From: Rickettsiales bacterium
GTDB taxonomy: Bacteria; Pseudomonadota; Alphaproteobacteria; Rickettsiales; UBA3002
NCBI GenBank assembly: GCA_044239745.1
Contig: JBIIAV010000002.1
Location: 12,583-76,582 of the forward strand
Length of the DNA: 64,000 bases
Direction of reading: 5' to 3'
Under the pieces are notes generated by a model. It worked only from the letters and a program-made list of their open reading frames with translations, was not told the origin of the DNA and ran no database searches. Below are positions 1-64,000 of this stretch, piece by piece (positions within the stretch are counted from its first letter, which is position 1; each line of letters begins with the position of its first letter). The position numbers were made by a program, and so were the translations under genes.

Positions 1-300
1 GGATTCACCCACCGCGACGAACGGGCGTTTGCTCACATCGACACTGGCGATATGGTCATGGATGATGGTGGTGCCTACATGCGCCGCTTGCGCTTCCATC
101 TGTTCCATCAGCCACGGGCCTTGTACCGCCTCGGCGAAGCCGGGGAAGTTCTCGACCTCGGTCGTGATGGTCAACTGGCCGCCGGGTTGCATCCCCCGCA
201 CCATGATGGGCTTGAGCGCCGCGCGCGCGGCGTAAATGGCGGCCGTGCAGCCCGCCGCGCCGGAGCCGATGATAAGAACGGGAGTGATGTGATCGGTCAT
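1..300 (-). CDS. trxB: thioredoxin-disulfide reductase, N-terminal part (gene runs off the window start)
   Basis: Not in the ORF track because there is no stop in the window. My translation of the minus strand from ATG at 298-300 gives [55 protein letters not shown]... This has the GxGxxG FAD fold and TrxR-typical GGQL/ENFPG motifs. It lies downstream of a peroxiredoxin gene. Confidence 0.85.
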
Positions 301-326
301 AAACGTCCATCGGATGTAAGAGGATA

Positions 327-347
327 GGGCGGTCAGCAGACCGCCCC
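327..347 (-). terminator. GC hairpin between the peroxiredoxin gene and trxB (possible partial terminator)
   Basis: Minus strand reads GGGGCGGTC-TGCT-GACCGCCC followed by the U-rich TATCCTCTT. A second long hairpin (362-406, AAGTACGC..CGATTTTT/AAAAATCG..GCGTACTT) lies just after the peroxiredoxin stop but has no trailing T-run. Confidence 0.3.
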
Positions 348-412
348 AGCCATGAGCTACGAAGTACGCGCCATCGATTTTTCAGCAGAAAAATCGGGGC
401 GTACTTAAAAAA

Positions 413-1015
413 CTACAACGCTTTCGCGTGGTCCTTGAGGTAGGAAGCCACGCCGTCCGCCGTCGGCTTCATGCCGGCCGCGCCTTTTTTCCAGTTGGCA
501 GGGCACACTTCGCCATGCTCCTCGTGGAAGTTCAGGGCATCGACCATACGCAGCGCCTCTTCCACGTTGCGGCCCAGCGGTAGGTCGTTCACCACTTGGT
601 GGCGCACGATGCCTTTTTTATCGATCATGAACGTGCCACGGAACGCCACGGCGTCGCCGGTCAGCACGTCGTACGAGCGGGCGATGGATTTGGTGAGGTC
701 GGCCACCAGCGGGAAGCGGATGTTACCGATGCCGCCTTTTTCCACCGGCGTGTTCTTCCACGCATAGTGGCTGTATTGCGAATCGACCGAAACGCCGATA
801 ATCTCGGCGCCGAGCTTCTTGAAATCGTCGACGCGGTTATCGAACGCGATGATCTCCGACGGGCAGACGAAGGTAAAATCGAGCGGGTAGAAGAACACGA
901 TGCCGACCTTGCCCTTGATGTGCGATTTCAGGTTGAAATCCGCTTTGATGGAATTGTCGCCCATCACCGCTTGGGCAGTGAAATCGGGGGCTTCTTTACC
1001 GACGAGTACGCTCAT
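413..1015 (-). CDS. ahpC: typical 2-Cys peroxiredoxin (AhpC/Prx1 family)
   Basis: 200 aa. Peroxidatic motif FYPLDFTFVCPSEI and resolving-Cys motif EHGEVCPANW. AGGAG ribosome-binding site upstream of ATG at 1015. Confidence 0.93.
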   Translation of the reverse strand: MSVLVGKEAPDFTAQAVMGDNSIKADFNLKSHIKGKVGIVFFYPLDFTFVCPSEIIAFDNRVDDFKKLGAEIIGVSVDSQYSHYAWKNTPVEKGGIGNIRFPLVADLTKSIARSYDVLTGDAVAFRGTFMIDKKGIVRHQVVNDLPLGRNVEEALRMVDALNFHEEHGEVCPANWKKGAAGMKPTADGVASYLKDHAKAL

Positions 1016-1083
1016 GAAAGGCTCCTGTAGTGGGGTTTAGCTGTGGTTACTGCAAGGCCAATCGCGTCCCTGCTACGCCTCCA

Positions 1084-1111
1084 GATATAGTACGAATTTT
1101 CGCCAGTGCAA
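1084..1111 (-). promoter_or_regulatory. candidate sigma70-type promoter of the peroxiredoxin gene
   Basis: Minus strand has TTGCAC (1106-1111), a 16-nt spacer, then TATATC (1084-1089). It sits about 70 nt upstream of the ATG. The inverted repeat AACCGT-N7-ACGGTT (1111-1129) abuts the -35. Confidence 0.3.
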
Positions 1112-1148
1112 CCGTTGTGCGCACGGTTACCAAAAGGTAATCCGGCCG

Positions 1149-1295
1149 CTACGGGCGCGGCGTGGTATCGCAGTCGGGGCGGGTGGCGCACCATCCCTCA
1201 AGGCTCTTGCCGATACTGGCGGCAGGGTCGGTGCAGGCGGCCAGCAAAAGCGCCACCATCGCAAGGCTCGTCCAGCGGTGAATCCTTCGGGTCAT
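1149..1295 (-). CDS. putative small lipoprotein (48 aa)
   Basis: Internal ATG at 1295 of ORF 1149..1346 gives MTRRIHRWTSLAMVALLLAAC..., a signal peptide plus lipobox LAAC. No homology recognised. Confidence 0.3.
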   Translation of the reverse strand: MTRRIHRWTSLAMVALLLAACTDPAASIGKSLEGWCATRPDCDTTPRP

Positions 1296-1305
1296 CGCAT
1301 GCCCT

Positions 1306-1566
1306 CTATTTACTATTGAGGACGCGCAGCGCCGTGTAGAACACATCCTTCACGTGTTCCTCGGGCTTGACGCGGCCGGTGCGCATTTCGTCGGCGATCT
1401 TTTTCCAGACATCGTCGGGCATCTCCTTGGCAATGATGGTATAGCCCGCCGCCTCCAGCGCCTTGAGCACCGCCTGCGCCTGTTTGGTATAATCCTCGAA
1501 GAAATAGCTCGAATCCGCCTTGCTGATAGCATTCTGAATCACGGTCTGTAGCTTGGGCTTGCTCAT
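1306..1566 (-). CDS. hypothetical 86-aa soluble protein, translationally coupled to putA
   Basis: Its ATG (1564-1566) overlaps the putA TGA (1563-1565) as ATGA. Intact ORF with no family recognised. Confidence 0.5.
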   Translation of the reverse strand: MSKPKLQTVIQNAISKADSSYFFEDYTKQAQAVLKALEAAGYTIIAKEMPDDVWKKIADEMRTGRVKPEEHVKDVFYTALRVLNSK

Positions 1567-4500
1567 GCCAGCAGCTCGACATTGCCGCCGATGGCAGCGG
1601 TGTTGATGGTGGTGGTGCGCTCGCTGATGAAGCGCAGCAAATAATGCGGGCCGCCCGCCTTGGGGCCGGTGCCCGAAAGCCCCTCGCCGCCGAACGGCTG
1701 CACGCCCACCACCGCGCCCGTCATGCTGCGGTTGACGTAGCGGTTGCCCACCGGCGCTTCGTCCAAGATCGCTTCCATCTTGGCGCGCAGGCGCGTATGC
1801 AGGCCGAAGGTCAGGCCATAGCCGCTGCCGCGGATCTCGCCTAAAATCTTGGGCAGCTCTTTCGATTTATACGTGAAGAAATGCAACACGGGGCCGAAGA
1901 TCTCCTCGCTAAGTTGGCTGGGCGAATCAAGGCCGAACACGTGCGGCGGCACGAAGGTATCGTCCGATGGGGGCGTTGCCCCCAAACCCCCTCCGCTTCG
2001 CGGCTCGCCTTCGGCTACGCACGGCTGAATCTCGCACGCATGGTGCCAGCGCGCGACGCGCTTCATCGCCCCGATATGGGCAAGCAGGCCTTGCTGCGCC
2101 CCACGGTCGATCACCGGACCGATATCGGTCGCAAGGTCGCGCGTGTCGGCCACCCGCAATTCGTCCATCGCGCCCACCAGCAAATCGCGCAGATGTTGCG
2201 CCACTTCTTCCTGCACAAATAGCATCCGCAAGCTGGAGCAGCGTTGCCCCGCCGAGCCGAACGCGCTCGTGATAATATCGTCGCAGGCCTGTTCCAGCAG
2301 CGCCGAGGAATCGACGATCATGGCGTTCATACCGCCCGTCTCGGCGATCAGCGGCACGATCGGGCCGTCCTTTTCGGCCAGTGCGCGCGCAATATATTTC
2401 GCAACGGTCGTCGAGCCGGTGAAGCAGACGCCCGCCACCTGCGGTGCCGTCACCAACGCGGCGCCCACCGTCTCGCCCGCGCCGCAGGCCAGCAGCAACG
2501 CGTCGGTCGGGATGCCCGCCTCGTGCAGCACGGCCACCGCTGCGGCAGCGATGCGCGGCGTTTGTTCGGCCGGTTTGGCGACCACACTATTGCCCGCAAC
2601 CAAGGCCGCCGCCACTTGGCCGATGAAGATCGCCAGCGGGAAATTCCACGGGCTGATGCACACGAACACCCCGCGGCCATGCAGCGTCAGCACGTTGCTT
2701 TCGCCGGTCGGCCCGTTCAGCGTTTGCGGCGCAAATATGCGTTCGGCCTCGTTGGCATAATAGCGGCAGAAATCGACCGCCTCGCGCAGCTCGGCCACGG
2801 CATCGGCATAGGTCTTTTTGGCTTCCGTCACGCATAGGGCGATCATGGCGTCGCGGCGTGCCTCAAGCAGGTCGGCGGCGCGGCGCAAAGCGGCCGCACG
2901 CGTCGCAACGGGGGTCGTGTCCCAGCCATGGAAGGCTGCCTGCGCCCGCGTCACCATCACCGCCGCATCGCTGGCGTGCATGTCCTTGGGTGCGGGTGTG
3001 GGGGTCGAAAAATGCTGCGCAACATGCTGCATGAAATCAAGGCGCACACTGCGGTAACCGAAATCGATGCCGAGCGGATTCTTGCGCGTCGCACCGTAGA
3101 GATCGACCGGCAGCGGAATATCACTCGCCGGTTGTGCGTCGGCGGCGCGCACATGCGCAATCGGGCTTACGGTCAGGTCATCGACCGCCGTGCGTTTATC
3201 CATCAACAGATGCACGAACGAGCTATTGGCGCCATTTTCGAGCAGCCGGCGGATGAGGTAGGCGAGCAGATCCTTGTGCGCCCCGACCGGCGCATAGATG
3301 CGCACGCGGTAGCCGGTAGCATCGTGATGCGCCGCTTGCGTAGGCTCCGCCGCCCCCTTAATCGACACAAGCTGATCATGCAGGCTTTCGCCCATGCCGT
3401 GCAAACGTTGGAACTCATACTGCGCGGGCACACGTTGCTGCGCCTCGGCCATGGTGATGATGGTGGCCACCGTCAGCGCGTTATGGGTCGCAAATTGCGG
3501 GTAAATCGTATCGCCCGCCGCCAATAATTGCTGCGCACAGGCGAGGTAGGAAAGGTCGGTATATTCCTTGCGCGTGAACACGGGATAGCCCGCCAATCCC
3601 TGCATCTGCGCATGCTTGATCTCGCTGTCCCAATAGGCGCCCTTGACCAGCCGCACCGGAATGCGTCGGCCCAGTTTCTTTGCCAATGCTGCAAGCGTTT
3701 CGGCCACGAACACGGCACGCTTCTGGTAGGCCTGCAACACGAATCCGATGCCCTCGAAATCGGCAAATTCGGGGTCCTCGAGCAGGTTCTTATAGATCTC
3801 GAGCTCGATCTCCAGCCGGTTGGCCTCCTCGGCATCCAGCGACACCGCGATGCGGTGCGCCTTGCCTTCGCGTAGAATATCCTTCAGGCGCGGTAGCAAT
3901 TCGTTCATCACGCGCGCTTCCTGTGTTTGGGCATAGCGCGGGTGCAGTGCCGAGAGCTTCACCGAAATGCCGGGGCGGGCGAACAGTTCCGTCTCCTTCG
4001 TCGCCGCCGCGATTTGGCGAATGCCGGTGAGGTACGATTGCACATAGCCTTGCGCCTGCGTGTCCGTGCGCGCGCCCTCGCCCAAAATGTCATAGGAAAT
4101 GGTGTAGCCCTTGGCCTCGTCGTCCTGCGCTTGTTTGATCGCGTCCGCCACCGTTTCGCCCATCACGAATTGGGTGCCGAGGAATTTCATGCCGGCGCGC
4201 AGTGCTTGCCGGATCACCGGCTCGCCGGAGCGTTTGATGAGCCCGCCGAACCATGCGGCCATCGAATCGCCGGCGTCCAAATCCAGCACCGAACCGGTCA
4301 GCATCAGCGCCCAGGTGCTGGCGTTCACCAGCGTCGATTCGCTCTGCCCCAGATGCTGCTTCCAGTTGCCCGAGGCGAACGTATCCTCGATCAGCGCATC
4401 GGCGGTGCTGCTATCGGGAATGCGCAGCAGCGCCTCGGCCAGGCACATCATCGCGATGCCTTCCTTGGTCGATAGGCCATAGGACTGCAAGAACGCCTCG

Positions 4501-4688
4501 ACCGTGTTGGCCGAGCCGACCGCGCGTTGCTTGGTGATGAGGGCGTGGGCGCGCGCGCGGATGGTGGCGTCCATCGCCGTAAGCGGGCGCACCCGTTCCA
4601 GCAGCGCCTGCACGCGGGTGCGTTCATCCGCCAGTGCGTGCGCGCTGATATTGTCGAGCCAATGTTCCATGGCCGCCGACCTTGCCAT
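1563..4688 (-). CDS. putA: bifunctional proline dehydrogenase / L-glutamate-gamma-semialdehyde dehydrogenase PutA
   Basis: About 1040 aa. PRODH barrel region plus aldehyde dehydrogenase domain (FTGST, EAGGKNA-like ETGGMNA, catalytic SAGQRCS). Start moved to ATG 4688 (MARSAAMEHW...) because the longer track ORF would overlap the tRNA at 4781-4857. Confidence 0.93.
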   Translation of the reverse strand: MARSAAMEHWLDNISAHALADERTRVQALLERVRPLTAMDATIRARAHALITKQRAVGSANTVEAFLQSYGLSTKEGIAMMCLAEALLRIPDSSTADALIEDTFASGNWKQHLGQSESTLVNASTWALMLTGSVLDLDAGDSMAAWFGGLIKRSGEPVIRQALRAGMKFLGTQFVMGETVADAIKQAQDDEAKGYTISYDILGEGARTDTQAQGYVQSYLTGIRQIAAATKETELFARPGISVKLSALHPRYAQTQEARVMNELLPRLKDILREGKAHRIAVSLDAEEANRLEIELEIYKNLLEDPEFADFEGIGFVLQAYQKRAVFVAETLAALAKKLGRRIPVRLVKGAYWDSEIKHAQMQGLAGYPVFTRKEYTDLSYLACAQQLLAAGDTIYPQFATHNALTVATIITMAEAQQRVPAQYEFQRLHGMGESLHDQLVSIKGAAEPTQAAHHDATGYRVRIYAPVGAHKDLLAYLIRRLLENGANSSFVHLLMDKRTAVDDLTVSPIAHVRAADAQPASDIPLPVDLYGATRKNPLGIDFGYRSVRLDFMQHVAQHFSTPTPAPKDMHASDAAVMVTRAQAAFHGWDTTPVATRAAALRRAADLLEARRDAMIALCVTEAKKTYADAVAELREAVDFCRYYANEAERIFAPQTLNGPTGESNVLTLHGRGVFVCISPWNFPLAIFIGQVAAALVAGNSVVAKPAEQTPRIAAAAVAVLHEAGIPTDALLLACGAGETVGAALVTAPQVAGVCFTGSTTVAKYIARALAEKDGPIVPLIAETGGMNAMIVDSSALLEQACDDIITSAFGSAGQRCSSLRMLFVQEEVAQHLRDLLVGAMDELRVADTRDLATDIGPVIDRGAQQGLLAHIGAMKRVARWHHACEIQPCVAEGEPRSGGGLGATPPSDDTFVPPHVFGLDSPSQLSEEIFGPVLHFFTYKSKELPKILGEIRGSGYGLTFGLHTRLRAKMEAILDEAPVGNRYVNRSMTGAVVGVQPFGGEGLSGTGPKAGGPHYLLRFISERTTTINTAAIGGNVELLA
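1966..2022 (-). repeat. palindromic-element copy inserted in-frame in putA
   Basis: Gene-sense sequence is GTGCGTAGCCGAAGGCGAGCCGCGAAGCGGAGGGGGTTTGGGGGCAACGCCCCCATC. It encodes CVAEGEPRSGGGLGATPPS inside the ALDH domain. Confidence 0.7.
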
Positions 4689-4780
4689 GCCCACGGCCAA
4701 TGTCAACACGCGGCAGCATTCGCCCCCGCCGATTCGCGGCTTCCCCCGCCCGTGCGATTGCGCTATGACCGGCCCAACGT

Positions 4781-4857
<77 letters not shown>

Positions 4858-4874
4858 TCAGCTTAATTTAAATT

Positions 4875-5104
4875 GAAGGGGGCATCGCCCCCTACGCGCC
4901 GCCCATTCACACGTTTGTGATTAGCGTTGCGTAGCGCTTTATGGCGCATCCGCGCGGGAGAGGCGCAGCAACGCGAAGCCAATCACATCGCGCTACGCGC
5001 CGCCCATTCACACGTTTGTGATTAGCGTTGCGTAGCGCTTTATGGCGCGAGCCGCGATAGTGGAGGGGGTTTGGGGGTGATACCCCCATCCACGCGCGAA
5101 GCGC
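4875..5104. repeat. tandem/composite copy of the palindromic-element family immediately 3' of tRNA-Arg
   Basis: GGGGGC-ATC-GCCCCC hairpin at 4878-4892. A 56-bp perfect direct repeat (4892-4947 = 4993-5048, period 101 bp) contains GCGTAGCGCTTTATGGCGC. It ends with GAGCC...GGGGGT-GAT-ACCCCC. Confidence 0.85.
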
Positions 5105-5125
5105 TTATCAACGGCTAGCCTACGG

Positions 5126-7720
5126 CTACGCCGCCACCAAATTGATGATGCGGTTGGGCACCACGATGGCCTTTTTCAGCGTCTTGCCATCAAGCGCGGC
5201 CTGCACGCTGGCGTTCTCCATCGCGGCGGCTTTCGCGGCGTCCTCGGGCATGTCTTTCGCCAATTGCAGCGTGGCACGCAGCTTGCCGTTCACTTGCACC
5301 GCCACTGTCACCGTGTCCTCGACCAGCAAGGCCGCGTCCGCCTTCGGCCACGGGCGCGTCGCGATCAGGTCGCCATGGCCGACCATCGACCATAATTCCT
5401 CGGCAAGGTGCGGCAGCAGCGGCGCGATGAGGTGGATCATCACCGTCACTGCCTCGGCCATATCGGCCTGCGCGGGGGCATCGGTCGCGCTGGTTTTTTC
5501 CAACTGGTTGGTCAGCTCGCGGATGCGCGCGACCGCCTTGTTGAAGTGGAATGCATCGTAATCCTTGGTCACGGCGTCGATGGTCTTGTGCGTTTGTTTG
5601 CGCAAGTCCGAGCTGCCGGTCGCGGCCGCAGCACTGGCCAGCGCCGCTTGGTTATCGGCGACCAACCGATAGAGCCGCTGCACATAGCGCCAGGCGCCGT
5701 CGATGCCGCTTTCCGTCCACTCCAAGCCACGATCCGGCGGCGAATCGCTCATCATGAACAGCCGCGCCGTATCCGCGCCATACGCCTCGATGATGTGGCG
5801 CGGGTCGACAACATTCTTCTTTGATTTGCTCATCTTCTCGCTGCGGCCCATCGTCACGGCGGCGCCGGTCGCTTCATGTTTCCAGCCGCCCTTGCCGTCC
5901 TCCATCACCTCGGCGGGGTAGACCCATTCGCCCGTGGCGCTGTTTTTGAACGTGGCGTGGGCGACCATGCCTTGCGTCATCAGCCGTGCGAACGGCTCGG
6001 CGATATCGAGAATGCCGCAGGTGGTGAGGGCGCGGGTGAAGAAACGGGCATACAGCAAATGCAGCACCGCATGCTCGATGCCGCCGATATATTGCTGCAC
6101 CGGCAGCCAGCGCGCGGCCTGCGCACGGTCGATGCCGTGGCCGCCGCCGCCACTGGCGTAGCAGGCGAAATACCAGCTCGATTCAAAGAACGTGTCGAAC
6201 GTGTCCGTCTCGCGCTGCGCCGGTTTGCCGCAGGTCGGGCACGGCACATGTTTCCATGTCGGGTGGTGCGCCAGCGGGTTGCCGGCCTTGTCGAACGTCA
6301 CGTCTTCCGGCAGCGTCACCGGCAACTGCGATTCCGGCACCGGCACCACACCGCAATCGTCGCAATGGATGATGGGGATCGGGCAGCCCCAATAGCGCTG
6401 ACGGCTGATGCCCCAGTCGCGCAGGCGATAATTGATTTTGCGCTCGCCGCACCCCGCGCGCTCAAGCTCGGCGATGGCTTTTTCCTTGGCGTCGGCCACG
6501 CTCAGCCCATTAAACAGCGGCGAGTTGATGAGGGTGCCGTCGCCGGTATAGGCCTCGTTCAACGGTTCGGGGTAGCCGCTGACCACGGGCAGGATGGGCA
6601 ACTTATATTTCGTCGCGAATTCGAAATCGCGTACATCGTGCGCGGGGCAACCGAACACCGCACCGGTGCCGTAACCCATTAGCACGAAGTTGGCGATGTA
6701 AAGTGGATGCTCGCTGCCGGTGAACGGGTTGACGACCGTAAGACCGGTGTCAAAGCCCAGCTTCTCCGCCTTCTCGATCGCCTCCTCCGAGGTTCCCAGT
6801 TGGCTGCATTCCTTGATGAACGCGGCCGCTTGCGGGTTGTGGGCGATCATGCTTTGCGCCAACGGGTGCTCCGGCGCGATCGCAACAAAACTCATGCCAT
6901 AGAACGTGTCGGGGCGCGTGGTATAGATCGCGATGCTGCTTTCGATGACGGGTTGATCGGGCTTATTGCACAGCACCTTCAACGTCACCAGCGCGCCGGA
7001 GGATTTGCCGATCCATTTCTCCTGCATCAGGCGCACTTTGTCCGGCCATGCGTCGAGCGTGGACAGCCCTTGCAATAAATCCTCGGCATAGTCGGTGATG
7101 CGCAGGAACCATTGATTGAGCGTGCGCCGCTCGACCGGTGCGCCGCTGCGCCAGCCGCGTCCGTCGATCACTTGTTCGTTGGCTAGCACCGTGTGGTCGA
7201 TCGGGTCCCAGTTGACCACCGCCTGTTTGCGGTAGGCAATGCCACGGCGCAGCATCTCGAGGAAGAAGCGCTGCTCGTGCTGGTAATATTCGGGGTTGCA
7301 GGTCGTCACCTCGCGCGACCAGTCGTAGCTCAGGCCGATATCGCTCAGCTGTTCGCGCATCGTCGCGATGTTCTGCAGCGTCCACGCCTTGGGGTGCGTG
7401 TTGCGCTCGATGGCGGCGTTCTCCGCCGGTAGGCCGAACGCATCCCACCCCATCGGGTACAGCACGTTATAGCCCAGCGCGCGGCGGAAGCGCGCCGTCA
7501 CGTCGCCCAAGGTGTAATTGCGCACATGCCCCATATGGATATTGCCCGACGGATACGGGAACATCTCGAGCACGAAATAGTCGGGCTTGCCGTTGGGTTC
7601 GGGTGTGCGGAACACGCCGGTATCGTTCCACACGGCCTGCCATTTCATCTCGGCGGCGCGGGCATGATAGCGTGGCGCGTTACGCGCAGCGCCCTGCGTG
7701 CTGTCGGGTTGGTCGGTCAC
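5126..7720 (-). CDS. leuS: leucine--tRNA ligase
   Basis: 864 aa. HIGH motif (PYPSGNIHMGH) and KMSKS motif (EKMSKSKKN). GTG start at 7720 gives the conserved N-terminal RY..AE.KWQ..W. Confidence 0.96.
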   Translation of the reverse strand: MTDQPDSTQGAARNAPRYHARAAEMKWQAVWNDTGVFRTPEPNGKPDYFVLEMFPYPSGNIHMGHVRNYTLGDVTARFRRALGYNVLYPMGWDAFGLPAENAAIERNTHPKAWTLQNIATMREQLSDIGLSYDWSREVTTCNPEYYQHEQRFFLEMLRRGIAYRKQAVVNWDPIDHTVLANEQVIDGRGWRSGAPVERRTLNQWFLRITDYAEDLLQGLSTLDAWPDKVRLMQEKWIGKSSGALVTLKVLCNKPDQPVIESSIAIYTTRPDTFYGMSFVAIAPEHPLAQSMIAHNPQAAAFIKECSQLGTSEEAIEKAEKLGFDTGLTVVNPFTGSEHPLYIANFVLMGYGTGAVFGCPAHDVRDFEFATKYKLPILPVVSGYPEPLNEAYTGDGTLINSPLFNGLSVADAKEKAIAELERAGCGERKINYRLRDWGISRQRYWGCPIPIIHCDDCGVVPVPESQLPVTLPEDVTFDKAGNPLAHHPTWKHVPCPTCGKPAQRETDTFDTFFESSWYFACYASGGGGHGIDRAQAARWLPVQQYIGGIEHAVLHLLYARFFTRALTTCGILDIAEPFARLMTQGMVAHATFKNSATGEWVYPAEVMEDGKGGWKHEATGAAVTMGRSEKMSKSKKNVVDPRHIIEAYGADTARLFMMSDSPPDRGLEWTESGIDGAWRYVQRLYRLVADNQAALASAAAATGSSDLRKQTHKTIDAVTKDYDAFHFNKAVARIRELTNQLEKTSATDAPAQADMAEAVTVMIHLIAPLLPHLAEELWSMVGHGDLIATRPWPKADAALLVEDTVTVAVQVNGKLRATLQLAKDMPEDAAKAAAMENASVQAALDGKTLKKAIVVPNRIINLVAA

Positions 7721-7723
7721 GGA

Positions 7724-8263
7724 TTAATATCCCAGCTGGGCGATGCGTAGCTGGCGCGCACGCGTCAGCACCGTGTCCTCGAGCTTGCGGCCGAGTTTGG
7801 CGTCCGTCGTCGCGTTCACCCAATTGCCCGCCTTGTCTTTTTTCTGGCGGAAGGTCGTGATCTTCAAACTATCGGCACGCAGTTGGCGATCCAAGATCAG
7901 CACGTTCACCTTGAAGCGTTCGCCGGCAGCATCGGGGTCCTCGTACCAATCGGTGAGGATGGTGCCGCCGAACGGATCGGCCGCGGTGATGGGCAGGAAC
8001 GAAAGCGTATCGAGCGCGCCGCGCCACAGGAAGCTGTTCACGCCCAGAGGGTTCTTGCCTGCCTCTTTTTCCTTATCGCTCACCCCGCCGATGGTCAGGC
8101 CTTCTTCGCCGGTCACTTTACCGATGCGCGCCTTGCGGCGGTCTTCTTCGGTCTTGGGATAGGTGGTGCCTTCATCCGGGCGCACATCGCTGCACGAAGG
8201 CAAGGCCAGCAGCAGCATACAGGCCATAAAAACCGCGCGCGGCGACGAGAAAGAAGCAGTCAT
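7724..8263 (-). CDS. DUF3576-type lipoprotein
   Basis: 179 aa. Signal peptide plus lipobox LALPSC. It sits directly upstream of leuS, with its stop 3 nt before the leuS start. Family assignment is from memory of alphaproteobacterial leuS neighbours. Confidence 0.6.
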   Translation of the reverse strand: MTASFSSPRAVFMACMLLLALPSCSDVRPDEGTTYPKTEEDRRKARIGKVTGEEGLTIGGVSDKEKEAGKNPLGVNSFLWRGALDTLSFLPITAADPFGGTILTDWYEDPDAAGERFKVNVLILDRQLRADSLKITTFRQKKDKAGNWVNATTDAKLGRKLEDTVLTRARQLRIAQLGY

Positions 8264-8334
8264 AATTCCATGCCTTCAGGGTGGATCAATGCCGCGTACA
8301 CTAGCAATAATCCATGGTTTTGCAAGGGGCATGC

Positions 8335-8365
8335 GCGGGCAGGCCATACATCACAGCCTGCCCGC
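8335..8365 (-). terminator. hairpin downstream of the DEAD-box helicase gene
   Basis: 10-bp stem GCGGGCAGGC/GCCTGCCCGC with an 11-nt loop, 13 nt after the stop. No clear U-tract. Confidence 0.35.
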
Positions 8366-8377
8366 GATAGTGTCGTT

Positions 8378-9598
8378 TCACGCCGCTTTTTTATCGGCGT
8401 GGAAATGGCGGCCACCGCCACCCGAACGGAAGGGTTTCTTGCCACCGTATTTCTTGTTGCGCGCCTTGGCGTAGGAGCGCGGCTTGTCGGCGAACTCACC
8501 GCCTTCGGGCTTCTGGTTGGGGTTGAGCAAGCGCTGGATCGCCTTCCATTTGCCGTTATCCTTTCCGGTGAGCAGGTTCACTGCCTCGCCGGTCTTGCCG
8601 TTACGGCCCGTGCGGCCGATACGATGGATGTAATCCTCCGGACATTGCGGCATGTCGTAGTTGATGACATGTTCGATATGCGGAATATCGAGCCCGCGCG
8701 CGGCGATGTCGGTCGCCACCAGGATGCGGCATTTCTGGGCACGGAAATCGGCGATGACGCGGTCGCGTTGGCGCTGGTTCAGATTGCCGTGGATGGCTTG
8801 GGCGCGGTGGTTCAGCGCTCCCAGCTTCTTGGCCATCTTCTCGGCGCCGAATTTGGTCTGCACGAACACAAGGATGCTGCCTTCGCGCTGTTGCAACTGC
8901 ACTTGCAGTTGGCCGTATTTATCGGCTTCGGAAACGGTGATGACCTCCTGCTTGATCTTCGCGATCGGGGTGTTGTTGTCACCGACCGAGACCCGCACCG
9001 GATCGGCCATGTATTTTTGCGACATCTTGACGATGTTGGCCGGAAAGGTCGCCGAGAACATCAAGGTCTGGCGCACGGCAGGCATATGTTTCACCACCGC
9101 GTCGATCTGGATGCCAAAGCCCATATCGAGCATGCGGTCGGTCTCGTCGAGCACCAAGAAACTCGCATCGGCAAGCTTCAGCGTGCCGCGGGTGAGGTGG
9201 TCGTTGATGCGGCCGGGCGTACCCACGATCAAACGCGGGCGAGCGCGCAGCTGGCCGAATTGTTTGCCCATCGATTCGCCGCCGATCAAAAGCGCCGTGT
9301 GAATGCCGCTATCGGCGCCGAGCAATTGCTCCAGCATCGTCATCACCTGCACCGCCAATTCGCGGGTCGGGGTCATGACAAGTGCGCTGCCGCGCGGGGT
9401 GGTCAGCAGCTTGGCGATCAGCGGAATGCCGAAGGCGCCGGTCTTGCCGGTGCCGGTCTGGGCGGAACCCAGAATATCCTTGCCCTCAAGCGCCGGCGGA
9501 ATGGCCGCGGCTTGGATCGGGGTCGGGGTCGTGAATTTCATGTAGTCGAGGGCTTGCAGCAAATATTCCGGCAAGCCGAGTGTCTTGAAGTTTTCCAT
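8378..9598 (-). CDS. DEAD-box ATP-dependent RNA helicase (RhlE/DeaD-like) with basic C-terminal tail
   Basis: Q-motif, AQTGTGKT, PTRELA, DETD (DEAD variant), SAT and HRIGRTGR motifs. Lys/Arg/Gly-rich tail. Confidence 0.92.
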   Translation of the reverse strand: MENFKTLGLPEYLLQALDYMKFTTPTPIQAAAIPPALEGKDILGSAQTGTGKTGAFGIPLIAKLLTTPRGSALVMTPTRELAVQVMTMLEQLLGADSGIHTALLIGGESMGKQFGQLRARPRLIVGTPGRINDHLTRGTLKLADASFLVLDETDRMLDMGFGIQIDAVVKHMPAVRQTLMFSATFPANIVKMSQKYMADPVRVSVGDNNTPIAKIKQEVITVSEADKYGQLQVQLQQREGSILVFVQTKFGAEKMAKKLGALNHRAQAIHGNLNQRQRDRVIADFRAQKCRILVATDIAARGLDIPHIEHVINYDMPQCPEDYIHRIGRTGRNGKTGEAVNLLTGKDNGKWKAIQRLLNPNQKPEGGEFADKPRSYAKARNKKYGGKKPFRSGGGGRHFHADKKAA

Positions 9599-9788
9599 GT
9601 TCTATCTTTCATGTCGTTGGTGCATGGCGGCCGAGCATTCGGCCGTCACGCGGGTTTCCATTGGGGGTCAAGCTACGTGATAGCGATCCTCGTGTGGTCG
9701 CAAATAATCGTCCGCCCAGTATGGAAAACGACTACAAAAACCTCCCTCACGGCACGCATGCCGCAAGAGAGGCTCTTTAAGATAGCTT

Positions 9789-9812
9789 AAAAAGAAGCGT
9801 CACGCTTTTTAG
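9789..9812 (-). terminator. symmetric rho-independent terminator candidate downstream of cspA
   Basis: AAAAAGAAGCG-TCA-CGCTTTTTAG: a short GC stem flanked by A-run and T-run. It lies between the cspA stop and the helicase start. Confidence 0.4.
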
Positions 9813-9952
9813 ATAGTGTCGTCACATGCGCTAGGGTTGGGCGAAAACCGTGTGTTACGAGAACCGCAACGCAAGTTTACATATAGTAAATGCGTAGTGG
9901 AAGCGCAGTAACTCATGGTTTGCAGCCAACGCTAGTAGCGTGTGCGGCCTAT

Positions 9953-10159
9953 CTACGCAGCGAGCTTCAAGTTCGCAGCCGACGTCTTGCCCTTATCGGT
10001 GGCAAGTTCGTAGCTCACTTTTTGGCCTTCGTTCAGCTGGCTGATGCCGGCGCGCTCAAGTGCGCTGATGTGAACGAACACATCGGTGCCGCCTTGATCG
10101 GGCTGAATGAAACCGAAACCCTTGGTTGGGTTGAACCATTTTACTGTACCTGTAGCCAT
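9953..10159 (-). CDS. cspA: cold-shock protein (CspA family)
   Basis: 68 aa from ATG 10159: [37 protein letters not shown]1/RNP2 motifs are present. GAGGAGA ribosome-binding site. Confidence 0.95.
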
Positions 10160-10366
10160 TGTTGTCTCCTCGACATAACGTTGAGCGCCCGTCCGGAATG
10201 AACGGTCGCGAGTGAGAATTTTCACCGAATGAGAACATCGGTCATTCTTGAATCAAACGCTGTCGGGATCAATCGTAGCTAGATCGTTATGTATCGAAAA
10301 GATACGCTGCTCGTAAGGGGTAGGTGCAGCCGGCATAAGGCAAAGAATAGAGAATACTCGAGGCGC

Positions 10367-10394
10367 ACCATAGGCAGTTTTTTCGACAAGTCAA
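10367..10394 (-). promoter_or_regulatory. candidate cspA promoter (would give a roughly 200-nt leader)
   Basis: Minus strand has TTGACT (10389-10394), 16 nt, then TATGGT (10367-10372), preceded by an AT-rich UP-like tract ATAATTTTTATAATCGA. Confidence 0.4.
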
Positions 10395-10572
10395 TCGATT
10401 ATAAAAATTATCCACGGGCGGCAGGGTGGGGTGGTGGCAGTGCGGTGGCGTCATGGTCGTCCGAACGCGCCGCGACGCTTGCTTCCTTGGCCGCTTCATC
10501 GCACAATGCCGCTTGACAGGAATGGGCGTACTGCCTAGACCTCCCCCGTTTGTCCGGAGAATGTTTGCGCAT

Positions 10573-10630
10573 GAAGGGGCCTCGCCCCTTCGCGAACGCT
10601 GACCCGAGGCTCGCCATGAAGGCTACGCAC
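10573..10630 (-). repeat. intergenic copy of the palindromic-element family (carA leader region)
   Basis: Reverse complement reads GTGCGTAGCCTTCATGGCGAGCCTCGGGTCAGCGTTCGCGAAGGGGCGAGGCCCCTTC. Confidence 0.75.
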
Positions 10631-10653
10631 GCTAAAGTAGGATTCGTTATACG

Positions 10654-11904
10654 ATGACCATGCCGCTGAAACCTGCACCCAACGCCGCCTTACTTCTTGC
10701 GGATGGGACAGTGTTTTTTGGCCAAGGCATCGGGCAAGCGGGCACCACCAGCGGCGAGATCTGCTTCAACACCGCCATGACCGGCTATCAGGAAATCCTG
10801 ACCGACCCTTCGTATGCCGGCCAGATCATCACCTTCACCTTCCCGCATATCGGCAATGTCGGCACGAATGACGAGGATATCGAGAGCCTCGTGCCCGTCG
10901 CCGCCGGACTCATCCTGCGCGAGGCGATCACCGAACCTTCGAACTTCCGCAGCCAAAGCCACCTCGATGCGTGGATGAAAAAGCACGGCCTGCGCGGCAT
11001 CAGCGGGGTGGATACGCGGGCGCTGGCGCGCCATATCCGCATCAACGGCGCGCAGAATTGCGCCATCATCATCAGCGCGCAAGGCGCGCCTAACCTCGAT
11101 AAACTCAAAGCCGCCCTCGAAGCCGCACCCGACATGAACGGCTTGGAATTGGCCGCGCATGTGACGACGAAAGAAGCCTATACGTGGCAAGAGCCGCGCT
11201 GGACATTGGGCGCGGGGCATACGCCGCAAACGCAAGCGGTCGATGCATCGGTGCGTAGCGTAAGCGAGCCGCGCAGCGGCGGGGTCAGCGGCGAAGCCGC
11301 GAAGGGGCAAAGCGCCCCTTCATTGTGCCACGTAGTGGCAATAGATTACGGCGTCAAACGCAACATCCTGCGTTCGCTGATATCAGCCGGCGTGCGCCTC
11401 ACGGTCGTACCCGCCACCGCCACCGCCGAGGAGATCTTGGCCCTCAACCCCGACGGCATCTTCCTAAGCAATGGCCCCGGCGACCCCGCCGCCACCGGCA
11501 GCTACGCCGTGCCCACCATCAAGAAACTGATTGCCAGCAGCAAGCCCCTTTTCGGCATCTGTCTTGGCCACCAGATGCTCGGCATCGCCCTTGGCTGCCG
11601 TACCGAAAAAATGCGCCAAGGGCACCGGGGTGCCAACCATCCGGTGAAGGATCTGGCCACCGGCAAGGTCGAGATCACCTCGCAGAACCACGGCTTCGCG
11701 ATTAGCGATACCAACCTACCCGAGGACGTCGAAGTCACCCACCGCTCGCTGTTCGATGGCACCATTCAGGGCATCCGCGTCGTCGGCAAGCCCATCTTCA
11801 GCGTGCAAGGCCACCCCGAGGCCTCGCCGGGGCCACATGATTCGCACTACCTTTTCCAGCGCTTCGTTCAGTGCATGCGCGCCGATACAAAGAAAGCAGC
11901 CTAA
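10654..11904 (+). CDS. carA: carbamoyl-phosphate synthase small (glutaminase) subunit
   Basis: 416 aa. Conserved N-domain and class-I GATase (GICLGHQ, HGFA, QGHPE). Stop overlaps the carB start (TAATG). Confidence 0.96.
11251..11322 (+). repeat. palindromic-element copy inserted in-frame in the carA interdomain linker
   Basis: GTGCGTAGCGTAAGCGAGCCGCGCAGCGGCGGGGTCAGCGGCGAAGCCGCGAAGGGGCAAAGCGCCCCTTCA. It encodes [24 protein letters not shown]. Confidence 0.75.
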
Positions 11905-14900
11905 TGCCCAGACGTACCGACATAAAATCCATTCTCATCATCGGCGCGGGGCCCATCGTCATCGGTCAGGCGTGTGAGTTCGATTATTCCGGCACACAGG
12001 CGGTCAAGACGCTTAAAGCCGAAGGCTACCGCGTCATCTTGGTGAATTCCAATCCCGCCACCATCATGACCGACCCCGAATTCGCCGACGCCACCTACAT
12101 CGAGCCCATCACGCCGGAATATGTCGAGAAGATCATCGCGCGTGAACGCCCCGACGCGCTGCTGCCCACCATGGGCGGCCAGACGGCGCTCAACTGCGCC
12201 AAGGCGCTGGCCGAATCGGGCGTGCTTGCGAAATACAACGTCGAGATGATCGGCGCCGATCTCACCGCCATCAACAAGGCGGAGGATCGCCAATTGTTCG
12301 GCGACGCCATGGCGCGCATCGGCCTTGCCGTGCCGAAGAACGTCGTCGTCAAATCGATGGAAGAAGCGCGCGAGGCGCGCAAGGTCATCGGCCTGCCCGC
12401 CATCATCCGCCCCAGCTTCACCATGGGCGGCTCCGGCGGCGGTATCGCCTACAACCACGAGGAATTCGAGGCCATCGTCGCCTCCGGCCTCGATGCATCC
12501 CCCATCGGCGAGGTGATGATCGACGAGTCCGTGCTCGGCTGGAAAGAATACGAGATGGAGGTCGTGCGCGATAAGCACGACAACTGCATCATCGTCTGCA
12601 GCATCGAGAACATCGACCCGATGGGCGTGCATACGGGCGACTCCATCACCGTCGCGCCGGCGATGACCCTGACCGACAAGGAATACCAGATCATGCGCAA
12701 CGCATCCATCGCGGTGCTGCGCGAGATCGGGGTGGATACCGGCGGCTCCAACGTGCAGTTCGCGGTCAATCCGGCGGATGGCCGCATGGTCGTCATCGAG
12801 ATGAATCCGCGCGTGTCGCGCTCCTCGGCGCTGGCGTCGAAGGCCACCGGCTTTCCCATCGCCAAGGTCGCGGCCAAACTCGCCGTCGGCTACACGCTCG
12901 ACGAGATCATGAACGATGTCACCAAGGCAACGCCCGCAAGCTTCGAGCCGAGCATCGATTACGTCGTCGTCAAAATTCCGCGCTTCGCGTTCGAGAAATT
13001 CGCCGGTGCCGACACCACCCTCACCACCGCCATGAAATCCGTCGGCGAGAGCATGGCGATGGGTCGCAACTTCCCCGAGGCGCTGCAAAAGGCGCTGCGT
13101 TCGCTCGAGACCGGCCTTACCGGCCTCGATGCCATCGCCATCGCTGGCGTCACGCTCGATCATCTCGAAGGTTTGCGCGGTGCGCTTTCCATCGCCAGCC
13201 CGGATCGGTTGCTGCGCATCGCTCAAGCCATGCGCTACGGCATGGGCATCGACGAGATCCACGCCGTCACCAAATACGACCCGTGGTTCTTGGCGCAGCT
13301 TCGCAGCATCATCGACGCCGAGCAATGGGTCGAGATCAACGGCCTGCCGGCCGATGCTCCCTCGCTGCACCACCTCAAATCCCTCGGCTTCTCGGATAAG
13401 CAATTGGCGCGGCTTTCCGGCACCGGCGAGATGGATGTGCGCGCATTGCGCCACCGGCTCAACGTCCGCCCTGTCTTCAAGCGGGTCGATACCTGCGCCG
13501 CCGAATTCGATTCGCAGACCCCTTACATGTACTCGACCTACGAGGGCGACGGCACCCACCCCGCGCAGTGCGAATCCGCGCCCACCGCGCGCGAGAAGAT
13601 CATCATCTTGGGCGGCGGGCCCAACCGCATCGGCCAAGGCATCGAGTTCGATTATTGCTGCGTCCACGCGAGTTACGCACTGCGTGCGACGAATGAAGGG
13701 GACAAAAAGTCCCCTTCTTATGAAACAATAATGATCAACTGCAATCCCGAAACGGTATCGACCGATTACGACACCTCCGACCGCTTGTATTTCGAGCCGC
13801 TGACCGCCGAGGACGTCATCGAGATCATCGAGAAGGAAAAACAGAACGGCAGCATCAAGGGAGTCATTGTGCAGTTCGGCGGGCAAACACCCCTCAAGCT
13901 CGCCCACGCCCTCGAGAGCGCCGGCATCCCTATCATCGGCACCTCGGTCGATTCCATCGACTTGGCGGAGGATCGCGAGCGCTTCCAACAATTGCTGCAC
14001 GCGCTGAACCTGAAACAACCGAAGAACGCCATCTGCCGCCACGCCGAAGATGTCATCGCCCAAGCCGAGGAGATCGGCTACCCCGTGGTGGTACGTCCGT
14101 CCTACGTACTCGGCGGCCGCGCCATGAAGATCATCCACGATAGCAGCACCCTCAAGGCCTACGTCACCGAGCTGTTCACCCTATTCGGCGACGGGCCGGT
14201 GCTGCTCGATTCCTACCTGCAAGACGCCATCGAGCTCGATGTCGATTGCCTGTGCGACGGCGAGAACACCTTCGTCGCCGGCATCATGGAGCATATCGAG
14301 GAGGCGGGCATCCATTCCGGCGATTCGGCGTGTAGCTTGCCGCCCTATTCCCTGCCCGATGCGATCGTCGACGAAGTGCGCACACAGACCATCGCCCTCG
14401 CCAAAGCACTCAAGGTGCGCGGGTTGATGAACGTCCAGTTCGCGGTGCAAGCCGGCGAGATCTACATCATCGAGGTGAATCCGCGCGCGTCGCGCACCAC
14501 GCCGTTCGTCGCCAAGGCCACCGGCATCCCCATCGCCAAAATCGCCGCACGGCTGATGGCGGGTTCAACGCTTTCGGAATTCGATTTACCGGATGATAAA
14601 ACCCACATGAAGGCGCTTGGCCATATCGCGGTGAAGGAAGCGGTGTTCCCGTTCGCGCGTTTCGCGGGCGTCGATGTCCTGCTCGGGCCGGAGATGAAAT
14701 CCACCGGCGAGACCATGGGCATCGACCGCAGCTTCGCCGCCGCCTTCGGCAAGGGCTTCATCGGTTCGGGTTCCACGCTGCCCAAAACCGGCACCGCCTT
14801 CCTCTCGGTGCGCGACCGCGATAAACCCATGGCCGCCGTCATCGCGCAGGAATTGCTCGCGGTCGGGTTCAAAGTCGTCTGCACTCGTGGCACCGGCGAA

Positions 14901-15215
14901 TATTTGCAACTGCAAGGCCTGCCCATAACCATCGTCAACAAGGTGCATGAAGGCCGCCCCCACATCGTCGACATGATGAAGGACGGGCTGATCCACCTCG
15001 TCTTCAACACGACCGATGGCGCGCAAGCGATCGCCGATTCGGCGTCCATCCGTAAAACGGCGCTGTTCGGCAAGATCCCCTACGCCACCACCATCGCGGG
15101 CAGCCGTGCCATGGCGCAGGCCATCGCCACCATCATCCGCACCTCGGGTGGGCTCACCGTCGCGCCGCTGCAAAGCTATTTCGCCAAGGCCAACACCAAA
15201 AAGGACGCGGCGTAA
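11904..15215 (+). CDS. carB: carbamoyl-phosphate synthase large subunit
   Basis: About 1100 aa from [30 protein letters not shown]. Two ATP-grasp halves plus an MGS-like C-terminal domain. Confidence 0.97.
13696..13718 (+). repeat. minimal GC hairpin inserted in-frame in carB
   Basis: GAAGGGGAC-AAAAA-GTCCCCTTC: perfect 9-bp stem with a 5-nt loop. It encodes the extra residues in [19 protein letters not shown]. From memory, E. coli has ALREDGYETIM. Confidence 0.55.
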
Positions 15216-15279
15216 AGCACCCTGTTGGGTGAATCATGCCCTGCCTTTTTATAGAAATTCATCTTGAGTAAGGATCATT

Positions 15280-15963
15280 ATGTCGCGCCCAGACCTCATC
15301 GCCCTCGCCACCACTCATGGTACAGATAAATGGAATGGCCACTGGTATGCGCAGCATTATCAAAACCATTTGAAACACTTTATAGATGAGCCAATTTCCT
15401 TACTTGAAATCGGCATCGCGAATGGTGATTCGCTGCGCATGTGGCGTGACTATTTCCTGAAAGCGACCATTTACGGACTCGATATCAATGACAAACGGCA
15501 GTATGCGGAAGAACGTATCCGTATCCATCACGGCTCACAGGCGGACCCCGTCACTATCGCCCGCATCATCGCGGATTGCCCAAACGGCTTCGACGTCATT
15601 GTGGATGATGGCAGCCACCGTAGCGAACATGGCATCACAACACTCCACATGCTCTGGCCAAGCCTAAAGGATAATGGCTGGTATATTATTGAGGATCTGC
15701 AGACCAGCTACTGGGCTATGTTCGGCGGCAATCCGCAGGGCGTCGGACAACAAACTATGTTAGACTACCTGCAATCGCTGGTTCATTCCCTCAACTGGCA
15801 GGAAATTCATCGTCCCCGCTACGAGCCCAGCCTGCTCGATACAACGCTCGTTGGCATGCATTTCTATCATAACATGGTCTTCCTTCAGAAAGGTAATAAC
15901 CGCGAAGGTAGCAACGTCCTGAAGGATAATATCATGCCCAATACCATGCCTTGGGAGAACTAG
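15280..15963 (+). CDS. class I SAM-dependent methyltransferase (HGTDKW... sugar/LPS-modifying type), in an AT-rich islet
   Basis: 227 aa. Motif I LLEIGIANGDS, post-I IYGLDIN, motif II FDVIVDDGSH, motif III GWYIIEDL. AAGGA ribosome-binding site. The sequence is visibly AT-richer than its flanks. Confidence 0.75.
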   Translation: MSRPDLIALATTHGTDKWNGHWYAQHYQNHLKHFIDEPISLLEIGIANGDSLRMWRDYFLKATIYGLDINDKRQYAEERIRIHHGSQADPVTIARIIADCPNGFDVIVDDGSHRSEHGITTLHMLWPSLKDNGWYIIEDLQTSYWAMFGGNPQGVGQQTMLDYLQSLVHSLNWQEIHRPRYEPSLLDTTLVGMHFYHNMVFLQKGNNREGSNVLKDNIMPNTMPWEN

Positions 15964-16052
15964 CTTCTTGAACACTTCTTGCAGATAGATACGCTTATCC
16001 GCTATAGAGAGAGCTGCCATTCATACAGATATTGATAATACACGGAAATATC

Positions 16053-16529
16053 ATGGAAAAAATCCCAATGACCCAAACGGGCTTCACCCGTCTTGAGAAG
16101 GAACTCAAGAGCCTGAAATCGGTCGAGCGCCCCGCCGTCATCGCCGCGATCTCGGAAGCGCGTGCCCATGGCGATCTGAAGGAGAACGCCGAATACCACG
16201 CCGCCAAGGAAAAGCAGAGCTTCATCGAAGGCCGCATCCAAGAGCTCGAGGCCGTCATCAGCCGCGCCGAGATCATCGATGTGAAGGCCTTGACCGGCGA
16301 TAGCATCAAGTTCGGCGCCACCGTCACCATCGTCGACGAGGACACCGAGGAAAAGATCAAATACCAGATCGTCGGCGATTACGAGGCGGACATCAAACGC
16401 AATCTCATCAGCACTTCGGCGCCCATCGGCCGCGCCCTCATCGGCAAAAAAGTCGGCGCCAGCGTCGAGGTCGTAACCCCCAAAGGCGCGCGCTTCTACG
16501 AAGTGCTGAAGGTGGAGTTCGTCGAGTGA
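16053..16529 (+). CDS. greA: transcription elongation factor GreA
   Basis: [22 protein letters not shown]... has a GreA-typical N-terminus and length of about 158 aa. The track start at 16032 is a TTG, so the ATG at 16053 is preferred. Confidence 0.93.
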
Positions 16530-17482
16530 CAAACGTCTGGGGTCTGGTCGACGACCGCACAGGGCATACCGGCCAAGTGCTCGGCGTCATCACGCGGCTC
16601 GGCCTTCCTTACACCTTGAAACGGCTCGATTATAACGGGTTTGCAGCACTGCCTTCGCTGCTACTGGGCGCGTCGCTATTGGGTGTCGATGCCGCAACCA
16701 AGGCCCGTCTCGCGCCGCCGTATCCGTCGCTGGTCATCGCTGCCGGCAGGCGCACCTTGCCGGCACTGCGCTACATCAAGCAGCATGCGCCCGCCACCCG
16801 CACCGTCTATCTCATGCGGCCGGAGATCGACCGCGACATCGACCTCGTCGTCGTGCCCGAACATGACCGTGTCGCGCCGGCGGCGCACATCATCACCAGC
16901 CTTGCGCCGCTGCATGCCGTAACGCCCGATACACTGGCGCGCGCCCGCGCCGAGTGGGAGGGGAAATTCGCCCATCTGCCACGGCCGTTCATCACGCTGT
17001 GCATGGGTGGCAACACCAAGCGCGGCAGCTACAGCGCCGCCCAATGGCGCGAGGTGATCCAGCGTTCGTTACTGCTCGCGGGGCAGGGTTCGCTACTCAT
17101 CACCACCAGCCGCCGCACCCCGAAAGAAGCAATCGCCATGTGCGAACCGCTGCTGCAAAAACCGCACGTGCTGCACCGCTGGGATACCGATAAGGACAAC
17201 CCCTATCTCGGCATGCTCGCCTGCGCCGATGGCATCGTCGTCACTGGCGATTCGCTCTCCATGTGTGCCGAGGCCTGCGTCGCCGGTAAGCCCGTATTCG
17301 TTTATGCGGCAAGCAATGTCGCGCCGGTTAAACATGTGCAGTTGCACCAAACACTTTACGACCGCGGGCTGGCGCGCCCGCTCGATAATGCGGCGCGGCT
17401 CGATTGGCAGCCCGCCGGCGCGCTCGACGATGTCGGCGATGTCGTCGCCCAGATCCGCAACCGCTTCGCGGAGATAGGTTAG
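16526..17482 (+). CDS. ELM1/DUF1022-family protein (mitochondrial-fission ELM1-like, glycosyltransferase-like fold)
   Basis: 318 aa. The GTG start overlaps the greA stop (GTGA). N-terminus [18 protein letters not shown] and the ...[10 protein letters not shown] motif are typical of this family, as recalled from memory. Confidence 0.65.
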
Positions 17483-17490
17483 TTTTTTAG

Positions 17491-17671
17491 TAGGGGACTC
17501 TTTGTCCCCTACGCTTCGCTGACCCCCAGCCGCTTCGCGGCTCGCCATGGAAGGCTACGCACCGCCTACTCAAACGTTTGGATTATCCGTGCGTAGCGCT
17601 TTATGGCGCGAGCCGGAGCGAAGCGAACGAGGGGGAACGGAGTGGGGGCGAAACGCCCCCATAGCGAAGCG
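17491..17671. repeat. full inverted dimer of the palindromic-element family between convergent genes
   Basis: Left hairpin GGGGAC-TCTTT-GTCCCC. Left arm CCGCTTCGCGGCTCGCCATGGAAGGCTACGCAC. Loop CGCCTACTCAAACGTTTGGATTATCC. Right arm GTGCGTAGCGCTTTATGGCGCGAGCCGGAGCGAAGCG. Right hairpin GGGGGC-GAAAC-GCCCCC. Confidence 0.85.
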
Positions 17672-17679
17672 AACGACTC

Positions 17680-18933
17680 TCAAAACCCCTTCGGTGGTGG
17701 CGAGATCACCTGCAACGTATTGCCCTGCACCTGCATGATGGCAAGCCCGCGCTGCACCGAGCCGTTCGCCCGCAGGCGGAAAATGCCGTTCGCTGGGCCG
17801 GCGAATCCGTTGGGGTTGGTCAGCGCCGCGGCATCGAACGGCCGGCCGGAAGTCGCCAGCGTCACCGCCAGTGCCACCGCGTCGTAGGCAAGGCTTGCCA
17901 AGCGTGGCGGCGGGTAGGCATAGGTCGCCAAGAATCGCGCCTCGAATTTGCTGGTCAGTGCCGGCGGGCTCGAGGCGAACCACGCCGTATCGAGGTTGAC
18001 GCGGCGCAGCAGGTCGGCGTCGTCCCACAGGCCGGTGCCGAGGAATTGCATATTGCTCGGTTTCACACCGCGGGTGTTCAGCCCGCGCAGGATCGTATCG
18101 AGCGTGGTGCCGCCTTCGGGAATGAGGATCGCATCGAAATTCGGGGTCTGGCCGTTACGCACCAGCCCGTTGAGGGCGGTGTCCATGCCGCCGCCTTGCA
18201 GCAAATATTTCGATTCCGCCGCCAGCTTCAGCCCTTGCTTGGCCGCCGCATCGCGCGCGCTGGCCAGCACGGCATCGCCCAGCGGCGTGTTGGGTGCCAA
18301 CACTGCAATGCGCGTCTTGCCGCTTAAAATGGCATAGGTCACCACCCGTTCGGTCTGCTCGGCGGGCGAGAACCCGAACATATAAGTGCCGGGGCTCGCC
18401 TGCGTGCGGGTGTTGGAGAAGCTGAGCACGCTGACATTCTTTGCCTGCGCCAGCGGTGCGCCAGCGGCGGCGTCCTCGGCGAATAGCGGGCCGATGATGA
18501 ACTGCGCGCCTTCATCGAGCGCTTCCTTCATCGCTTTGGCGGCCTGTTCGGGGGTGTCGCCGGTATCTTTCGGCAACAGCTCCACCTTGGTCTTCAGCTG
18601 GTTCACGCCCAGCCGCGCGTATTTATCGAACAACGAGACCGAGGCCGCGTCCTGCAGTGCCTTGCCCAGTTCGGCGTTGCGCCCCGAAAGCGGCAGCAGC
18701 AGACCCACCTTCACATGGGCGCTGGGCACTAGCGTATCCACCGGCGCGGTTTCATCAAACGCCGCCGAGGAACCGATACCGCTTTGGCTGGGGTTGGTGA
18801 TCAATGTCTGTTGCAAGCTGGGTGCGCGCTGCGTGGTCGAGGGATAGGGCGACGGCGCCACCGCACATCCCGCTACGAGCAACAGCACGCCGATGGCGGT
18901 CACGGCCGATTTCCAAAAATGGTGGCAGTTCAT
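17680..18933 (-). CDS. LpoA-like / LivK-type periplasmic-binding-fold lipoprotein (penicillin-binding protein activator family)
   Basis: ATG 18933 gives MNCHHFWKSAVTAIGVLLLVAGC, with a lipobox. Type-1 periplasmic binding protein fold. It is divergent from rsmI, as lpoA is in E. coli. Confidence 0.7.
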   Translation of the reverse strand: MNCHHFWKSAVTAIGVLLLVAGCAVAPSPYPSTTQRAPSLQQTLITNPSQSGIGSSAAFDETAPVDTLVPSAHVKVGLLLPLSGRNAELGKALQDAASVSLFDKYARLGVNQLKTKVELLPKDTGDTPEQAAKAMKEALDEGAQFIIGPLFAEDAAAGAPLAQAKNVSVLSFSNTRTQASPGTYMFGFSPAEQTERVVTYAILSGKTRIAVLAPNTPLGDAVLASARDAAAKQGLKLAAESKYLLQGGGMDTALNGLVRNGQTPNFDAILIPEGGTTLDTILRGLNTRGVKPSNMQFLGTGLWDDADLLRRVNLDTAWFASSPPALTSKFEARFLATYAYPPPRLASLAYDAVALAVTLATSGRPFDAAALTNPNGFAGPANGIFRLRANGSVQRGLAIMQVQGNTLQVISPPPKGF

Positions 18934-18989
18934 GCGCAGCCCCTCTAGTATCATTGCCACGCATCCTATCACGAATTCATGGCGCCTGC

Positions 18990-19859
18990 ATGCTTTCTAC
19001 CAAGACCACAGAAAAAAGCCAGCCCCCGCACGGGGAATTATTTCTGGTCGCCACGCCGATCGGCAACTTGAAGGACATCACCCTGCGCGCGCTCGAGATA
19101 TTGCAAGCGGTCGATCGCATCGCTTGCGAGGATACCCGCACCAGCGGCGTGCTGCTCAAGCATTATGGCATCACCACCCCGATGAGCGCCTACCACACCC
19201 ACAACGAGGCCGAGGCCACCGAGCAACTGGTCGCGCAGCTCACCCGCGGTGCGCGCATCGCCCTCATCAGCGACGCCGGCACCCCGCTGCTTTCCGATCC
19301 GGGGGCGCGGCTGGTACGCGCCTGTATCGACGCCGGCGTGCGGGTCACGCCCATTCCGGGCGCTAGCGCACTGCTCGCGGCGGTCTCCATCGCAGGGCTT
19401 CCGGCCGAGCAGTTGCACTACGCCGGTTTCCTGCCCAACAAAACGAATGCGCGGTGCGCTGCATTGGCACCACTCGCCGGCATTCCCGCCACCCTTGTCT
19501 TTTACGAAGCACCCCACCGCCTGTGCGACACCCTGAGCGACATGGCGGCTTGCCTCGGTGTGCGCGAAGCCGCCGTCGGCCGCGAGCTGACCAAGCTGCA
19601 CGAGGAATGCATCCGTGGTACCCTGACCGATCTCATCGACCATTTCAGCCAGCATGCCCCGCGCGGTGAATGCGTCATCATCGTCGGCGGCGCACCGGCC
19701 GCCCAAGCGATGGACGACGACGCGATCGATGCTGCACTTCTCGCTGCGATGGAAACCGCCAGCGTCAAGGAATCCGTCGCGCAGGTCACGGCACAATCCG
19801 GCCGCGCCAAAAGCGATGTCTATGCCCGCGCGCTGGCCTTGAAGGAAGGTCGGGCATGA
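18990..19859 (+). CDS. rsmI: 16S rRNA (cytidine1402-2'-O)-methyltransferase
   Basis: From ATG 18990: ...GELFLVATPIGNLKDITLRALEILQAVDRIACEDTR, a tetrapyrrole-methylase fold. The upstream part of the track ORF overlaps the divergent gene. Confidence 0.92.
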   Translation: MLSTKTTEKSQPPHGELFLVATPIGNLKDITLRALEILQAVDRIACEDTRTSGVLLKHYGITTPMSAYHTHNEAEATEQLVAQLTRGARIALISDAGTPLLSDPGARLVRACIDAGVRVTPIPGASALLAAVSIAGLPAEQLHYAGFLPNKTNARCAALAPLAGIPATLVFYEAPHRLCDTLSDMAACLGVREAAVGRELTKLHEECIRGTLTDLIDHFSQHAPRGECVIIVGGAPAAQAMDDDAIDAALLAAMETASVKESVAQVTAQSGRAKSDVYARALALKEGRA

Positions 19860-20233
19860 CCTCCGCCACCCACACAAATTCCCGCAAACGCAATCACCGG
19901 CGCGGTATCATGGCCGAATATGCCGCGCTGGCGCTGCTGGTGTGCAAGGGTTACCGCTTCGTGGCGTGGCGCTATAAAACCCCCGTCGGCGAGATCGACC
20001 TCATCGTCCGTCGTGGCGGCCAGCTTGTCTTCGTCGAGGTGAAGGCGCGCGCCGACGCCGATGACGCCGCCCATGCCGTGCACGCCAAAAATCAATCGCG
20101 TGTGGTACGCGCATCACAATATTTCCTCGTTCGCCATCCCGCTTACGCTTCCCTTCAGGTTCGATTCGACGCCGTGCTCATCGCATGGTATAGAATGCCG
20201 CATCATCTGGTGCACGCCTTCGGCGCGCCCTGA
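19856..20233 (+). CDS. yraN: YraN-family (UPF0102) endonuclease-like protein
   Basis: ATGA overlap with the rsmI stop. Motif GEIDLIV...LVFVEVKAR. Conserved rsmI/lpoA/yraN neighbourhood. Confidence 0.85.
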   Translation: MTSATHTNSRKRNHRRGIMAEYAALALLVCKGYRFVAWRYKTPVGEIDLIVRRGGQLVFVEVKARADADDAAHAVHAKNQSRVVRASQYFLVRHPAYASLQVRFDAVLIAWYRMPHHLVHAFGAP

Positions 20234-20262
20234 CTAGTATTAACGCATAAGGAGATTACGCC

Positions 20263-21135
20263 ATGATGTTTAGTGGTTCGAAGAACAAGGGAAATTTCGA
20301 TGGCGTAGCGGGATCTACGGCAGAGAAATTTATCGCCGTTATTCGAGCCAATAAACCATGGCGCCTGCTTGTTCTGTGTTCGCTTCCGCTACTGCTCAAT
20401 GGCTGTGCGGGGCTTTTGGTCAGCGGCGCCACCCAGACCGGCGTCGCCGTTGCCGAGAATCGCTCCATCGGCCGCAAGGTCGACGATACCGTCATCTATA
20501 CCGACCTCACCAACCAGTTCCTGCAGGCCGATCAAGCGGCGCTGTTGGGGCATGTCACCTTCAACGTGCGCTATGGCCGCGTCATGCTGACGGGCAACAT
20601 TCCGTCGGAAGAGGAGGCCGCCCGTGCTGCCGCGCTTTCATGGAAGGCCAAGGGCGTGACGGAAGTCATCAACGAGCTGGTCGTCAATCCCGACAAGACC
20701 CTGATCGATACCGCCGGTGATGCGATTATCAAGCGCAATCTCGAAGCGCGCCTGCTCATCACCAAGGGCGTCTGGGTCATCAACTACTCGATCGATGTAA
20801 TCAATGGAACCGCCTACCTCATCGGCCGCGTCAAGGATCAGCCCGAACTCGATCGCGCGCTGAACGTCGCGCGTTCTACCAAAGGCGTCAAGCGCGTGGT
20901 CAGCCACTTGCAGATCAACGCCGACGTCAACCATGCCGTCACCAGCGCCGAGGAAACGCCCGCCGCCACCCGCAACGCCACCTCCGATAGCAGCAGCGGC
21001 AGCAGCAACAGCGGCAGCGATGTCTATACCGGCCCGGTTTATGGCAGCTCTTCGACCGGCACCGTCAGCGCACCGGAAAGCGTCGAATCGGCACCGCTGA
21101 ACGCGCCGAAAGAGCCCGTCGGCGGCGGGTATTAA
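20263..21135 (+). CDS. BON-domain lipoprotein (DolP/OsmY-like) with Ser/Gly-rich tail
   Basis: Lipobox LLLNGC. Two BON-like repeats (V.V.NG.V.L.G.V). AAGGAGA ribosome-binding site. Same neighbourhood as E. coli yraP/dolP. Confidence 0.8.
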   Translation: MMFSGSKNKGNFDGVAGSTAEKFIAVIRANKPWRLLVLCSLPLLLNGCAGLLVSGATQTGVAVAENRSIGRKVDDTVIYTDLTNQFLQADQAALLGHVTFNVRYGRVMLTGNIPSEEEAARAAALSWKAKGVTEVINELVVNPDKTLIDTAGDAIIKRNLEARLLITKGVWVINYSIDVINGTAYLIGRVKDQPELDRALNVARSTKGVKRVVSHLQINADVNHAVTSAEETPAATRNATSDSSSGSSNSGSDVYTGPVYGSSSTGTVSAPESVESAPLNAPKEPVGGGY

Positions 21136-21139
21136 TCCG

Positions 21140-22072
21140 GTGAAGATCGCCGTCCTGCTCGATCACCCCTCGAAACTCAATCCCATCTCCGACACCAGCT
21201 TCATGCTGATGGAGGAAGCACAACGCCGCGGCCATCGCGTTCATTTCTATGAGGCACCGCAACTGAGCTGGCGCGAAGGCGATCTTCTCGCACCGCTTTC
21301 CCCCATCACCATCGACATGGCAGCAACCCCCGTTTGGTCGGCGGGCACCCCCGCACTCACTTCGCTACGCACGATGGACGTGGTGCTCATGCGCCAAGAC
21401 CCGCCGTTCGACATGGCCTACATCACCGCCACCCACCTACTCGAACGCATCGCCGGCGACGTCGTGGTGTGGAACGATCCCGCGAGCGTGCGCAACGCAC
21501 CGGAGAAATTATCCGTCCTTGGTTTCGCGCAGTTCATGCCGCCCACCCTCATCAGCCGCGATCCCGTCGCCATCGCCCAATTCGCGGCCGAGCACGAGGC
21601 TATCGTCGCCAAACCGCTGTATGGTTACGGCGGGCGCAGCGTCTTCAAACTCACCCGCGGCGATGCCAACCTCGAGACCCTGCTCGAACATTGGAGCGAG
21701 TCCTCGCGTGAGCCGTTGATGTGGCAACAATTCCGCCCCGAGGTGCGGGACGCCGACAAGCGCGTGCTGTTCATCGACGGGCAGGTCGCCGCTGTCTTTG
21801 GCCGCACGCCCGATAGCGGCTCCATCCGCGCCAATATGCGCGTCGGCGGCACGCCGGTGGTGGCCGAGCTCAACGCCAAGCAACGCAGCATCTGCGACGC
21901 GCTCTCGCCCTTCTTGAAGCAGCACGGCCTCATGCTTGCCGGCATCGACCTCATCGGCGATTTCCTGACCGAGATCAACGTCACCTCGCCCACCGGCCTG
22001 CGCGCCGCCCAGCGGCTTTATGGCATCAACCTCGCCGCCACCTTCTGGGATGCCGTCGAAGCGCCTGCGTAA
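21140..22072 (+). CDS. gshB: glutathione synthetase (prokaryotic ATP-grasp type)
   Basis: 310 aa, GTG start. MKIAVLLDHP..., FMLMEEAQRRGH, RQDPPFD, KPLYGYGG, EINVTSPTG. Confidence 0.93.
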   Translation: MKIAVLLDHPSKLNPISDTSFMLMEEAQRRGHRVHFYEAPQLSWREGDLLAPLSPITIDMAATPVWSAGTPALTSLRTMDVVLMRQDPPFDMAYITATHLLERIAGDVVVWNDPASVRNAPEKLSVLGFAQFMPPTLISRDPVAIAQFAAEHEAIVAKPLYGYGGRSVFKLTRGDANLETLLEHWSESSREPLMWQQFRPEVRDADKRVLFIDGQVAAVFGRTPDSGSIRANMRVGGTPVVAELNAKQRSICDALSPFLKQHGLMLAGIDLIGDFLTEINVTSPTGLRAAQRLYGINLAATFWDAVEAPA

Positions 22073-22155
22073 CGCGCCGCACTGCACAATGCTTTTTGCT
22101 TTCCCTTTTCCGCTAAGTTGGTAATGAGCAGGCATGTCACATTCTTAGAGTTTGT

Positions 22156-25100
22156 ATGGCGCCGAATTATTCGTCCCTCCACCAGCATCTACTGAATAAA
22201 ATCATCGCCGCAGTACCACGCAGCGCTGGTAAAAAATCCCTCGATTTCGTGCGCAGCTTCTATGCGCTTTCCCCCGTCAACGAGCTGGAGGAACTCTCGC
22301 CCGAGCGCGCCGCCAGCATCGCCGTTGCGTGCGAAATCTTCTTCGCCAATCGCGGCAAATCCGGCCCCAAGGTCAGCATCACGCACGGCAAGGTCACCGA
22401 GAACAAACGTAGCCTCACCCGCACCCAGATCATGGTGCTCAACAACGACATGCCGTTTCTGGTCGATTCGTTGTCGGCGCTGTTCACGTCGCTGGGGCTT
22501 TCCATCCATCTCATGCTGCACCCCATTCTCTCCGTCACGCGTGACGCCAAGGGCAAGCGCGTCGAGGGCGGCAAGAACCCCAAACCCGAATCGCTGATGT
22601 ATGTCGAGCTGTCGGCGCTGCCGGCCGAGCTGTCGGCCGATGCGCTCACCGCCCATATCCTCAATGCCTTGGCGCATGTCGCCGCCTCCGTCGCCGATTG
22701 GGCAGCCATGCGCGACCGCGTGCTGGCGCTGGCCAAACAACTGCATCTGCCCAAATCCGCCGCCGCCGAATCCGAGGAGATCCGCGACCTGCTCGTATGG
22801 TTGGCCAGCAACCATTTCGTCTTCTTGGGCCTTGCCGACTACCGCACGCACGGCAGCGCGCTTGCACTCGATACCGCCAGCGCGCAGGGCATCTACCGCC
22901 TGCCTTCCACCAGCAAGAAACCGACGATCGAACGCGCCACCACCGCCACCGCCAGCGAACCGCTGAGCGTGCTCAAGGCGTCGGATTTCTCGTTGGTGCA
23001 CCGCCACGCGCCGATGGATCTCATCGTCTTGAAGCGCTTCGACGCCAAGGGCAAATGCTTGGGCGAGACCCGCATCCTCGGCCTGTTCACCTCGACCGTC
23101 TATTACCGCGAGACCCAGAACATCCCGTTCATCCGTCGCAAGGCGGCGCGCGTCATCGCCCGCACCGGCTTCGACCCCCACGGCCATTCCGGCAAAACGC
23201 TCAAGACCATCCTCGAATTCCTGCCGCGCGACGAGCTGTTCCAGATGGACGAGGAGCGCCTGTTCCAGACCGCCATGGGCATCGTCTCGCTCGAGTCCAA
23301 GCCGCAGGTGAAGCTGTTCGTGCGCCCCGATCCGTTCGGCCGTTTCGTCAGCGCCATGATCTATATCCCGCGCGAGCGTTTTTCGTCGGACCTGCGCGGC
23401 GAGATGATCCGCATCATCGAACGCGCCTATGGCGGCCGTACCACGGCATTCTACACCCAGCTGACCGATTCGCCGCTGGCGCGCCTGCATATCCTGACCG
23501 AGACCACGCCCGATCACGCCACCGCGGTCGATGAGGTCGCGCTCGAAAAACACATCGCCGGCCGCGCCAACATCTGGGCGGATGCGCTGCGCGACGCGGT
23601 CGTCGCCGAAAGCAAAGGCGACGAAGGCGACGCCCTCGCCCAAAGCTTCGCCGACGCGTTCCCACCGTCCTACATCAACAGCTACAGCGCCACCTCCGCT
23701 GCCCATGATATCCAGTGCGTGCTCGCATGCGTGCGCGGCGACGGCCTCGCCCTCGAACTCTTCCGCGCCGAGGGCACGCCCGCCAACCAGCTGCATCTCA
23801 AATGCTTCACGCGCGACCTCAACTCCGAGCTTTCCTCCATCATTCCCTTGCTCGAGAACATGGGCTGCACCGTGGTCGACGCCACGCCCTACATCATCAC
23901 GCCGCATGCCCCCACGCCGCCGGTGCTGCTACGCAATTTCACGCTGCGCATCGCCGGTATCGAGAGCTTGCCGCTGGTCACCAGCAAAGCGCGTATCGAG
24001 GCCGCCATCGGCGATATCTGGCGGGCGCAGGTCGATAACGACGCCTTGAACGCCCTCGTCTTCTCGACCGATCTGAGCGCCCGCGACATCAGCATCCTGC
24101 GCGCCTATAGCCGCTATCTGCAACAGCTCAATTTCCCTTACAGCCAAGGCGTCATCGCCGCCGCACTCAATGCCCATGCGCCGCTGGCGCGTGCGCTTGT
24201 CACGCTGTTTCATGCCCGCTTCGACCCCGCCGTCAAGAACCGCACCGAGAAGATGGCCGCAATCCAAGGCGCGCTCGAGACCGCGCTCGAGGCCGTCACC
24301 AACCTCAGCCAAGATCGCATCATCCGCCGCATCCAAGCGCTCATCATGGCCAGCTTGCGCACCAACTTCTATCAGCGCGAGAACGGCACACCGAAATCCT
24401 ATCTATCGATCAAGTTCCGTTCGGCACAGATACCGGAAATGCCGTTGCCCGTGCCCTACGCCGAGATCTTCGTCACCAGCATGCGGGTCGAGGGCATCCA
24501 TCTGCGCGGCGGCACCGTCGCCCGTGGCGGCCTGCGCTGGAGCGACCGGCCGGAGGATTTCCGCACCGAAGTGCTGGGGCTGGTGAAAGCACAAATGGTG
24601 AAGAACGCCGTCATCGTACCGCAAGGTGCCAAGGGCGGGTTCATCCTGCGCAAGGCCCCGTCGGAGCGCGACGCACTGACGGCCGAAGGCATCGCCTGCT
24701 ACCAGCTTTTCCTGCGCGGCCTGCTCGATATCACCGATAACATCGTCGCCGGCAAGCTCACGCCGCCGCCGCTTACCACCCGTCACGACGACGACGATCC
24801 CTACCTCGTTGTCGCCGCCGACAAAGGCACCGCCACCTTCTCGGATATCGCCAATGCCATCTCGGCCGAATACGGCTTTTGGCTGGGCGATGCCTTCGCT
24901 TCCGGCGGCTCTGTCGGCTACGATCACAAGGCCATGGCCATCACTGCGCGTGGCGGCTGGGTCGCGGTCGAGCGCCATTTCCGCGAGATGGGCAAGGACA
25001 TCGCCCGCGAGGCCTTCACCGCCATCGGCATCGGCGATATGTCGGGCGACGTGTTCGGCAACGGCGCACTATTATCAAAGAACATGCGCCTTGTTGCGGC

Positions 25101-26904
25101 CTTCAATCACCGTCATATCTTCATCGACCCGACGCCCGACGCCGCCAGCAGCTTCACCGAGCGGGGGCGCCTGTTCAAGCTGCCGCGTTCGGGTTGGAAC
25201 GATTACAACACCAAGCTCATCAGCAAAGGCGGCGGCGTGTTCGAGCGCAGCGCCAAATCCATCGCGCTCACGGCCGAAATGCGCAGCGCATTGGGCACCG
25301 ACACCAAGACCGCCACACCGGACGAGCTCATCCGTATCATTCTCAAGGCACCGGTCGAGCTGTTGTGGAATGGCGGCATCGGCACCTATGTCAAGGCCAC
25401 CACCGAGACCCACGAACAGGTCGGCGATCGCACCAACAACGCCGTGCGCGTCGACGGCGCGGAGCTGCGCTGCAGCATCGTCGGCGAGGGCGGCAACCTC
25501 GGCTTCACCCAGCGCGGCCGCATCGAATATGCCCGCAAAGGTGGCCGCATCAACACCGACGCCATCGATAATTCCGGCGGCGTCGATTGTTCCGACCACG
25601 AGGTCAACATCAAGATCGCCATGGGCGCTGCCATCGCCGCCAAGCGCACCACGCTGAAATCGCGCGACGGCCTGCTCAAGAAAATGACCGACGAGGTCGC
25701 CGAGCTGGTACTGGTCGATAACCGCCTGCAAACGCAGGCCATCTCCATCGCCCAGATGCAAGGCGTCAGCCTGCTCGAGCCGGCTTCGCAGCTGATGACC
25801 CAGCTCGAGTCGGAGAATTTCCTCAACCGCGCAGTCGAATACCTGCCCGATGGCAAGCAACTGGCCGAGCTGCGCAGCACCAAGCAAGGCCTCACCCGCC
25901 CCGAGATCGCCGTGCTGTTGGCCTATGCCAAGATGTCGTTCTTCCGCGATCTGGCCACCTCGCCCCTGCTCGACGCACCGTATTTCGAGGCCGATTTGCT
26001 GCGCTATTTTCCGAAAGCGATGCAAAAGGATTATGCCCGCGAGATCAAATCGCACCGCCTGCGCCGCGAGATCGTCGCCACCATGATCACCAATTCCATT
26101 GTCAACCGCACCGGCTTTGCGATGGCGGCCAGCCTCATGCGCGCCACCGGCCTCGCCGCCGGCGATGTCGCGCAGGCCTACATCGCCACCCGCGACGCCT
26201 TTGGTTTGCGCGCGGTGTGGAAGGATATCGAAGCGCTCGACGGTCGCGTCGCCGCCAGCGTGCAGTCGCAACTATTCGTACAGGTCAACCAGTTCATCGA
26301 GCATAGCTGCCGCTGGTTCCTCCAGCATGTGCCGCAACCGATGGCAATGGACAAAGTGATGGCGCATTACATGCCCGCCATCGCCCAGATCGAAACGCAC
26401 GCCACCCGCATCATGAGCGAAAGTGCCCGCCGCGCCTTCGATCAGACCATGGAACGCCTCACCGCGCTGGCCGTGCCCGAAGCCTTGGCAAAACGCATGG
26501 CCATGCTCGAGATCATGACCGCTGCCTGCGACATCGCGGATGCAGCGCGCATCAGCAAACTGCCGGTGGCCACCGTCGGGCGCATTTATTTCGAGCTGGG
26601 CGCCGTGCTCAAGCTGGGCTGGCTGCGCAGCAGCGCGCAGGATCTTTCGGCCGAGAATTACTGGCAGCAACTGGCCGTCAAATCGCTGGCGGTGGAGTTC
26701 TATCAGGCCCAGCGCCGTCTCAGCCTCGAGGTCATCGCCCGCTACGGCAAACACGCCGATGCCGGCGCCGCGTGGCGCAACGCCAACCGCGACGCGCTTG
26801 CCCGCTACGACAGCTTCATCGCCGATCTGCGGGCGCAGGCCACGCTCGATTATCCCATGCTCATCGTGGCGTTGCGGCAGGTTCAGGCCATCACCAGCGT
26901 CTAG
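22156..26904 (+). CDS. gdhB: large NAD-specific glutamate dehydrogenase (about 180-kDa GdhB class)
   Basis: 1582 aa. Catalytic core motifs RGGLRWSDR, KAQMVKNAVIVPQGAKGGF, VVAADKGTATFSD, GDMSGDVFGNG. Confidence 0.93.
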   Translation: MAPNYSSLHQHLLNKIIAAVPRSAGKKSLDFVRSFYALSPVNELEELSPERAASIAVACEIFFANRGKSGPKVSITHGKVTENKRSLTRTQIMVLNNDMPFLVDSLSALFTSLGLSIHLMLHPILSVTRDAKGKRVEGGKNPKPESLMYVELSALPAELSADALTAHILNALAHVAASVADWAAMRDRVLALAKQLHLPKSAAAESEEIRDLLVWLASNHFVFLGLADYRTHGSALALDTASAQGIYRLPSTSKKPTIERATTATASEPLSVLKASDFSLVHRHAPMDLIVLKRFDAKGKCLGETRILGLFTSTVYYRETQNIPFIRRKAARVIARTGFDPHGHSGKTLKTILEFLPRDELFQMDEERLFQTAMGIVSLESKPQVKLFVRPDPFGRFVSAMIYIPRERFSSDLRGEMIRIIERAYGGRTTAFYTQLTDSPLARLHILTETTPDHATAVDEVALEKHIAGRANIWADALRDAVVAESKGDEGDALAQSFADAFPPSYINSYSATSAAHDIQCVLACVRGDGLALELFRAEGTPANQLHLKCFTRDLNSELSSIIPLLENMGCTVVDATPYIITPHAPTPPVLLRNFTLRIAGIESLPLVTSKARIEAAIGDIWRAQVDNDALNALVFSTDLSARDISILRAYSRYLQQLNFPYSQGVIAAALNAHAPLARALVTLFHARFDPAVKNRTEKMAAIQGALETALEAVTNLSQDRIIRRIQALIMASLRTNFYQRENGTPKSYLSIKFRSAQIPEMPLPVPYAEIFVTSMRVEGIHLRGGTVARGGLRWSDRPEDFRTEVLGLVKAQMVKNAVIVPQGAKGGFILRKAPSERDALTAEGIACYQLFLRGLLDITDNIVAGKLTPPPLTTRHDDDDPYLVVAADKGTATFSDIANAISAEYGFWLGDAFASGGSVGYDHKAMAITARGGWVAVERHFREMGKDIAREAFTAIGIGDMSGDVFGNGALLSKNMRLVAAFNHRHIFIDPTPDAASSFTERGRLFKLPRSGWNDYNTKLISKGGGVFERSAKSIALTAEMRSALGTDTKTATPDELIRIILKAPVELLWNGGIGTYVKATTETHEQVGDRTNNAVRVDGAELRCSIVGEGGNLGFTQRGRIEYARKGGRINTDAIDNSGGVDCSDHEVNIKIAMGAAIAAKRTTLKSRDGLLKKMTDEVAELVLVDNRLQTQAISIAQMQGVSLLEPASQLMTQLESENFLNRAVEYLPDGKQLAELRSTKQGLTRPEIAVLLAYAKMSFFRDLATSPLLDAPYFEADLLRYFPKAMQKDYAREIKSHRLRREIVATMITNSIVNRTGFAMAASLMRATGLAAGDVAQAYIATRDAFGLRAVWKDIEALDGRVAASVQSQLFVQVNQFIEHSCRWFLQHVPQPMAMDKVMAHYMPAIAQIETHATRIMSESARRAFDQTMERLTALAVPEALAKRMAMLEIMTAACDIADAARISKLPVATVGRIYFELGAVLKLGWLRSSAQDLSAENYWQQLAVKSLAVEFYQAQRRLSLEVIARYGKHADAGAAWRNANRDALARYDSFIADLRAQATLDYPMLIVALRQVQAITSV

Positions 26905-26963
26905 GGCATGGCCACGAGCGAAGGCGTGACAAATGCCTAAAATCCCTCTAGGTCTTGGGCATC

Positions 26964-27680
26964 ATGATCACCGTCTACATCTTCATCCTTACCTTCTCGG
27001 CATGGCTGGGTGCCTATGGTCTGCTCAAGGTCGGCCAGCGCATCACGTTGCTGATCAGCCGCACGTTGCGTCTGCCGGCAGGGCTGTTCGCGCTCGCCTG
27101 CGTGACCCTCTTCTTGGTCGTGGTCGGGGCGCCGGCATCCTTGCTGGTCGGGGTCATCCTGCTGGCGCTGTTTCATTTCATGAACACCCTTTATTACCTG
27201 CCCAAACTGGCGCAGTGGGGCATTCCTTTCCTTGCCGCGCTGCTGGCCGTCGGCGGCGGCGGTGTGCCGGTGGTCGCTGGCCTGCCCCAACCGCTGGTGC
27301 AGGCCGCCATGCTGGCGCTGCTCATGGCCATCGTGTGGGGGTCGGCACGCACGCCGACGGAGCTCGCCCCCGCCAGCGCCGGTTGGCTTGCCTGCCTGTT
27401 TCCGGTATTGCTCGCACCGCTGTTTGGCGCCCCCTCCTTCCTCGCGCTCGATAGCGCCCTCATCGCCGCCGCGCTGCTTGGCGCATTGATGGCCGCACCC
27501 GCTGACGCCCGCATGAGCATCGCCCGCGCGCCGTTCGCCCTGCTCATCGGCTGGCTCATGCTGCAACCTGCGGCGCATGGGGTGGCATGGGCAAGTGCCC
27601 TTGGCCTGCTCATCTATGGCGTCTTCCTTCTCGCCCAGCGCCCCACCCGCGCGATCGGTACTCCGCATGCGGCCGCTTAG
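26964..27680 (+). CDS. polytopic inner-membrane protein of unknown function
   Basis: About 238 aa and almost entirely hydrophobic (6-8 predicted helices by eye). Its end overlaps the start of the CapD-like gene. The track start at 26955 is a TTG, so the ATG at 26964 is used. Confidence 0.5.
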   Translation: MITVYIFILTFSAWLGAYGLLKVGQRITLLISRTLRLPAGLFALACVTLFLVVVGAPASLLVGVILLALFHFMNTLYYLPKLAQWGIPFLAALLAVGGGGVPVVAGLPQPLVQAAMLALLMAIVWGSARTPTELAPASAGWLACLFPVLLAPLFGAPSFLALDSALIAAALLGALMAAPADARMSIARAPFALLIGWLMLQPAAHGVAWASALGLLIYGVFLLAQRPTRAIGTPHAAA

Positions 27681-29553
27681 ATTCTCGCAAAATGTCCTCG
27701 CCATCGTGCATGACGGGGCGATGGCCACGCTCAGCCTCATACTGGCTTTGGCCTTGCGGTTGGGGTCGCGCACCTTCAGCTACACCGAAAGCTTCATCGT
27801 CGAAGGCTGCATCGCCTTCAGCGTGCTGCTGGTCGCCATCTTGCTTTATTTCCGCGCCTATCGCCATGTCTGGCGCTACACGGCGCTGGGCGATCTGGTG
27901 ATCATCGCGCGGGCGGCGTCGCTGGCGCTGCTGCTATTCTATCTCGGCCTGTTTGCCTTCACCCGCCTCGAATACATGCCGCGCTCGGTGCCCTTCATCC
28001 ACTGGATGACCCTCATGCTGTGCCTGATGGCAGGGCGCGTGCTGACGCGCCTCATCCATGACCGCGACCTCATCAACCGCCTGATGGGACGCACCGGCAA
28101 CCGCATTCCGGTGCTGCTGGTGGGCGTCACTTCGCAAGCCGAGATGTTCATCCGCGAATCGGCGCGGCGCGTCGATTTCCCCTACCGCGCCATGGGCATC
28201 CTTGATGACGACAAACGCCAGCACGGCCGCGAGATCCACCGCGTGCGCGTCTATGGCGGGGTCGACGAGATCGGCTACGTCCTCAAGAAACTGGCGCGCA
28301 AAGGCAAAAGCCCGCAGCGGATCATCTTGGCCGACGCCAACATCACCGCCGATGCCTTCAAGCATCTGCTCGCCATCGCCGAGGAGCACAGCCTAACCCT
28401 TGCCCGCCTGCCCTCGCTGAGTGAGCTGCGCGACGGCGACCGCCTGCACGACATCCGCCCCGTCGCGGTGGAGGATATCCTCGGCCGGCCGCAAGCCACG
28501 CTCGACCGCCCCGCCATGCGCGCCTTCGTGCAGGGTAAGCGCGTGCTCATCACCGGTGCCGGCGGTTCCATCGGCGCCGAGCTGGTGCGTCAGATCAGCG
28601 GCTTCCAACCCGCCGAGCTACTGCTGTTCGACCTGTCGGAATACAATCTCTATTCCATCGACCAAGAGCTCACCGAGATCGCTCCCGCCATCCCCCGCCA
28701 CCCCATCATCGGCGATGTGCGCGACCACGATCATCTCGCGCGCACCTTCGCCCGCTTCAAACCCGAGGTGGTGTTCCACGCCGCTGCCATCAAGCATGTG
28801 CCGCTGTCGGAATCCAACCCCGAGCAGGCCGTGCTCACCAATGTGCTCGGCAGCAAGCACGTGGCGGACGCCTGCATCGCCCACGGCGTCACCGCCATGG
28901 TGCAGATCTCGACCGATAAGGCGGTCAACCCGCTTTCGGTCATGGGTGCCACCAAGCGCACCGCCGAGATCTATGGCCAGATGCTGGCGCAGGACGGCGC
29001 GCCCACCCGCTTCATCACCGTGCGCTTCGGCAATGTCCTCAATTCCGCCGGTTCGGTCGTGCCGCTGTTCCAAAAACAAATTGCCCGCGGCGGCCCCGTC
29101 ACCGTCACCCATCCGGATATGGTGCGCTATTTCATGTCCATCGCCGAGGCGGTGCAGTTGGTGCTGCAAGCGGCGGTGCTTGGCACCACCGGCGAGGATC
29201 GCGCGCCCATTTTCGTCCTCGATATGGGCGAGCCGGTACGCATCGAGGACCTCGCCTGCCAGATGATCCGCCTCGCGGGGCTCAAGCCCTACGAGGACAT
29301 CGCGATCGAGTTCACCGGCCTGCGTCCGGGCGAGAAACTGTTCGAGGAATTGTTCCACGACGCCGAGAACATGCTCGATACCGCCCATCCCTCCATCCGT
29401 TTGGCGCGGGCGCGCAGCTACGATCGTTTGAGCATCCTCGGCGCCATCACCGATTCCATCACCGCCGCCAAGAACGGCGATAAGGCGGCCTTGCGCGGGC
29501 TGCTCAAACGCATCATCCCCGAATATGAACCCGAACAGAAAAGCGCCGCATGA
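27667..29553 (+). CDS. membrane-anchored polysaccharide biosynthesis protein (CapD/PglF/WbpM-type NDP-sugar 4,6-dehydratase)
   Basis: N-terminal TM helices, then SDR Rossmann ITGAGGSIGAEL, and the motifs AAIKHVP and STDKAVNP. Confidence 0.88.
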   Translation: MRPLRFSQNVLAIVHDGAMATLSLILALALRLGSRTFSYTESFIVEGCIAFSVLLVAILLYFRAYRHVWRYTALGDLVIIARAASLALLLFYLGLFAFTRLEYMPRSVPFIHWMTLMLCLMAGRVLTRLIHDRDLINRLMGRTGNRIPVLLVGVTSQAEMFIRESARRVDFPYRAMGILDDDKRQHGREIHRVRVYGGVDEIGYVLKKLARKGKSPQRIILADANITADAFKHLLAIAEEHSLTLARLPSLSELRDGDRLHDIRPVAVEDILGRPQATLDRPAMRAFVQGKRVLITGAGGSIGAELVRQISGFQPAELLLFDLSEYNLYSIDQELTEIAPAIPRHPIIGDVRDHDHLARTFARFKPEVVFHAAAIKHVPLSESNPEQAVLTNVLGSKHVADACIAHGVTAMVQISTDKAVNPLSVMGATKRTAEIYGQMLAQDGAPTRFITVRFGNVLNSAGSVVPLFQKQIARGGPVTVTHPDMVRYFMSIAEAVQLVLQAAVLGTTGEDRAPIFVLDMGEPVRIEDLACQMIRLAGLKPYEDIAIEFTGLRPGEKLFEELFHDAENMLDTAHPSIRLARARSYDRLSILGAITDSITAAKNGDKAALRGLLKRIIPEYEPEQKSAA

Positions 29554-31112
29554 GCACCGAATCCCCCATCCGCCGCGCCCTCATCTCCGTCTCCGATAAA
29601 ACGGGGCTACTCGATTTTGCGCGTTTCTTGGTCGCCCAGCAGGTGGAGCTGTTATCGACCGGCGGCACTGCCGAGTTGCTACGCAAAAACGCCATCCCCG
29701 TGCGCGACGTGGCCGAGGTCACCCAGTTCCCCGAGATGATGGACGGGCGCCTCAAGACCCTGCATCCGGCCGTGCATGGCGGCCTGCTCGCCCGCCGCGC
29801 CGACGCTTCACACATGGCCGCCGCCAGCGCCCACCACATCCCGATGATCGACCTGCTGGTGGTCAATCTCTACCCGTTCGAGACCACGCTCAACGCCAAA
29901 AAAGATGTCGACACGCTGGTCGAGAACATCGATATCGGCGGGCCCGCCATGATCCGCGCTGCCGCAAAAAATCATGAAAGCGTCACCGTCATCGTCGATG
30001 TTAGCGACTACGCAATGCTGCAGCAAACCATGCAGCAACATGGTAATCATGTTCCCGCCGATGCGCGCCGCGCATTCGCCGCCAAAGCCTTCGCCCGCTG
30101 CGCGGCGTATGACACCCTCATCGCCAGTTGGCTGACGGGTGCAGCAACGGGCGCGCCGTGGCCGGCCTACCTGCTCGACGCCAAACACGCCCAAACCCTG
30201 CGCTACGGCGAGAACCCCCATCAGGCCGCCGCGCTCTATCAGCGGCTGGATGGTAAGGGCGGCATCGCCCATGCGCAGCAGCTGCAAGGCAAGGAGCTCA
30301 GCTACAACAACTTGGCCGATGCGGATGCGGCATGGAATATCGTCAGTGGTTATTCCGTGCCAATCGCAGCACTCATCAAACATGCCAATCCCGCCGGTGT
30401 CGCCACCGGTGCGGATATCACCGCCGCCTTCACCGCCGCGCTCGCCAGCGATCCGGTCAGCGCGTTCGGTGGCATCCTTGCCGTCAACCGGCCGGTCGAT
30501 GCAGCGTTGGTCGCCGCCATCGGCGGCCTGTTCCTCGAGGTCATCATCGCACCCGAATTCACCCCCGAAGCGCTCAGCGCATTGGCCGCCAAAAAGAACC
30601 TGCGCCTGCTCGTCGCCACGCCGGAGACCCATGCCAGCCCGCTTTCCGGCTGGGTGGTCGCCGCCATCAGCGGCGGTTATATCGTGCAGCAAACCGATGG
30701 CGCCGCCACACCGTTCGCGCAGTGGCAATGCGTCGCGGGCAGCGCCCCCTCGCCCACCCAACAGGCGGATGCAACGCTGGCGTGGCATGTCGTCAAATAC
30801 GTCAAATCCAATGCCATCGTGCTGGTGAAAAACGGTGCCACCATCGGCGTCGGCGCAGGGCAGATGAGTCGGGTCGATTCGGTGCGTATCGCGATCGAAA
30901 AAGCGCGCGCGCACGGCCATGATCCGCGCGGCGCAGTGCTAGCGTCGGATGCGTTCTTCCCCTTTGCGGATAACGTGGAACTGGCAGCCGCTGCGGGCAT
31001 CGCCACCATTGTGCAAACGGGCGGTTCGGTGCGCGACGGCGAGGTGATCGAGGCGGCCCAGAAGCACGGCATCACCATGTTGTTCACCGGCGCGCGGCAC
31101 TTTAAGCATTAG
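29550..31112 (+). CDS. purH: bifunctional AICAR transformylase / IMP cyclohydrolase
   Basis: 520 aa. ALISVSDKTG, TGGTA, LHPAVHGG, IDIGGPAMIRAAAKN, FTGARHFKH end. ATGA overlap with the upstream gene. Confidence 0.96.
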   Translation: MSTESPIRRALISVSDKTGLLDFARFLVAQQVELLSTGGTAELLRKNAIPVRDVAEVTQFPEMMDGRLKTLHPAVHGGLLARRADASHMAAASAHHIPMIDLLVVNLYPFETTLNAKKDVDTLVENIDIGGPAMIRAAAKNHESVTVIVDVSDYAMLQQTMQQHGNHVPADARRAFAAKAFARCAAYDTLIASWLTGAATGAPWPAYLLDAKHAQTLRYGENPHQAAALYQRLDGKGGIAHAQQLQGKELSYNNLADADAAWNIVSGYSVPIAALIKHANPAGVATGADITAAFTAALASDPVSAFGGILAVNRPVDAALVAAIGGLFLEVIIAPEFTPEALSALAAKKNLRLLVATPETHASPLSGWVVAAISGGYIVQQTDGAATPFAQWQCVAGSAPSPTQQADATLAWHVVKYVKSNAIVLVKNGATIGVGAGQMSRVDSVRIAIEKARAHGHDPRGAVLASDAFFPFADNVELAAAAGIATIVQTGGSVRDGEVIEAAQKHGITMLFTGARHFKH

Positions 31113-31123
31113 CGTTCTCTTCG

Positions 31124-31258
31124 CTAATGCTGCACTGGCCGCGGCTTCTCGCTGGCATCCTTCTTTTGTTCGCGGCGCTGTTCTTGGCGCGCCATGAAAT
31201 CGACGATGCATTGTTCCAGTGGCGTGAGTTCGTCGTAGGTGAAGTGCGTCGGCGACAT
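31124..31258 (-). CDS. possible 44-aa small protein (below the ORF-track cutoff)
   Basis: My translation: MSPTHFTYDELTPLEQCIVDFMARQEQRREQKKDASEKPRPVQH. A strong GGGAGG ribosome-binding site sits 5 nt before the ATG. The antisense track ORF 31127..31315 has no ribosome-binding site. Confidence 0.3.
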   Translation of the reverse strand: MSPTHFTYDELTPLEQCIVDFMARQEQRREQKKDASEKPRPVQH

Positions 31259-31504
31259 ACAGACCTCCCGTTAGCAATAGCTTCAGCTTACGTCGCGAAG
31301 ATGAAGAATGTATGAAGACGCCCAGCGCCTGTGAATAACTTGGCCGCATACTGCATTATACGTGCGACTGCTGATTAAAAAATTAGGCGTGTCAGGATGG
31401 ATGCAGTGCTAGGAACGACAGCGCACAGAATGTTCCAGTGTAGCAGCGCCACATGAGCGTTCGAGCACTGGCATGACGACGCAATGCGCCATCCTCACGC
31501 GCCG

Positions 31505-33298
31505 CTACCTTCTGCCAAACAGCTTCTCGATATCCGCCTTGGCGAGCGCAACATAGGTCGGCCGCCCATGATTGCACTGGCCACTGAAGGGCGTCGCTTC
31601 CATCTGCCGCAGCAGCGCGTTCATTTCATTCAGATTCAGGGGTCGCCCGGCGCGCACGCTGCCATGGCAGGCCATGGAGCTTAGGATCTCCTCCAGCTTA
31701 TCGGCCAGCGCCAAGCCGTCGTCGTAAAGCGCGAGATTATCCGCCAAGTCCTGCACCAGCCCGATGATGTTGGCATCGCCCAGCAGGCTCGGCACTTCGC
31801 GCACCAGCACCGTCGCCTCGCCGAAGGCTTCCATCACCAGCCCGAGGCGCGCCCATTCCTCCGCACGCGCCATCAGCCGTGCGGCCTGCGCGTCCGTCAG
31901 CTCCACCACCTCGGGGATCAGCAGCATTTGCCGTGGCACCCCGTCGGCCAGCATCGCTTTCTTGAATGTCTCGTACATAATACGCTCATGCGCGGCGTGC
32001 TGATCGACGATCACCAGCCCGTCACGCGTCTGCGCAACGATATAGGTATGGTGCAGCTGCGCCACCGCCGCACCGAGGGGGAATTCGGGGTTGAGGGCGA
32101 CGACGGTTGCCGCGGCGCTGCGATGCTGCGGCGGCAAAGAACTGCCACCCCAGAGGGATGGTTTCGGTGCAGCAAATTCTGCCGCAGCCGTCACATACGG
32201 ATGACCGCCGGCGCCCCTGAATCCTGAATCCTGAATCCTGAATGCCGAAAGCGCCTCTTCGCCCACCGTTGTGCTCGCCCGTTGCGCCGTGGTGCCGATG
32301 GCATGGCGCAGCGCACTTAAAATCAGCCCGCGCACCAGCTGCGCATCGCGGAAGCGCACCTCGGATTTGGCGGGGTGGACGTTCACGTCCACCTGCTCGG
32401 GCGGCACCTCCAAAAACAGCACCGCGACGGGATGGCGGTCGCGCGCGAGATAATCCTGATAGGCCGCACGGATGACGCCGAGCAGCAATCGGTCACGCAC
32501 GGGGCGGCGGTTGACGAACAGATATTGCGCTTGGGATGTGCTGCGGTGGAAGGTGGGCAGGCCTGCAAATCCTGTCACGCGGATGCCCTCGCGCTGCATA
32601 TCGACTAGCGCGGTGTTGGCAGCAAATCCACTGCCCAGAATCTTCTCCAGCCGCTGTGGTGCGGCGCTCACCCAATCCATGGTCAACGCCGGAAAATCAC
32701 GCACACTGCGCCCGTCATGGCTTAAGCGGAAGCGGATATCGGGATGCGCCATCGCGAGGCGCTCGATGATGTCGACGACGGCGGTCAGTTCGCTGCGCGG
32801 CGATTTCAAGAATTTCAGCCGTGCGGGGATCGCGTAAAATAAATCGCGCACCTCGACCAAGGTGCCGTCGGTCAGTGCGGCGGGCACCAGCGGCTGCATC
32901 ACGCCACCTTCGACCGTCAGCGCGAACGCCTCCGCCGCACCGCGGGCACGGCTGCTGATGGTCAGCCGCGCGATCGAGCCGATGGAAGGCAACGCCTCGC
33001 CGCGAAAGCCCATGAAATGGATCGCGAGCAGATCGTCATCGGGCAGCTTGCTGGTGGCGTGGCGTTCCAGCGCCAAGGGCATGTCCGCCGGTGTCATGCC
33101 GCGCCCATTGTCGCGCACGCGGATGAGGGCCACCCCACCTTGTTCCAGCGCCACATCGATATCGTTCGCACCGGCATCGATGGCGTTCTCGACCAGCTCC
33201 TTCACCACCGAAGCGGGGCGCTCGATCACCTCACCGGCGGCGATCTGGTTGACCAGTGTCGTCGGTAAGCGGCGAAGCTGTGGCTGCGCGCCCGCCAC
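31505..33298 (-). CDS. mutL: DNA mismatch repair protein MutL
   Basis: 597 aa, GTG start. NQIAAGEVIERPASVVKELVENAIDAG (GHKL ATPase), DNGRGM, and a C-terminal dimerisation/endonuclease-type region (ACHGSVRAG). Confidence 0.95.
   Translation of the reverse strand: MAGAQPQLRRLPTTLVNQIAAGEVIERPASVVKELVENAIDAGANDIDVALEQGGVALIRVRDNGRGMTPADMPLALERHATSKLPDDDLLAIHFMGFRGEALPSIGSIARLTISSRARGAAEAFALTVEGGVMQPLVPAALTDGTLVEVRDLFYAIPARLKFLKSPRSELTAVVDIIERLAMAHPDIRFRLSHDGRSVRDFPALTMDWVSAAPQRLEKILGSGFAANTALVDMQREGIRVTGFAGLPTFHRSTSQAQYLFVNRRPVRDRLLLGVIRAAYQDYLARDRHPVAVLFLEVPPEQVDVNVHPAKSEVRFRDAQLVRGLILSALRHAIGTTAQRASTTVGEEALSAFRIQDSGFRGAGGHPYVTAAAEFAAPKPSLWGGSSLPPQHRSAAATVVALNPEFPLGAAVAQLHHTYIVAQTRDGLVIVDQHAAHERIMYETFKKAMLADGVPRQMLLIPEVVELTDAQAARLMARAEEWARLGLVMEAFGEATVLVREVPSLLGDANIIGLVQDLADNLALYDDGLALADKLEEILSSMACHGSVRAGRPLNLNEMNALLRQMEATPFSGQCNHGRPTYVALAKADIEKLFGRR
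32216..32243. repeat. perfect heptanucleotide tandem repeat (CCTGAAT)x4 inside the mutL linker
   Basis: Plus strand reads cctgaat cctgaat cctgaat cctgaat. In gene sense this is (ATTCAGG)n, encoding FRIQDSGFR. Confidence 0.95.
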
Positions 33299-33303
33299 GG
33301 CCG

Positions 33304-34671
33304 TTACTTGATATCGCTATGGCTGAGCGTGCCGGCCGCCATCGGCGCGGCGCTGCCGCTTTCAGGCGCACCGCCGACGACCGAGAACACGAAGCGCGAC
33401 GGGCTCAGGAATTCTTCGGCGACGGCATTGATATCACCGCAGCTGACCTTGTTGAACAGCGCCTCGCGGGCGTTGATGTAATCCTCGCCCAAGCCTTGGA
33501 TCTGCATGGCCAGCAACTGCTGCGCGATGGCGCCGTTGCCGTCGAGCTTGCGGGCATAGGCACCGATGACACCGCTTTTGGCATCGGCACATTCTTCGGT
33601 CGTGATGCCTTTGGTATGCAGCGTCTCAAGCGTCGTTTTCACTTCGCGAATGGCCTCGTCCGCCGTGGCGTTGCGGGTCGATAATGCACCGGTGATGAGG
33701 GCTGCGCCGCGCTTGATCTCGATGTCGGATTGCACGCTGTACACCAGCCCCTTCTTTTGGCGCACTTCATCGCCAAGGCGTGAGAACAGGCCGCTGCCGC
33801 CAAGGATATGGTTCAGTAAATACGCGGCATAGAAGCGCGCATCGTCGCGCGCCACGAAGGGTGCCGCGAACAGCACCGTCGTTTGCGGTGCCTCCATCGT
33901 TTTGCGCACCGTCTCGCCGCCGCCTTGCAGCGTGGTCTGGGTGACGGCGACGGCGCCCGAATCGTTCTTGGCCAATGCATCCACCACCGGCTCGAGCACA
34001 TCGTCGAGCAAGGCGGTATCGATATCGCCCGACGCCGCGATCAGCACATTGCCGCGCGTGATGTAGGTGCTCACATAATCACGTACATCCTGCGCGGTGA
34101 GCGCCGCGATGCTGTTCGCATCGCCATACGGTGCGTTGGCATACGGGTGCCCCTTGAAGCCGCGCTGCATCAGCAGTCGCTGCGCATGATAACTCGGGCG
34201 CTCGTTCATACGCGCCAGCAGAGAACGCATATCGGCCTTCATCCGCGCCTGATCGACCTCGGCCAGTTGCGGCTTGGAAAGCGCCAGCGCCAGCAACTGT
34301 CCGGCGCGGGTGGCATGTTCGCGCAGCGCATAGAGATGCACTGTCAGGCGGTCGTCCTCGGCCTGCATCTCCATGACGATCGCCTTCTCATCAAGGGCGC
34401 GGCGGAACGCCACGCTATCCATCGTGCCGGCGCCTTCGGTCAGCAGCGCGGCGGCAAAAGCAGCGCGGCCGGCCTTGCCCTCAGGGTCACTCGCGGTGCC
34501 GGCACCTTCGAAGCTGAGCACGATATCGACCACCGGTGCGGTGTCGTTTTGGGTATACCACACCTTCACCCCATGGCCGACGGTGCGCGTGCCCACCACC
34601 AGTTCGGCATGTGCCGGAAAGGCGAGTAACAGCGCGCCCGCAAGCAGCAACAACGCAGCGGCATGACGCAT
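33304..34671 (-). CDS. M16-family (pitrilysin-like) peptidase, non-catalytic partner subunit
   Basis: Signal peptide MRHAAALLLLAGALLLAFPAHA. M16 fold but no HxxEH motif. The alternative upstream start at 34719 would overlap the preceding gene. Confidence 0.8.
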   Translation of the reverse strand: MRHAAALLLLAGALLLAFPAHAELVVGTRTVGHGVKVWYTQNDTAPVVDIVLSFEGAGTASDPEGKAGRAAFAAALLTEGAGTMDSVAFRRALDEKAIVMEMQAEDDRLTVHLYALREHATRAGQLLALALSKPQLAEVDQARMKADMRSLLARMNERPSYHAQRLLMQRGFKGHPYANAPYGDANSIAALTAQDVRDYVSTYITRGNVLIAASGDIDTALLDDVLEPVVDALAKNDSGAVAVTQTTLQGGGETVRKTMEAPQTTVLFAAPFVARDDARFYAAYLLNHILGGSGLFSRLGDEVRQKKGLVYSVQSDIEIKRGAALITGALSTRNATADEAIREVKTTLETLHTKGITTEECADAKSGVIGAYARKLDGNGAIAQQLLAMQIQGLGEDYINAREALFNKVSCGDINAVAEEFLSPSRFVFSVVGGAPESGSAAPMAAGTLSHSDIK

Positions 34672-34708
34672 GCTGCGCGGGTAGGTAGCGACAGCGGCAC
34701 GGGCGCGG

Positions 34709-36112
34709 TTAGGGTGCATGGGTGGCCTCCGTCACAGTCGGCGGGGTGGGCACTTGCGGCAGCAACTGGCCGGTGACACCGCGTGGGGCAACCAACACCG
34801 CGCGCGCCGCTTCAAGCGCCGAGGCGGCACTCACCTGCTCGATGCTATCCGTCCATTGATAGAAATACTGTTCGTCGAGCCCGATGGCATAAAGTTGCGC
34901 CATCCACTGCGCCAGCGGCTGCAGTCCGTCCTGCGCGAATACCGCATCGGCCTTGAGCAATGTTTTGGCGCGGTCGATACCGGCGGCATCCAGCGGTGCG
35001 GTCATGGCCTGTTCCAGTGCGCGGTTGAGCGCTTCCTCCAATTGGCCAAGCGATACTCCCGCCGCCGGAATCGCACGGATGCGAAACAGCGCCGGCCCGA
35101 TCGATTGCGGGTCATAGCTCACGCTCACTTGCGTCGCCACGTTCTGTTGCCGCACCAGCGCATCGTAAAGCACACTGGCATCGCCGCCGCCGAGATATTG
35201 CGCGAACACGGCCAATGCCATGGCCTGCGCGCTGGTGCCTTCCTTCACACTGGGCGCAACATATTGCCGCAGCAAACGCGGCTCATTAACGCGCACATCG
35301 CGCATCTCGCCGCGGCGCGTCAGCCGCATCGGCGGCTCCTTCGGCCATGCGCGCACCGGCGCAGCACTGGCGGTCAGTCCACCGTAATAGCGCTGCGCAT
35401 CGCGGCGCACTTGCGCCACCGTCACGTCGCCCGCCACCACCAGAATCATGTTGGAAGGACGGTAATACATCGCGTGGAACGCAGCGGCATCCTCGGGCGT
35501 GAAGCTGGCCATATCCTCCGCCCAACCGATGACCGGCCGGCCATACGGATGGTTGAGGAATGTCAGGGCGTCGAGCTGTTCGTGCCATTGCGCGGCGGGA
35601 TTGTTCTCGACCCGTATGCCCCGCTCTTCGGTGATGACCTTAAGTTCGCGCGCGGCGATCGTAGGGTCGATGATGAGGTTGGCCAAGCGGTCGGCCTCCA
35701 TCGTCATCACCGCCGGCATATGCTGCTTGGGCACCGTCGCGTAATAGAGCGTATAGTCGCGCGTGGTATAGGCGTTCTGTTCACCGCCGACACGGGCGAT
35801 GGCGCGGTCATAGGCGCCTTCGGGAAAATTCTTGGTGCCACCGAACATGAGATGTTCCAGGTAATGCGCAAGGCCGGATTTGCCGTAAGGGTCATCCGCC
35901 GCGCCGGCTTTCACCACCAGCAGATGGCTGACGACCGGCATGCGATCGTTGGGCATCACCACCACCTCAAGGCCGTTGGTGAGGCGGAATTTCTCGACCG
36001 GCACGGCCGTGCGCACATCACGCTCGCGCACCGCGGAGCCGCTGACGAAATAGATACCGACCGCCAGCAGCACCAACAACACCATCAGCGGGATGAAATA
36101 GCGCTTGAGCAT
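34709..36112 (-). CDS. M16-family zinc peptidase (catalytic subunit)
   Basis: N-terminal TM/signal sequence. Inverted zinc motif GLAHYLEHLMF (HxxEH). Confidence 0.88.
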   Translation of the reverse strand: MLKRYFIPLMVLLVLLAVGIYFVSGSAVRERDVRTAVPVEKFRLTNGLEVVVMPNDRMPVVSHLLVVKAGAADDPYGKSGLAHYLEHLMFGGTKNFPEGAYDRAIARVGGEQNAYTTRDYTLYYATVPKQHMPAVMTMEADRLANLIIDPTIAARELKVITEERGIRVENNPAAQWHEQLDALTFLNHPYGRPVIGWAEDMASFTPEDAAAFHAMYYRPSNMILVVAGDVTVAQVRRDAQRYYGGLTASAAPVRAWPKEPPMRLTRRGEMRDVRVNEPRLLRQYVAPSVKEGTSAQAMALAVFAQYLGGGDASVLYDALVRQQNVATQVSVSYDPQSIGPALFRIRAIPAAGVSLGQLEEALNRALEQAMTAPLDAAGIDRAKTLLKADAVFAQDGLQPLAQWMAQLYAIGLDEQYFYQWTDSIEQVSAASALEAARAVLVAPRGVTGQLLPQVPTPPTVTEATHAP

Positions 36113-36718
36113 CTAGAAGATACGATCGATCAGGGAATCGCTGCCGGATTTCTCGACCGGCACCTCCCCTTCGGTGACAGGTTTTCCCTCGTCCTTATTC
36201 GCGCGCAGGCGCTCGGCCTCTTTCTTGGCGTCCACCGTCGGTTCGTTCTTCTCGGCACCGCTGATCTTCTCAAGCAGCGAGGTCGCTTTGCTGGTGTCGG
36301 CAGGGGTCGCGGCATCCACGCTCAATTGGGTACGAATATCCTCGCGCGCCGCATCAGCGCCGGCGCGTTTAAGCAAGCTTTGTGCGCCGCCGCTCAAGGC
36401 ATCGCTTCGTTGCACCGGCGTCACGGCGGTGTCGGCCGTCGTGGCTTCAAGCGCCGCGGGGTCGGGCAATGCGGTCACGGGTTTGCCGGTGATCAGGGCG
36501 CGCGCTTTTTCATCGGTGGCGGTGCCGCGCGGCTCCTCGCCGGCACGCGGTGGGCGCAGCGTGAATTCCGGTGGCAGCGAAAGCGGCGGGCGCGAGACCA
36601 CGGTGAATTCGTCCGGCGCTTCGCGGTTGATGCCGAGCGTTTCTTGCACGCTGTTATTATCGCATGCGGCAAGCAGCAGCGGCAGCATGATGACAAGCGG
36701 TTTCAAAAACGTTTTCAT
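36113..36718 (-). CDS. DUF3035-type lipoprotein
   Basis: Lipobox LLLAAC. Low-complexity Ala/Pro/Glu-rich body. Its stop abuts the M16 start. Confidence 0.6.
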   Translation of the reverse strand: MKTFLKPLVIMLPLLLAACDNNSVQETLGINREAPDEFTVVSRPPLSLPPEFTLRPPRAGEEPRGTATDEKARALITGKPVTALPDPAALEATTADTAVTPVQRSDALSGGAQSLLKRAGADAAREDIRTQLSVDAATPADTSKATSLLEKISGAEKNEPTVDAKKEAERLRANKDEGKPVTEGEVPVEKSGSDSLIDRIF

Positions 36719-36749
36719 GGGCGCTAGACTACACCGATTGGCGAGAACT

Positions 36750-37232
36750 TCAAGGGCGCGCTGGTGCTTTCAACAAGCAAAACAACAACAGGCCGACACC
36801 GGTGCAGATCGCCATATCGGCCACGTTGAACGCCGGCCAGCCGCGCGCCCCGATATGGGCATAGAAAAAATCGGCGACCGCGCCGAAGCGCAACCGGTCA
36901 AGCGCGTTGCCCATCGCCCCGCCGATGACCATCGCATAGCCGATGCGCTCGAGGCCATGCTCGCTGCGCAGCGCAAGCCGCGCCAACAGCGCCGAAATGC
37001 TCGCCGCCAGCGCCGCCAGCACATAGGGCATCCATTCCGAGGAATGCGAGAACATGCTGAAACTCACGCCACGGTTCCACGCCATCACCAGCGCGAAATT
37101 CTCGTGCAGGCGCACCGGCGCCCGTGCCGCGATGTCGAACACCGCCAGCAGCCAATATTTGCTCGCCTGATCGAGCGCGAACACGATAAGCGCGATCACA
37201 ACGAGCGATGGGGTGGAAATACGACGGCTCAT
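36750..37232 (-). CDS. lspA: lipoprotein signal peptidase II
   Basis: From ATG 37232 (ATGA overlap with the ribF stop): DQASKYW, NRGVSFSMF, GGAMGNALDR and FNVAD motifs. Confidence 0.93.
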   Translation of the reverse strand: MSRRISTPSLVVIALIVFALDQASKYWLLAVFDIAARAPVRLHENFALVMAWNRGVSFSMFSHSSEWMPYVLAALAASISALLARLALRSEHGLERIGYAMVIGGAMGNALDRLRFGAVADFFYAHIGARGWPAFNVADMAICTGVGLLLFCLLKAPARP

Positions 37233-38158
37233 GCCTGCGCCTCCAGCCATTGGCGCGCCTGCGCAGTGTCGGTTGCAATTTGGGCGCGCAACGCCTCCAG
37301 CCCGTCGAATTTCTTCTCCGGCCGTAAAAAATGTAACAACGAAAGTTTCATGGTTTTTCCGTAAATTTCCTGCATGGTATCAAAAAGATGCGCTTCGGCG
37401 ATGGGGTGTTGATAACTTCCGGCGGTCGGCCGCATCCCTACATTGGCGACACCCGCATAGGTTGCGCCGTCGATCTCGGCACGGATGGCATAGACCCCGT
37501 AGGCCGGCGCCAAAAGGCCACGCGCGATCGGCAGGTTGGCGGTGGGAAAGCCAAGCGTGCGGCCGCGTTTCTCGCCGTGCACCACCCGCCCAGTCAGGCT
37601 GTAGGGGCGGCCGAGCAGCTGGGTGGCCGTCGCCATGTCGCCTTGTGTCAGCGCCACGCGGATCGCGCTCGACGAACAGATCCGCCCGTCCACCATCACC
37701 GGCGGCAGCGTGGTGATCGCCACATTGTTCGCTGCGCCCCAAGCCGCCAGCATGGCGCGGTCGCCGCGGCGCTTATGGCCGAAGGAAAAGTTCTCGCCCG
37801 TCACCACCGCTTTGGCGCCAAGCCGGCGGCCGAGCACATCGTCCAAGAAGGCTTCGGGTGAAAGCTGCGCAAACGCCTGATCGAAACGCGGCATCACCAA
37901 TCGCTCCACCCCCGCGTCGCGCAGCCGCGCGATTTTATCCTGCACGCGCGCGATACGAAACGCCGCGATGTTGGGGGCAAAGAACCGGCGCGGGTGCGGC
38001 TCGAATGTGAGCGCCGAGGCGACCAGCCCGTGCTGCTTGGCGGCGCGTTTCATCGCATCGATCACCGCTTGGTGGCCTTGGTGCAGCCCATCGAAATTGC
38101 CGATCGCCACCGCCGAAGGGCGTGGGCTTTGGTCGGGCAATTGACGAATAAGCTGCAT
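37229..38158 (-). CDS. ribF: bifunctional riboflavin kinase / FMN adenylyltransferase
   Basis: MQLIRQL...AIGNFDGLHQGHQ. C-terminal kinase motifs G.RLGFPTAN and PTxG...E.H. The alternative ATG at 38185 adds 9 aa. Confidence 0.93.
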   Translation of the reverse strand: MQLIRQLPDQSPRPSAVAIGNFDGLHQGHQAVIDAMKRAAKQHGLVASALTFEPHPRRFFAPNIAAFRIARVQDKIARLRDAGVERLVMPRFDQAFAQLSPEAFLDDVLGRRLGAKAVVTGENFSFGHKRRGDRAMLAAWGAANNVAITTLPPVMVDGRICSSSAIRVALTQGDMATATQLLGRPYSLTGRVVHGEKRGRTLGFPTANLPIARGLLAPAYGVYAIRAEIDGATYAGVANVGMRPTAGSYQHPIAEAHLFDTMQEIYGKTMKLSLLHFLRPEKKFDGLEALRAQIATDTAQARQWLEAQA

Positions 38159-38245
38159 GTTGCGCTCGGTTCCCGTTAGTGGCATGGTGCGGCTTCCTTA
38201 TATCGTTCGCATGACCGCGTGTAAATTCATTAGGACAACCCAGCT

Positions 38246-39790
38246 ATGTCGCTAGTAAAATCCACCATGACCATTGGCTTCTTCACGCTCCTGTCACGCA
38301 TCAGCGGGTTCGTACGCGACGTACTGATGGCCAACCTCATCGGCGCCAGCTGGCTTTCAGACGCGTTCTTCGTCGCTTTCAAACTGCCCAATTTCTTCCG
38401 CCGCCTGTTCGCCGAGGGCGCCTTCAACGCCGCCTTCATCCCCTGCTTCTCTTCGATCCTGACCGAACATGGCCGCGAGGCCGCCATCAAATTCGCCGGC
38501 GAGGTGATGAGCGTGCTGCTGCTGGTACTGCTCGTGCTCAATGCCATCTTCATCCTGTTCATGCCGTGGATCACCCCGTTCTTCGCCCCCGGTTTCGCCG
38601 ATACGCCCGAGAAATTCGACCTCACCGTTACGCTTTCACAAATCACTTTCCCCTATATTCTCTTCATTTCGCTGGTGTCGCTTCTGGGCGGCATCCTCAA
38701 TTCCATGGGCAAGTTCGCCGCCCCCGCCGCCAGCCCTATCCTATTGAATCTGTGCATGATCGGCGGCATGCTCTGGCTTAATGGCGTAAGTTCCACCCCC
38801 GCCCATGCCCTCAGCTATGCCGTGTTCATCGCCGGTATCGTCCAGCTGGGCTGGCTCATCTTCATTTGCATGCGTCACGATATGATGCCCGCCATCAGCA
38901 GCCCGCGGCTGACAAAGCAAGTGCGCGGCATGCTGTTTTTGATGGCTCCGGCGGCGCTTGGCTCCGGCGTGCAGCAGCTCAACCTGCTGATCGACGTCAT
39001 CATCGCCAGCCACATCGCGGGCGCCGTCTCCTATCTCTATTACGCCGACCGCATCACCGAACTGCCCATCGGCATGATTGGTGTCGCGGTGGGCACGGTG
39101 CTGCTACCGATGATGAGCAAGCAAATTCGCAGCGGTAATCTGGCCGAGGCGCGCAGCAGCATGAACCGCGCGCTGGAGCTGGTGCTGCTGTTCGGCCTGC
39201 CCTCCACCGCCGCGCTGCTCGTCATTGCCGAGCCGGTCATCCGCGTTCTTTATTTCCACGGCGCTTTCACCGAGATCAATATGATCGCGACCAAGAACGC
39301 CCTGCTCGCCTTCACCGCCGGGCTGCCCGCGTTCCTTGCCGTTAAAATTTTCGCGCCGGGGTTTTTCGCTAACCACGATACCAAAACCCCCTTCAAGATT
39401 GCCATCGTCTGCGTGCTCGTCAATCTGTTCTTCAACCTTACCCTCATCCATCATTTTTCTCATGTCGGCATGGCGATGGCGACTTCCATCGCCGGTTGGG
39501 TCAATGTCGGCATGATGGCTTATATCCTTCATAAACGTGGCATCTTCGTGCCGGACGCGCTGCTCAAATCGCGCCTGCTCAAGCTGCTGGTCGCCTCCGT
39601 CATCATGATGGTGGCGCTGGTCATCGTGCAGCAGTATTTCGTATCGTTTTATATGCAGGGCACATGGATGAAGATCGCGGGCTTAAGCAGCGTCATCGCT
39701 ATGGGTGCCACTGTATTCGGCCTGAGTGTCTTGGCGCTCAAAGCCTACGACGTGGAACTGGTGAACCAGCTCATCCGCCGCAAAAAATAG
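38246..39790 (+). CDS. murJ: lipid II flippase MurJ
   Basis: 514 aa. SRISGFVRDVLMANLIGAS...AFFVAFKLPNFFRRLFAEGAF is the signature N-terminus. About 14 TM helices. Confidence 0.94.
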   Translation: MSLVKSTMTIGFFTLLSRISGFVRDVLMANLIGASWLSDAFFVAFKLPNFFRRLFAEGAFNAAFIPCFSSILTEHGREAAIKFAGEVMSVLLLVLLVLNAIFILFMPWITPFFAPGFADTPEKFDLTVTLSQITFPYILFISLVSLLGGILNSMGKFAAPAASPILLNLCMIGGMLWLNGVSSTPAHALSYAVFIAGIVQLGWLIFICMRHDMMPAISSPRLTKQVRGMLFLMAPAALGSGVQQLNLLIDVIIASHIAGAVSYLYYADRITELPIGMIGVAVGTVLLPMMSKQIRSGNLAEARSSMNRALELVLLFGLPSTAALLVIAEPVIRVLYFHGAFTEINMIATKNALLAFTAGLPAFLAVKIFAPGFFANHDTKTPFKIAIVCVLVNLFFNLTLIHHFSHVGMAMATSIAGWVNVGMMAYILHKRGIFVPDALLKSRLLKLLVASVIMMVALVIVQQYFVSFYMQGTWMKIAGLSSVIAMGATVFGLSVLALKAYDVELVNQLIRRKK

Positions 39791-39825
39791 TATTCGTATG
39801 GCGCGAGTCCCTCGCACCCAGACGC

Positions 39826-40608
39826 TTACAGTAATGCCAAAATCGCAGCACCGAGCGCAATGCGGTACCATGCGAACAGCGCAAAGCCATGCGTCTGCAC
39901 GAAACGCACCACCCACCGCACTACCAGCAGCGCAACAATAAATGCCGAAAGAAATCCAACCGCGATCAACTCCATGCCTTGCGTATCGAGCGTGCCGCGA
40001 TTCTTGTAAAGGTCGTAGACCGTCGCTGCCAGCATGGTCGGCACCGCAAGGAAGAAGGAGAATTCCGCGGCGGCCTTGCGTTCCACTTTCAGCATCAGCG
40101 CGCCCATGATGGTGGCACCCGATCGCGACACGCCGGGAATCATCGCAATGCATTGAATGAAGCCGATGGTGAGCGCCGTTTTCCAGCCCATATCCTCGGT
40201 GGCGGTAATGCTCGGTGCGGGCTTGTATTTCTCGATCAGCAGTATGGCCACGCCGCCCAGCATCAGCGCCCATGCCACCACGGTCGGGTTAAATAAGGCG
40301 GCCTTGATGGTCTCATGCGCCACCACGCCGATGGCCATCGCCGGCAGGAATGCGAGCAGGATATTGCGCACAAAATACTGCGAGGTAGGCGACCGTAGCG
40401 TGGTCAGAACCGTCCAGAATTTGCGCCAATAAAGCGCCATAATGGCAAGGATAGCGCCGAACTGAATCGCTACCTCGAACACCCGTCCCGGCGGGCCTTG
40501 AAACTTTAATAGATCGACGAACAGGATGAGGTGGCCGGTGGACGAGATCGGCAAGAATTCGGTCAACCCCTCGATGATGCCAAGCAGTGCTGCGTTCAGA
40601 TATTCCAT
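39826..40608 (-). CDS. uppP: undecaprenyl-diphosphate phosphatase
   Basis: 260 aa. GIIEGLTEFLPISSTGHL and PGVSRSGATI motifs. Confidence 0.95.
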   Translation of the reverse strand: MEYLNAALLGIIEGLTEFLPISSTGHLILFVDLLKFQGPPGRVFEVAIQFGAILAIMALYWRKFWTVLTTLRSPTSQYFVRNILLAFLPAMAIGVVAHETIKAALFNPTVVAWALMLGGVAILLIEKYKPAPSITATEDMGWKTALTIGFIQCIAMIPGVSRSGATIMGALMLKVERKAAAEFSFFLAVPTMLAATVYDLYKNRGTLDTQGMELIAVGFLSAFIVALLVVRWVVRFVQTHGFALFAWYRIALGAAILALL

Positions 40609-40753
40609 GACTTACTTTCTTCCTTCACCGACGAAGTCGGACACTAGAAGAGTGGGTCGGATGCTCGGCGCTGGCGCTCCGAAAAACCGCAGCGTAGCAT
40701 CGCTACGTGAGGATTTGACGGAGTGACGGCAACAACGCAGACGATCCGCTATG

Positions 40754-41521
40754 CTAGTGTAAATTGCTCCAGACGCGTTTTTTGACGAGGTAGAAGAAGG
40801 TCGTCATGATCCCCAAAAACAGCATCACATGCACGCCCATGGACTTGCGCTCTTCCATTTCCGGCTCCGCCGCCCATTGCAGGAAATTCACCACGTCATG
40901 CGCCTGTTGGTCGATGGTGGCTTTGGTGCCGTCCTGATAGGTCACGCCCTCTTCCACCAATGGCCCCGCCATCTTGATGATGCCGCCGTCCATGTAGGGG
41001 TTGTAATGCGTTCCTTCGGGCACGCTCATGCCTTCCGGCGGTGTCTGGCCGTAGCCGGTGAGCAGCGAGTAGACGTAGTTCGCCCCGTCATGCCGCGCCT
41101 TGACGATGAGGCTCAAATCCAGCGGATAGGCACCGTTGTTGGCCGCACGCGAGGCTTTCTCGTTGGGGTACGGGCTTGGCAAATAATCCGACAGGCGGCC
41201 GGGGCGCTCGAACATTTCACCGTCGTCGTTCGGGCCGTCCTTGACACTGTAAGTGGCGGCAAGCGACTTTAGCTCCGCGTCCGAGAAGCCGACCGATTCT
41301 AGCTGCCGGAATGACACGCGCTTCATGGCATGGCAGGCCGAGCAGACTTCCTTGTACACCTGAAAGCCACGCTGGATCGAGGGCTTATCGACACGGCCGA
41401 GCACGCCGTCGAAGCTCCAGTCCATTTGCTTAGGGTGTGTTTGGCTGCCGCCGGCAGCAAGGGCAGGCATGGCGACCGTTGCCATCAATGCCGCGCAGAA
41501 AAAACGTGATAAACGATGCAT
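40754..41521 (-). CDS. petC: cytochrome c1 of the bc1 complex
   Basis: From ATG 41521: signal peptide MHRLSRFFCAALMATVAMPALAAGG, heme motif CSACH, C-terminal TM anchor. The longer track ORF overlaps petB and was trimmed. Confidence 0.93.
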   Translation of the reverse strand: MHRLSRFFCAALMATVAMPALAAGGSQTHPKQMDWSFDGVLGRVDKPSIQRGFQVYKEVCSACHAMKRVSFRQLESVGFSDAELKSLAATYSVKDGPNDDGEMFERPGRLSDYLPSPYPNEKASRAANNGAYPLDLSLIVKARHDGANYVYSLLTGYGQTPPEGMSVPEGTHYNPYMDGGIIKMAGPLVEEGVTYQDGTKATIDQQAHDVVNFLQWAAEPEMEERKSMGVHVMLFLGIMTTFFYLVKKRVWSNLH

Positions 41522-41532
41522 GGCAAACGCTC

Positions 41533-42981
41533 CTAGTGGTGGGCAGTGGATGCGGTGACCGCAGCCGTGATGGATGCAGGTAGCGGGCGCGGTTTCTCGA
41601 TGCGGCCGACGATGGGCAGCACCACCAAGAAATGCGCGAAGTAGTAGCCGGTGCACAGCAACGAAAGCAGCGGGAAGATGCCTTCCGGCGGCTTGCTGCC
41701 GCAATAGCCGAGGATTACAGCGTTGATGGCGAACAGCCAGAAGAACCAACGATAGATCGGGCGGTAATTGCTCGAGCGCACGGGGCTGGTATCCAGCCAC
41801 GGCAACGCGAACAGGATGAGAATGGCGCCGAACATGGCGAGCACCCCACCGAGCTTCGACTCAATCACTGCGCCTGCAAAGCCTGTCACCGTCAGCACGG
41901 TCGCAAGCGTGAGCATCGACGCGATACACATCACGCCGCATGGTTTCTTGGGCAGGAACGAAGCCAGCGCCCCCAGAATGCCGTTGGTGCCAAGCAGTGC
42001 GCGCACCAGCGTCGCGTAGCGCAGCACCGCGGTCAGCCCGAACAGGCCAAGGCCTAAAATCCATAGCGGGATATCAAACGTGATGGCGCGCAGGATCGCG
42101 TAGAACGGCAGGAAATACCATTCCGGCACGATGTGCTTGGGCGTCACCAGCGGGTCAGCGGGGATGTAGTTATCGGGGTGGCCGAGATAGTTCGGCGCGA
42201 AGAACACGAATGCCGCGAACACCAAGAAGAACACCCCGAACCCGAAGAAATCTTTCGAGGTATAATACGGGTGGAACGGAATTTGGTCCTGCGGGCCCTT
42301 CACATCGATACCCGTCGGGTTGTTGCTGCCATGTTGGTGCAGCGCCATCAAATGCATCATCACCACGCCGACCAGCACGAACGGCATCAGAAAATGCAGC
42401 GCAAAGAAGCGGTTCAGCGTCGGGTTATCGACCGAGAAGCCGCCCCACAACCACGCCACGATATCCTCGCCCACCAGCGGGAAGGCCGAGAACAGGTTGG
42501 TGATCACCGTCGCGCCCCAGAAGCTCATCTGGCCCCATGGCAGCACATAGCCCATGAACGCCGTCGCCATCATCAGCAGCAAAATAATGATGCCAAGGAA
42601 CCATAGCAGTTCGCGTGGCCGCTTGTAGGAGCCGAAATACAGCCCGCGCGCGATATGGATGTAGGTGACGATGAAGAACATGCTGGCGCCCACCGCATGC
42701 ATGTAGCGAATGAGCCAACCGTAATTGACGTTACGCATAATCTGCTCGACCGAATCGAACGCGAGCGCGGTGGAGGCGGCATAGTGCATGGCAAGGAACA
42801 GGCCGGTCAGGATCTGGCTGACGAGCATGACGCCCGCAAGCGAGCCGAAGTTCCAGAAATAGTTCAGGTTGCGCGGCGTCGGGTACTGAACCAGCGAGTT
42901 GTTCAGCATCGAGAAAATCGGCAGACGATATTCGATCCAACCGACGATACCGGGTTTTTCTTCCTGTGGTGCGTGGGCCAT
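41533..42981 (-). CDS. petB: cytochrome b of the bc1 complex (with an unusually long hydrophobic insertion after the PEWYFL motif)
   Basis: 482 aa. His ligands in the [13 protein letters not shown] and [20 protein letters not shown] contexts. [13 protein letters not shown] motif. Confidence 0.94.
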
Positions 42982-43427
42982 TAGCTTACCCCTTTTCCTT
43001 TGTTATCGATCATTCCTACGCTTCTGGCGGTATGCAAAATTTGATTTTTCAATTCGCCGATTTCGGTCGATTCCGTGTTGACGATGGTGAGCATCTGCTT
43101 CACGACGCTTTTAAGTCCCTCGCGGGTCGCTTTCGGCATATCCCTATCCTTCTCTGAAGCCGTCAGCACATGCATGATCGCGGCACAGAGGTAGTGCGGG
43201 TCTTTTGCATCGGCGTCACCGACTGCGTTGAACGCATCTAAACCCCAACTGCTCATGCCATAGCCTTCGCGCAAGCCGCCGGTTCTCGCCCCGCCCGACA
43301 GTACATGGCTGGCCACGGCGCGCATTTGTATCACTACGTCCGAACGTTTGAATAGCGCTTCAAGCCGCAGCTTGAGAGTCACATCGACCGGCGCAGAATA
43401 CAGATTGGGTGAGAAGGCAATGGTCAC
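42981..43427 (-). CDS. hypothetical 148-aa soluble protein inserted between petA and petB
   Basis: Intact ORF filling the whole petA-petB gap. GTG start 3 nt after the petA stop. Its TAA overlaps the petB ATG (TAATG). Visibly AT-richer than its neighbours. No TM segments or known motifs recognised, and only a weak ribosome-binding site. Confidence 0.5.
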
Positions 43428-43430
43428 GAT

Positions 43431-43970
43431 CTATCCAATTTTCACTTTGGTGTCCGTCATAAATTCATAGGGCGGTATCATCAAATTCGTAGGCGCGGGG
43501 CCTTTGCGGATGCGCCCCGAGGAATCGTAGTGCGAGCCATGGCACGGGCAGAACCAGCCGTCGTAATCGCCGCCGCCGGAGCCGATCGGCACGCAGCCCA
43601 AATGGGTGCAAACGCCCACCATCACCAGCCATTTTTCCTTGCCCACCTTCACGCGCGCCGTGTCCGTCTCGGGGTCGCGCAGCTCGGCAATATTCACTGC
43701 ATTCGCCTCATCGATATTTTTGGCCGTGCGGTGGCGAATGAACACCGGCTTACCGCGCCACATCACCTTAATTTCCTGCCCCTCAGCGATCGCGCCGATA
43801 TCCACTTCGGTGCTCGAAAGCGCCAACACGTCCGCGCTGGGGTTCATGCTGTCGATGAACGGCCAGATCAGCGCCGCAGCACCAAGGCCGCCCATGGCCT
43901 GTGCGCTGAGCACCAAAAAGTCGCGGCGGGGGGGGTTGTCGGGGTTGGTGTTCGCGTGGTCGGCGCTCAT
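43431..43970 (-). CDS. petA: ubiquinol-cytochrome c reductase Rieske iron-sulfur subunit
   Basis: Tat signal RRDFL. 2Fe-2S boxes CTHLGC and CPCHGS. GAGGA ribosome-binding site. Confidence 0.95.
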
Positions 43971-44138
43971 ACATCCTCAGGGCTAAAACGATTGCTTTTC
44001 ACGTCTGCTACTAGGGGTAGCAAGGCCTGTCAAGTTACGAGGCGGGCGAACGGTGGATAGGGCATGGTGAATAGTGGCGTGCTGACGCGTTTGTGATACA
44101 ACCGGCGGCATCGCGTTTCCCTCCACGGCCGGCATCCC

Positions 44139-44672
44139 ATGCTCAATCTCGTCCTCTATCAACCGGATATTCCCCAAAATCTAGGGGCTTGCCTGCGGCT
44201 TTGCGCATGCATGGGCGCCACGGTGCACATCATCGAGCCCTGCGGCTTTGTGCTGGATGATACCAAAATTCGTCGCGCCGGCATGGATTATATGCATAAA
44301 GTCAACTATGTCCGCCATCTCGATTGGCAGGCCTTTCTAAACTATCGCCATGCAGCGGATGAAGCCCGCGTAGCCTCCCATGGCGAGCCGCGTGCGGAGG
44401 GGGGAAGCAAAGCGAGGGGGGCGATGCCCCCTTCACGATTACTCCTACTCGAGACGGATGGCGCCACCCCCTACACCGAGATTTCCTACCAACCCACCGA
44501 TTACATCGTCTTTGGCCGCGAATCGGCCGGCACGCCGGCAGCGCTCTATGCGCAGATGGACACCACCCTCACCATCCCGATGGTGGCGGGCATGCGCTCC
44601 TTGAATGTCGCGATGAGCGCTGGCATGGTGGTCGCCGAAGCCTGCCGCCAAATGAATTGGAAATTTGCATGA
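44139..44672 (+). CDS. trmL: tRNA (cytidine/uridine-2'-O)-methyltransferase TrmL (SpoU/TrmH family)
   Basis: MLNLVLYQPDIPQNLGACLRLCA..., FGRESAGTP, IPM..GMRSLNVAMSAGMV. Roughly 24 aa longer than canonical because of the repeat insertion. Confidence 0.9.
   Translation: MLNLVLYQPDIPQNLGACLRLCACMGATVHIIEPCGFVLDDTKIRRAGMDYMHKVNYVRHLDWQAFLNYRHAADEARVASHGEPRAEGGSKARGAMPPSRLLLLETDGATPYTEISYQPTDYIVFGRESAGTPAALYAQMDTTLTIPMVAGMRSLNVAMSAGMVVAEACRQMNWKFA
44367..44434 (+). repeat. palindromic-element copy inserted in-frame in trmL
   Basis: CGCGTAGCCTCCCATGGCGAGCCGCGTGCGGAGGGGGGAAGCAAAGCGAGGGGGGCGATGCCCCCTTC. It encodes ARVASHGEPRAEGGSKARGAMPPS. Confidence 0.75.
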
Positions 44673-45766
44673 GCCTTGACGAGAAAAAAGCCACCGCCGC
44701 CGCATGGTTTCGCACCCTGCGCGACGATATCTGCGCCAAATTCGAGACGATCGAGGCGGAATACGCCGCCGCACATCCCGTAGCGGATTCGAGCATGCGT
44801 AGCGCGGATGGCCCGCGCGAGCCGGAGGCCGTTAGGCCGAACGATGGGGGGCCGGTAGGCGGGGGCGACTTCGCCCCCCGTGGCGAAGCCACCGCACGCT
44901 TCATACGTACTCCGTGGCAGCGCGACGGTGGCGGCAGCGGCGAGATGTCGATCATGAAAGGCCGCGTGTTCGAGAAGGTCGGCGTCAATATCTCGGTCGT
45001 TCAAGGCACATTTTCAGAGCAGTTCCGCCACGAGATCCCTGGTGCTAGCGAGGACCCGAATTTCTGGGCGGCGGGCATTTCGCTCGTCGCGCACATGGCA
45101 TCGCCCCTCGTGCCGGCGGCACATATGAACACCCGCATGATCGCGGTGGGCGAGCGCCCTACCCGCCTGTGGTTCGGCGGCGGCGGCGACCTCAACCCCA
45201 TGGTCGAGAATTCGCAGGACACCGCCGATTTCCACGCCGCCTTCAAAGCCGCCTGCGATGGGCTGAATACCGCAGCACATGCGAGCAGCGAGCCATCCAG
45301 CAACTACTACGACGCCTTCAAGCAATGGTGCGACGAATATTTCTTCATCCCCCACCGCAACGAGGCGCGCGGCGTCGGCGGCATTTTCTACGATTATCTC
45401 GGCCTCAACCGCTTCGGGGCGGATACCGCGCCCGTCACCTCCGGCCGCTTCGGCAAGGGCGGGGTCACCGCCGCGGCGACCGCTCACGGCATGCAGCTTG
45501 CCGCCAACGCCGCCATCGACTGGGGGCAAGGGCTTGCCTTCACGCAACAGGTCGGGCGGGCGTTCGCTTCCATCTACCCAGCCCTCATCCGCCGCCATAT
45601 GTTCGAGCCATGGACCGAGGCCGAGCGTCACCACCAACTCGTTAAGCGCGGGCGCTATGCCGAGTATAATTTGCTGTACGATCGTGGCACCCGCTTCGGC
45701 CTGATGACGGGTGGCAACACCGAAGCGATTTTAATGTCGCTGCCGCCCGTGGCTATTTGGGAATAG
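44669..45766 (+). CDS. hemF: oxygen-dependent coproporphyrinogen III oxidase
   Basis: From ATG 44669 (ATGA overlap with the trmL stop). Motifs WQRDGGG, H.NTR, WFGGGGDL, HRNEARGVGGIF, RGRY.E.NL.YDRGT.FGL and PP...W. Roughly 65 aa longer than the E. coli enzyme. Confidence 0.92.
   Translation: MSLDEKKATAAAWFRTLRDDICAKFETIEAEYAAAHPVADSSMRSADGPREPEAVRPNDGGPVGGGDFAPRGEATARFIRTPWQRDGGGSGEMSIMKGRVFEKVGVNISVVQGTFSEQFRHEIPGASEDPNFWAAGISLVAHMASPLVPAAHMNTRMIAVGERPTRLWFGGGGDLNPMVENSQDTADFHAAFKAACDGLNTAAHASSEPSSNYYDAFKQWCDEYFFIPHRNEARGVGGIFYDYLGLNRFGADTAPVTSGRFGKGGVTAAATAHGMQLAANAAIDWGQGLAFTQQVGRAFASIYPALIRRHMFEPWTEAERHHQLVKRGRYAEYNLLYDRGTRFGLMTGGNTEAILMSLPPVAIWE
44795..44890 (+). repeat. palindromic-element copy inserted in-frame near the hemF N-terminus
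   Basis: ATGCGTAGCGCGGATGGCCCGCGCGAGCCGGAGGCC...GGGGGCGACTTCGCCCCC...GGCGAAGCC. It encodes MRSADGPREPEAVRPNDGGPVGGGDFAPRGEA. Confidence 0.7.
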
Positions 45767-45771
45767 TTTTT

Positions 45772-45806
45772 GCCGCGGCTTCGCCGCAGGGGGCGATGCC
45801 CCTTCA
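45772..45806. repeat. short element fragment / hairpin between convergent hemF and ampG
   Basis: GCCGCGGCTTCGCCGCAGGGGGC-GAT-GCCCCTTCAG. Likely also acts as a bidirectional terminator. Confidence 0.55.
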
Positions 45807-45816
45807 GTATCTATAT

Positions 45817-47055
45817 CTAAATCGGCTTGCGTCGCTCGATCCAACGCAGCAGCAACAGCGCGGGGATCGCCATCAAGCTCGAGATCGCGAAGAATATCTC
45901 CCAGCCCACCGCCACCGAAAGCGCACCTGAAGGGGTCGAAAGCCATGTGCGACCGAATGCCGCGAGCGACGATAACAACGCGTATTGTGTCGCCGTGTAG
46001 TTGACGCGGCACAGCGCACTGAGGTACGCGATGAACGCCGCCGTGCTCATGCCACCGCTGAAATTCTCCAAGCTGATGCTGAGGATAAGGAAATGCAGAT
46101 CGGCACCGAGTTTCGCCTGCACCACCAACAGCAAGTTGGTCAGCATATGGCCAAACCCGCACAGGATGAGCGAGCGATACATACCGATGCGCGTCACCAC
46201 CCAGCCGCCGGCGAACGTCCCCAGAATGGTCGCGAACAATCCATAGACCTTCACCACCTGCGCGATTTCCGTCTTGGTGAAACCGATATCGAGCAGGAAC
46301 GGGTTGAACATCACGCCCATGAAGGCATCGCCCAGCTTATACAGTACCACGAACGCCAGCACCGCCAACCACAAGGGGCGCGTCATGAAATCACGGAACG
46401 GTGCCACCACGTAATTGCGCAAAAACGGCATCATACCGCCGGCTTTTTCGCGCAGTACCGGCACCACCTGCGGCTCGCGCATGGCAAGCGTCAGCAGGCA
46501 TGCCGAAGCCATCACACCCGCCATGATGAAATAGGTCATCCGCCAGCCGACATGATCGGCGAGATAAAGCGCCCCCGCGCCCGACACCAACATGCCGATG
46601 CGGTAGCCGAACGTCGCCCATGCGGCGCCGGTGCCTTGTTCCTCAACGGGCAATCGCTCCACGCGGTAGGCATCGATCACCGTGTCCTGCGTCGCCGAAA
46701 GCGCGGCGATGACGACACCCACCAGCGCCGTCATCCAAGGGTTGATAGCGGGGTTGGTGAAGGCCATGCCCAAAATGGCCAGCGCCAGCAGCGCCTGCGT
46801 TAGCAGCAGCCAACCACGCCTACGGCCAAGCCATGCGCTAAGCAACGGTAGGCGCAGCCCATCGAGCAGCGGCGCCCACAGAAATTTCAAGGCATAAGGG
46901 GTCGCGATCGCCGCGAACAGGCCGATGCTGGCGCGCGCCACTTTCGCGTCTGCCAGCCACGCGGTCAGGGTGCCCGCCGTCAACGCCAGCGGCAACCCAC
47001 TGAAGAATCCCAGCAGGCCGATCAATACCCAACGCGAGGTGATGGTGATGCGCAT
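45817..47055 (-). CDS. ampG: muropeptide permease AmpG (MFS)
   Basis: 412 aa. 12+ TM MFS protein. N-terminus ...GFFSGLPLALTAGTLTAWL and the PLLD...GRRRGW loop are typical of AmpG. Confidence 0.85.
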   Translation of the reverse strand: MRITITSRWVLIGLLGFFSGLPLALTAGTLTAWLADAKVARASIGLFAAIATPYALKFLWAPLLDGLRLPLLSAWLGRRRGWLLLTQALLALAILGMAFTNPAINPWMTALVGVVIAALSATQDTVIDAYRVERLPVEEQGTGAAWATFGYRIGMLVSGAGALYLADHVGWRMTYFIMAGVMASACLLTLAMREPQVVPVLREKAGGMMPFLRNYVVAPFRDFMTRPLWLAVLAFVVLYKLGDAFMGVMFNPFLLDIGFTKTEIAQVVKVYGLFATILGTFAGGWVVTRIGMYRSLILCGFGHMLTNLLLVVQAKLGADLHFLILSISLENFSGGMSTAAFIAYLSALCRVNYTATQYALLSSLAAFGRTWLSTPSGALSVAVGWEIFFAISSLMAIPALLLLRWIERRKPI

Positions 47056-47099
47056 CGTCCATGCTTAGCGCATGGGGCGGTGTTCGCAACACAGAAAAT

Positions 47100-47336
47100 T
47101 TAGCGCGAAAGCGGCTCGAATAGTGGCCGCCCCGTATCATAGCGCACGATCGCAAGAACCACCGTGAAGGTGAGGATACCCGCCATCAAGAACGCGAACA
47201 TGGCACCGTTGGCATCGGTCGGCAACATCGCGAGGCCTTGATTGAGCGCGCTGCGAGCCACCAATGCTGCAAGAATGCCGAAGGCCATTTTGCCATCGCG
47301 CGATGTCGGGATGTTCTTGATCGTTTCGTAGTTCAT
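47100..47336 (-). CDS. small two-TM membrane protein, unknown function
   Basis: 78 aa. GAGGA ribosome-binding site. Two hydrophobic segments. Directly upstream of ampG on the same strand. Confidence 0.45.
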   Translation of the reverse strand: MNYETIKNIPTSRDGKMAFGILAALVARSALNQGLAMLPTDANGAMFAFLMAGILTFTVVLAIVRYDTGRPLFEPLSR

Positions 47337-47457
47337 GGTCGTCCTCGCCGTCGTTTAAGCCGCAGATACCCTATCGTTGCGGGGGAACATTCTTACGATA
47401 GCCTTCGCATATAAGCAAGTGCTTATTGCACCGCAATACGCAAAAATCGTGTGCGCC

Positions 47458-47579
47458 GATTCAGGATGGTTTTAGAGCGAAAATGGTGTTTTGCGAGCAC
47501 CGCAGCGTAAGCGTACATTTAAGTACGTGCGCAGCGGAGCGCAGCACAACGCCTTTTGCAGCCTAAAAACGCCTGAATC
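47458..47579. repeat. 122-bp imperfect palindrome (MITE/REP-like) immediately 3' of the kinase gene
   Basis: Termini GATTCAGG.../...CCTGAATC. The arms pair over most of their length, with mismatches and small bulges, by hand alignment. Central hairpin CCGCAGCGTAAGCGTAC-ATTTAA-GTACGTGCGCAGCGG. Confidence 0.8.
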
Positions 47580-47583
47580 AAGC

Positions 47584-48576
47584 TCACGCGGCAAGCAAGC
47601 GTTTCAGCGGCTTTTGTGCCCGTGCGCCCAAATGGGTGATGATATCGCCGGCGCAGGCCGAGCCCAGTCTTCCACACTCCATCAGCGGCAGACCCTTGGT
47701 GTAGCCGAACAGGAATCCGGCGGCGTACAGGTCGCCCGCACCGGTGGTATCGACCACCTCATGCACCGGCGCCGCGTTGATCTGGATGCGCTCCTTCGCT
47801 GTCAGAATGATGGAGCCCTTCGCGCCGCAGGTCACCGCCACCACTTCGCATTTGCCTTGCAGCGTATCGAGGATCTCCTCGAAGCTCTTGCCAGGATAGA
47901 GCGCTTGCGCCTCCTCCTTGTTGCAGAACAAAATATCGAAATCCTCGTCGATCATTTTCAAATAATCCTCGCGCGAACGCTCGACGCAGAACACGTCGGA
48001 AAGCGTGAAGGCAATTTTGCTGCCCGCAGCGCGCGCGGCCGCGAACGCATGGCGCAGCGCGGCTTTGGTGCAGTCCATGTCCCACATATAGCCTTCGCCG
48101 TAGAACACTTTCGCCTTGGCGATGAGCGCGGTATCGACATCCTCTTTGTGGATCTCACCGGCAGCGCCGAGGAAGGTGTTCATGGTGCGCTGGCCGTCGG
48201 GCGTCACTGCAATCAGGCAGCGTGCGGTCGGGATGCCGTTGGTCGCGTCCGGCGTCTTGAATTCGACACCGATCGCGTTCATGTCATGACGGAAGATGCC
48301 GCCCAATTCATCGGCTTTCACTTTACCGATGAACGCCGTTTTCGAGCCCAGATCCGCCATGCCCGCCAGCGTGTTGGCGGCCGAACCGCCGGATACCCGC
48401 GCCGCCTGACCCATCGCGTTGTAAAGCTGCTCGGCGCGCTCGGCATTGATGAGCTGCATGGTGCCTTTGCGCATTTCCTGTGCCGCAATGAACGCATCGT
48501 CGCACGGGGCAAGCACATCGACGATGGCATTGCCGATAGCGACAACATCATAGGGTTTGGTCGGGTTCATGGTCAT
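47584..48576 (-). CDS. PfkB-family adenosine/carbohydrate kinase
   Basis: From ATG 48576: MTMNPTKPYDVVAIGNAIVDVL... C-terminal VDTTGAGDLYAAGF anion-hole motif. The upstream part of the track ORF overlaps kdsB and was trimmed. Confidence 0.85.
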   Translation of the reverse strand: MTMNPTKPYDVVAIGNAIVDVLAPCDDAFIAAQEMRKGTMQLINAERAEQLYNAMGQAARVSGGSAANTLAGMADLGSKTAFIGKVKADELGGIFRHDMNAIGVEFKTPDATNGIPTARCLIAVTPDGQRTMNTFLGAAGEIHKEDVDTALIAKAKVFYGEGYMWDMDCTKAALRHAFAAARAAGSKIAFTLSDVFCVERSREDYLKMIDEDFDILFCNKEEAQALYPGKSFEEILDTLQGKCEVVAVTCGAKGSIILTAKERIQINAAPVHEVVDTTGAGDLYAAGFLFGYTKGLPLMECGRLGSACAGDIITHLGARAQKPLKRLLAA

Positions 48577-48589
48577 GGGTCTCTCTCGT

Positions 48590-49339
48590 TCAAGCAGTGA
48601 TGATTGCGTTGGCACGCGCCAGATCTTCGGCCGTATCGACGCCGAGTGGTACCGTATCGACCACGGCCACGTCAATGCGTAATCCGGCCTCAAGGGCGCG
48701 CAGTTGCTCCAGCTTCTCGCGCAGTTCCAGCGGGCTGGGTGGCAGCGCCACGAACCGTTCCAACGCCGCGCGGCGATAGGCATAGACACCGATATGGTGG
48801 TAGCGTTCGCCCTCACCGTAGGGGGCGCAGGCACGCGTAAAATACAGCGCACGCGCAATGTTGCCTCTCTCGGCAGCGTCATGAAAACTCAACACCGCCT
48901 TCACGACCGAAGGATTCTCATGCTCCTCCTCGCGGCGGATGGGCGCAGCAAGCGTGGCGATATCGACCGCCGGATCGTGCAGCGGCCGCAGCAATTCCTT
49001 CAGCAAGCGCGGCTCCAAGGTCGGCACATCGCCTTGCAGATTGATGATTGTTTCGTAGTGTTTGGTTGGCGCGTCAGCGCTCAACGAAGCCAGCGCCTCC
49101 CAGATGCGGTCGGAGCCGCTGGGGTGGTCAGGGTCAGTGATGATAGCGACGCCGCCCACGGCACGAACGGCCTGTGCGATCTCCTCGCCGTCGCAGGCGA
49201 CGATCACATCCCCAACACCCGATTCCATCGCCCGCCGCCAGACCTGCACGATCATCGGCGCATCCCCAATCAGCGCCAGCGGCTTGTTGGGCAAGCGCGT
49301 GGCTTTCAGGCGCGCGGGGATGACAATCAGGACGGACAT
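48590..49339 (-). CDS. kdsB: 3-deoxy-manno-octulosonate cytidylyltransferase (CMP-Kdo synthetase)
   Basis: [22 protein letters not shown]..., NLQGD.P, VDT.EDL. Confidence 0.93.
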
Positions 49340-49456
49340 GGCGATCGCTCGCTTCAAAGTTGTTGCGACAAACTAGGACGTATGATACCGCGCAGTTATA
49401 GCGATTATGGCTCCATCGGCCACCAAAAACTAACCACCTCATCCCACGGGTCACCT

Positions 49457-50020
49457 ATGTCGAATCTCAATACGAATAAAATCGCCGCTGCCATTCTGGT
49501 CGCCGGTCTCATCGGTATGGTGACGGGCAAGGTGACGGAGTTCCTCTATTTCGGCGGGCCGACCCACCCGGGTGCGCACCACGAGGAAAAGCGCGGCTAC
49601 AGCATCGAGGTGACCGAAGCCCCCGCCGATGGCGGCGCCGCTGCTCCACAGGAAGCACCGGATATCACGGGGCTTTACGCCACGGCGGATGTGAAGGCCG
49701 GCGGTGAATATTTCGCCAAGAAATGCTCGGTCTGCCACAACATCGAAAAGGGCGGCGCCAACAAGGTCGGGCCGCATCTGTGGGGCGTCATCAACCGTCC
49801 GGTCGGTTCGGTCAGCGACTTTGGCTACTCCACGGCCATGAAAGCCTATGGCGGGAAATGGACATTCGAGGAAATGAACAAATTCCAATGGAACCCGAAA
49901 AAAACCATGCCCGGCACCATCATGGCCTACGGCGGCAACAAAAAGGATCAGGAGCGCGCCAACCTGATCGCCTACCTCAACAGCCAGTCGGATAGCCCAG
50001 CGCCGCTACCCAAGAAGTAG
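49457..50020 (+). CDS. cycM: membrane-anchored class I cytochrome c (CycM-like)
   Basis: N-terminal TM anchor, a linker, then a mitochondrial-type cytochrome c domain: CSVCH, GPHLWGV, KKTMPGTIMAY. The upstream part of track ORF 48704..50020 is antisense to kdsB. Confidence 0.88.
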   Translation: MSNLNTNKIAAAILVAGLIGMVTGKVTEFLYFGGPTHPGAHHEEKRGYSIEVTEAPADGGAAAPQEAPDITGLYATADVKAGGEYFAKKCSVCHNIEKGGANKVGPHLWGVINRPVGSVSDFGYSTAMKAYGGKWTFEEMNKFQWNPKKTMPGTIMAYGGNKKDQERANLIAYLNSQSDSPAPLPKK

Positions 50021-50080
50021 CTGCCGACCGGATTCATCTTTGCGCTAGACGTGCGGCCATCCTCCGCTTACGCTTTCGCC

Positions 50081-51928
50081 ATGAAACGTTCCGCCGTCGT
50101 CTGGATGCTCGTGGCGCTGTTGGCAAGCAGCGCCTATGCCGCGCACGGCATCGCGCTGTGGGGCGAACTGAAATACCCCGCAAACTTCCAGCATTTCGAT
50201 TACGTCAACCCCAACGCCCCCAAAGGCGGCGCCCTCAAGCTTTCCACCAACGCCGCCTTCGACAGCATGAACCCGTTCATCCTGAAGGGGGTGGCGGCGC
50301 CGGGGGTGGCGGGCTTCGTCTATCAAAGCCTGATGGTCGCCTCCTACGACGAGCCGCAATCCTATTACCCTCTCATCGCCCGCAGCATCACCCTCGCGCC
50401 CGATCGCACGAGCGCCGTATTTGCCCTCAACCCCAACGCCCGCTGGCAGGACGGCAAAGCCATCACCGCCGCGGACGTGGTCTGGAGCTTCGATATCCTT
50501 AAAGCGAAAGGCCACCCGTCGCTGCGCGCGCAATATAAACCCATCACCGCCGAAGCGGTCGACCGCAGCAGCGTGCGTTTCCGCTTCGCCGACCGCGCCC
50601 ACCGCGAACTACCCCTCATCGCCGCCAGCATGCCGGTGCTGCCCAAGCATGCGTTCTGCGAGGGGCAAGCGACCCCTGCCCCCACCTGCACCCCCTTCGA
50701 CAAGACCACCCTCACCCCGCCCATGGGCTCGGGGCCGTACCGCGTCAGCGCGGTCGATGCGGGACGCAGCATCACCTTCACCCGCGTTGCGGATTATTGG
50801 GGCGCGGCGCTGCCCAGCCAGCGCGGCTTGAATAATTTCGATACCATCCGCTACGATGTCTACCGCGACGACACCGTCGCGCTCGAGGGCATCAAATCCC
50901 ACCAGTTCGATTACTACGAGGAATTCATCGCCCGTAACTGGGCGACCGCCTACGACGTCCCCGCCGTGCGCTCGGGCGAGCTCATCAAAACCAAAATTCC
51001 GCACAAAATCCCGCGCGGCATGCAAGGCTTCATCTTCAATACCCGCGCGGCCAAATTCGCCGATGTCCGCGTGCGCGAGGCCATCGGGCTGACGCTGGAT
51101 TTCGAGTGGATGAACCGGACGCTTTTCTACGGCGCTTATGATCGCGGCCGCAGTTATTTCAACAACACCGAGTTCGAGGCCAACGGCCTGCCGGACGCGG
51201 CAGAGCGGGCGCTGCTTGCCCCCTATAAAAGCCAATTGCCCGCCCGCTTGTTCACCGAGGAATACCGCGTGCCGACGACCGACGGCACGGGCATCGCCCG
51301 CGCCAATCTCATCAAAGCACAGCAGCTCCTCAACGATGCGGGTTGGGTGATGCGTGACGGCGTGCGCGTCAACAAAACGACCGGCGAAGCCCTCACCATC
51401 GAATTCCTGATGACGCAGCGCACGTTCGAGCGCGTCATTGCCATCATGCGGCACAATCTTTCCAAGCTCGGCATCGCGTCGAGCTTCCGTTATGTCGATG
51501 CGTCGCAATACCAAAAACGGCTCGAGAAGAAACAGTTCGATATCGTTTCCGTCTGGTGGAATCAGGGGCTGTTCTACCCCTCGACCGAACAATATCTCTA
51601 TTGGCATTCCTCGCAGGCCGATATCGAAGGCAGCCAGAATCTCGGCGGCGTGAAAAATGCGGCGGTCGACGCGCTGGTGGAAAAAATACAGAACGCCCAA
51701 ACGCTCGATACGCTGCGCCCCGCGGCCCGCGCGCTCGACCGCGTACTAACGCAGGAACATTACATCATCCCGCATTGGAATCTGAATGCGTGGCGCGTCG
51801 CCTATTGGGATCAATTCGGCCGGCCGGACATCACCCCCGCCTACAATCTCGGCATCGACACATGGTGGCAGGCCACGCCTGAGCATGCGACGAAGGAGCA
51901 AGCCCCCCTTCAGAAAGGATCGCCATGA
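50081..51928 (+). CDS. yejA: ABC transporter substrate-binding protein, family 5 (YejA-like, peptide/microcin C type)
   Basis: Signal peptide [20 protein letters not shown]. About 615 aa. Followed by the yejB/E/F-like genes in the canonical order. Confidence 0.85.
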
Positions 51929-53028
51929 TCGGTTATATTTTGCGCCGACTGCTATTGATGATCCCGACCCTGCTTGGCATCCTGCTCATCAATTTCGTCA
52001 TCATCCAAGCTGCCCCCGGTGGGCCGGTCGAGCAGCTCATCGTCAAGCTCTCCACCCCTGCCGGTGCCGGCGGCGCGAGCGATCGCATCGGCGGTGGCGG
52101 CGATGTTTCGGCCAGTGCCGTCACCACCACCCAAGGCGGCGGTGCTGCGGCCTATCGCGGGGCGCAGGGCATCGACCCCGAGCTCATCGCCGATATCAAG
52201 AAACAATACGGCTTCGATAAACCAGCGCCGGAGCGTTTCTGGCTCATGCTCAAGCAATATGTCACGTTCGATTTCGGCAACAGCTTCTTCCGCGACACGC
52301 CCGTCATCGACTTGATCTTGGAAAAGCTCCCCGTCTCCATCTCGCTGGGGCTATGGACGACCCTCATCGTCTATCTCGTCTCCATTCCGCTGGGCATCCG
52401 CAAGGCCGTGCGCGACGGCTCGTCGTTCGATGTCTGGACATCGACGCTTTTCGCCATCGGTCAGGCCATACCGGGGTTCCTGTTCGCGGTGTTGCTGCTC
52501 ATCGTCTTTGCCGGTGGCAGCTATCTGCAATGGTTCCCGCTGCGCGGCATCGTCTCGGATGATTGGCAAACGCTCAGCCTATCGGGAAAGATACTCGACT
52601 ATCTGTGGCATATGGCGCTGCCCGTCACCGCCATGGTGGTGGGCGGCTTCGCCTCGCTCACCCTGCTCACCAAGAACTCCTTCATCGAGGAAATTTCCAA
52701 GCATTACGTGATGACAGCGCGCGCCAAAGGCCTGAGCGAGACCCGCGTACTCTATGGCCATGTCTTCCGCAACGCCATGCTCATTGTCATCGCGGGGTTG
52801 CCGGCGGCCATCCTTTCCATCCTGTTCACCAGCGCGCTGCTCATCGAGGTCATCTTCTCGCTCGATGGCTTGGGGTTGCTGGGGTTCGAGGCGGCGCTCG
52901 CGCGCGATTACCCCGTCATGTTCGCGACGTTATTCATCTTCACGCTCATCGGCCTTGTGCTCAAGCTCATCGGCGATATCACCTACATGTTGGTCGATCC
53001 GCGCATTGATTTCGAGGGGCGCTCATGA
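51925..53028 (+). CDS. yejB: ABC transporter permease (YejB-like)
   Basis: 367 aa. [19 protein letters not shown]... BPD-transporter EAA loop (ARAKGLSE). Overlapping stop/start with both neighbours. Confidence 0.88.
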
Positions 53029-54059
53029 CCCTCTCGCCCATCACGAAGCGCCGAATACAAACCTTCAAGGCCAACCGCCGCGGCTATATCAGCGCCATCG
53101 TGCTGCTGGTGCTGTTCGCCTTCAGTGCCTGCGCCGAACTCATCGCCAACGATAAGCCTTTGCTAGTTTATTATAAGGGCGAACTGCTGTTTCCCATCGT
53201 CGAGAGCTACCGCGAGGACACCATTTTCGGCGGCGCGCTCGAGTCCGAAGCCGACTACAACGACCCATGGGTGATCCACGAAATCGCCTCCCATGGCTGG
53301 ATGCTGCGCGCGCCCATTCCCTTCAGCTACACCACCATCAATTTCGGAATTTTGCGCGCACCGGCACCGCCCTCCTCCACCAATTTCTTCGGCACGGACG
53401 ATCAAGCCCGCGATGTCTTCGCCCGCGTGCTTTACGGCTTCCGCCTCAGCATGTGTTTTGCCATGTTGCTCGTGTTCTTCTCGAGCGTGATCGGCATCGC
53501 CGTCGGTGCGCTCAGCGGCTATTTCGGCGGCGCGCTCGATCTTTTGCTGCAACGCTTCATCGAGATATGGGAAGGCATTCCGGTGCTGTTCCTGCTCATC
53601 ATTTTGTCCTCCATGGTGGTGCCCAATTTCTGGTGGGTGCTGGGGCTGATGCTGCTATTTCGCTGGATGGCACTGGTCGATGTGGTGCGCGCCGAATTTC
53701 TGCGCGCCCGCAATTTCGATTATGTCCGCGCCGCCCGCGCCATGGGGCTTTCGGAACTGACCATCCTCTGGCGCCACGTGCTGCCCAACGCCCTCGTCTC
53801 GGTCTTCACGTTCCTGCCATTTCTCATCACCGGCGCCATCGCCAGCCTCACCTCGCTCGACTTTTTGGGCTTCGGCCTGCCGCTTGGCTCACCATCGCTC
53901 GGCGAGCTACTGGCGCAAGGCAAGAACAACCCGCAGTCGCCGTGGCTGGGGCTTATCGGGTTCTTCACCCTCGCCTTCGTTCTGTCGCTGTGGCTGTTCA
54001 TCGGCGAGGCCGTGCGTGACGCCTTCAACCCACGCAAAATTTTTGCGGGGCGCGCATGA
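53025..54059 (+). CDS. yejE: ABC transporter permease (YejE-like)
   Basis: 344 aa. DppC/OppC-type permease with EAA loop (ARAMGLSE). Confidence 0.88.
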
Positions 54060-55645
54060 GCCTGCTTTCCATCGAACATCTGTCGATCGCTTTCGGCACC
54101 ACCCAAGTGGTGCGCAACGTGTCGCTGCATGTCGCCAAAGGCGAGGTGCTGGCGCTGGTCGGCGAGTCGGGTTCGGGCAAGTCGCTCACCGCCCAATCCA
54201 TCACCCGATTGCTGCCCGCCAACGCCCGTATCGAGGGCCGCATCGCGCTCAACGGCCGCGTGCTTTCGTCGCTTGGCGATAGCGCCATCACCCAGGTGCG
54301 CGGCCGCGAAGTCGGCATGATCTTCCAAGAGCCGATGACCGCCCTCAACCCACTGCATCCAATCGACAAGCAGATCATCGAATCGTTCTGCCTACATCAG
54401 CGCGTGGCGCGCCACAGTTCCACCGCCCAAGCAAAGCTCGGCGAGCTTTGTGTTGCCGTTGGACTGCAGCATTTGGATACGCGCGGCACCGTCTATCCGC
54501 ACCAGCTTTCCGGCGGCGAACGCCAACGCGTGATGATCGCGATGGCGATTGCCAATAACCCGTCGCTGCTGATCGCGGACGAGCCAACGACCGCGCTCGA
54601 CGTCACGCTGCAAGGGCAGATTCTGAAGCTGTTGGCGCGCCTGCAGCGCGAGCGCAATATGGGGCTGCTGTTCATCACCCATGACTTGCTGATGGTGCAG
54701 CAAATTGCCGATCGTGTTGCCGTCATGCATGCGGGCGAAATCGTCGAGACCGGCGCGGTGGCGGACGTGTTCGCCAACCCCCAGCACGCCTATACGCGCA
54801 TGCTGCTCAACGCCACGCCAAGCGGCGTTTCCACCCCCATTGCTGCAACGGCCAAGGCCATTATTTCCTGCGATCATCTGTCCGTACGCTTTGATATCAA
54901 AAGCCCGATATTGCGCCGCCGGCTACGCGTCGTGCAAGCGGTGAAGGACGCCACATTCGCTCTGCATGCCGGCGAAACATTGGGCGTCGTCGGTGAATCG
55001 GGTTCGGGTAAAAGTTCGCTTGGATTTGCCCTGCTGCGCCTGATCAAAAGCGACGGCCCCATCGTCTTTCTGGGCGAACGCATCGACACGCAAACCATCA
55101 AGCAATTACGCCGCGTGCGCCATGCCATGCAGATCGTTTTCCAAGACCCATTCAGCAGTCTCAATCCGCGCATGAGCGTCGGCGAGATCATCGCGGAAGG
55201 ATTGCGACTGCACCGCAAAAAATTCAACGAAGATACCGATGCCTTGGTGGACGATATATTGCAAAAAGTCGGCCTAACGCCGGAGATGAAATACCGCTAT
55301 CCGCATGAGTTCTCGGGCGGTCAGCGACAGCGCATCGCCATTGCCCGTGCCATGGTGCTCAAGCCGGCGCTGGTGGTGCTCGACGAACCAACTTCCGCGC
55401 TCGATATGTCGGTACAACAACACGTGCTGGAGCTACTCAAGGACCTACAACGCACGCATGATGTGGCGTATATTTTCATCACGCATGATCTGCGCGTGGT
55501 GCGCGCGATGGCACACCAAATGCTCGTCCTCAAGCGCGGTGAAGTGGTCGAATCGGGCGCGTGCGAAACGGTATTTGCTGCACCGCAGCATGATTATACG
55601 CGTACACTTCTTGCTGCAGCATTAAGTGCAGCAAAAATTACTTAA
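54056..55645 (+). CDS. yejF: ABC transporter ATP-binding protein with duplicated ATPase domains (YejF-like)
   Basis: 529 aa. Two Walker A motifs (GESGSGKS x2), two LSGG signatures (LSGGERQR, FSGGQRQR) and two Walker B motifs. Confidence 0.92.
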   Translation: MSLLSIEHLSIAFGTTQVVRNVSLHVAKGEVLALVGESGSGKSLTAQSITRLLPANARIEGRIALNGRVLSSLGDSAITQVRGREVGMIFQEPMTALNPLHPIDKQIIESFCLHQRVARHSSTAQAKLGELCVAVGLQHLDTRGTVYPHQLSGGERQRVMIAMAIANNPSLLIADEPTTALDVTLQGQILKLLARLQRERNMGLLFITHDLLMVQQIADRVAVMHAGEIVETGAVADVFANPQHAYTRMLLNATPSGVSTPIAATAKAIISCDHLSVRFDIKSPILRRRLRVVQAVKDATFALHAGETLGVVGESGSGKSSLGFALLRLIKSDGPIVFLGERIDTQTIKQLRRVRHAMQIVFQDPFSSLNPRMSVGEIIAEGLRLHRKKFNEDTDALVDDILQKVGLTPEMKYRYPHEFSGGQRQRIAIARAMVLKPALVVLDEPTSALDMSVQQHVLELLKDLQRTHDVAYIFITHDLRVVRAMAHQMLVLKRGEVVESGACETVFAAPQHDYTRTLLAAALSAAKIT

Positions 55646-56565
55646 ACGCCGCCACCCAAACGCCGCAAAATTTCGTCGAGCTGGGTCAGCGAATCGTAGC
55701 CGATGATCACCTCGCCGGACTGACCACTGCGCGTATCGATGCTGACGCGAAGGCCAAGCGAATCGGCGAGCATATTTTCAAGCTGGATGACATCTTCGCT
55801 CTTGGTTGCGCTGCTACGCGATTTGGTTGCGCCGGAACGCGGTGTGCTTTGCTTTTCCTCGCTCTTAGCGTTTGCGGCTTCTCCCTTGGCGCGCGCTTCC
55901 GCCTCACGCACGCTGAGGCCGATCTCGATAATTTGCTGCGCCAATTCTTCCGGATTTTTTGCCATCAGAATCGCGCGGGCATGCCCCATCGTCAGCTCAC
56001 CGGAATCGATGCGCTGCTTGATGCTTTCGGGCAGTTTTTGCAAGCGCAGCAAATTGGCGACGTGGCTGCGGCTTTTTCCGATCACCGGCGCCAAACGTTC
56101 CTGCGTGTAACCAAATTCGTCCATCAACCGTTGATAGCCGGCGGCCTCCTCCAGCGGATTGAGATCCGCGCGCTGAATATTTTCGATCAGCGCCAATTCC
56201 AGCGCCTGCGTATCATTCACTTCGCGGATGATGACCGGCACTTTCGCTAATTTTGCAAGGGTGGCAGCGCGCCAACGGCGCTCTCCCGCGATGATCTCAT
56301 AGGCGTTGGGCGCGACCAAGCGCACCACAATCGGCTGCATCACGCCGTGCTTTTCGATCGAGTCGGCAAGCTCGGCGAGCGCGGCGTCATCGAAATGGCG
56401 GCGCGGCTGATATTTGCCCGCCTTCAATTGCTGGATGGGCAGTTGCAACGTGCCGTTTTCGTTGATGCTCACTGCCACCGGCTCGGCCAAGCTGGCGGCC
56501 GTTTCCCCCATCAGCGATGAAAGCCCGCGACCGAGACCTTTAGTGTTTTTTGCTGCTATTGCCAT
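55642..56565 (-). CDS. parB: chromosome partitioning protein ParB
   Basis: 307 aa. GLGRGLSSL, the ParB box QPRR.FD...L.ELA.SI...G..QPI.VR, GERRWRA (CTP-binding arginine patch), and an HTH region. AAGGAG ribosome-binding site. Confidence 0.95.
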   Translation of the reverse strand: MAIAAKNTKGLGRGLSSLMGETAASLAEPVAVSINENGTLQLPIQQLKAGKYQPRRHFDDAALAELADSIEKHGVMQPIVVRLVAPNAYEIIAGERRWRAATLAKLAKVPVIIREVNDTQALELALIENIQRADLNPLEEAAGYQRLMDEFGYTQERLAPVIGKSRSHVANLLRLQKLPESIKQRIDSGELTMGHARAILMAKNPEELAQQIIEIGLSVREAEARAKGEAANAKSEEKQSTPRSGATKSRSSATKSEDVIQLENMLADSLGLRVSIDTRSGQSGEVIIGYDSLTQLDEILRRLGGGV

Positions 56566-56586
56566 GATGTTTCTCCTTGTTAAATG

Positions 56587-57375
56587 TTAGGCCGCCGCTT
56601 TGATGGCGAATTGTTTTTCACGTTGAATGAGCTCGCGGGCGAGTTGCAGATAGGCTTGGCTGCCGGGGCATTTGAGATCGTAGACCAGCGCCGGTTTGCC
56701 ATGGCTTGGCGCCTCGGACATCCGCACATTGCGGGGGATGACGGTCTTGTAGACATCCGTTCCCAAGAAGCCGCGCACGTCCTCTTCGATCTGCTCGGTG
56801 AGCTTGTTGCGACGATCGTACATCGTCAGCACTACGCCGTGGATGGTGAGTCCGGCATTCAAATTCGCCTGCACCAGCTTGATGGTCTTGAGCAAATGCG
56901 CCAACCCCTCGAGGGCATAGAATTCGCATTGCAACGGGATGAGTACGGCGTTGCTTGCCGTCAGCGCGTTGAGGGTCAACAGCCCAAGCGACGGCGGACA
57001 ATCGATGATGGCATAGTCCCATTGCGCGGACATCGAGGCCAGCGCTTGCCGTAATTGAAATTCCCTTTTATCCATGGTTACAAGCTCGATCTCGGCTCCG
57101 GTGAGGTCGATGGTCGCCGGCGCCACAGAAAGTCGTGGAATGGCCGTTTTAACGGCCGCTTGCTCCAAAGTGGCATTCCCGATGAGCACATCGTACGAAG
57201 TGCGCACCCGTTTGCTTTGATCGATGCCCAGACCCGTCGAGGCATTGCCCTGCGGGTCGAGGTCGATCACCAGCACTTGCTTGCCGATGGCAGCCAGTGC
57301 GGTGGCCATATTGACAGCGGTGGTCGTCTTGCCCACCCCCCCTTTTTGGTTCACGACCGAGATAATGCGTGTCAT
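56587..57375 (-). CDS. parA: chromosome partitioning ATPase ParA
   Basis: From ATG 57375: MTRIISVVNQKGGVGKTTTAVN, the deviant Walker A motif. The longer track ORF overlaps rsmG. Confidence 0.94.
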   Translation of the reverse strand: MTRIISVVNQKGGVGKTTTAVNMATALAAIGKQVLVIDLDPQGNASTGLGIDQSKRVRTSYDVLIGNATLEQAAVKTAIPRLSVAPATIDLTGAEIELVTMDKREFQLRQALASMSAQWDYAIIDCPPSLGLLTLNALTASNAVLIPLQCEFYALEGLAHLLKTIKLVQANLNAGLTIHGVVLTMYDRRNKLTEQIEEDVRGFLGTDVYKTVIPRNVRMSEAPSHGKPALVYDLKCPGSQAYLQLARELIQREKQFAIKAAA

Positions 57376-57382
57376 AAAAAAC

Positions 57383-58012
57383 CTATCTGTTTCCGTGCGG
57401 TTTAAGTGATAATTGCGATATCGAAATAATGCTGGATATCGCATGCGTTTTACTTGGTTTTGCGGTGCTTTGATAGTCCCATGATTCACTGGCTTTTTTC
57501 AATTCCTCGGCAGCGTTTTCGCCTTTGGGAAAGAGGGCGATGCCCCCTGCCCCCATCAGCCGATGCGCCATAGCGAACAGACCATCCAGCGCCGTCAACG
57601 CCCGCGCCGTCACCACATCGTATTGCCCGACGAGCTCGGCGATATCGATCGCCATGACCGTAACATTGGAAAGACCAAGACGATGCTTTGCTTCGGTAAG
57701 GAACGCTGCCTTACGCTGGTCCTGCTCGACCAAGGTAACGAACAGTTGCGGACATTGTATCGCAATCACCAACCCCGGTAAGCCAGCCCCACTTCCCAAA
57801 TCGACAAGGGTTTTGGCATTTTTGGGAATCAACGGAACCAATTGCAAGCTATCATCGATATGGCGCGACCAAATATCGGCTTGTGTTGCAGGGCCAATCA
57901 GATTGATCTTCGCGTTCCACTTTAAAAGCAGCGCGACATAATCGGCCATGGGTGAAAATGTTTCACGTGAAACATTTTGTGGCGATGATGTTTGTTGATC
58001 AACACGAAGCAT
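57383..58012 (-). CDS. rsmG: 16S rRNA (guanine527-N7)-methyltransferase
   Basis: 209 aa. VSRET...LLLKWNAKINL N-terminus. SAM motif DLGSGAGLPG. Confidence 0.93.
   Translation of the reverse strand: MLRVDQQTSSPQNVSRETFSPMADYVALLLKWNAKINLIGPATQADIWSRHIDDSLQLVPLIPKNAKTLVDLGSGAGLPGLVIAIQCPQLFVTLVEQDQRKAAFLTEAKHRLGLSNVTVMAIDIAELVGQYDVVTARALTALDGLFAMAHRLMGAGGIALFPKGENAAEELKKASESWDYQSTAKPSKTHAISSIISISQLSLKPHGNR
57959..57974. promoter_or_regulatory. parS: parS centromere site 1 (inside rsmG codons for VSRET)
   Basis: Perfect TGTTTCACGTGAAACA. The palindrome extends to 24 bp (57955-57978). Confidence 0.9.
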
Positions 58013-58061
58013 GGTGTCTACATAATCAATCTGACGCGTCTTGTCATCTCGAATCTAAAAA

Positions 58062-58077
58062 TGTTTCACGTGAAACA
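58062..58077. promoter_or_regulatory. parS: parS centromere site 2 (rsmG-mnmG intergenic)
   Basis: Perfect TGTTTCACGTGAAACA. The palindrome extends to 26 bp (58057-58082). Confidence 0.9.
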
Positions 58078-58089
58078 TTTTTGGATGGT

Positions 58090-59952
58090 TCAGGCCGCGG
58101 ATTGACGGCGACGCATATAGGTCATGATGGCGGTGATAGCCGCTGGCGTGACGCCCGGGATGCGGCTGGCTGCGCCCAACGTGGGTGGTCGAGTACGTTT
58201 CAATTTGTCACGGATTTCGTTGGAAAGTGATCCGACCACATCGTAATCGACCGACTCTGGGATGACCAATTGTTCGTCCATTTTAAAGGATTCGATATCG
58301 GCCTGCTGACGTGCAAGATAGGATTTATAGACCGATTCGATCTCTATCTGTTCGCGAATATCCGGTCGGAAGGATTTCAATATTGGCCATATCTCTGATA
58401 GGCGATCGAAGCTGATGGTCGGATATGCCAACAGATCAAGAATGGAACGTTTGACACCGTCCTGATTAATTTGGAGTCCGACGTCGACTGCTTTATTGGG
58501 TGAAATTGTTTCACGTGAAACAATTTGCATCGCGTCTTCGAGGAGAGAATGTTTCACGTGAAACATTTTTTGACGTTCCGGACGGACACAGCCGATGGAA
58601 ATACCAATCGGAGTGAGGCGAAGGTCGGCATTGTCGGGGCGTAAGCTCAACCGATACTCCGAACGCGACGTGAACATACGATACGGCTCTTGGGTACCGA
58701 GGGTCGTGAGGTCGTCGATCATCACGCCGATATAGGCTTGCGAACGATCGACGATAAAGGGGTCGGAGCCAGAAGCGGCGAGGGCGGCATTAAGCCCCGC
58801 GACAAGCCCTTGGCCACCAGCTTCTTCGTATCCGGTGGTGCCATTGATCTGGCCGGCAAGGTATAAGCCTTTGACTTTTTTGGTTTCTAAGGTTTGTTTC
58901 AGTTCGCGTGGGTCGACATAATCATATTCGATGGCGTAGCCAACGCGGATGATATGGGCGTTCTCCAACCCCGGGATGCTGGCGATCATGGCGCGTTGAA
59001 CTTCCTCGGGGAGGGATGTCGAGATGCCGTTGGGGTAAACGGTGGTATCGTCCAAACCCTCCGGCTCGAGGAAAATCTGATGGCGCTCGCGGTCAGCAAA
59101 ACGGGTGATCTTATCCTCGATCGAAGGGCAATAGCGTGGGCCCGAGGACTTGATCTGTCCCGAATACATGGGCGAACGATGGACGTTGTTACGAATAATT
59201 TCGTGAGTTTTTTCAGTCGTATGTGTGATATAGCAGGTAATTTGCGGCACCGTTACGTGATCCGTCATATAAGAGAAGGGGGCGGGTGGATTATCGCCCA
59301 TTTGCGGGGTGAGGATGCTCCAGTTTATCGTTGTTCCATCCAACCGGGCAGGGGTGCCGGTCTTCAATCGACCGACGGTCAGCCCCAGGGCGCGAATGGA
59401 ATTGGCAAGGGCGATCGAGGGTTTTTCACCGACACGGCCGGCGGGCGTTTGCGTTTCACCACAATGGATGAGGCCATTCAAGAATGTTCCGGTCGTAAGT
59501 ACCACGCGGCCGGTTTGATAGGTGGTTCCGGACGCCCCGACAACGGCCACAACCGCGCCGTTTTCCATGACAATATCATCGGCCGCATCCTCGATGATGG
59601 TGAGGTTCGCATACTCGCTAAGCAAGGCCTGTACTGCGTTACGATAGAGTTTGCGATCGGCCTGCGCGCGCGGCCCACGCACCGCCGGCCCCTTACTGGC
59701 ATTGAGCATTTTGTAATGGATGCCGGCGCGATCAATAGCGCGTCCCATGACACCGTCGAGGGCATCGATCTCGCGTACCAAGGTGCCCTTGGCGATGCCG
59801 CCGATGGCGGGGTTGCACGACATTTCGCCCACCGTGTCGCGCTTATGGGTCAGCAAACAGGTGGTGGCGCCAAGGCGCGCGGCGGCCGCGGCAGCCTCGG
59901 TGCCGGCATGCCCGCCGCCAATGACGATGACATCAAATAATTTGTTATTCAT
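58090..59952 (-). CDS. mnmG: tRNA uridine-5-carboxymethylaminomethyl synthesis enzyme MnmG (GidA)
   Basis: 620 aa. [19 protein letters not shown] motif, [30 protein letters not shown]. Confidence 0.96.
58507..58522. promoter_or_regulatory. parS: parS centromere site 3 (inside mnmG, read as VSRET)
   Basis: Perfect TGTTTCACGTGAAACA within the 24-bp palindrome AAATTGTTTCACGTGAAACAATTT. Confidence 0.9.
58550..58565. promoter_or_regulatory. parS: parS centromere site 4 (inside mnmG, read as MFHVKH)
   Basis: Perfect TGTTTCACGTGAAACA, 43 bp from site 3. It is translated in a different frame from site 3. Confidence 0.9.
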
Positions 59953-60009
59953 AAGCTTGCAGCAGTGTGTTCATGTTATTGTTGATTGTGTGATCGGCCG
60001 TTCAAGCCC

Positions 60010-61329
60010 CTATTTGCCAATGCAAAAGCGGCTGAAAACGAGGTCTAATACATCATCGACCCAGATCTTGCCAGTGATTTTGCCAATGGCCGTCGCCGCT
60101 ACCCGTAACTCCTCACAGACCAGCTCGAGCGGCGCATCGGCACGGAAGCGTTTGAGGCTTGCTGCGGCCTCGGCCAAGGCCTCGCGATGGCGGGCGCGAG
60201 TGATAAGGGGCGAGGCGGCCGTATCCATCCGCTGTGCCACCGCTTCGGCAAGCGCGCTCATCAAACCGTCCAACCCGTCGCCGGTCTTGGTCGAGATGGC
60301 AAGGGCGCCCGCGGGCAAGGCGGGAAGGGGCGAAAGATCGGATTTGGTGAAAACCACGATTTTGTTATGATTTTCAGATGGCTGCTTGCTTTGTGTCGCG
60401 CGGTCGGACGCGTCGCGCAGCTCCAGAACGATATCGGCATGCTGGGCGCGGGTGCGCGCGCGGCGGATGCCCTCGGCCTCGATGCTGCCAGCATGTTCGC
60501 GGATGCCGGCAGTGTCGACAAGCGTCAGGGCATAGCCACCGAGTTCCATCGCCACCTCAATGATGTCACGGGTGGTGCCCGCCTCGGCCGAGACGATGGC
60601 CGCATCGCGCTTGACCAACACATTGAGAAGGCTTGATTTTCCGACATTGGGCGCGCCGGTGATGACCACGTCCAGCCCGTCGCGGATCTTCTCGCCGATG
60701 GCGCCATCATCAAGCAAGGCCTCAAGCTCGGTCACAAGGGCGGCGACGCGGGCGTTTGCCTCAGCGATCACGGCCTCGGGGATCTCCTCGTCGGGAAAAT
60801 CGATATAGGCTTCCATCAAAGCGAGGGGCTGGATGATGGCGGCGCGCAAGTCCTCGACCCGACGGCTCATGCCGCCATCGAGCTGGCGCAGGGCTTGGGT
60901 GTGCTGGGAGGCGGTTTGCGCGTCGATCAAATCGGCCAAACCCTCGGCCTGAGCCAGATCCAGCTTGCCGTTGGCGAAGGCGCGGCGGGCGAATTCACCG
61001 GCCTGCGCCATGCGTAGGCCATCGCATTGGCCGAGTGCATCGAGCAATAGGCGCATTACGGCGCGGCTGCCATGGGTGTGCAGCTCGACCACGTCCTCGC
61101 CGGTGAAGGAGTGTGGGGCAGGGAAATACAAGCCGAGGGCTTGATCGATGGTATTGCCCCGATGGGTGAGCGTTACCAGTGTTGCGTGACGGGGCGCTAG
61201 CGGCTTTTCCACCCCTAAAAAGCGAACGGCTGCCAGCGCCGCGGGCCCGCTGATGCGAACGACGGCGACACCAGCGCGGCCGGCGGCGGTGGCAAGGGCA
61301 TAAATGGTGGCGGCGGTGGCGTGGCTCAT
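60010..61329 (-). CDS. mnmE: tRNA modification GTPase MnmE (TrmE)
   Basis: 439 aa. TIYALAT N-terminus, G-domain GAPNVGKSSL / DTAGIR / TKSD, and a C-terminal CIGK. Confidence 0.95.
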   Translation of the reverse strand: MSHATAATIYALATAAGRAGVAVVRISGPAALAAVRFLGVEKPLAPRHATLVTLTHRGNTIDQALGLYFPAPHSFTGEDVVELHTHGSRAVMRLLLDALGQCDGLRMAQAGEFARRAFANGKLDLAQAEGLADLIDAQTASQHTQALRQLDGGMSRRVEDLRAAIIQPLALMEAYIDFPDEEIPEAVIAEANARVAALVTELEALLDDGAIGEKIRDGLDVVITGAPNVGKSSLLNVLVKRDAAIVSAEAGTTRDIIEVAMELGGYALTLVDTAGIREHAGSIEAEGIRRARTRAQHADIVLELRDASDRATQSKQPSENHNKIVVFTKSDLSPLPALPAGALAISTKTGDGLDGLMSALAEAVAQRMDTAASPLITRARHREALAEAAASLKRFRADAPLELVCEELRVAATAIGKITGKIWVDDVLDLVFSRFCIGK

Positions 61330-61416
61330 GATGCTGCGGATGTAGGCAGATTGGGCGTGAAAGGCAAGCGTGACCGATAGGGGCGGCGCCTTAAAATCGG
61401 TAGCGATAAGGCGGCC

Positions 61417-62457
61417 TCACGCGGCGCGGGCAGAAGCGGGGGCGGCAAAGCGAGCGACCTCCATCAGCCCGTGCGCCATGCGGCTGAGCGATTCGTCGCT
61501 GTAGCGTTTGGAATCAAGCTCGAGCCCTTGCAGCCGCGCCAGCGCTTGCGTACAAGCGGCCACATGCCAACGCCCCGCATGGGATTTAAGCAACGGTTTT
61601 GCCTTGAAGAATACCGGCGGGCGCAGGCCTTCGATGATGCCATCGATGTTGCCGCCCTCGGCGCGTTTGAGGGCGATGGCCTCGAGCCGCTGGATGTAGC
61701 GCATGATGCTGCGCACCATCAAAAGCCCGGGATTTCCCTCCATCAACAGACGATCGCTCAGGCGGCAGATAGCCGCCATATCGCCGCCGGCGACGGCGAC
61801 ATTGAGGTCGTCGAAGGATTTATCGTTGTTCTCGCCGACGGTGGCCACCACGTCGTCGATCGAGATTTCCTCGGCTTCGTCGCCGACATAAAGTGATAAT
61901 TTCTCAAGCTCGTTGATGATGATCTGGCGATCGCCGGAAAGCTGGGAGGCGAGCATGCGCAACGCTTCGCCACTGGCGCGCAGGCCGTAGCCGCGCAAAT
62001 GATCGCGGATGAATTGCTCCAGACCCGAGCCTTCGTCCTTGTAGCAAGCGATGGTGCCCACCTGTGCCGAACGCTCGCCCCACAGCCGTAATTTGCTGGT
62101 CGAGGGCAACGCTTCGGTCGCGTAAAGAATAAGGAAATTCTCCGGCGCGCGGCGGCTTACCGCCTCCTCGATCGCCGGCAGCAGGGCATCTTCCGCCTCA
62201 CGCACAATGATAACGCGGCGCGGCGCCATCAGCGACATGGCGGCAAGCTCGTCGCTCAAGGCGGCGTGGTCCTCCTTCAGACGCTCCACCGTCAGTTCGA
62301 CCTGTGCCATGGGGTCGGGGTTTTTACCCAGCCAGCTTTGGCAAAGCTCCGCCACGCGCTGACGCACTTGCCCAGCGTCGGTGCCGTAGATAAGGGCGGC
62401 GGAGGCCTGCGCCGGCGCGCGGACGAAGCCCTCAATATCGCGGGTAGATAGTTTCAT
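61417..62457 (-). CDS. holA: DNA polymerase III delta subunit
   Basis: From ATG 62457 (MKLSTRDIEGF...), about 346 aa. It has the position and length of holA downstream of lptE. The longer track ORF extends into lptE. Sequence conservation in this family is weak. Confidence 0.75.
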   Translation of the reverse strand: MKLSTRDIEGFVRAPAQASAALIYGTDAGQVRQRVAELCQSWLGKNPDPMAQVELTVERLKEDHAALSDELAAMSLMAPRRVIIVREAEDALLPAIEEAVSRRAPENFLILYATEALPSTSKLRLWGERSAQVGTIACYKDEGSGLEQFIRDHLRGYGLRASGEALRMLASQLSGDRQIIINELEKLSLYVGDEAEEISIDDVVATVGENNDKSFDDLNVAVAGGDMAAICRLSDRLLMEGNPGLLMVRSIMRYIQRLEAIALKRAEGGNIDGIIEGLRPPVFFKAKPLLKSHAGRWHVAACTQALARLQGLELDSKRYSDESLSRMAHGLMEVARFAAPASARAA

Positions 62458-63067
62458 GGGCGCGGGTGGGTTGGGGTAAAGCGGGCATACGCGGCGACTC
62501 CATAACGGGGGCGATGGAGGTGCCATTGGTGCTGTTGAGGGTGGGCAGGAGCGTGGCGAGGCGCAGTTTATAATCCTGTGCGAGGGCGAGCATCCCTTTT
62601 TTGCGGGCGTCCTCGACCGAGACATAGGAAGCGTAATCGGCGGTGGGTGAGGCGCTGTAGCTGCTGGAGCGCTGGATGTTGCCGCTGGCGATCACCTTGC
62701 CGTCACTCATGCGGGTGAGGGTGTAACTGCTGGCATATTGAAGATCGCCGCGGCTCGACGTGCCGTCGGGATTGACGAATAGCGAGGTATCTTGCTCGGT
62801 GTAATTGATGGATAGCAGGAACTGTTTTTGCCCCTGCGTGCCGCGCGGGTTGGTCTGGTCCTCGATCTCGGCCTTCAAAAGCTCGCTGGAGCGCCGCGAG
62901 ATGGTGCTGGGTGCATTGGCAGTGATGGTAGAGCCGATGACCGTGACCGCCACCGATGACAGATCGACCGCAGCGGCAGTGGTGGAATCCTTGGCGTATT
63001 GCGGCTTGAAGCCGCAGCCAGCAAGCAAGACAAGGGCGGCCAAAGCCGATAGGAGGGGATAACGCAT
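62432..63067 (-). CDS. lptE: LPS-assembly lipoprotein LptE (RlpB)
   Basis: Lipobox LLAGCGFKP is typical of LptE. 211 aa. Immediately upstream of holA with a 26-nt overlap. Confidence 0.78.
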   Translation of the reverse strand: MRYPLLSALAALVLLAGCGFKPQYAKDSTTAAAVDLSSVAVTVIGSTITANAPSTISRRSSELLKAEIEDQTNPRGTQGQKQFLLSINYTEQDTSLFVNPDGTSSRGDLQYASSYTLTRMSDGKVIASGNIQRSSSYSASPTADYASYVSVEDARKKGMLALAQDYKLRLATLLPTLNSTNGTSIAPVMESPRMPALPQPTRAHETIYPRY

Positions 63068-63163
63068 GCATCTGTAGTAGCACGCTGCTGCGAAAGCGCA
63101 AATGCTTCCGAAACGAAGCGGCGCGGGGCAATGGCGATGGGGCCGCGCAGTGCGAAGCAGGCA

Positions 63164-63205
63164 AGAAAAAAGGGGCGGCTCTTGCGAACCGCCCCCTCTT
63201 TTTAG
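63164..63205 (-). terminator. rho-independent terminator of the porin gene
   Basis: Minus strand reads GGGGGCGGTTCGCAAGAGCCGCCCC followed by TTTTTTCTT, 15 nt after the porin stop. Confidence 0.85.
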
Positions 63206-63219
63206 TGTCGCTCTAAGAC

Positions 63220-64000
63220 TTAGAACGCAACCTGGGTACCGAGGATAACCGTGGTACCTTGGTTGTCGTAGACTACGCCGGCGCTGTCGAACTCGTAGAA
63301 CGAGACTTCAGCGTACGGGGTCAGACCAGCAGCGAGTTTGTACTCAGCACCGAGAACGAGGTTCTGGAATTCGTTCTGTGTGGTTGCGGTAACGTCGCGG
63401 GTCGAGTCGATGTAGGTAGCCGACAGACCGATTGGGCCTGCAGTGTAACCACCACCGAGGGTCCAGTAGTCGCTATCGCGACCAGCGGTGTTGTCGGAAT
63501 CCGACCAGTCACCGTACGAACCAGCTACGCTGAAACCTTGGAAGCCAACGAGAGCACCAATGTTGTAGGCTTTGGTGTCTTCGGTAGCTGCGGTCTCTGC
63601 TTCACCGAGTTCGTAGGTACCGGCAGCAGCCAATTTAACGCCGCTGAAGGTGCCTTCGTAACCCAGACCCAGATCCCAGATGTTGCCAATGTCACCCGCG
63701 TTGTTGTCAGCGCGAGCAATGGTTTGACCACGGCTGAGCGACGGGGTGTAGCTCACACCAGCTTGGAAGCCCGAGAATTTCGGGGTGTAGTAGCTTACTT
63801 TGGTCGAGTTGTACTCCGACTCGTCACCGAAATCGGTCAGCGAGCCATGCTCGGTAACCAGTTTCGAGGTGGTGATGAACGAAGCAGTGTTCACGCCGTT
63901 CACGAAGTAGGTCCACGCACCGTTGATACCGCCGGTAGCAGCAGCAAGGGTCGAAGCGTCAACGCGCATAGTCGAAGCAACCGATTTGTTGTCGCCCAGT
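63220..64000 (-). CDS. outer-membrane porin (alphaproteobacterial Porin_2 type), C-terminal part; gene continues past the window end
   Basis: Alternating beta-strand pattern rich in Gly/Tyr/Thr/Ser. C-terminal ...TVILGTQVAF, with terminal Phe. The frame stays open to position 64000. Codon usage looks highly expressed. A strong terminator follows. Confidence 0.85.
   Translation of the reverse strand, partial: LGDNKSVASTMRVDASTLAAATGGINGAWTYFVNGVNTASFITTSKLVTEHGSLTDFGDESEYNSTKVSYYTPKFSGFQAGVSYTPSLSRGQTIARADNNAGDIGNIWDLGLGYEGTFSGVKLAAAGTYELGEAETAATEDTKAYNIGALVGFQGFSVAGSYGDWSDSDNTAGRDSDYWTLGGGYTAGPIGLSATYIDSTRDVTATTQNEFQNLVLGAEYKLAAGLTPYAEVSFYEFDSAGVVYDNQGTTVILGTQVAF

Follow-up and report, generated by a model that had tools for sequence, protein, structure and literature searches.

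The window, by which is meant the whole 64-kb stretch of DNA that was analyzed, carries a trmL gene whose reading frame runs uninterrupted through a GC-rich, repeat-derived segment. The gene, the segment, and the hallmarks of the repeat within it are arranged as follows:

44139-44672, forward strand: trmL, 177 aa, tRNA (Cm34/Um34) 2'-O-methyltransferase, assigned by TIGR00185, PF00588, and Foldseek
44364-44435, forward strand: in-frame repeat-derived insert in trmL, residues 76-99, ARVASHGEPRAEGGSKARGAMPPS
44368-44389, forward strand: family core in the trmL copy, comprising GCGTAGC (44368-44374, with the GTAG tag inside) and GCGAGCC (44383-44389)
44414-44434, forward strand: terminal hairpin of the trmL copy, GAGGGGGGC-GAT-GCCCCCTTC, predicted in the RNA fold

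The trmL product matches TIGR00185 in two stretches (E=5e-41, 140 bits) and scores below the curated cut-off of that model (190.6 bits) because the insert splits the match in two; Pfam SpoU_methylase (PF00588) is matched well over threshold (E=3e-30). Query residues 1-68/71 and 97-174 align with both TIGR00185 and Escherichia coli TrmL (4kdz/4jak), leaving unmatched the segment between the conserved DWQAFLNY(R) and (R)LLLLETDG blocks. This is where the original prediction had put an in-frame element, in a SpoU-type enzyme expected to measure about 155 aa otherwise, and TrmL orthologs without the insert are 150-155 aa long. The prediction was right about the location but not about the exact bounds, which it gave as 44367-44434, 3 nt off at the start and 1 nt off at the end. 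The insert comprises 72 nt, for a net gain of 24 aa over 153-aa orthologs, and the whole replaced loop corresponds to residues 71-99. The G+C content of the inserted segment is 73.6%, versus 56.3% for the remaining gene. Inserts that drop TrmL under the NCBIfam cut-off may cause such proteins to be under-annotated as hypothetical; the insert-bearing homolog P0013 (MBX9726352.1) carries the NCBI annotation "hypothetical protein."

Coverage by contigs from four independent metagenome runs of lake water shows that the insert is not an assembly artifact. A single contig extends across 43900-44825 with zero differences in three of these runs, and in the fourth (X4) the contigs are broken within the insert, with a gap at about 44374-44408. 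No insert-less variant of the window's trmL was seen in the contigs of the four runs. At its 3' end, the trmL stop codon overlaps the hemF start codon (ATGA, 44669-44672), an arrangement that suggests translational coupling of the two genes, and the gene order petA-trmL-hemF-ampG is kept in the related contig L081.

That the trmL segment is one copy of a dispersed element, as had been predicted, is borne out by two kinds of search. As a blastn query the segment retrieves 17506-17560 (84% over 55 nt, E=8e-9) along with weaker copies, and a leave-one-out profile, made from 26 copies none of which comes from trmL, scores 44368-44435 (68 nt) at 40.1 bits, with E=1.4e-11 in the 64-kb window. The full family alignment contains 33 copies, drawn from the window and 12 contigs (13 sequence sources in all), and describes a GC-rich, modular unit of 60-85 nt with optional middle modules, found singly or as head-to-head doublets. 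Both GCGTAGC and GCGAGCC are kept in at least 90% of the 33 copies, a few of which deviate by one base. The terminal G5/C5 stem is retained through compensatory changes, its outer pair being AU in 13, UA in 11, GU in 4, and CG in 2 of the 33 copies. Some 40-60 nt separate the GTAG tag from this main hairpin, and next to the tag itself there is just an invariant stem of four pairs. Of the six reading frames, the one reading GCG-TAG is closed in every case; the remaining five are open in 55-70% of copies, so that survival of the repeat in-frame is feasible.

A literature search found no earlier description of this repeat family, and an Rfam scan of the whole window returned one tRNA only, with no family matching the repeat. 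The full doublet found no match by blastn against plasmids. When a profile of the 43-aa tandem consensus peptide was run against a 5.8-billion protein set, it yielded a single match whose E-value of 0.76 is uninformative at such a database size. Scanning metagenomes with a 24-base pattern gave 36 loci, about two thirds of them unrelated coding DNA from 70%-GC organisms; the true family was found in some ten contigs, with a G+C content of 55-58%.

Profile searches define eight full units and one partial unit in the window, and half of the full units (four of eight) are in-frame within housekeeping genes, namely trmL, hemF, carA, and putA:

44366-44438, forward strand: trmL copy with the bounds given by the profile search, in-frame
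44796-44892, forward strand: copy in hemF (gene 44669-45766), in-frame, residues 43-75, reading frame shifted internally
11251-11325, forward strand: copy in carA (gene 10654-11904), in-frame, residues 200-224
1963-2022, reverse strand: copy in putA (gene 1563-4844, reverse strand), in-frame, residues 941-961, CVAEGEPRSGGGLGATPPS
17486-17562 (reverse strand) and 17589-17667 (forward strand): intergenic head-to-head doublet forming a REPIN-like long palindrome, 26-nt spacer
4872-5094: intergenic cluster by a tRNA gene, with a partial arm at 4872-4917 (reverse strand) and a full arm at 5028-5094 (forward strand)
10568-10630, reverse strand: intergenic copy upstream of carA

Several core enzymes are affected by the repeat in one 64-kb stretch. 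The profile-aligned region of the carA product, residues 11-409 (399 residues), spans 360 profile positions. The intergenic doublet (17486-17667) folds as DNA with -62 kcal/mol, a z-score of -7.8 against shuffles, and the same arrangement recurs in another contig (L100, 5909-6080). Neither a RAYT nor an IS transposase was present among the 20 window ORFs scanned with Pfam, all of which are ordinary housekeeping genes, and no RAYT lies between the inverted copies in L100, where the ORF resembles an ordinary membrane protein. Within the intergenic cluster, directly downstream of the tRNA gene (4781-4854), an identical 56-nt segment occurs twice at a distance of 101 nt, forming a tandem duplication (4892-5048). 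At the hemF copy, assembler word depth rises about 8-fold (44788-44861) and the contigs of all four runs break; core words of the repeat are therefore shared by many copies in the community.

The genomes closest to the window are uncultured alphaproteobacterial MAGs, and their trmL loci show that the site is variably occupied. Many of the best 120 TrmL homologs have 24-47 extra residues at the same place, with motifs like VASHGEP...GGLGxxPPS, and others have a loop of 5-7 residues and a length of 150-155 aa. The alignment of orthologs that had been proposed as a check of the prediction thus separates filled from empty relatives. Repeat DNA is recognizable at the trmL site in L081, L087, L092, L001, L125, and L127, and the site is empty, with the short 5-7 residue loop, in L002, L003, L086, L088, and L126. 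An extra segment without the DNA repeat, which had been named as the outcome that would speak against the prediction, was not encountered: six of six readable orthologs with the extra segment have repeat DNA. The insertion in trmL is not private to the genome of the window; many related uncultured lineages have it as well, in varied and partly decayed form. The copies in L125, L127, and L001 are weaker profile matches, and the hairpin is gone in L125.

At least two independent insertion architectures can be distinguished in the same TrmL loop. Type A, as in the window, has the form YR-x6-RVAS...PPS-RLLLL, and type B, as in L087, keeps the complete ancestral loop downstream of the insert. Relative to the empty site of L086, the L087 insert is bounded by an 11-nt direct duplication, TTGATTAYCGY; a target duplication was seen at this one event only, and other filled/empty pairs (for example, hemF site 2) are without it. 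TrmL cores that are 90-95% identical nevertheless differ in the presence or type of the insert, with bootstrap values of 0.91-1.0: P0003 carries type A but P0009 type B, with an element of another subtype, while P0004 has a filled site and P0018 an empty one. Filled L125 and empty L126 have a gene identity of 85.5%. Since such similar cores differ in insert state, the trmL loop has been repeatedly hit, emptied, or exchanged, and a lone ancient insertion with simple vertical descent was rejected as the sole explanation. The nested empty sites could reflect either repeated gain or allele exchange by recombination, the 150-aa tree being compatible with both.

The neighboring hemF gene shows the same variability, with three insertion sites whose occupancy varies between genomes (the window; L081, 10636-11964; L088, 810-1943; L001; L002). 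The hemF copy of the window is orthologous to the insert of L088, whose site-1 copy is recognized through alignment to the window's insert, the profile itself giving E=0.97. L002 and L126, which are empty at trmL, have profile-detected copies in the adjacent hemF. HemF is 442 aa long in L081 versus 348-377 aa elsewhere, and at hemF site 3 the window has a short remnant only (...AHASSEPSS..., about 45254-45310). A further in-frame copy is located in kdsB of L081 (gene 15407-16192, reverse strand) at 15862-15937, where it is antisense yet in-frame and encodes EGGLAPLTPAASGSLTLRT; this copy is bounded by an 8-nt inverted repeat, TTGATGGA/TCCATCAA. Among 887 kb from 80 alphaproteobacterial trmL loci, copies occur only in the two closest (L001 and L002) and in none of the 78 others. 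The repeat family is thus restricted to a clade of uncultured freshwater alphaproteobacteria.

Several systems of small dispersed repeats invite comparison, among them the Rickettsia palindromic elements, RPE-1 to RPE-8, reported by Ogata et al. (2000, 2002) and Claverie and Ogata (2003), and the GTAG-tagged REPs and REPINs, for which mobilization by RAYT transposases is reported (Nunvar, 2010; Bertels and Rainey, 2011; Di Nocera, 2013). To our knowledge, enzymes of the IS200/IS605 type make no target duplication. Intragenic copies have been recorded in other settings as well: GTAG- or CGTC-tagged REPs encoding 20-30 aa are catalogued from Opitutus terrae, Thauera, R. conorii, and others, with several free-living species among them (Di Nocera, 2013, PMC3733652), in-frame MITE insertions are known in Coxiella as QMITEs (PMC5896051), and enterobacterial MITEs can give in-frame fusions (Delihas, PMC3184786).

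The likeness to RPEs is close in several respects. In both systems, dispersed palindromic repeats are found in-frame in many alphaproteobacterial housekeeping genes (here trmL, hemF, carA, and putA, with kdsB and further hemF sites in relatives), where they add short extra peptides to surface loops, leave the host fold and motifs intact, and vary in presence between related species. The host here, however, is a free-living lake-water lineage of about 61% G+C rather than an AT-rich obligate intracellular bacterium, the unit consists of a GTAG-tagged core and a G5/C5 hairpin, and some orthologous copies are conserved above the genes that host them, in contrast to RPEs, for which a loss of repeat identity over time has been described (PMC6649704). 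Given the 74% G+C composition and the host, homology to RPE-1 to RPE-8 is unlikely, and the likeness is probably one of analogy only.

With REPs and REPINs the family shares the GTAG motif, GC-rich stem-loops with compensatory changes, a high copy number, and head-to-head doublets with a short spacer that form inverted long hairpins (17486-17667 and L100). It differs from them in its longer, modular units (60-85 nt versus 20-40 nt) and in the spacing of about 40-60 nt between GTAG and the main hairpin; in place of a short 20-40 bp imperfect palindrome adjoining the tag, the covarying hairpin is at the far end. Half of the copies in the window lie within genes, an 11-nt target duplication accompanies one event, unlike the action of IS200/IS605-type enzymes, and the search for a RAYT among the 20 window ORFs scanned and between the inverted copies of L100 was negative. 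Membership in the RAYT-mobilized REP group is unproven. MITEs, too, are non-autonomous inverted-repeat elements with occasional in-frame coding insertions, and a target-site duplication accompanies one event here; the insertions in the present family are, however, mostly single arms and not whole elements, the terminal inverted repeat ends are undefined, and the parent IS is not known. By analogy, the family may be taken to work like an RPE or an intragenic REP. It extends the occurrence of protein-coding palindromes, most familiar from Rickettsia with its reduced, AT-rich genomes, to a GC-rich, free-living freshwater clade of alphaproteobacteria.

Most likely, the trmL insert is a tolerated copy of a selfish, non-autonomous palindromic repeat that survives in genes only where it is in-frame, free of stops, and situated in a surface loop. 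The unit of 60-85 nt, with its GCGTAGC...GCGAGCC core and G5/C5 hairpin, has inserted in-frame into trmL, and in its behavior the family probably resembles REPs/REPINs, MITEs, and RPEs, as an element that is mobile or selfish but non-autonomous. A trans-acting enzyme that recognizes the invariant core presumably mobilizes it, and copies are possibly homogenized or exchanged through recombination. Intragenic copies persist where they add a multiple of three nucleotides, are read in a frame free of stops, and lie in a surface loop. The inserted peptide would be a passenger whose own sequence is not what is conserved.

Some observations run against this reading. Neither a RAYT nor an IS transposase turned up among the 20 window ORFs scanned, and a target duplication accompanies a single event. 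In addition, the DNA of the insert is conserved above the host gene, which is not predicted for a purely neutral passenger. Between the trmL genes of the window and L081, codons for the same residue are identical at 22 of 23 positions in the insert versus 78 of 120 outside it (Fisher p=0.002), nucleotide identity is 96% in the insert and 81% outside, and the comparison contains a 62-nt perfect tract. Similarly, at hemF site 1, the window and L088 share 93.6% nucleotide identity in the insert and 81-82% in the flanks, although indels shift the frame internally and the peptides consequently differ (AVRPNDGGPVGGG versus AEGRTRGSGSGG). Because identity persists across these compensated frameshifts, it is the DNA and not the peptide that is conserved. 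Such conservation is consistent with a mobilizing enzyme that recognizes the core and hairpin, with gene conversion or recombination over short tracts, or with selection acting on a DNA or RNA structure. It may mark either maintenance at the level of the nucleic acid or hot spots of short-tract recombination.

It is conceivable, but we consider it unlikely, that selection on the nucleic acid keeps the element in genes, the hairpin and core serving as a DNA or RNA signal and the peptide being a by-product. A signal of this kind might be a protein-binding site, a determinant of mRNA stability, or a site that pauses translation at a domain boundary, and an element placed before the TrmL knot could then modulate translation, folding, or mRNA fate. 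Conservation of orthologous inserts beyond the synonymous sites of the host, across frameshifts that change the peptide, would be expected under this explanation, as would the compensatory changes in the terminal stem and the retention of the two heptamers in at least 90% of the 33 copies. Recognition by a transposase or recombination enzyme, short recombination tracts, or gene conversion would, however, be expected to conserve the repeat equally well. Any constraint is, moreover, not universal, since the trmL copy has decayed in L125, L127, and L001, with loss of the hairpin in L125, and close relatives manage without the insert. An intrinsic terminator on the sense strand was rejected, as no T-run follows the hairpin on that strand and there is a weak antisense match only. 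A broader formulation, in which the repeat is a nucleic-acid element actively maintained in coding regions, recurrently at domain boundaries, through selection on the hairpin and core or through a dedicated homogenizing or mobilizing system, is judged just as unlikely; it draws on the conservation of DNA beyond that of the host gene, across frameshifts that scramble the peptide.

The tolerated, selfish repeat remains the preferred reading when the protein is considered. Modeling of the SPOUT fold with and without the insert, also put forward with the original prediction, was carried out on window TrmL and on the insert-less ortholog P0018, and it leaves the core intact and changes the α4-β4 loop. 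The AlphaFold2 model of window TrmL has a mean pLDDT of 84.7 and a pTM of 0.81, with residues 82-94 below a pLDDT of 50; helix α4 spans 63-80 and the next strand 101-104. The P0018 model (pLDDT 90.6, pTM 0.87) has helix α4 at 63-72, the next strand at 77-80, and no low-confidence region, and the order of secondary structures is otherwise identical in the two. In these models the insert thus extends helix α4 by about eight residues and adds a predicted disordered loop of some 13 residues rich in Gly, Pro, Ser, and Arg. The best Foldseek matches of the window model are all TrmL/YibK, with E. coli 4jak/4jal on top (TM 0.87-0.90 normalized to the target; 4jal TMt 0.90, rmsd 1.7). Like E. coli TrmL (4JAK/4JAL) and YibK of Haemophilus influenzae (1MXI), window TrmL is a minimal SPOUT fold with no extension domains, and it resembles them in its SAM- and tRNA-binding residues and in its length minus the insert; it differs in having 24 extra residues in the α4-β4 loop.

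The TrmL fold follows the order β1-α1-β2-α2-α3-β3-α4-β4-β5-α5-β6-α6, and in the E. coli enzyme, residues 121-157 are threaded through a hoop at 78-86 to form the knot, with tRNA binding mapped to R20, K42-R46, R59, R104, and R129 (Liu et al., 2013, PMC3763551). In E. coli numbering the insert falls between residues 68 and 71, and on the models it is placed in the α4-β4 loop upstream of the knot hoop, adjoining the knot but outside it, at the boundary of the Rossmann-like half and the knotted half and away from the mapped tRNA-binding residues. R20, R46, R59, and R153 (equivalent to E. coli R129) are invariant in TrmL alignment A1, and the insert leaves the modeled SPOUT core unchanged, as it does the conserved residues for tRNA binding and catalysis. 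The trmL gene is intact in many insert-bearing lineages, and insert-bearing TrmL is presumably functional, with the peptide a tolerated surface decoration. These proteins provide a natural experiment on how far a deeply knotted, minimal SPOUT enzyme tolerates insertion next to its knot.

It is improbable that the peptide has been co-opted as an appendage of TrmL, for example as a basic tRNA-binding arm in a "minimalist" SPOUT enzyme that has no extension domain. Such a role would accord with the retention of the insert in-frame across lineages with TrmL cores about 63-84% identical, with the Arg and Lys in the peptide, and with the surface position and extended helix. The peptide, however, varies widely in sequence and ranges from 24 to 47 aa in length, its region is predicted to be disordered (pLDDT below 50), it is absent from close relatives, and in hemF the same DNA gives different peptides after frameshifts; nor is the site among the mapped tRNA-binding residues (PMC3763551). 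Removal of the extra segment before the mature enzyme is formed, whether as an intervening sequence of the RNA or of the protein, is highly improbable. The idea stems from the segment being structured and dispensable in relatives and has no direct support, and the 72 nt lack the features of an intron or intein and match no Rfam family. The segment is without exception a multiple of three in length and free of stops, neither of which would be needed if it were spliced out, and expression of RPE-bearing Rickettsia proteins with the insert included has been reported (PMC3733652). Finally, chance resemblance of a GC-rich low-complexity loop, or a chimeric contig, is effectively refuted: short G-runs and GC-rich codons can yield spurious matches, as the unrelated coding DNA of 70%-GC organisms did in most metagenome matches to the 24-base pattern, but the trmL-free profile reaches E=1.4e-11 over 68 nt, the sequence is identical in independent assemblies and runs, and orthologous copies are recognizable in six other contigs.

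Two further features of the window deserve mention. Between the genes for the Rieske protein (petA) and cytochrome b (petB) lies a conserved ORF (42981-43427, reverse strand) of about 143-149 aa with no Pfam match, which is also present in L081 (8857-9288), L083, L086, and L087; in L125, petA and petB are adjacent and the intervening ORF is absent. An mnmG-(rsmG)-parA-parB cluster contains four perfect matches to the parS consensus TGTTTCACGTGAAACA, at 57959-57974, 58062-58077, 58507-58522, and 58550-58565, of which two lie within the coding sequence of mnmG; a location near the replication origin is therefore probable for the window.

Follow-up and report, generated by a model that had tools for sequence, protein, structure and literature searches.

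A GTAG-tagged multi-hairpin repeat family in uncultured lake Alphaproteobacteria, with a long-form copy in frame within hemF

Palindromic repeats that lie in frame within protein-coding genes are textbook knowledge for Rickettsia and have sporadically been noted for REPs, and the classical bacterial MITEs (ERIC, Correia/NEMIS, RUP, Nezha, Chunjie) are small, non-coding, structured elements that show occasional in-frame ORF fusions. The paradigm for in-frame palindromes is provided by the Rickettsia palindromic elements RPE-1 to RPE-10 (Ogata et al. 2000, 2002; as described in PMC10969869 and PMC3733652). RAYT (TnpA-REP) transposases are believed to move the GTAG REPs and REPINs in single-stranded form (PMC2817692, PMC3116915, PMC3733652, PMC8266576), and those reported include intragenic copies in some species, e.g., Opitutus terrae and Thauera (PMC3733652). 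Di Nocera et al. 2013 (PMC3733652) described both GTAG and CGTC REPs within the genes of several species and argued that they are located in linkers and loops. A 2024 review regarded a mechanism similar to that of the RPEs in other prokaryotes as merely conceivable (PMC10969869), and our literature search found no description of the repeats of the lineage considered here.

The window, i.e., the whole stretch of 64,000 nucleotides that was analysed, contains two overlapping neighbours, in the second of which the element under study resides:

44139..44672, forward strand: trmL, SpoU-family tRNA methyltransferase (PF00588), 177 aa
44669..45766, forward strand: hemF, oxygen-dependent coproporphyrinogen III oxidase, 365 aa, the host gene of the insert
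44786..44892, forward strand: long-form repeat unit in frame within hemF, spanning HemF residues ~D40-T75, delimited by sequence, nhmmer, fold and alignment

The trmL stop and the hemF start overlap in the ATGA at 44669-44672. HemF was identified by matches to PF01218 (E=2.8e-80) and to HemF in the PDB (~1e-53); PF01218 was the only Pfam domain found in it, and neither the splicing domains nor the catalytic RNA fold of an intein or intron were found (the insert is ~36 aa). The initial annotation had placed a segment of about 96 nt at 44795-44890 in frame in hemF, and both its sequence and its quoted translation agree exactly with what we obtained: position 44795 lies 126 nt (42 codons) past the ATG at 44669, which puts the segment in frame, its nucleotides run ATGCGTAGCG...GGCGAAGCC, and the encoded peptide MRSADGPREPEAVRPNDGGPVGGGDFAPRGEA is immediately N-terminal to FIRTPWQRDGGGSGE, ahead of the TPWQRDGGG motif seen in the translation, just as had been noted. 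The repeat reported at these coordinates is real, but the unit is slightly longer (~44786-44892), with its last minihairpin ending at 44892.

An alternative start at the ATG at 44795 was considered and rejected, as the preceding 35-residue N-terminal helix is conserved in the clade and modelled with a pLDDT of 96-98. This helix, M-x-LDEKK..WFR.LRD.IC..FE.IE, is common to the 118 close HemF homologues of our comparison set and reads MSLDEKK..WFRTLRDDICAKFETIE in the window. It lies upstream of the segment and fixes the hemF start at ATG 44669, and HemF must therefore be read through the segment. We infer from the sequence that HemF is translated through the element, with SADGPR and EPEAVRPNDGGPVGGGDFAPR among the predicted tryptic peptides of the insert region. 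The locus is found in lake-water metagenome assemblies, where hemF with the insert was recovered in four contigs from different samples and, further, in several sequencing runs. The hemF sequence is colinear on both sides of the insert, and orthologous loci keep the petABC-trmL-hemF-ampG synteny. In these assemblies, contigs end within both the trmL and the hemF elements, sequencing depth is 2-6 fold higher there, and further contigs contain the element but continue into unrelated DNA; among the lake contigs examined, none skips the hemF insert. The hemF insert is no assembly artefact.

The hemF copy, which exceeds the baseline HemF loop by ~36 codons, can be broken down into the following parts:

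44799-44802: GTAG tag
44802-44807/44813-44818: H1, GCGCGG/CCGCGC, seen in the fold
44819-44826: linker GAGCCGGA
44827-44838: H2, GGCC-GTTA-GGCC, seen in the fold
44839-44849: GAACGATGGGG segment, of the GAACGA(G/T)GGGG type
44855-44858: second GTAG
44861-44878: H3, a G5/C5 hairpin, GGGGGCGA-CT-TCGCCCCC, seen in the fold
44880-44892: H4, GTGGC-GAA-GCCAC

Several of its variants recur in dispersed copies: its H1 in L145, its 12-nt H2 in L137 and L142, and 'GCCGGTAGGC' in L100, L106 and L108. Aligned metagenome copies define a generic unit of ~100 nt with the order: optional GATTATCCGT, GCGTAGC, H1, GAGCCGGA, H2, GAACGAGGGGGAGCGGTAGC, H3, (A/T)(C)GC and H4. Of 59 copies, 56 have a GTAG no more than 30 nt ahead of GAGCCGGA, and 36 of the 59 have another one directly before the G-run of H3. 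In the in-gene copies a 'GAT' ~10 nt upstream of GCGTAGC is suggestive of the true 5' end. H3 has the general form GGGGGCG...CGCCCCC, and the minihairpin H2 takes the forms GCGAAGC, GCCGAAGGC, GGCCGNNNGGCC and others. Across copies, 21 variants were seen for H1, 31 for H2, 37 for H3 and ~50 for H4, nearly all of which still form hairpins, and three-base loops such as GAA (C-GAA-G type triloops) recur among them. The mean best stems of H1-H4 are 3.9, 2.5, 6.7 and 4.3 bp, as against 2.6, 1.7, 3.5 and 3.0 bp in shuffles. The folding energy of the single hemF copy is no better than that of shuffled sequence (z = -0.43 as DNA, -1.04 as RNA), and because these z-scores are not significant, the structural case rests on the stem-preserving variants across copies.

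Two profiles were used to delineate the family. One, seeded with six copies recognised by eye and run with nhmmer over the window, matched the hemF copy at 44786-44884. The other was built from 53 metagenome-contig copies, leaving out the window and hemF sequences to avoid circularity; it matched the hemF copy at 44790-44890 (E=1.3e-9) and a further copy at 17578-17669 at 5e-21 (5.4e-21). The former of these independent matches bears out the initial description of the segment as a longer element copy near the HemF N-terminus, and the similarity of the hemF segment to the repeat family exceeds chance. In all, nhmmer finds ~11 copies in the 64-kb window, four of them in frame within genes (putA, carA, trmL and hemF), and the pattern GGGGG-N2-8-CCCCC was observed seven times against an expectation of 0.46. 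The copies outside genes include:

4873..5111: composite array, made up of full as well as partial units and following closely on a tRNA gene, in which a 56-nt stretch is exactly duplicated, 101 nt apart
10584..10636, reverse strand: partial unit upstream of carA, found by nhmmer
17489..17676: inverted intergenic pair between convergent genes, made up of 17489-17571 (reverse) and 17578-17676 (forward, long form), whose GTAG tags point towards each other across CAAACGTTTG as in a REPIN-like or tail-to-tail dimer
45774..45802, reverse strand: partial unit with H3 and H4 only, GGGGCATCGCCCCC-TGC-GGCGAAGCCGC on this strand, found by eye and compared with L125 and other copies

The last of these occupies the 50-nt gap between the stops of the convergent hemF and ampG and went unreported by nhmmer because it is too short. 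A scan of metagenome contigs with one exact 22-base pattern, GCGAGCCGGAG-N6-11-GAACGAKGGGG, recovered 64 loci, with ~56 true elements and 7 chance matches within unrelated genes; ~75% of the ~56 are intergenic, and about one-fifth of the long-form copies lie inside genes. No match to the family profile was obtained in 1.27 Mb of more distant alphaproteobacterial control loci, which came from a contig scan with the HemF alignment and, among the matches listed, hold only ~50%-identity HemFs from other orders. Rfam yielded no family over the window besides one tRNA, and none for the repeat; a terminator scan found no sense-strand terminator formed by the in-gene copies. A profile of the encoded peptides (padded to 44 aa) searched against a set of 5.8 billion proteins returned one small spurious ORF, a 35-aa low-complexity query making for an insensitive method. 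The repeat is a dispersed family across a lineage of uncultured lake Alphaproteobacteria that are often labelled 'Rickettsiales bacterium'.

The other in-gene copies of the window are:

44364..44435, forward strand: short-form copy in trmL, 24 extra residues ARVASHGEPRAEGGSKARGAMPPS, GTAG at 44370-44373 (nhmmer 44357-44444, E=1e-15)
11243..11322, forward strand: copy in carA, ~24 residues in the linker between the N-terminal and glutaminase domains
1959..2032, reverse strand: copy in putA, ~19 residues CVAEGEPRSGGGLGATPPS in the aldehyde-dehydrogenase part

The trmL copy lies ~360 nt upstream of that in hemF, so that two overlapping neighbours each carry an insertion, as had been pointed out from the start; the in-frame copies in carA and putA, like the three HemF insertion hot spots discussed below, are additional observations of the present analysis. 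TrmL without the insert has 151-154 aa in L084-L086, and in the window protein 24-28 residues are added between positions 68 and 71 of the E. coli protein (query 69-96 versus chain 68-71). The E. coli CarA aligns around its insert in the same way (query 196-224 versus chain 186-192). Elsewhere in the lineage the MnmC inter-domain linker has been hit twice, once in each orientation (L145 and L138), and further in-gene copies are found in two ABC permeases and one bc1-assembly chaperone. The in-gene copies of CarA, TrmL, MnmC and the ABC permeases sit in linkers or loops. In the long form, the two GTAG tags place TAG stops in two of the forward frames, leaving open one forward frame (GAG CCG = Glu-Pro) and three reverse frames, and the open forward frame is the most hydrophilic (GRAVY -1.3). 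It is used by ~10 of the 12 in-gene long-form copies, and all four in-gene copies of the window use this (E P) frame. A filter for harmless peptides would produce such a frame bias, with no function being required.

For the history of the HemF loop, we compared 118 HemFs of 310-442 aa, which are the nearest proteins and come from uncultured organisms labelled 'Rickettsiales bacterium' or 'Alphaproteobacteria bacterium'. The loop at site 1, from the N-terminal helix to FTRTPW, has 8-12 residues or fewer in 66 of these, 14-18 in 16 and 20-78 in 36. A second variable loop follows NTRMIxVG(D/E), with a baseline of 3-4 residues in 96 proteins and up to 50 in others, and a third follows ACDxxD, with a baseline of 7-8 in 75 and a maximum of 51. 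By these alignments, the HemF of this lineage has three recurrent insertion hot spots. The inserted peptides reuse the motifs RSxDGRREPE..., EPRSGGGLGAMPPS, SEPSASxAARSVGQQTNAEQ, MSPRSGAxxSPxGDLAEQ and PSPNPLPQGERA, pointing to the involvement of several palindromic families. The nearest HemF (P0008, locus L089) carries an unrelated palindrome at site 1 and the long-form element in the same frame at site 2, where CTGCGTAGCGGCGATGGCCGCCGCGAGCCGGAGCGAAGCGAACGAGGGGGCGCGGTAGCGGGGGCGTCTTCGCCCCC encodes LRSGDGRREPERSERGGAVAGASSPP; L110 likewise carries the long-form element at site 2. The site-1 insert peptide of the window is common to only two relatives, P0002, the second nearest, and P0033, which ranks 80th of 117 in HemF distance. 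No clade smaller than the whole tree unites the window protein with P0033, and 81 members of that tree have a short loop (at most 17 residues). At site 1, no fewer than three insert types are present within the 7-member clade that surrounds the window protein. The site-2 element of L089 and L110, the non-monophyletic carriers at site 1 and the mixed insert types within one clade show independent insertion events, and the comparison indicates that the hemF segment is an insert rather than an ancestral part of HemF.

The HemF alignment and structural mapping that the initial annotation had proposed as checks concur with this. The 8-12-residue loop of 66 of the 118 HemFs lacks the extra residues, and the alignment of solved HemF structures to the window protein begins only at residue 74. 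That the extra residues be conserved in HemFs lacking the repeat, which had been named as the finding that would speak against an insertion, is not what we see: P0002 and P0033 alone carry the peptide, and its conservation is at the DNA level. An AlphaFold model of the window HemF built from the 118 sequences (mean pLDDT 88.4, pTM 0.89) has a helix at 3-35, a coil with a pLDDT of 48-61 at residues 41-70 and a strand at 79-84, and in Foldseek it scores a target-normalised TM of 0.81-0.84 to bacterial and Leishmania HemF structures. The insert is accordingly modelled as low-confidence coil with the HemF fold kept, and is predicted to form a disordered surface loop between helix 1 and strand 1.

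The divergence of the inserts differs from that of their surroundings. For hemF, the insert shares 84% identity with its counterpart in L084 and 89% with that in L085, as against 70-77% in the flanks; for trmL, identity with the L089 copy is 96% in the insert and 80-83% in the flanks. Counting codon changes among residues conserved between pairs, we found 0 of 19 and 0 of 20 synonymous changes in the hemF insert versus 114 of 265 and 94 of 230 in the flanks (43% and 41%; Fisher p about 5e-5), and 1 of 22 in the trmL insert versus 43 of 125 in its flanks (34%; p=0.004). Where the hemF inserts differ in amino acids, a +1/+2 indel pair has changed the reading frame over a short stretch (AVRPNDGGPVGGG versus AEGRTRGSGSGG). 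In trmL, the copies of the window and of L089 look orthologous and have private features in common; they differ by swapped H1 loop variants (TCCCAT versus GAA). In the within-species variant P0001 the window residue D59 (GAT) is replaced by E (GAG), which is the family consensus. This want of synonymous drift in the inserts, set against 34-43% change in the flanking conserved codons, shows that they behave as repeat DNA rather than as an old protein segment. It is stronger than simple neutrality predicts and needs recent insertion, gene conversion or nucleic-acid selection; insertion that was recent or took place repeatedly would fit the pattern, as would gene conversion between copies, and there is room for selection on the nucleic acid.

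Taken with the dispersal of the family, these observations make it probable that the hemF segment is a non-autonomous, GTAG-tagged, multi-hairpin palindrome, a selfish element of REP/RPE-like character that is tolerated in a surface loop. The repeat would have spread through the genomes of the lineage, one copy landing in the DNA for the HemF loop that joins helix 1 to strand 1. Its persistence there could be explained by an insert length that is a multiple of three, placement in the element's only stop-free forward frame (GAG CCG = Glu-Pro), a hydrophilic encoded peptide rich in Gly, Pro, Arg and Glu, and the position of the HemF loop on the surface, where a disordered extension may be tolerated. 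HemF with the insert probably works normally, and the insert itself is in all likelihood neutral baggage and not a module with a function. Movement may have been by a Y1/HUH RAYT-type transposase acting on single-stranded hairpins, and gene conversion among copies may keep them alike. A tblastn search of 632 kb of lineage DNA from incomplete genomes with the E. coli RayT (from NC_000913) brought up neither a credible RAYT nor any other transposase; it gave weak matches only, which fell within pth/ychF, a methyltransferase and a histidine kinase. Filled and empty trmL or hemF sites, which are 20-30% diverged, show no target-site duplication when compared. It is the distribution of the copies by itself that suggests mobility.

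The paucity of synonymous change (none or one in the inserts as against a third or more of the flanking conserved codons) could also be expected if the hairpin array were functional as nucleic acid within the coding region, perhaps as a site at which mRNA or single-stranded DNA is bound or processed; purifying selection would then maintain the array, with the reading frame a secondary, dual-coding matter; the possible effects might be on trmL-hemF expression, mRNA stability or the tuning of replication. The private features and excess identity shared by the trmL copies of the window and L089 (96% versus 80-83%), the retention of stems through many compensatory variants and the recurrence of C-GAA-G type triloops are in line with this, and REPs are known to bind proteins and affect mRNA (PMC3733652). 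Yet the units occur in any context, be it intergenic, in both orientations or in many unrelated genes, and the swaps of loops and stems among family variants (TCCCAT versus GAA in trmL) are what gene conversion or re-insertion would be expected to leave. Moreover, the fold of the single copy does not surpass shuffles, and neither an Rfam family nor a sense-strand terminator was found. We hence regard such a role as unlikely. If true, it would amount to a dual-coding device, with cis signals on single-stranded DNA or mRNA (for protein binding, processing or pausing) and an open frame shaped for a harmless disordered peptide; such structured nucleic-acid signals, embedded in protein loops throughout the lineage, would explain both the compensatory stems and the absent synonymous drift.

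It is considerably harder to credit that the encoded Gly/Pro/Arg/Glu-rich loop was co-opted as a tether, an interaction site or an aid to solubility for HemF and the other decorated proteins. The preference of ~10 of 12 in-gene copies for one frame and orientation and the expansion of the same HemF loop in 36 of 118 relatives might suggest so, but the forward bias is largely forced by the two GTAG tags closing the two other forward frames, frame shifts within the element make the peptides differ (AVRPNDGGPVGGG versus AEGRTRGSGSGG), it is the DNA and not the protein that is conserved, the region is predicted to be disordered, and unrelated palindromes fill the same loop in close relatives. Two other HemFs do have a very similar peptide at the same place, and metagenome assemblers do break at these repeats, which would be the grounds for taking the extra residues to be long established in the HemF of this lineage, or else to result from chimeric assembly at the repeat. 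Most orthologues are without the insert, the same DNA occurs at many unrelated loci, the carriers are not monophyletic, the hemF flanks are colinear within conserved synteny, and independent samples and runs recover the insert; these refute that reading, to which we assign next to no probability.

The preferred reading, of a selfish palindrome tolerated in a protein loop, places the element close to the RPEs in behaviour. Like these, the lake element is a short multi-copy palindrome with a sizeable fraction of copies in frame in unrelated housekeeping genes (HemF, TrmL, CarA and PutA in the window; HemF, MnmC, ABC permeases and the bc1 chaperone elsewhere), where 20-50 hydrophilic residues are added at fold-compatible positions, and both hosts are Alphaproteobacteria. 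The likeness is one of behaviour and not of family membership: nhmmer gave no match in the control loci, which include Rickettsia tamurae (L074) and a MAG labelled 'Rickettsia typhi' (L015). Further, the lake element is G+C-rich (host 61% G+C) and GTAG-tagged, whereas RPEs of the RPE-4/6 type are CGTC-tagged (PMC3733652); it consists of four short hairpins and an RPE of one long one; and its hosts are planktonic lake bacteria with putA, carAB and ABC transporters, whereas RPE hosts are obligate intracellular parasites. With the GTAG REPs and REPINs it shares a GTAG abutting a G+C-rich stem-loop (56 of 59 copies), a high copy number with dispersed, mostly intergenic locations whose neighbouring genes are convergent or co-directional, the formation of inverted dimers around a conserved spacer (17489-17676 in the window) and sub-families with compensatory stem changes. 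In contrast to a REP, which is one palindrome of 20-40 nt, the lake unit of ~100 nt comprises two tandem GTAG-tagged stem-loops and two conserved minihairpins, about one-fifth of its long-form copies are intragenic, and no linked RAYT gene was found in the 632 kb of lineage DNA. It resembles MITEs in being small and structured and in fusing in frame with host ORFs, but the two ends of the single unit (GCGTAGC... and ...H4) do not form inverted repeats with each other, no duplicated target site is seen, and there is no recognisable parental IS. The lake element thus represents a known behaviour in a sequence-unrelated family that is larger and more modular than canonical REPs.

The feature in hemF is real, non-random and part of a lineage-wide phenomenon, with four of the ~55 genes of the window carrying an in-frame copy. 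In practical terms, such repeats break up metagenome assemblies, add to the lengths of proteins and can lead both gene callers and alignments astray in this lineage. More generally, RPE-like behaviour is seen here at high frequency in an unrelated, G+C-rich and apparently free-living freshwater lineage known from metagenomes alone. The repeats may show the filtering of REP-type elements by reading frame, and, as a natural experiment, allow one to ask which loops of a protein can accommodate insertions and what interplay there is between selfish DNA and protein evolution.

The long-form copy of the GTAG-tagged palindromic repeat that lies in frame inside hemF differs between close homologs. Its codon 44843-44845 is GAT (D59) in the window and GAG (E) in P0001 and P0123, both of which share a 90% protein cluster with the window HemF; GAG is also the family consensus (GAACGAGGGGG). 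Within the species, therefore, the insert is polymorphic.

Two further stretches of HemF concern its relation to the repeats:

45404-45532, HemF residues about 246-288: extra segment of ~43 residues (LNRFGADT...GRFGKGG...AANAxLDW)
about 45259-45310: site 3, one of the loops with recurrent inserts (...TAAHASSEPS...), 17 residues vs a baseline of 7

The ~43-residue segment is missing in every solved HemF, and is invariant in length in 117 of the 118 clade members; the structural model shows part of it as a helix, and its confidence dips near residues 261-270. It is a conserved addition specific to the clade and not a repeat. Site 3 of the window HemF resembles a shortened remnant of an SRASEPSAS...QQTNAEQ insert, which is intact in relatives such as L089, the locus of the nearest HemF. 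This likeness suggests that a second piece of repeat origin, now decayed, is present in the window HemF.

Further palindromic families are also translated within HemF loops, namely at site 1 of the hemF of that closest relative (L089:10090-10260) and in the HemF proteins P0006, P0009 and P0010; examples include CCTCCCCCTTTCGGGGGGAGG...CCCCTCCCCCGATGGGGGAGGGG and one encoding PSPNPLPQGERA. The lineage is thus host to several in-frame repeat families. Copies of the hemF element family itself were recovered from other genes of related or metagenome loci:

L138:4162-4271: long-form element, in frame, MnmC inter-domain linker
L145:2003-2116: long-form element, in frame, MnmC inter-domain linker
L085:14981-15057 (-): family hit inside a KdsB-like cytidylyltransferase gene

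The MnmC linker, which joins the methyltransferase domain to the FAD oxidoreductase domain, is hit on two different contigs, with one copy forward and the other reversed. The KdsB-like protein of L086 and L088 has 240 aa and that of L085 has 314 aa; the L085 gene probably represents another in-frame insertion of the element family.

Two other features of the window are recorded here:

42981-43427 (-): ORF of 148 aa between petB (cytochrome b) and petA (Rieske) in the bc1 operon
57951-58575: region between minus-strand ORFs with four copies of a 34-nt motif, at 57951, 58054, 58499 and 58542

The ORF has no Pfam match; L081, L088 and L089 likewise have a called ORF of 143-148 aa at this place, but L085 and L086 lack it, with petA adjoining petB. 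The 34-nt motif is centred on a perfect palindrome, ATGTTTCACGTGAAACAT, and shows no relation to the hemF element; it looks like an operator, present in several copies, to which a dimeric regulator would bind.

Within the repeat array adjoining the tRNA gene at 4781-4854, an exact 56-nt duplication (4892-4947 and 4993-5048, 101 nt apart) points to a recent local event, either duplication or recombination among the repeat units. Short-read assemblies of lake metagenomes (runs X1, X4, X6 and X8) break exactly at the repeats in window positions 44368-44403 and 44796-44850; these repeats probably restrict how long the contigs of this lineage become and how well they can be binned.
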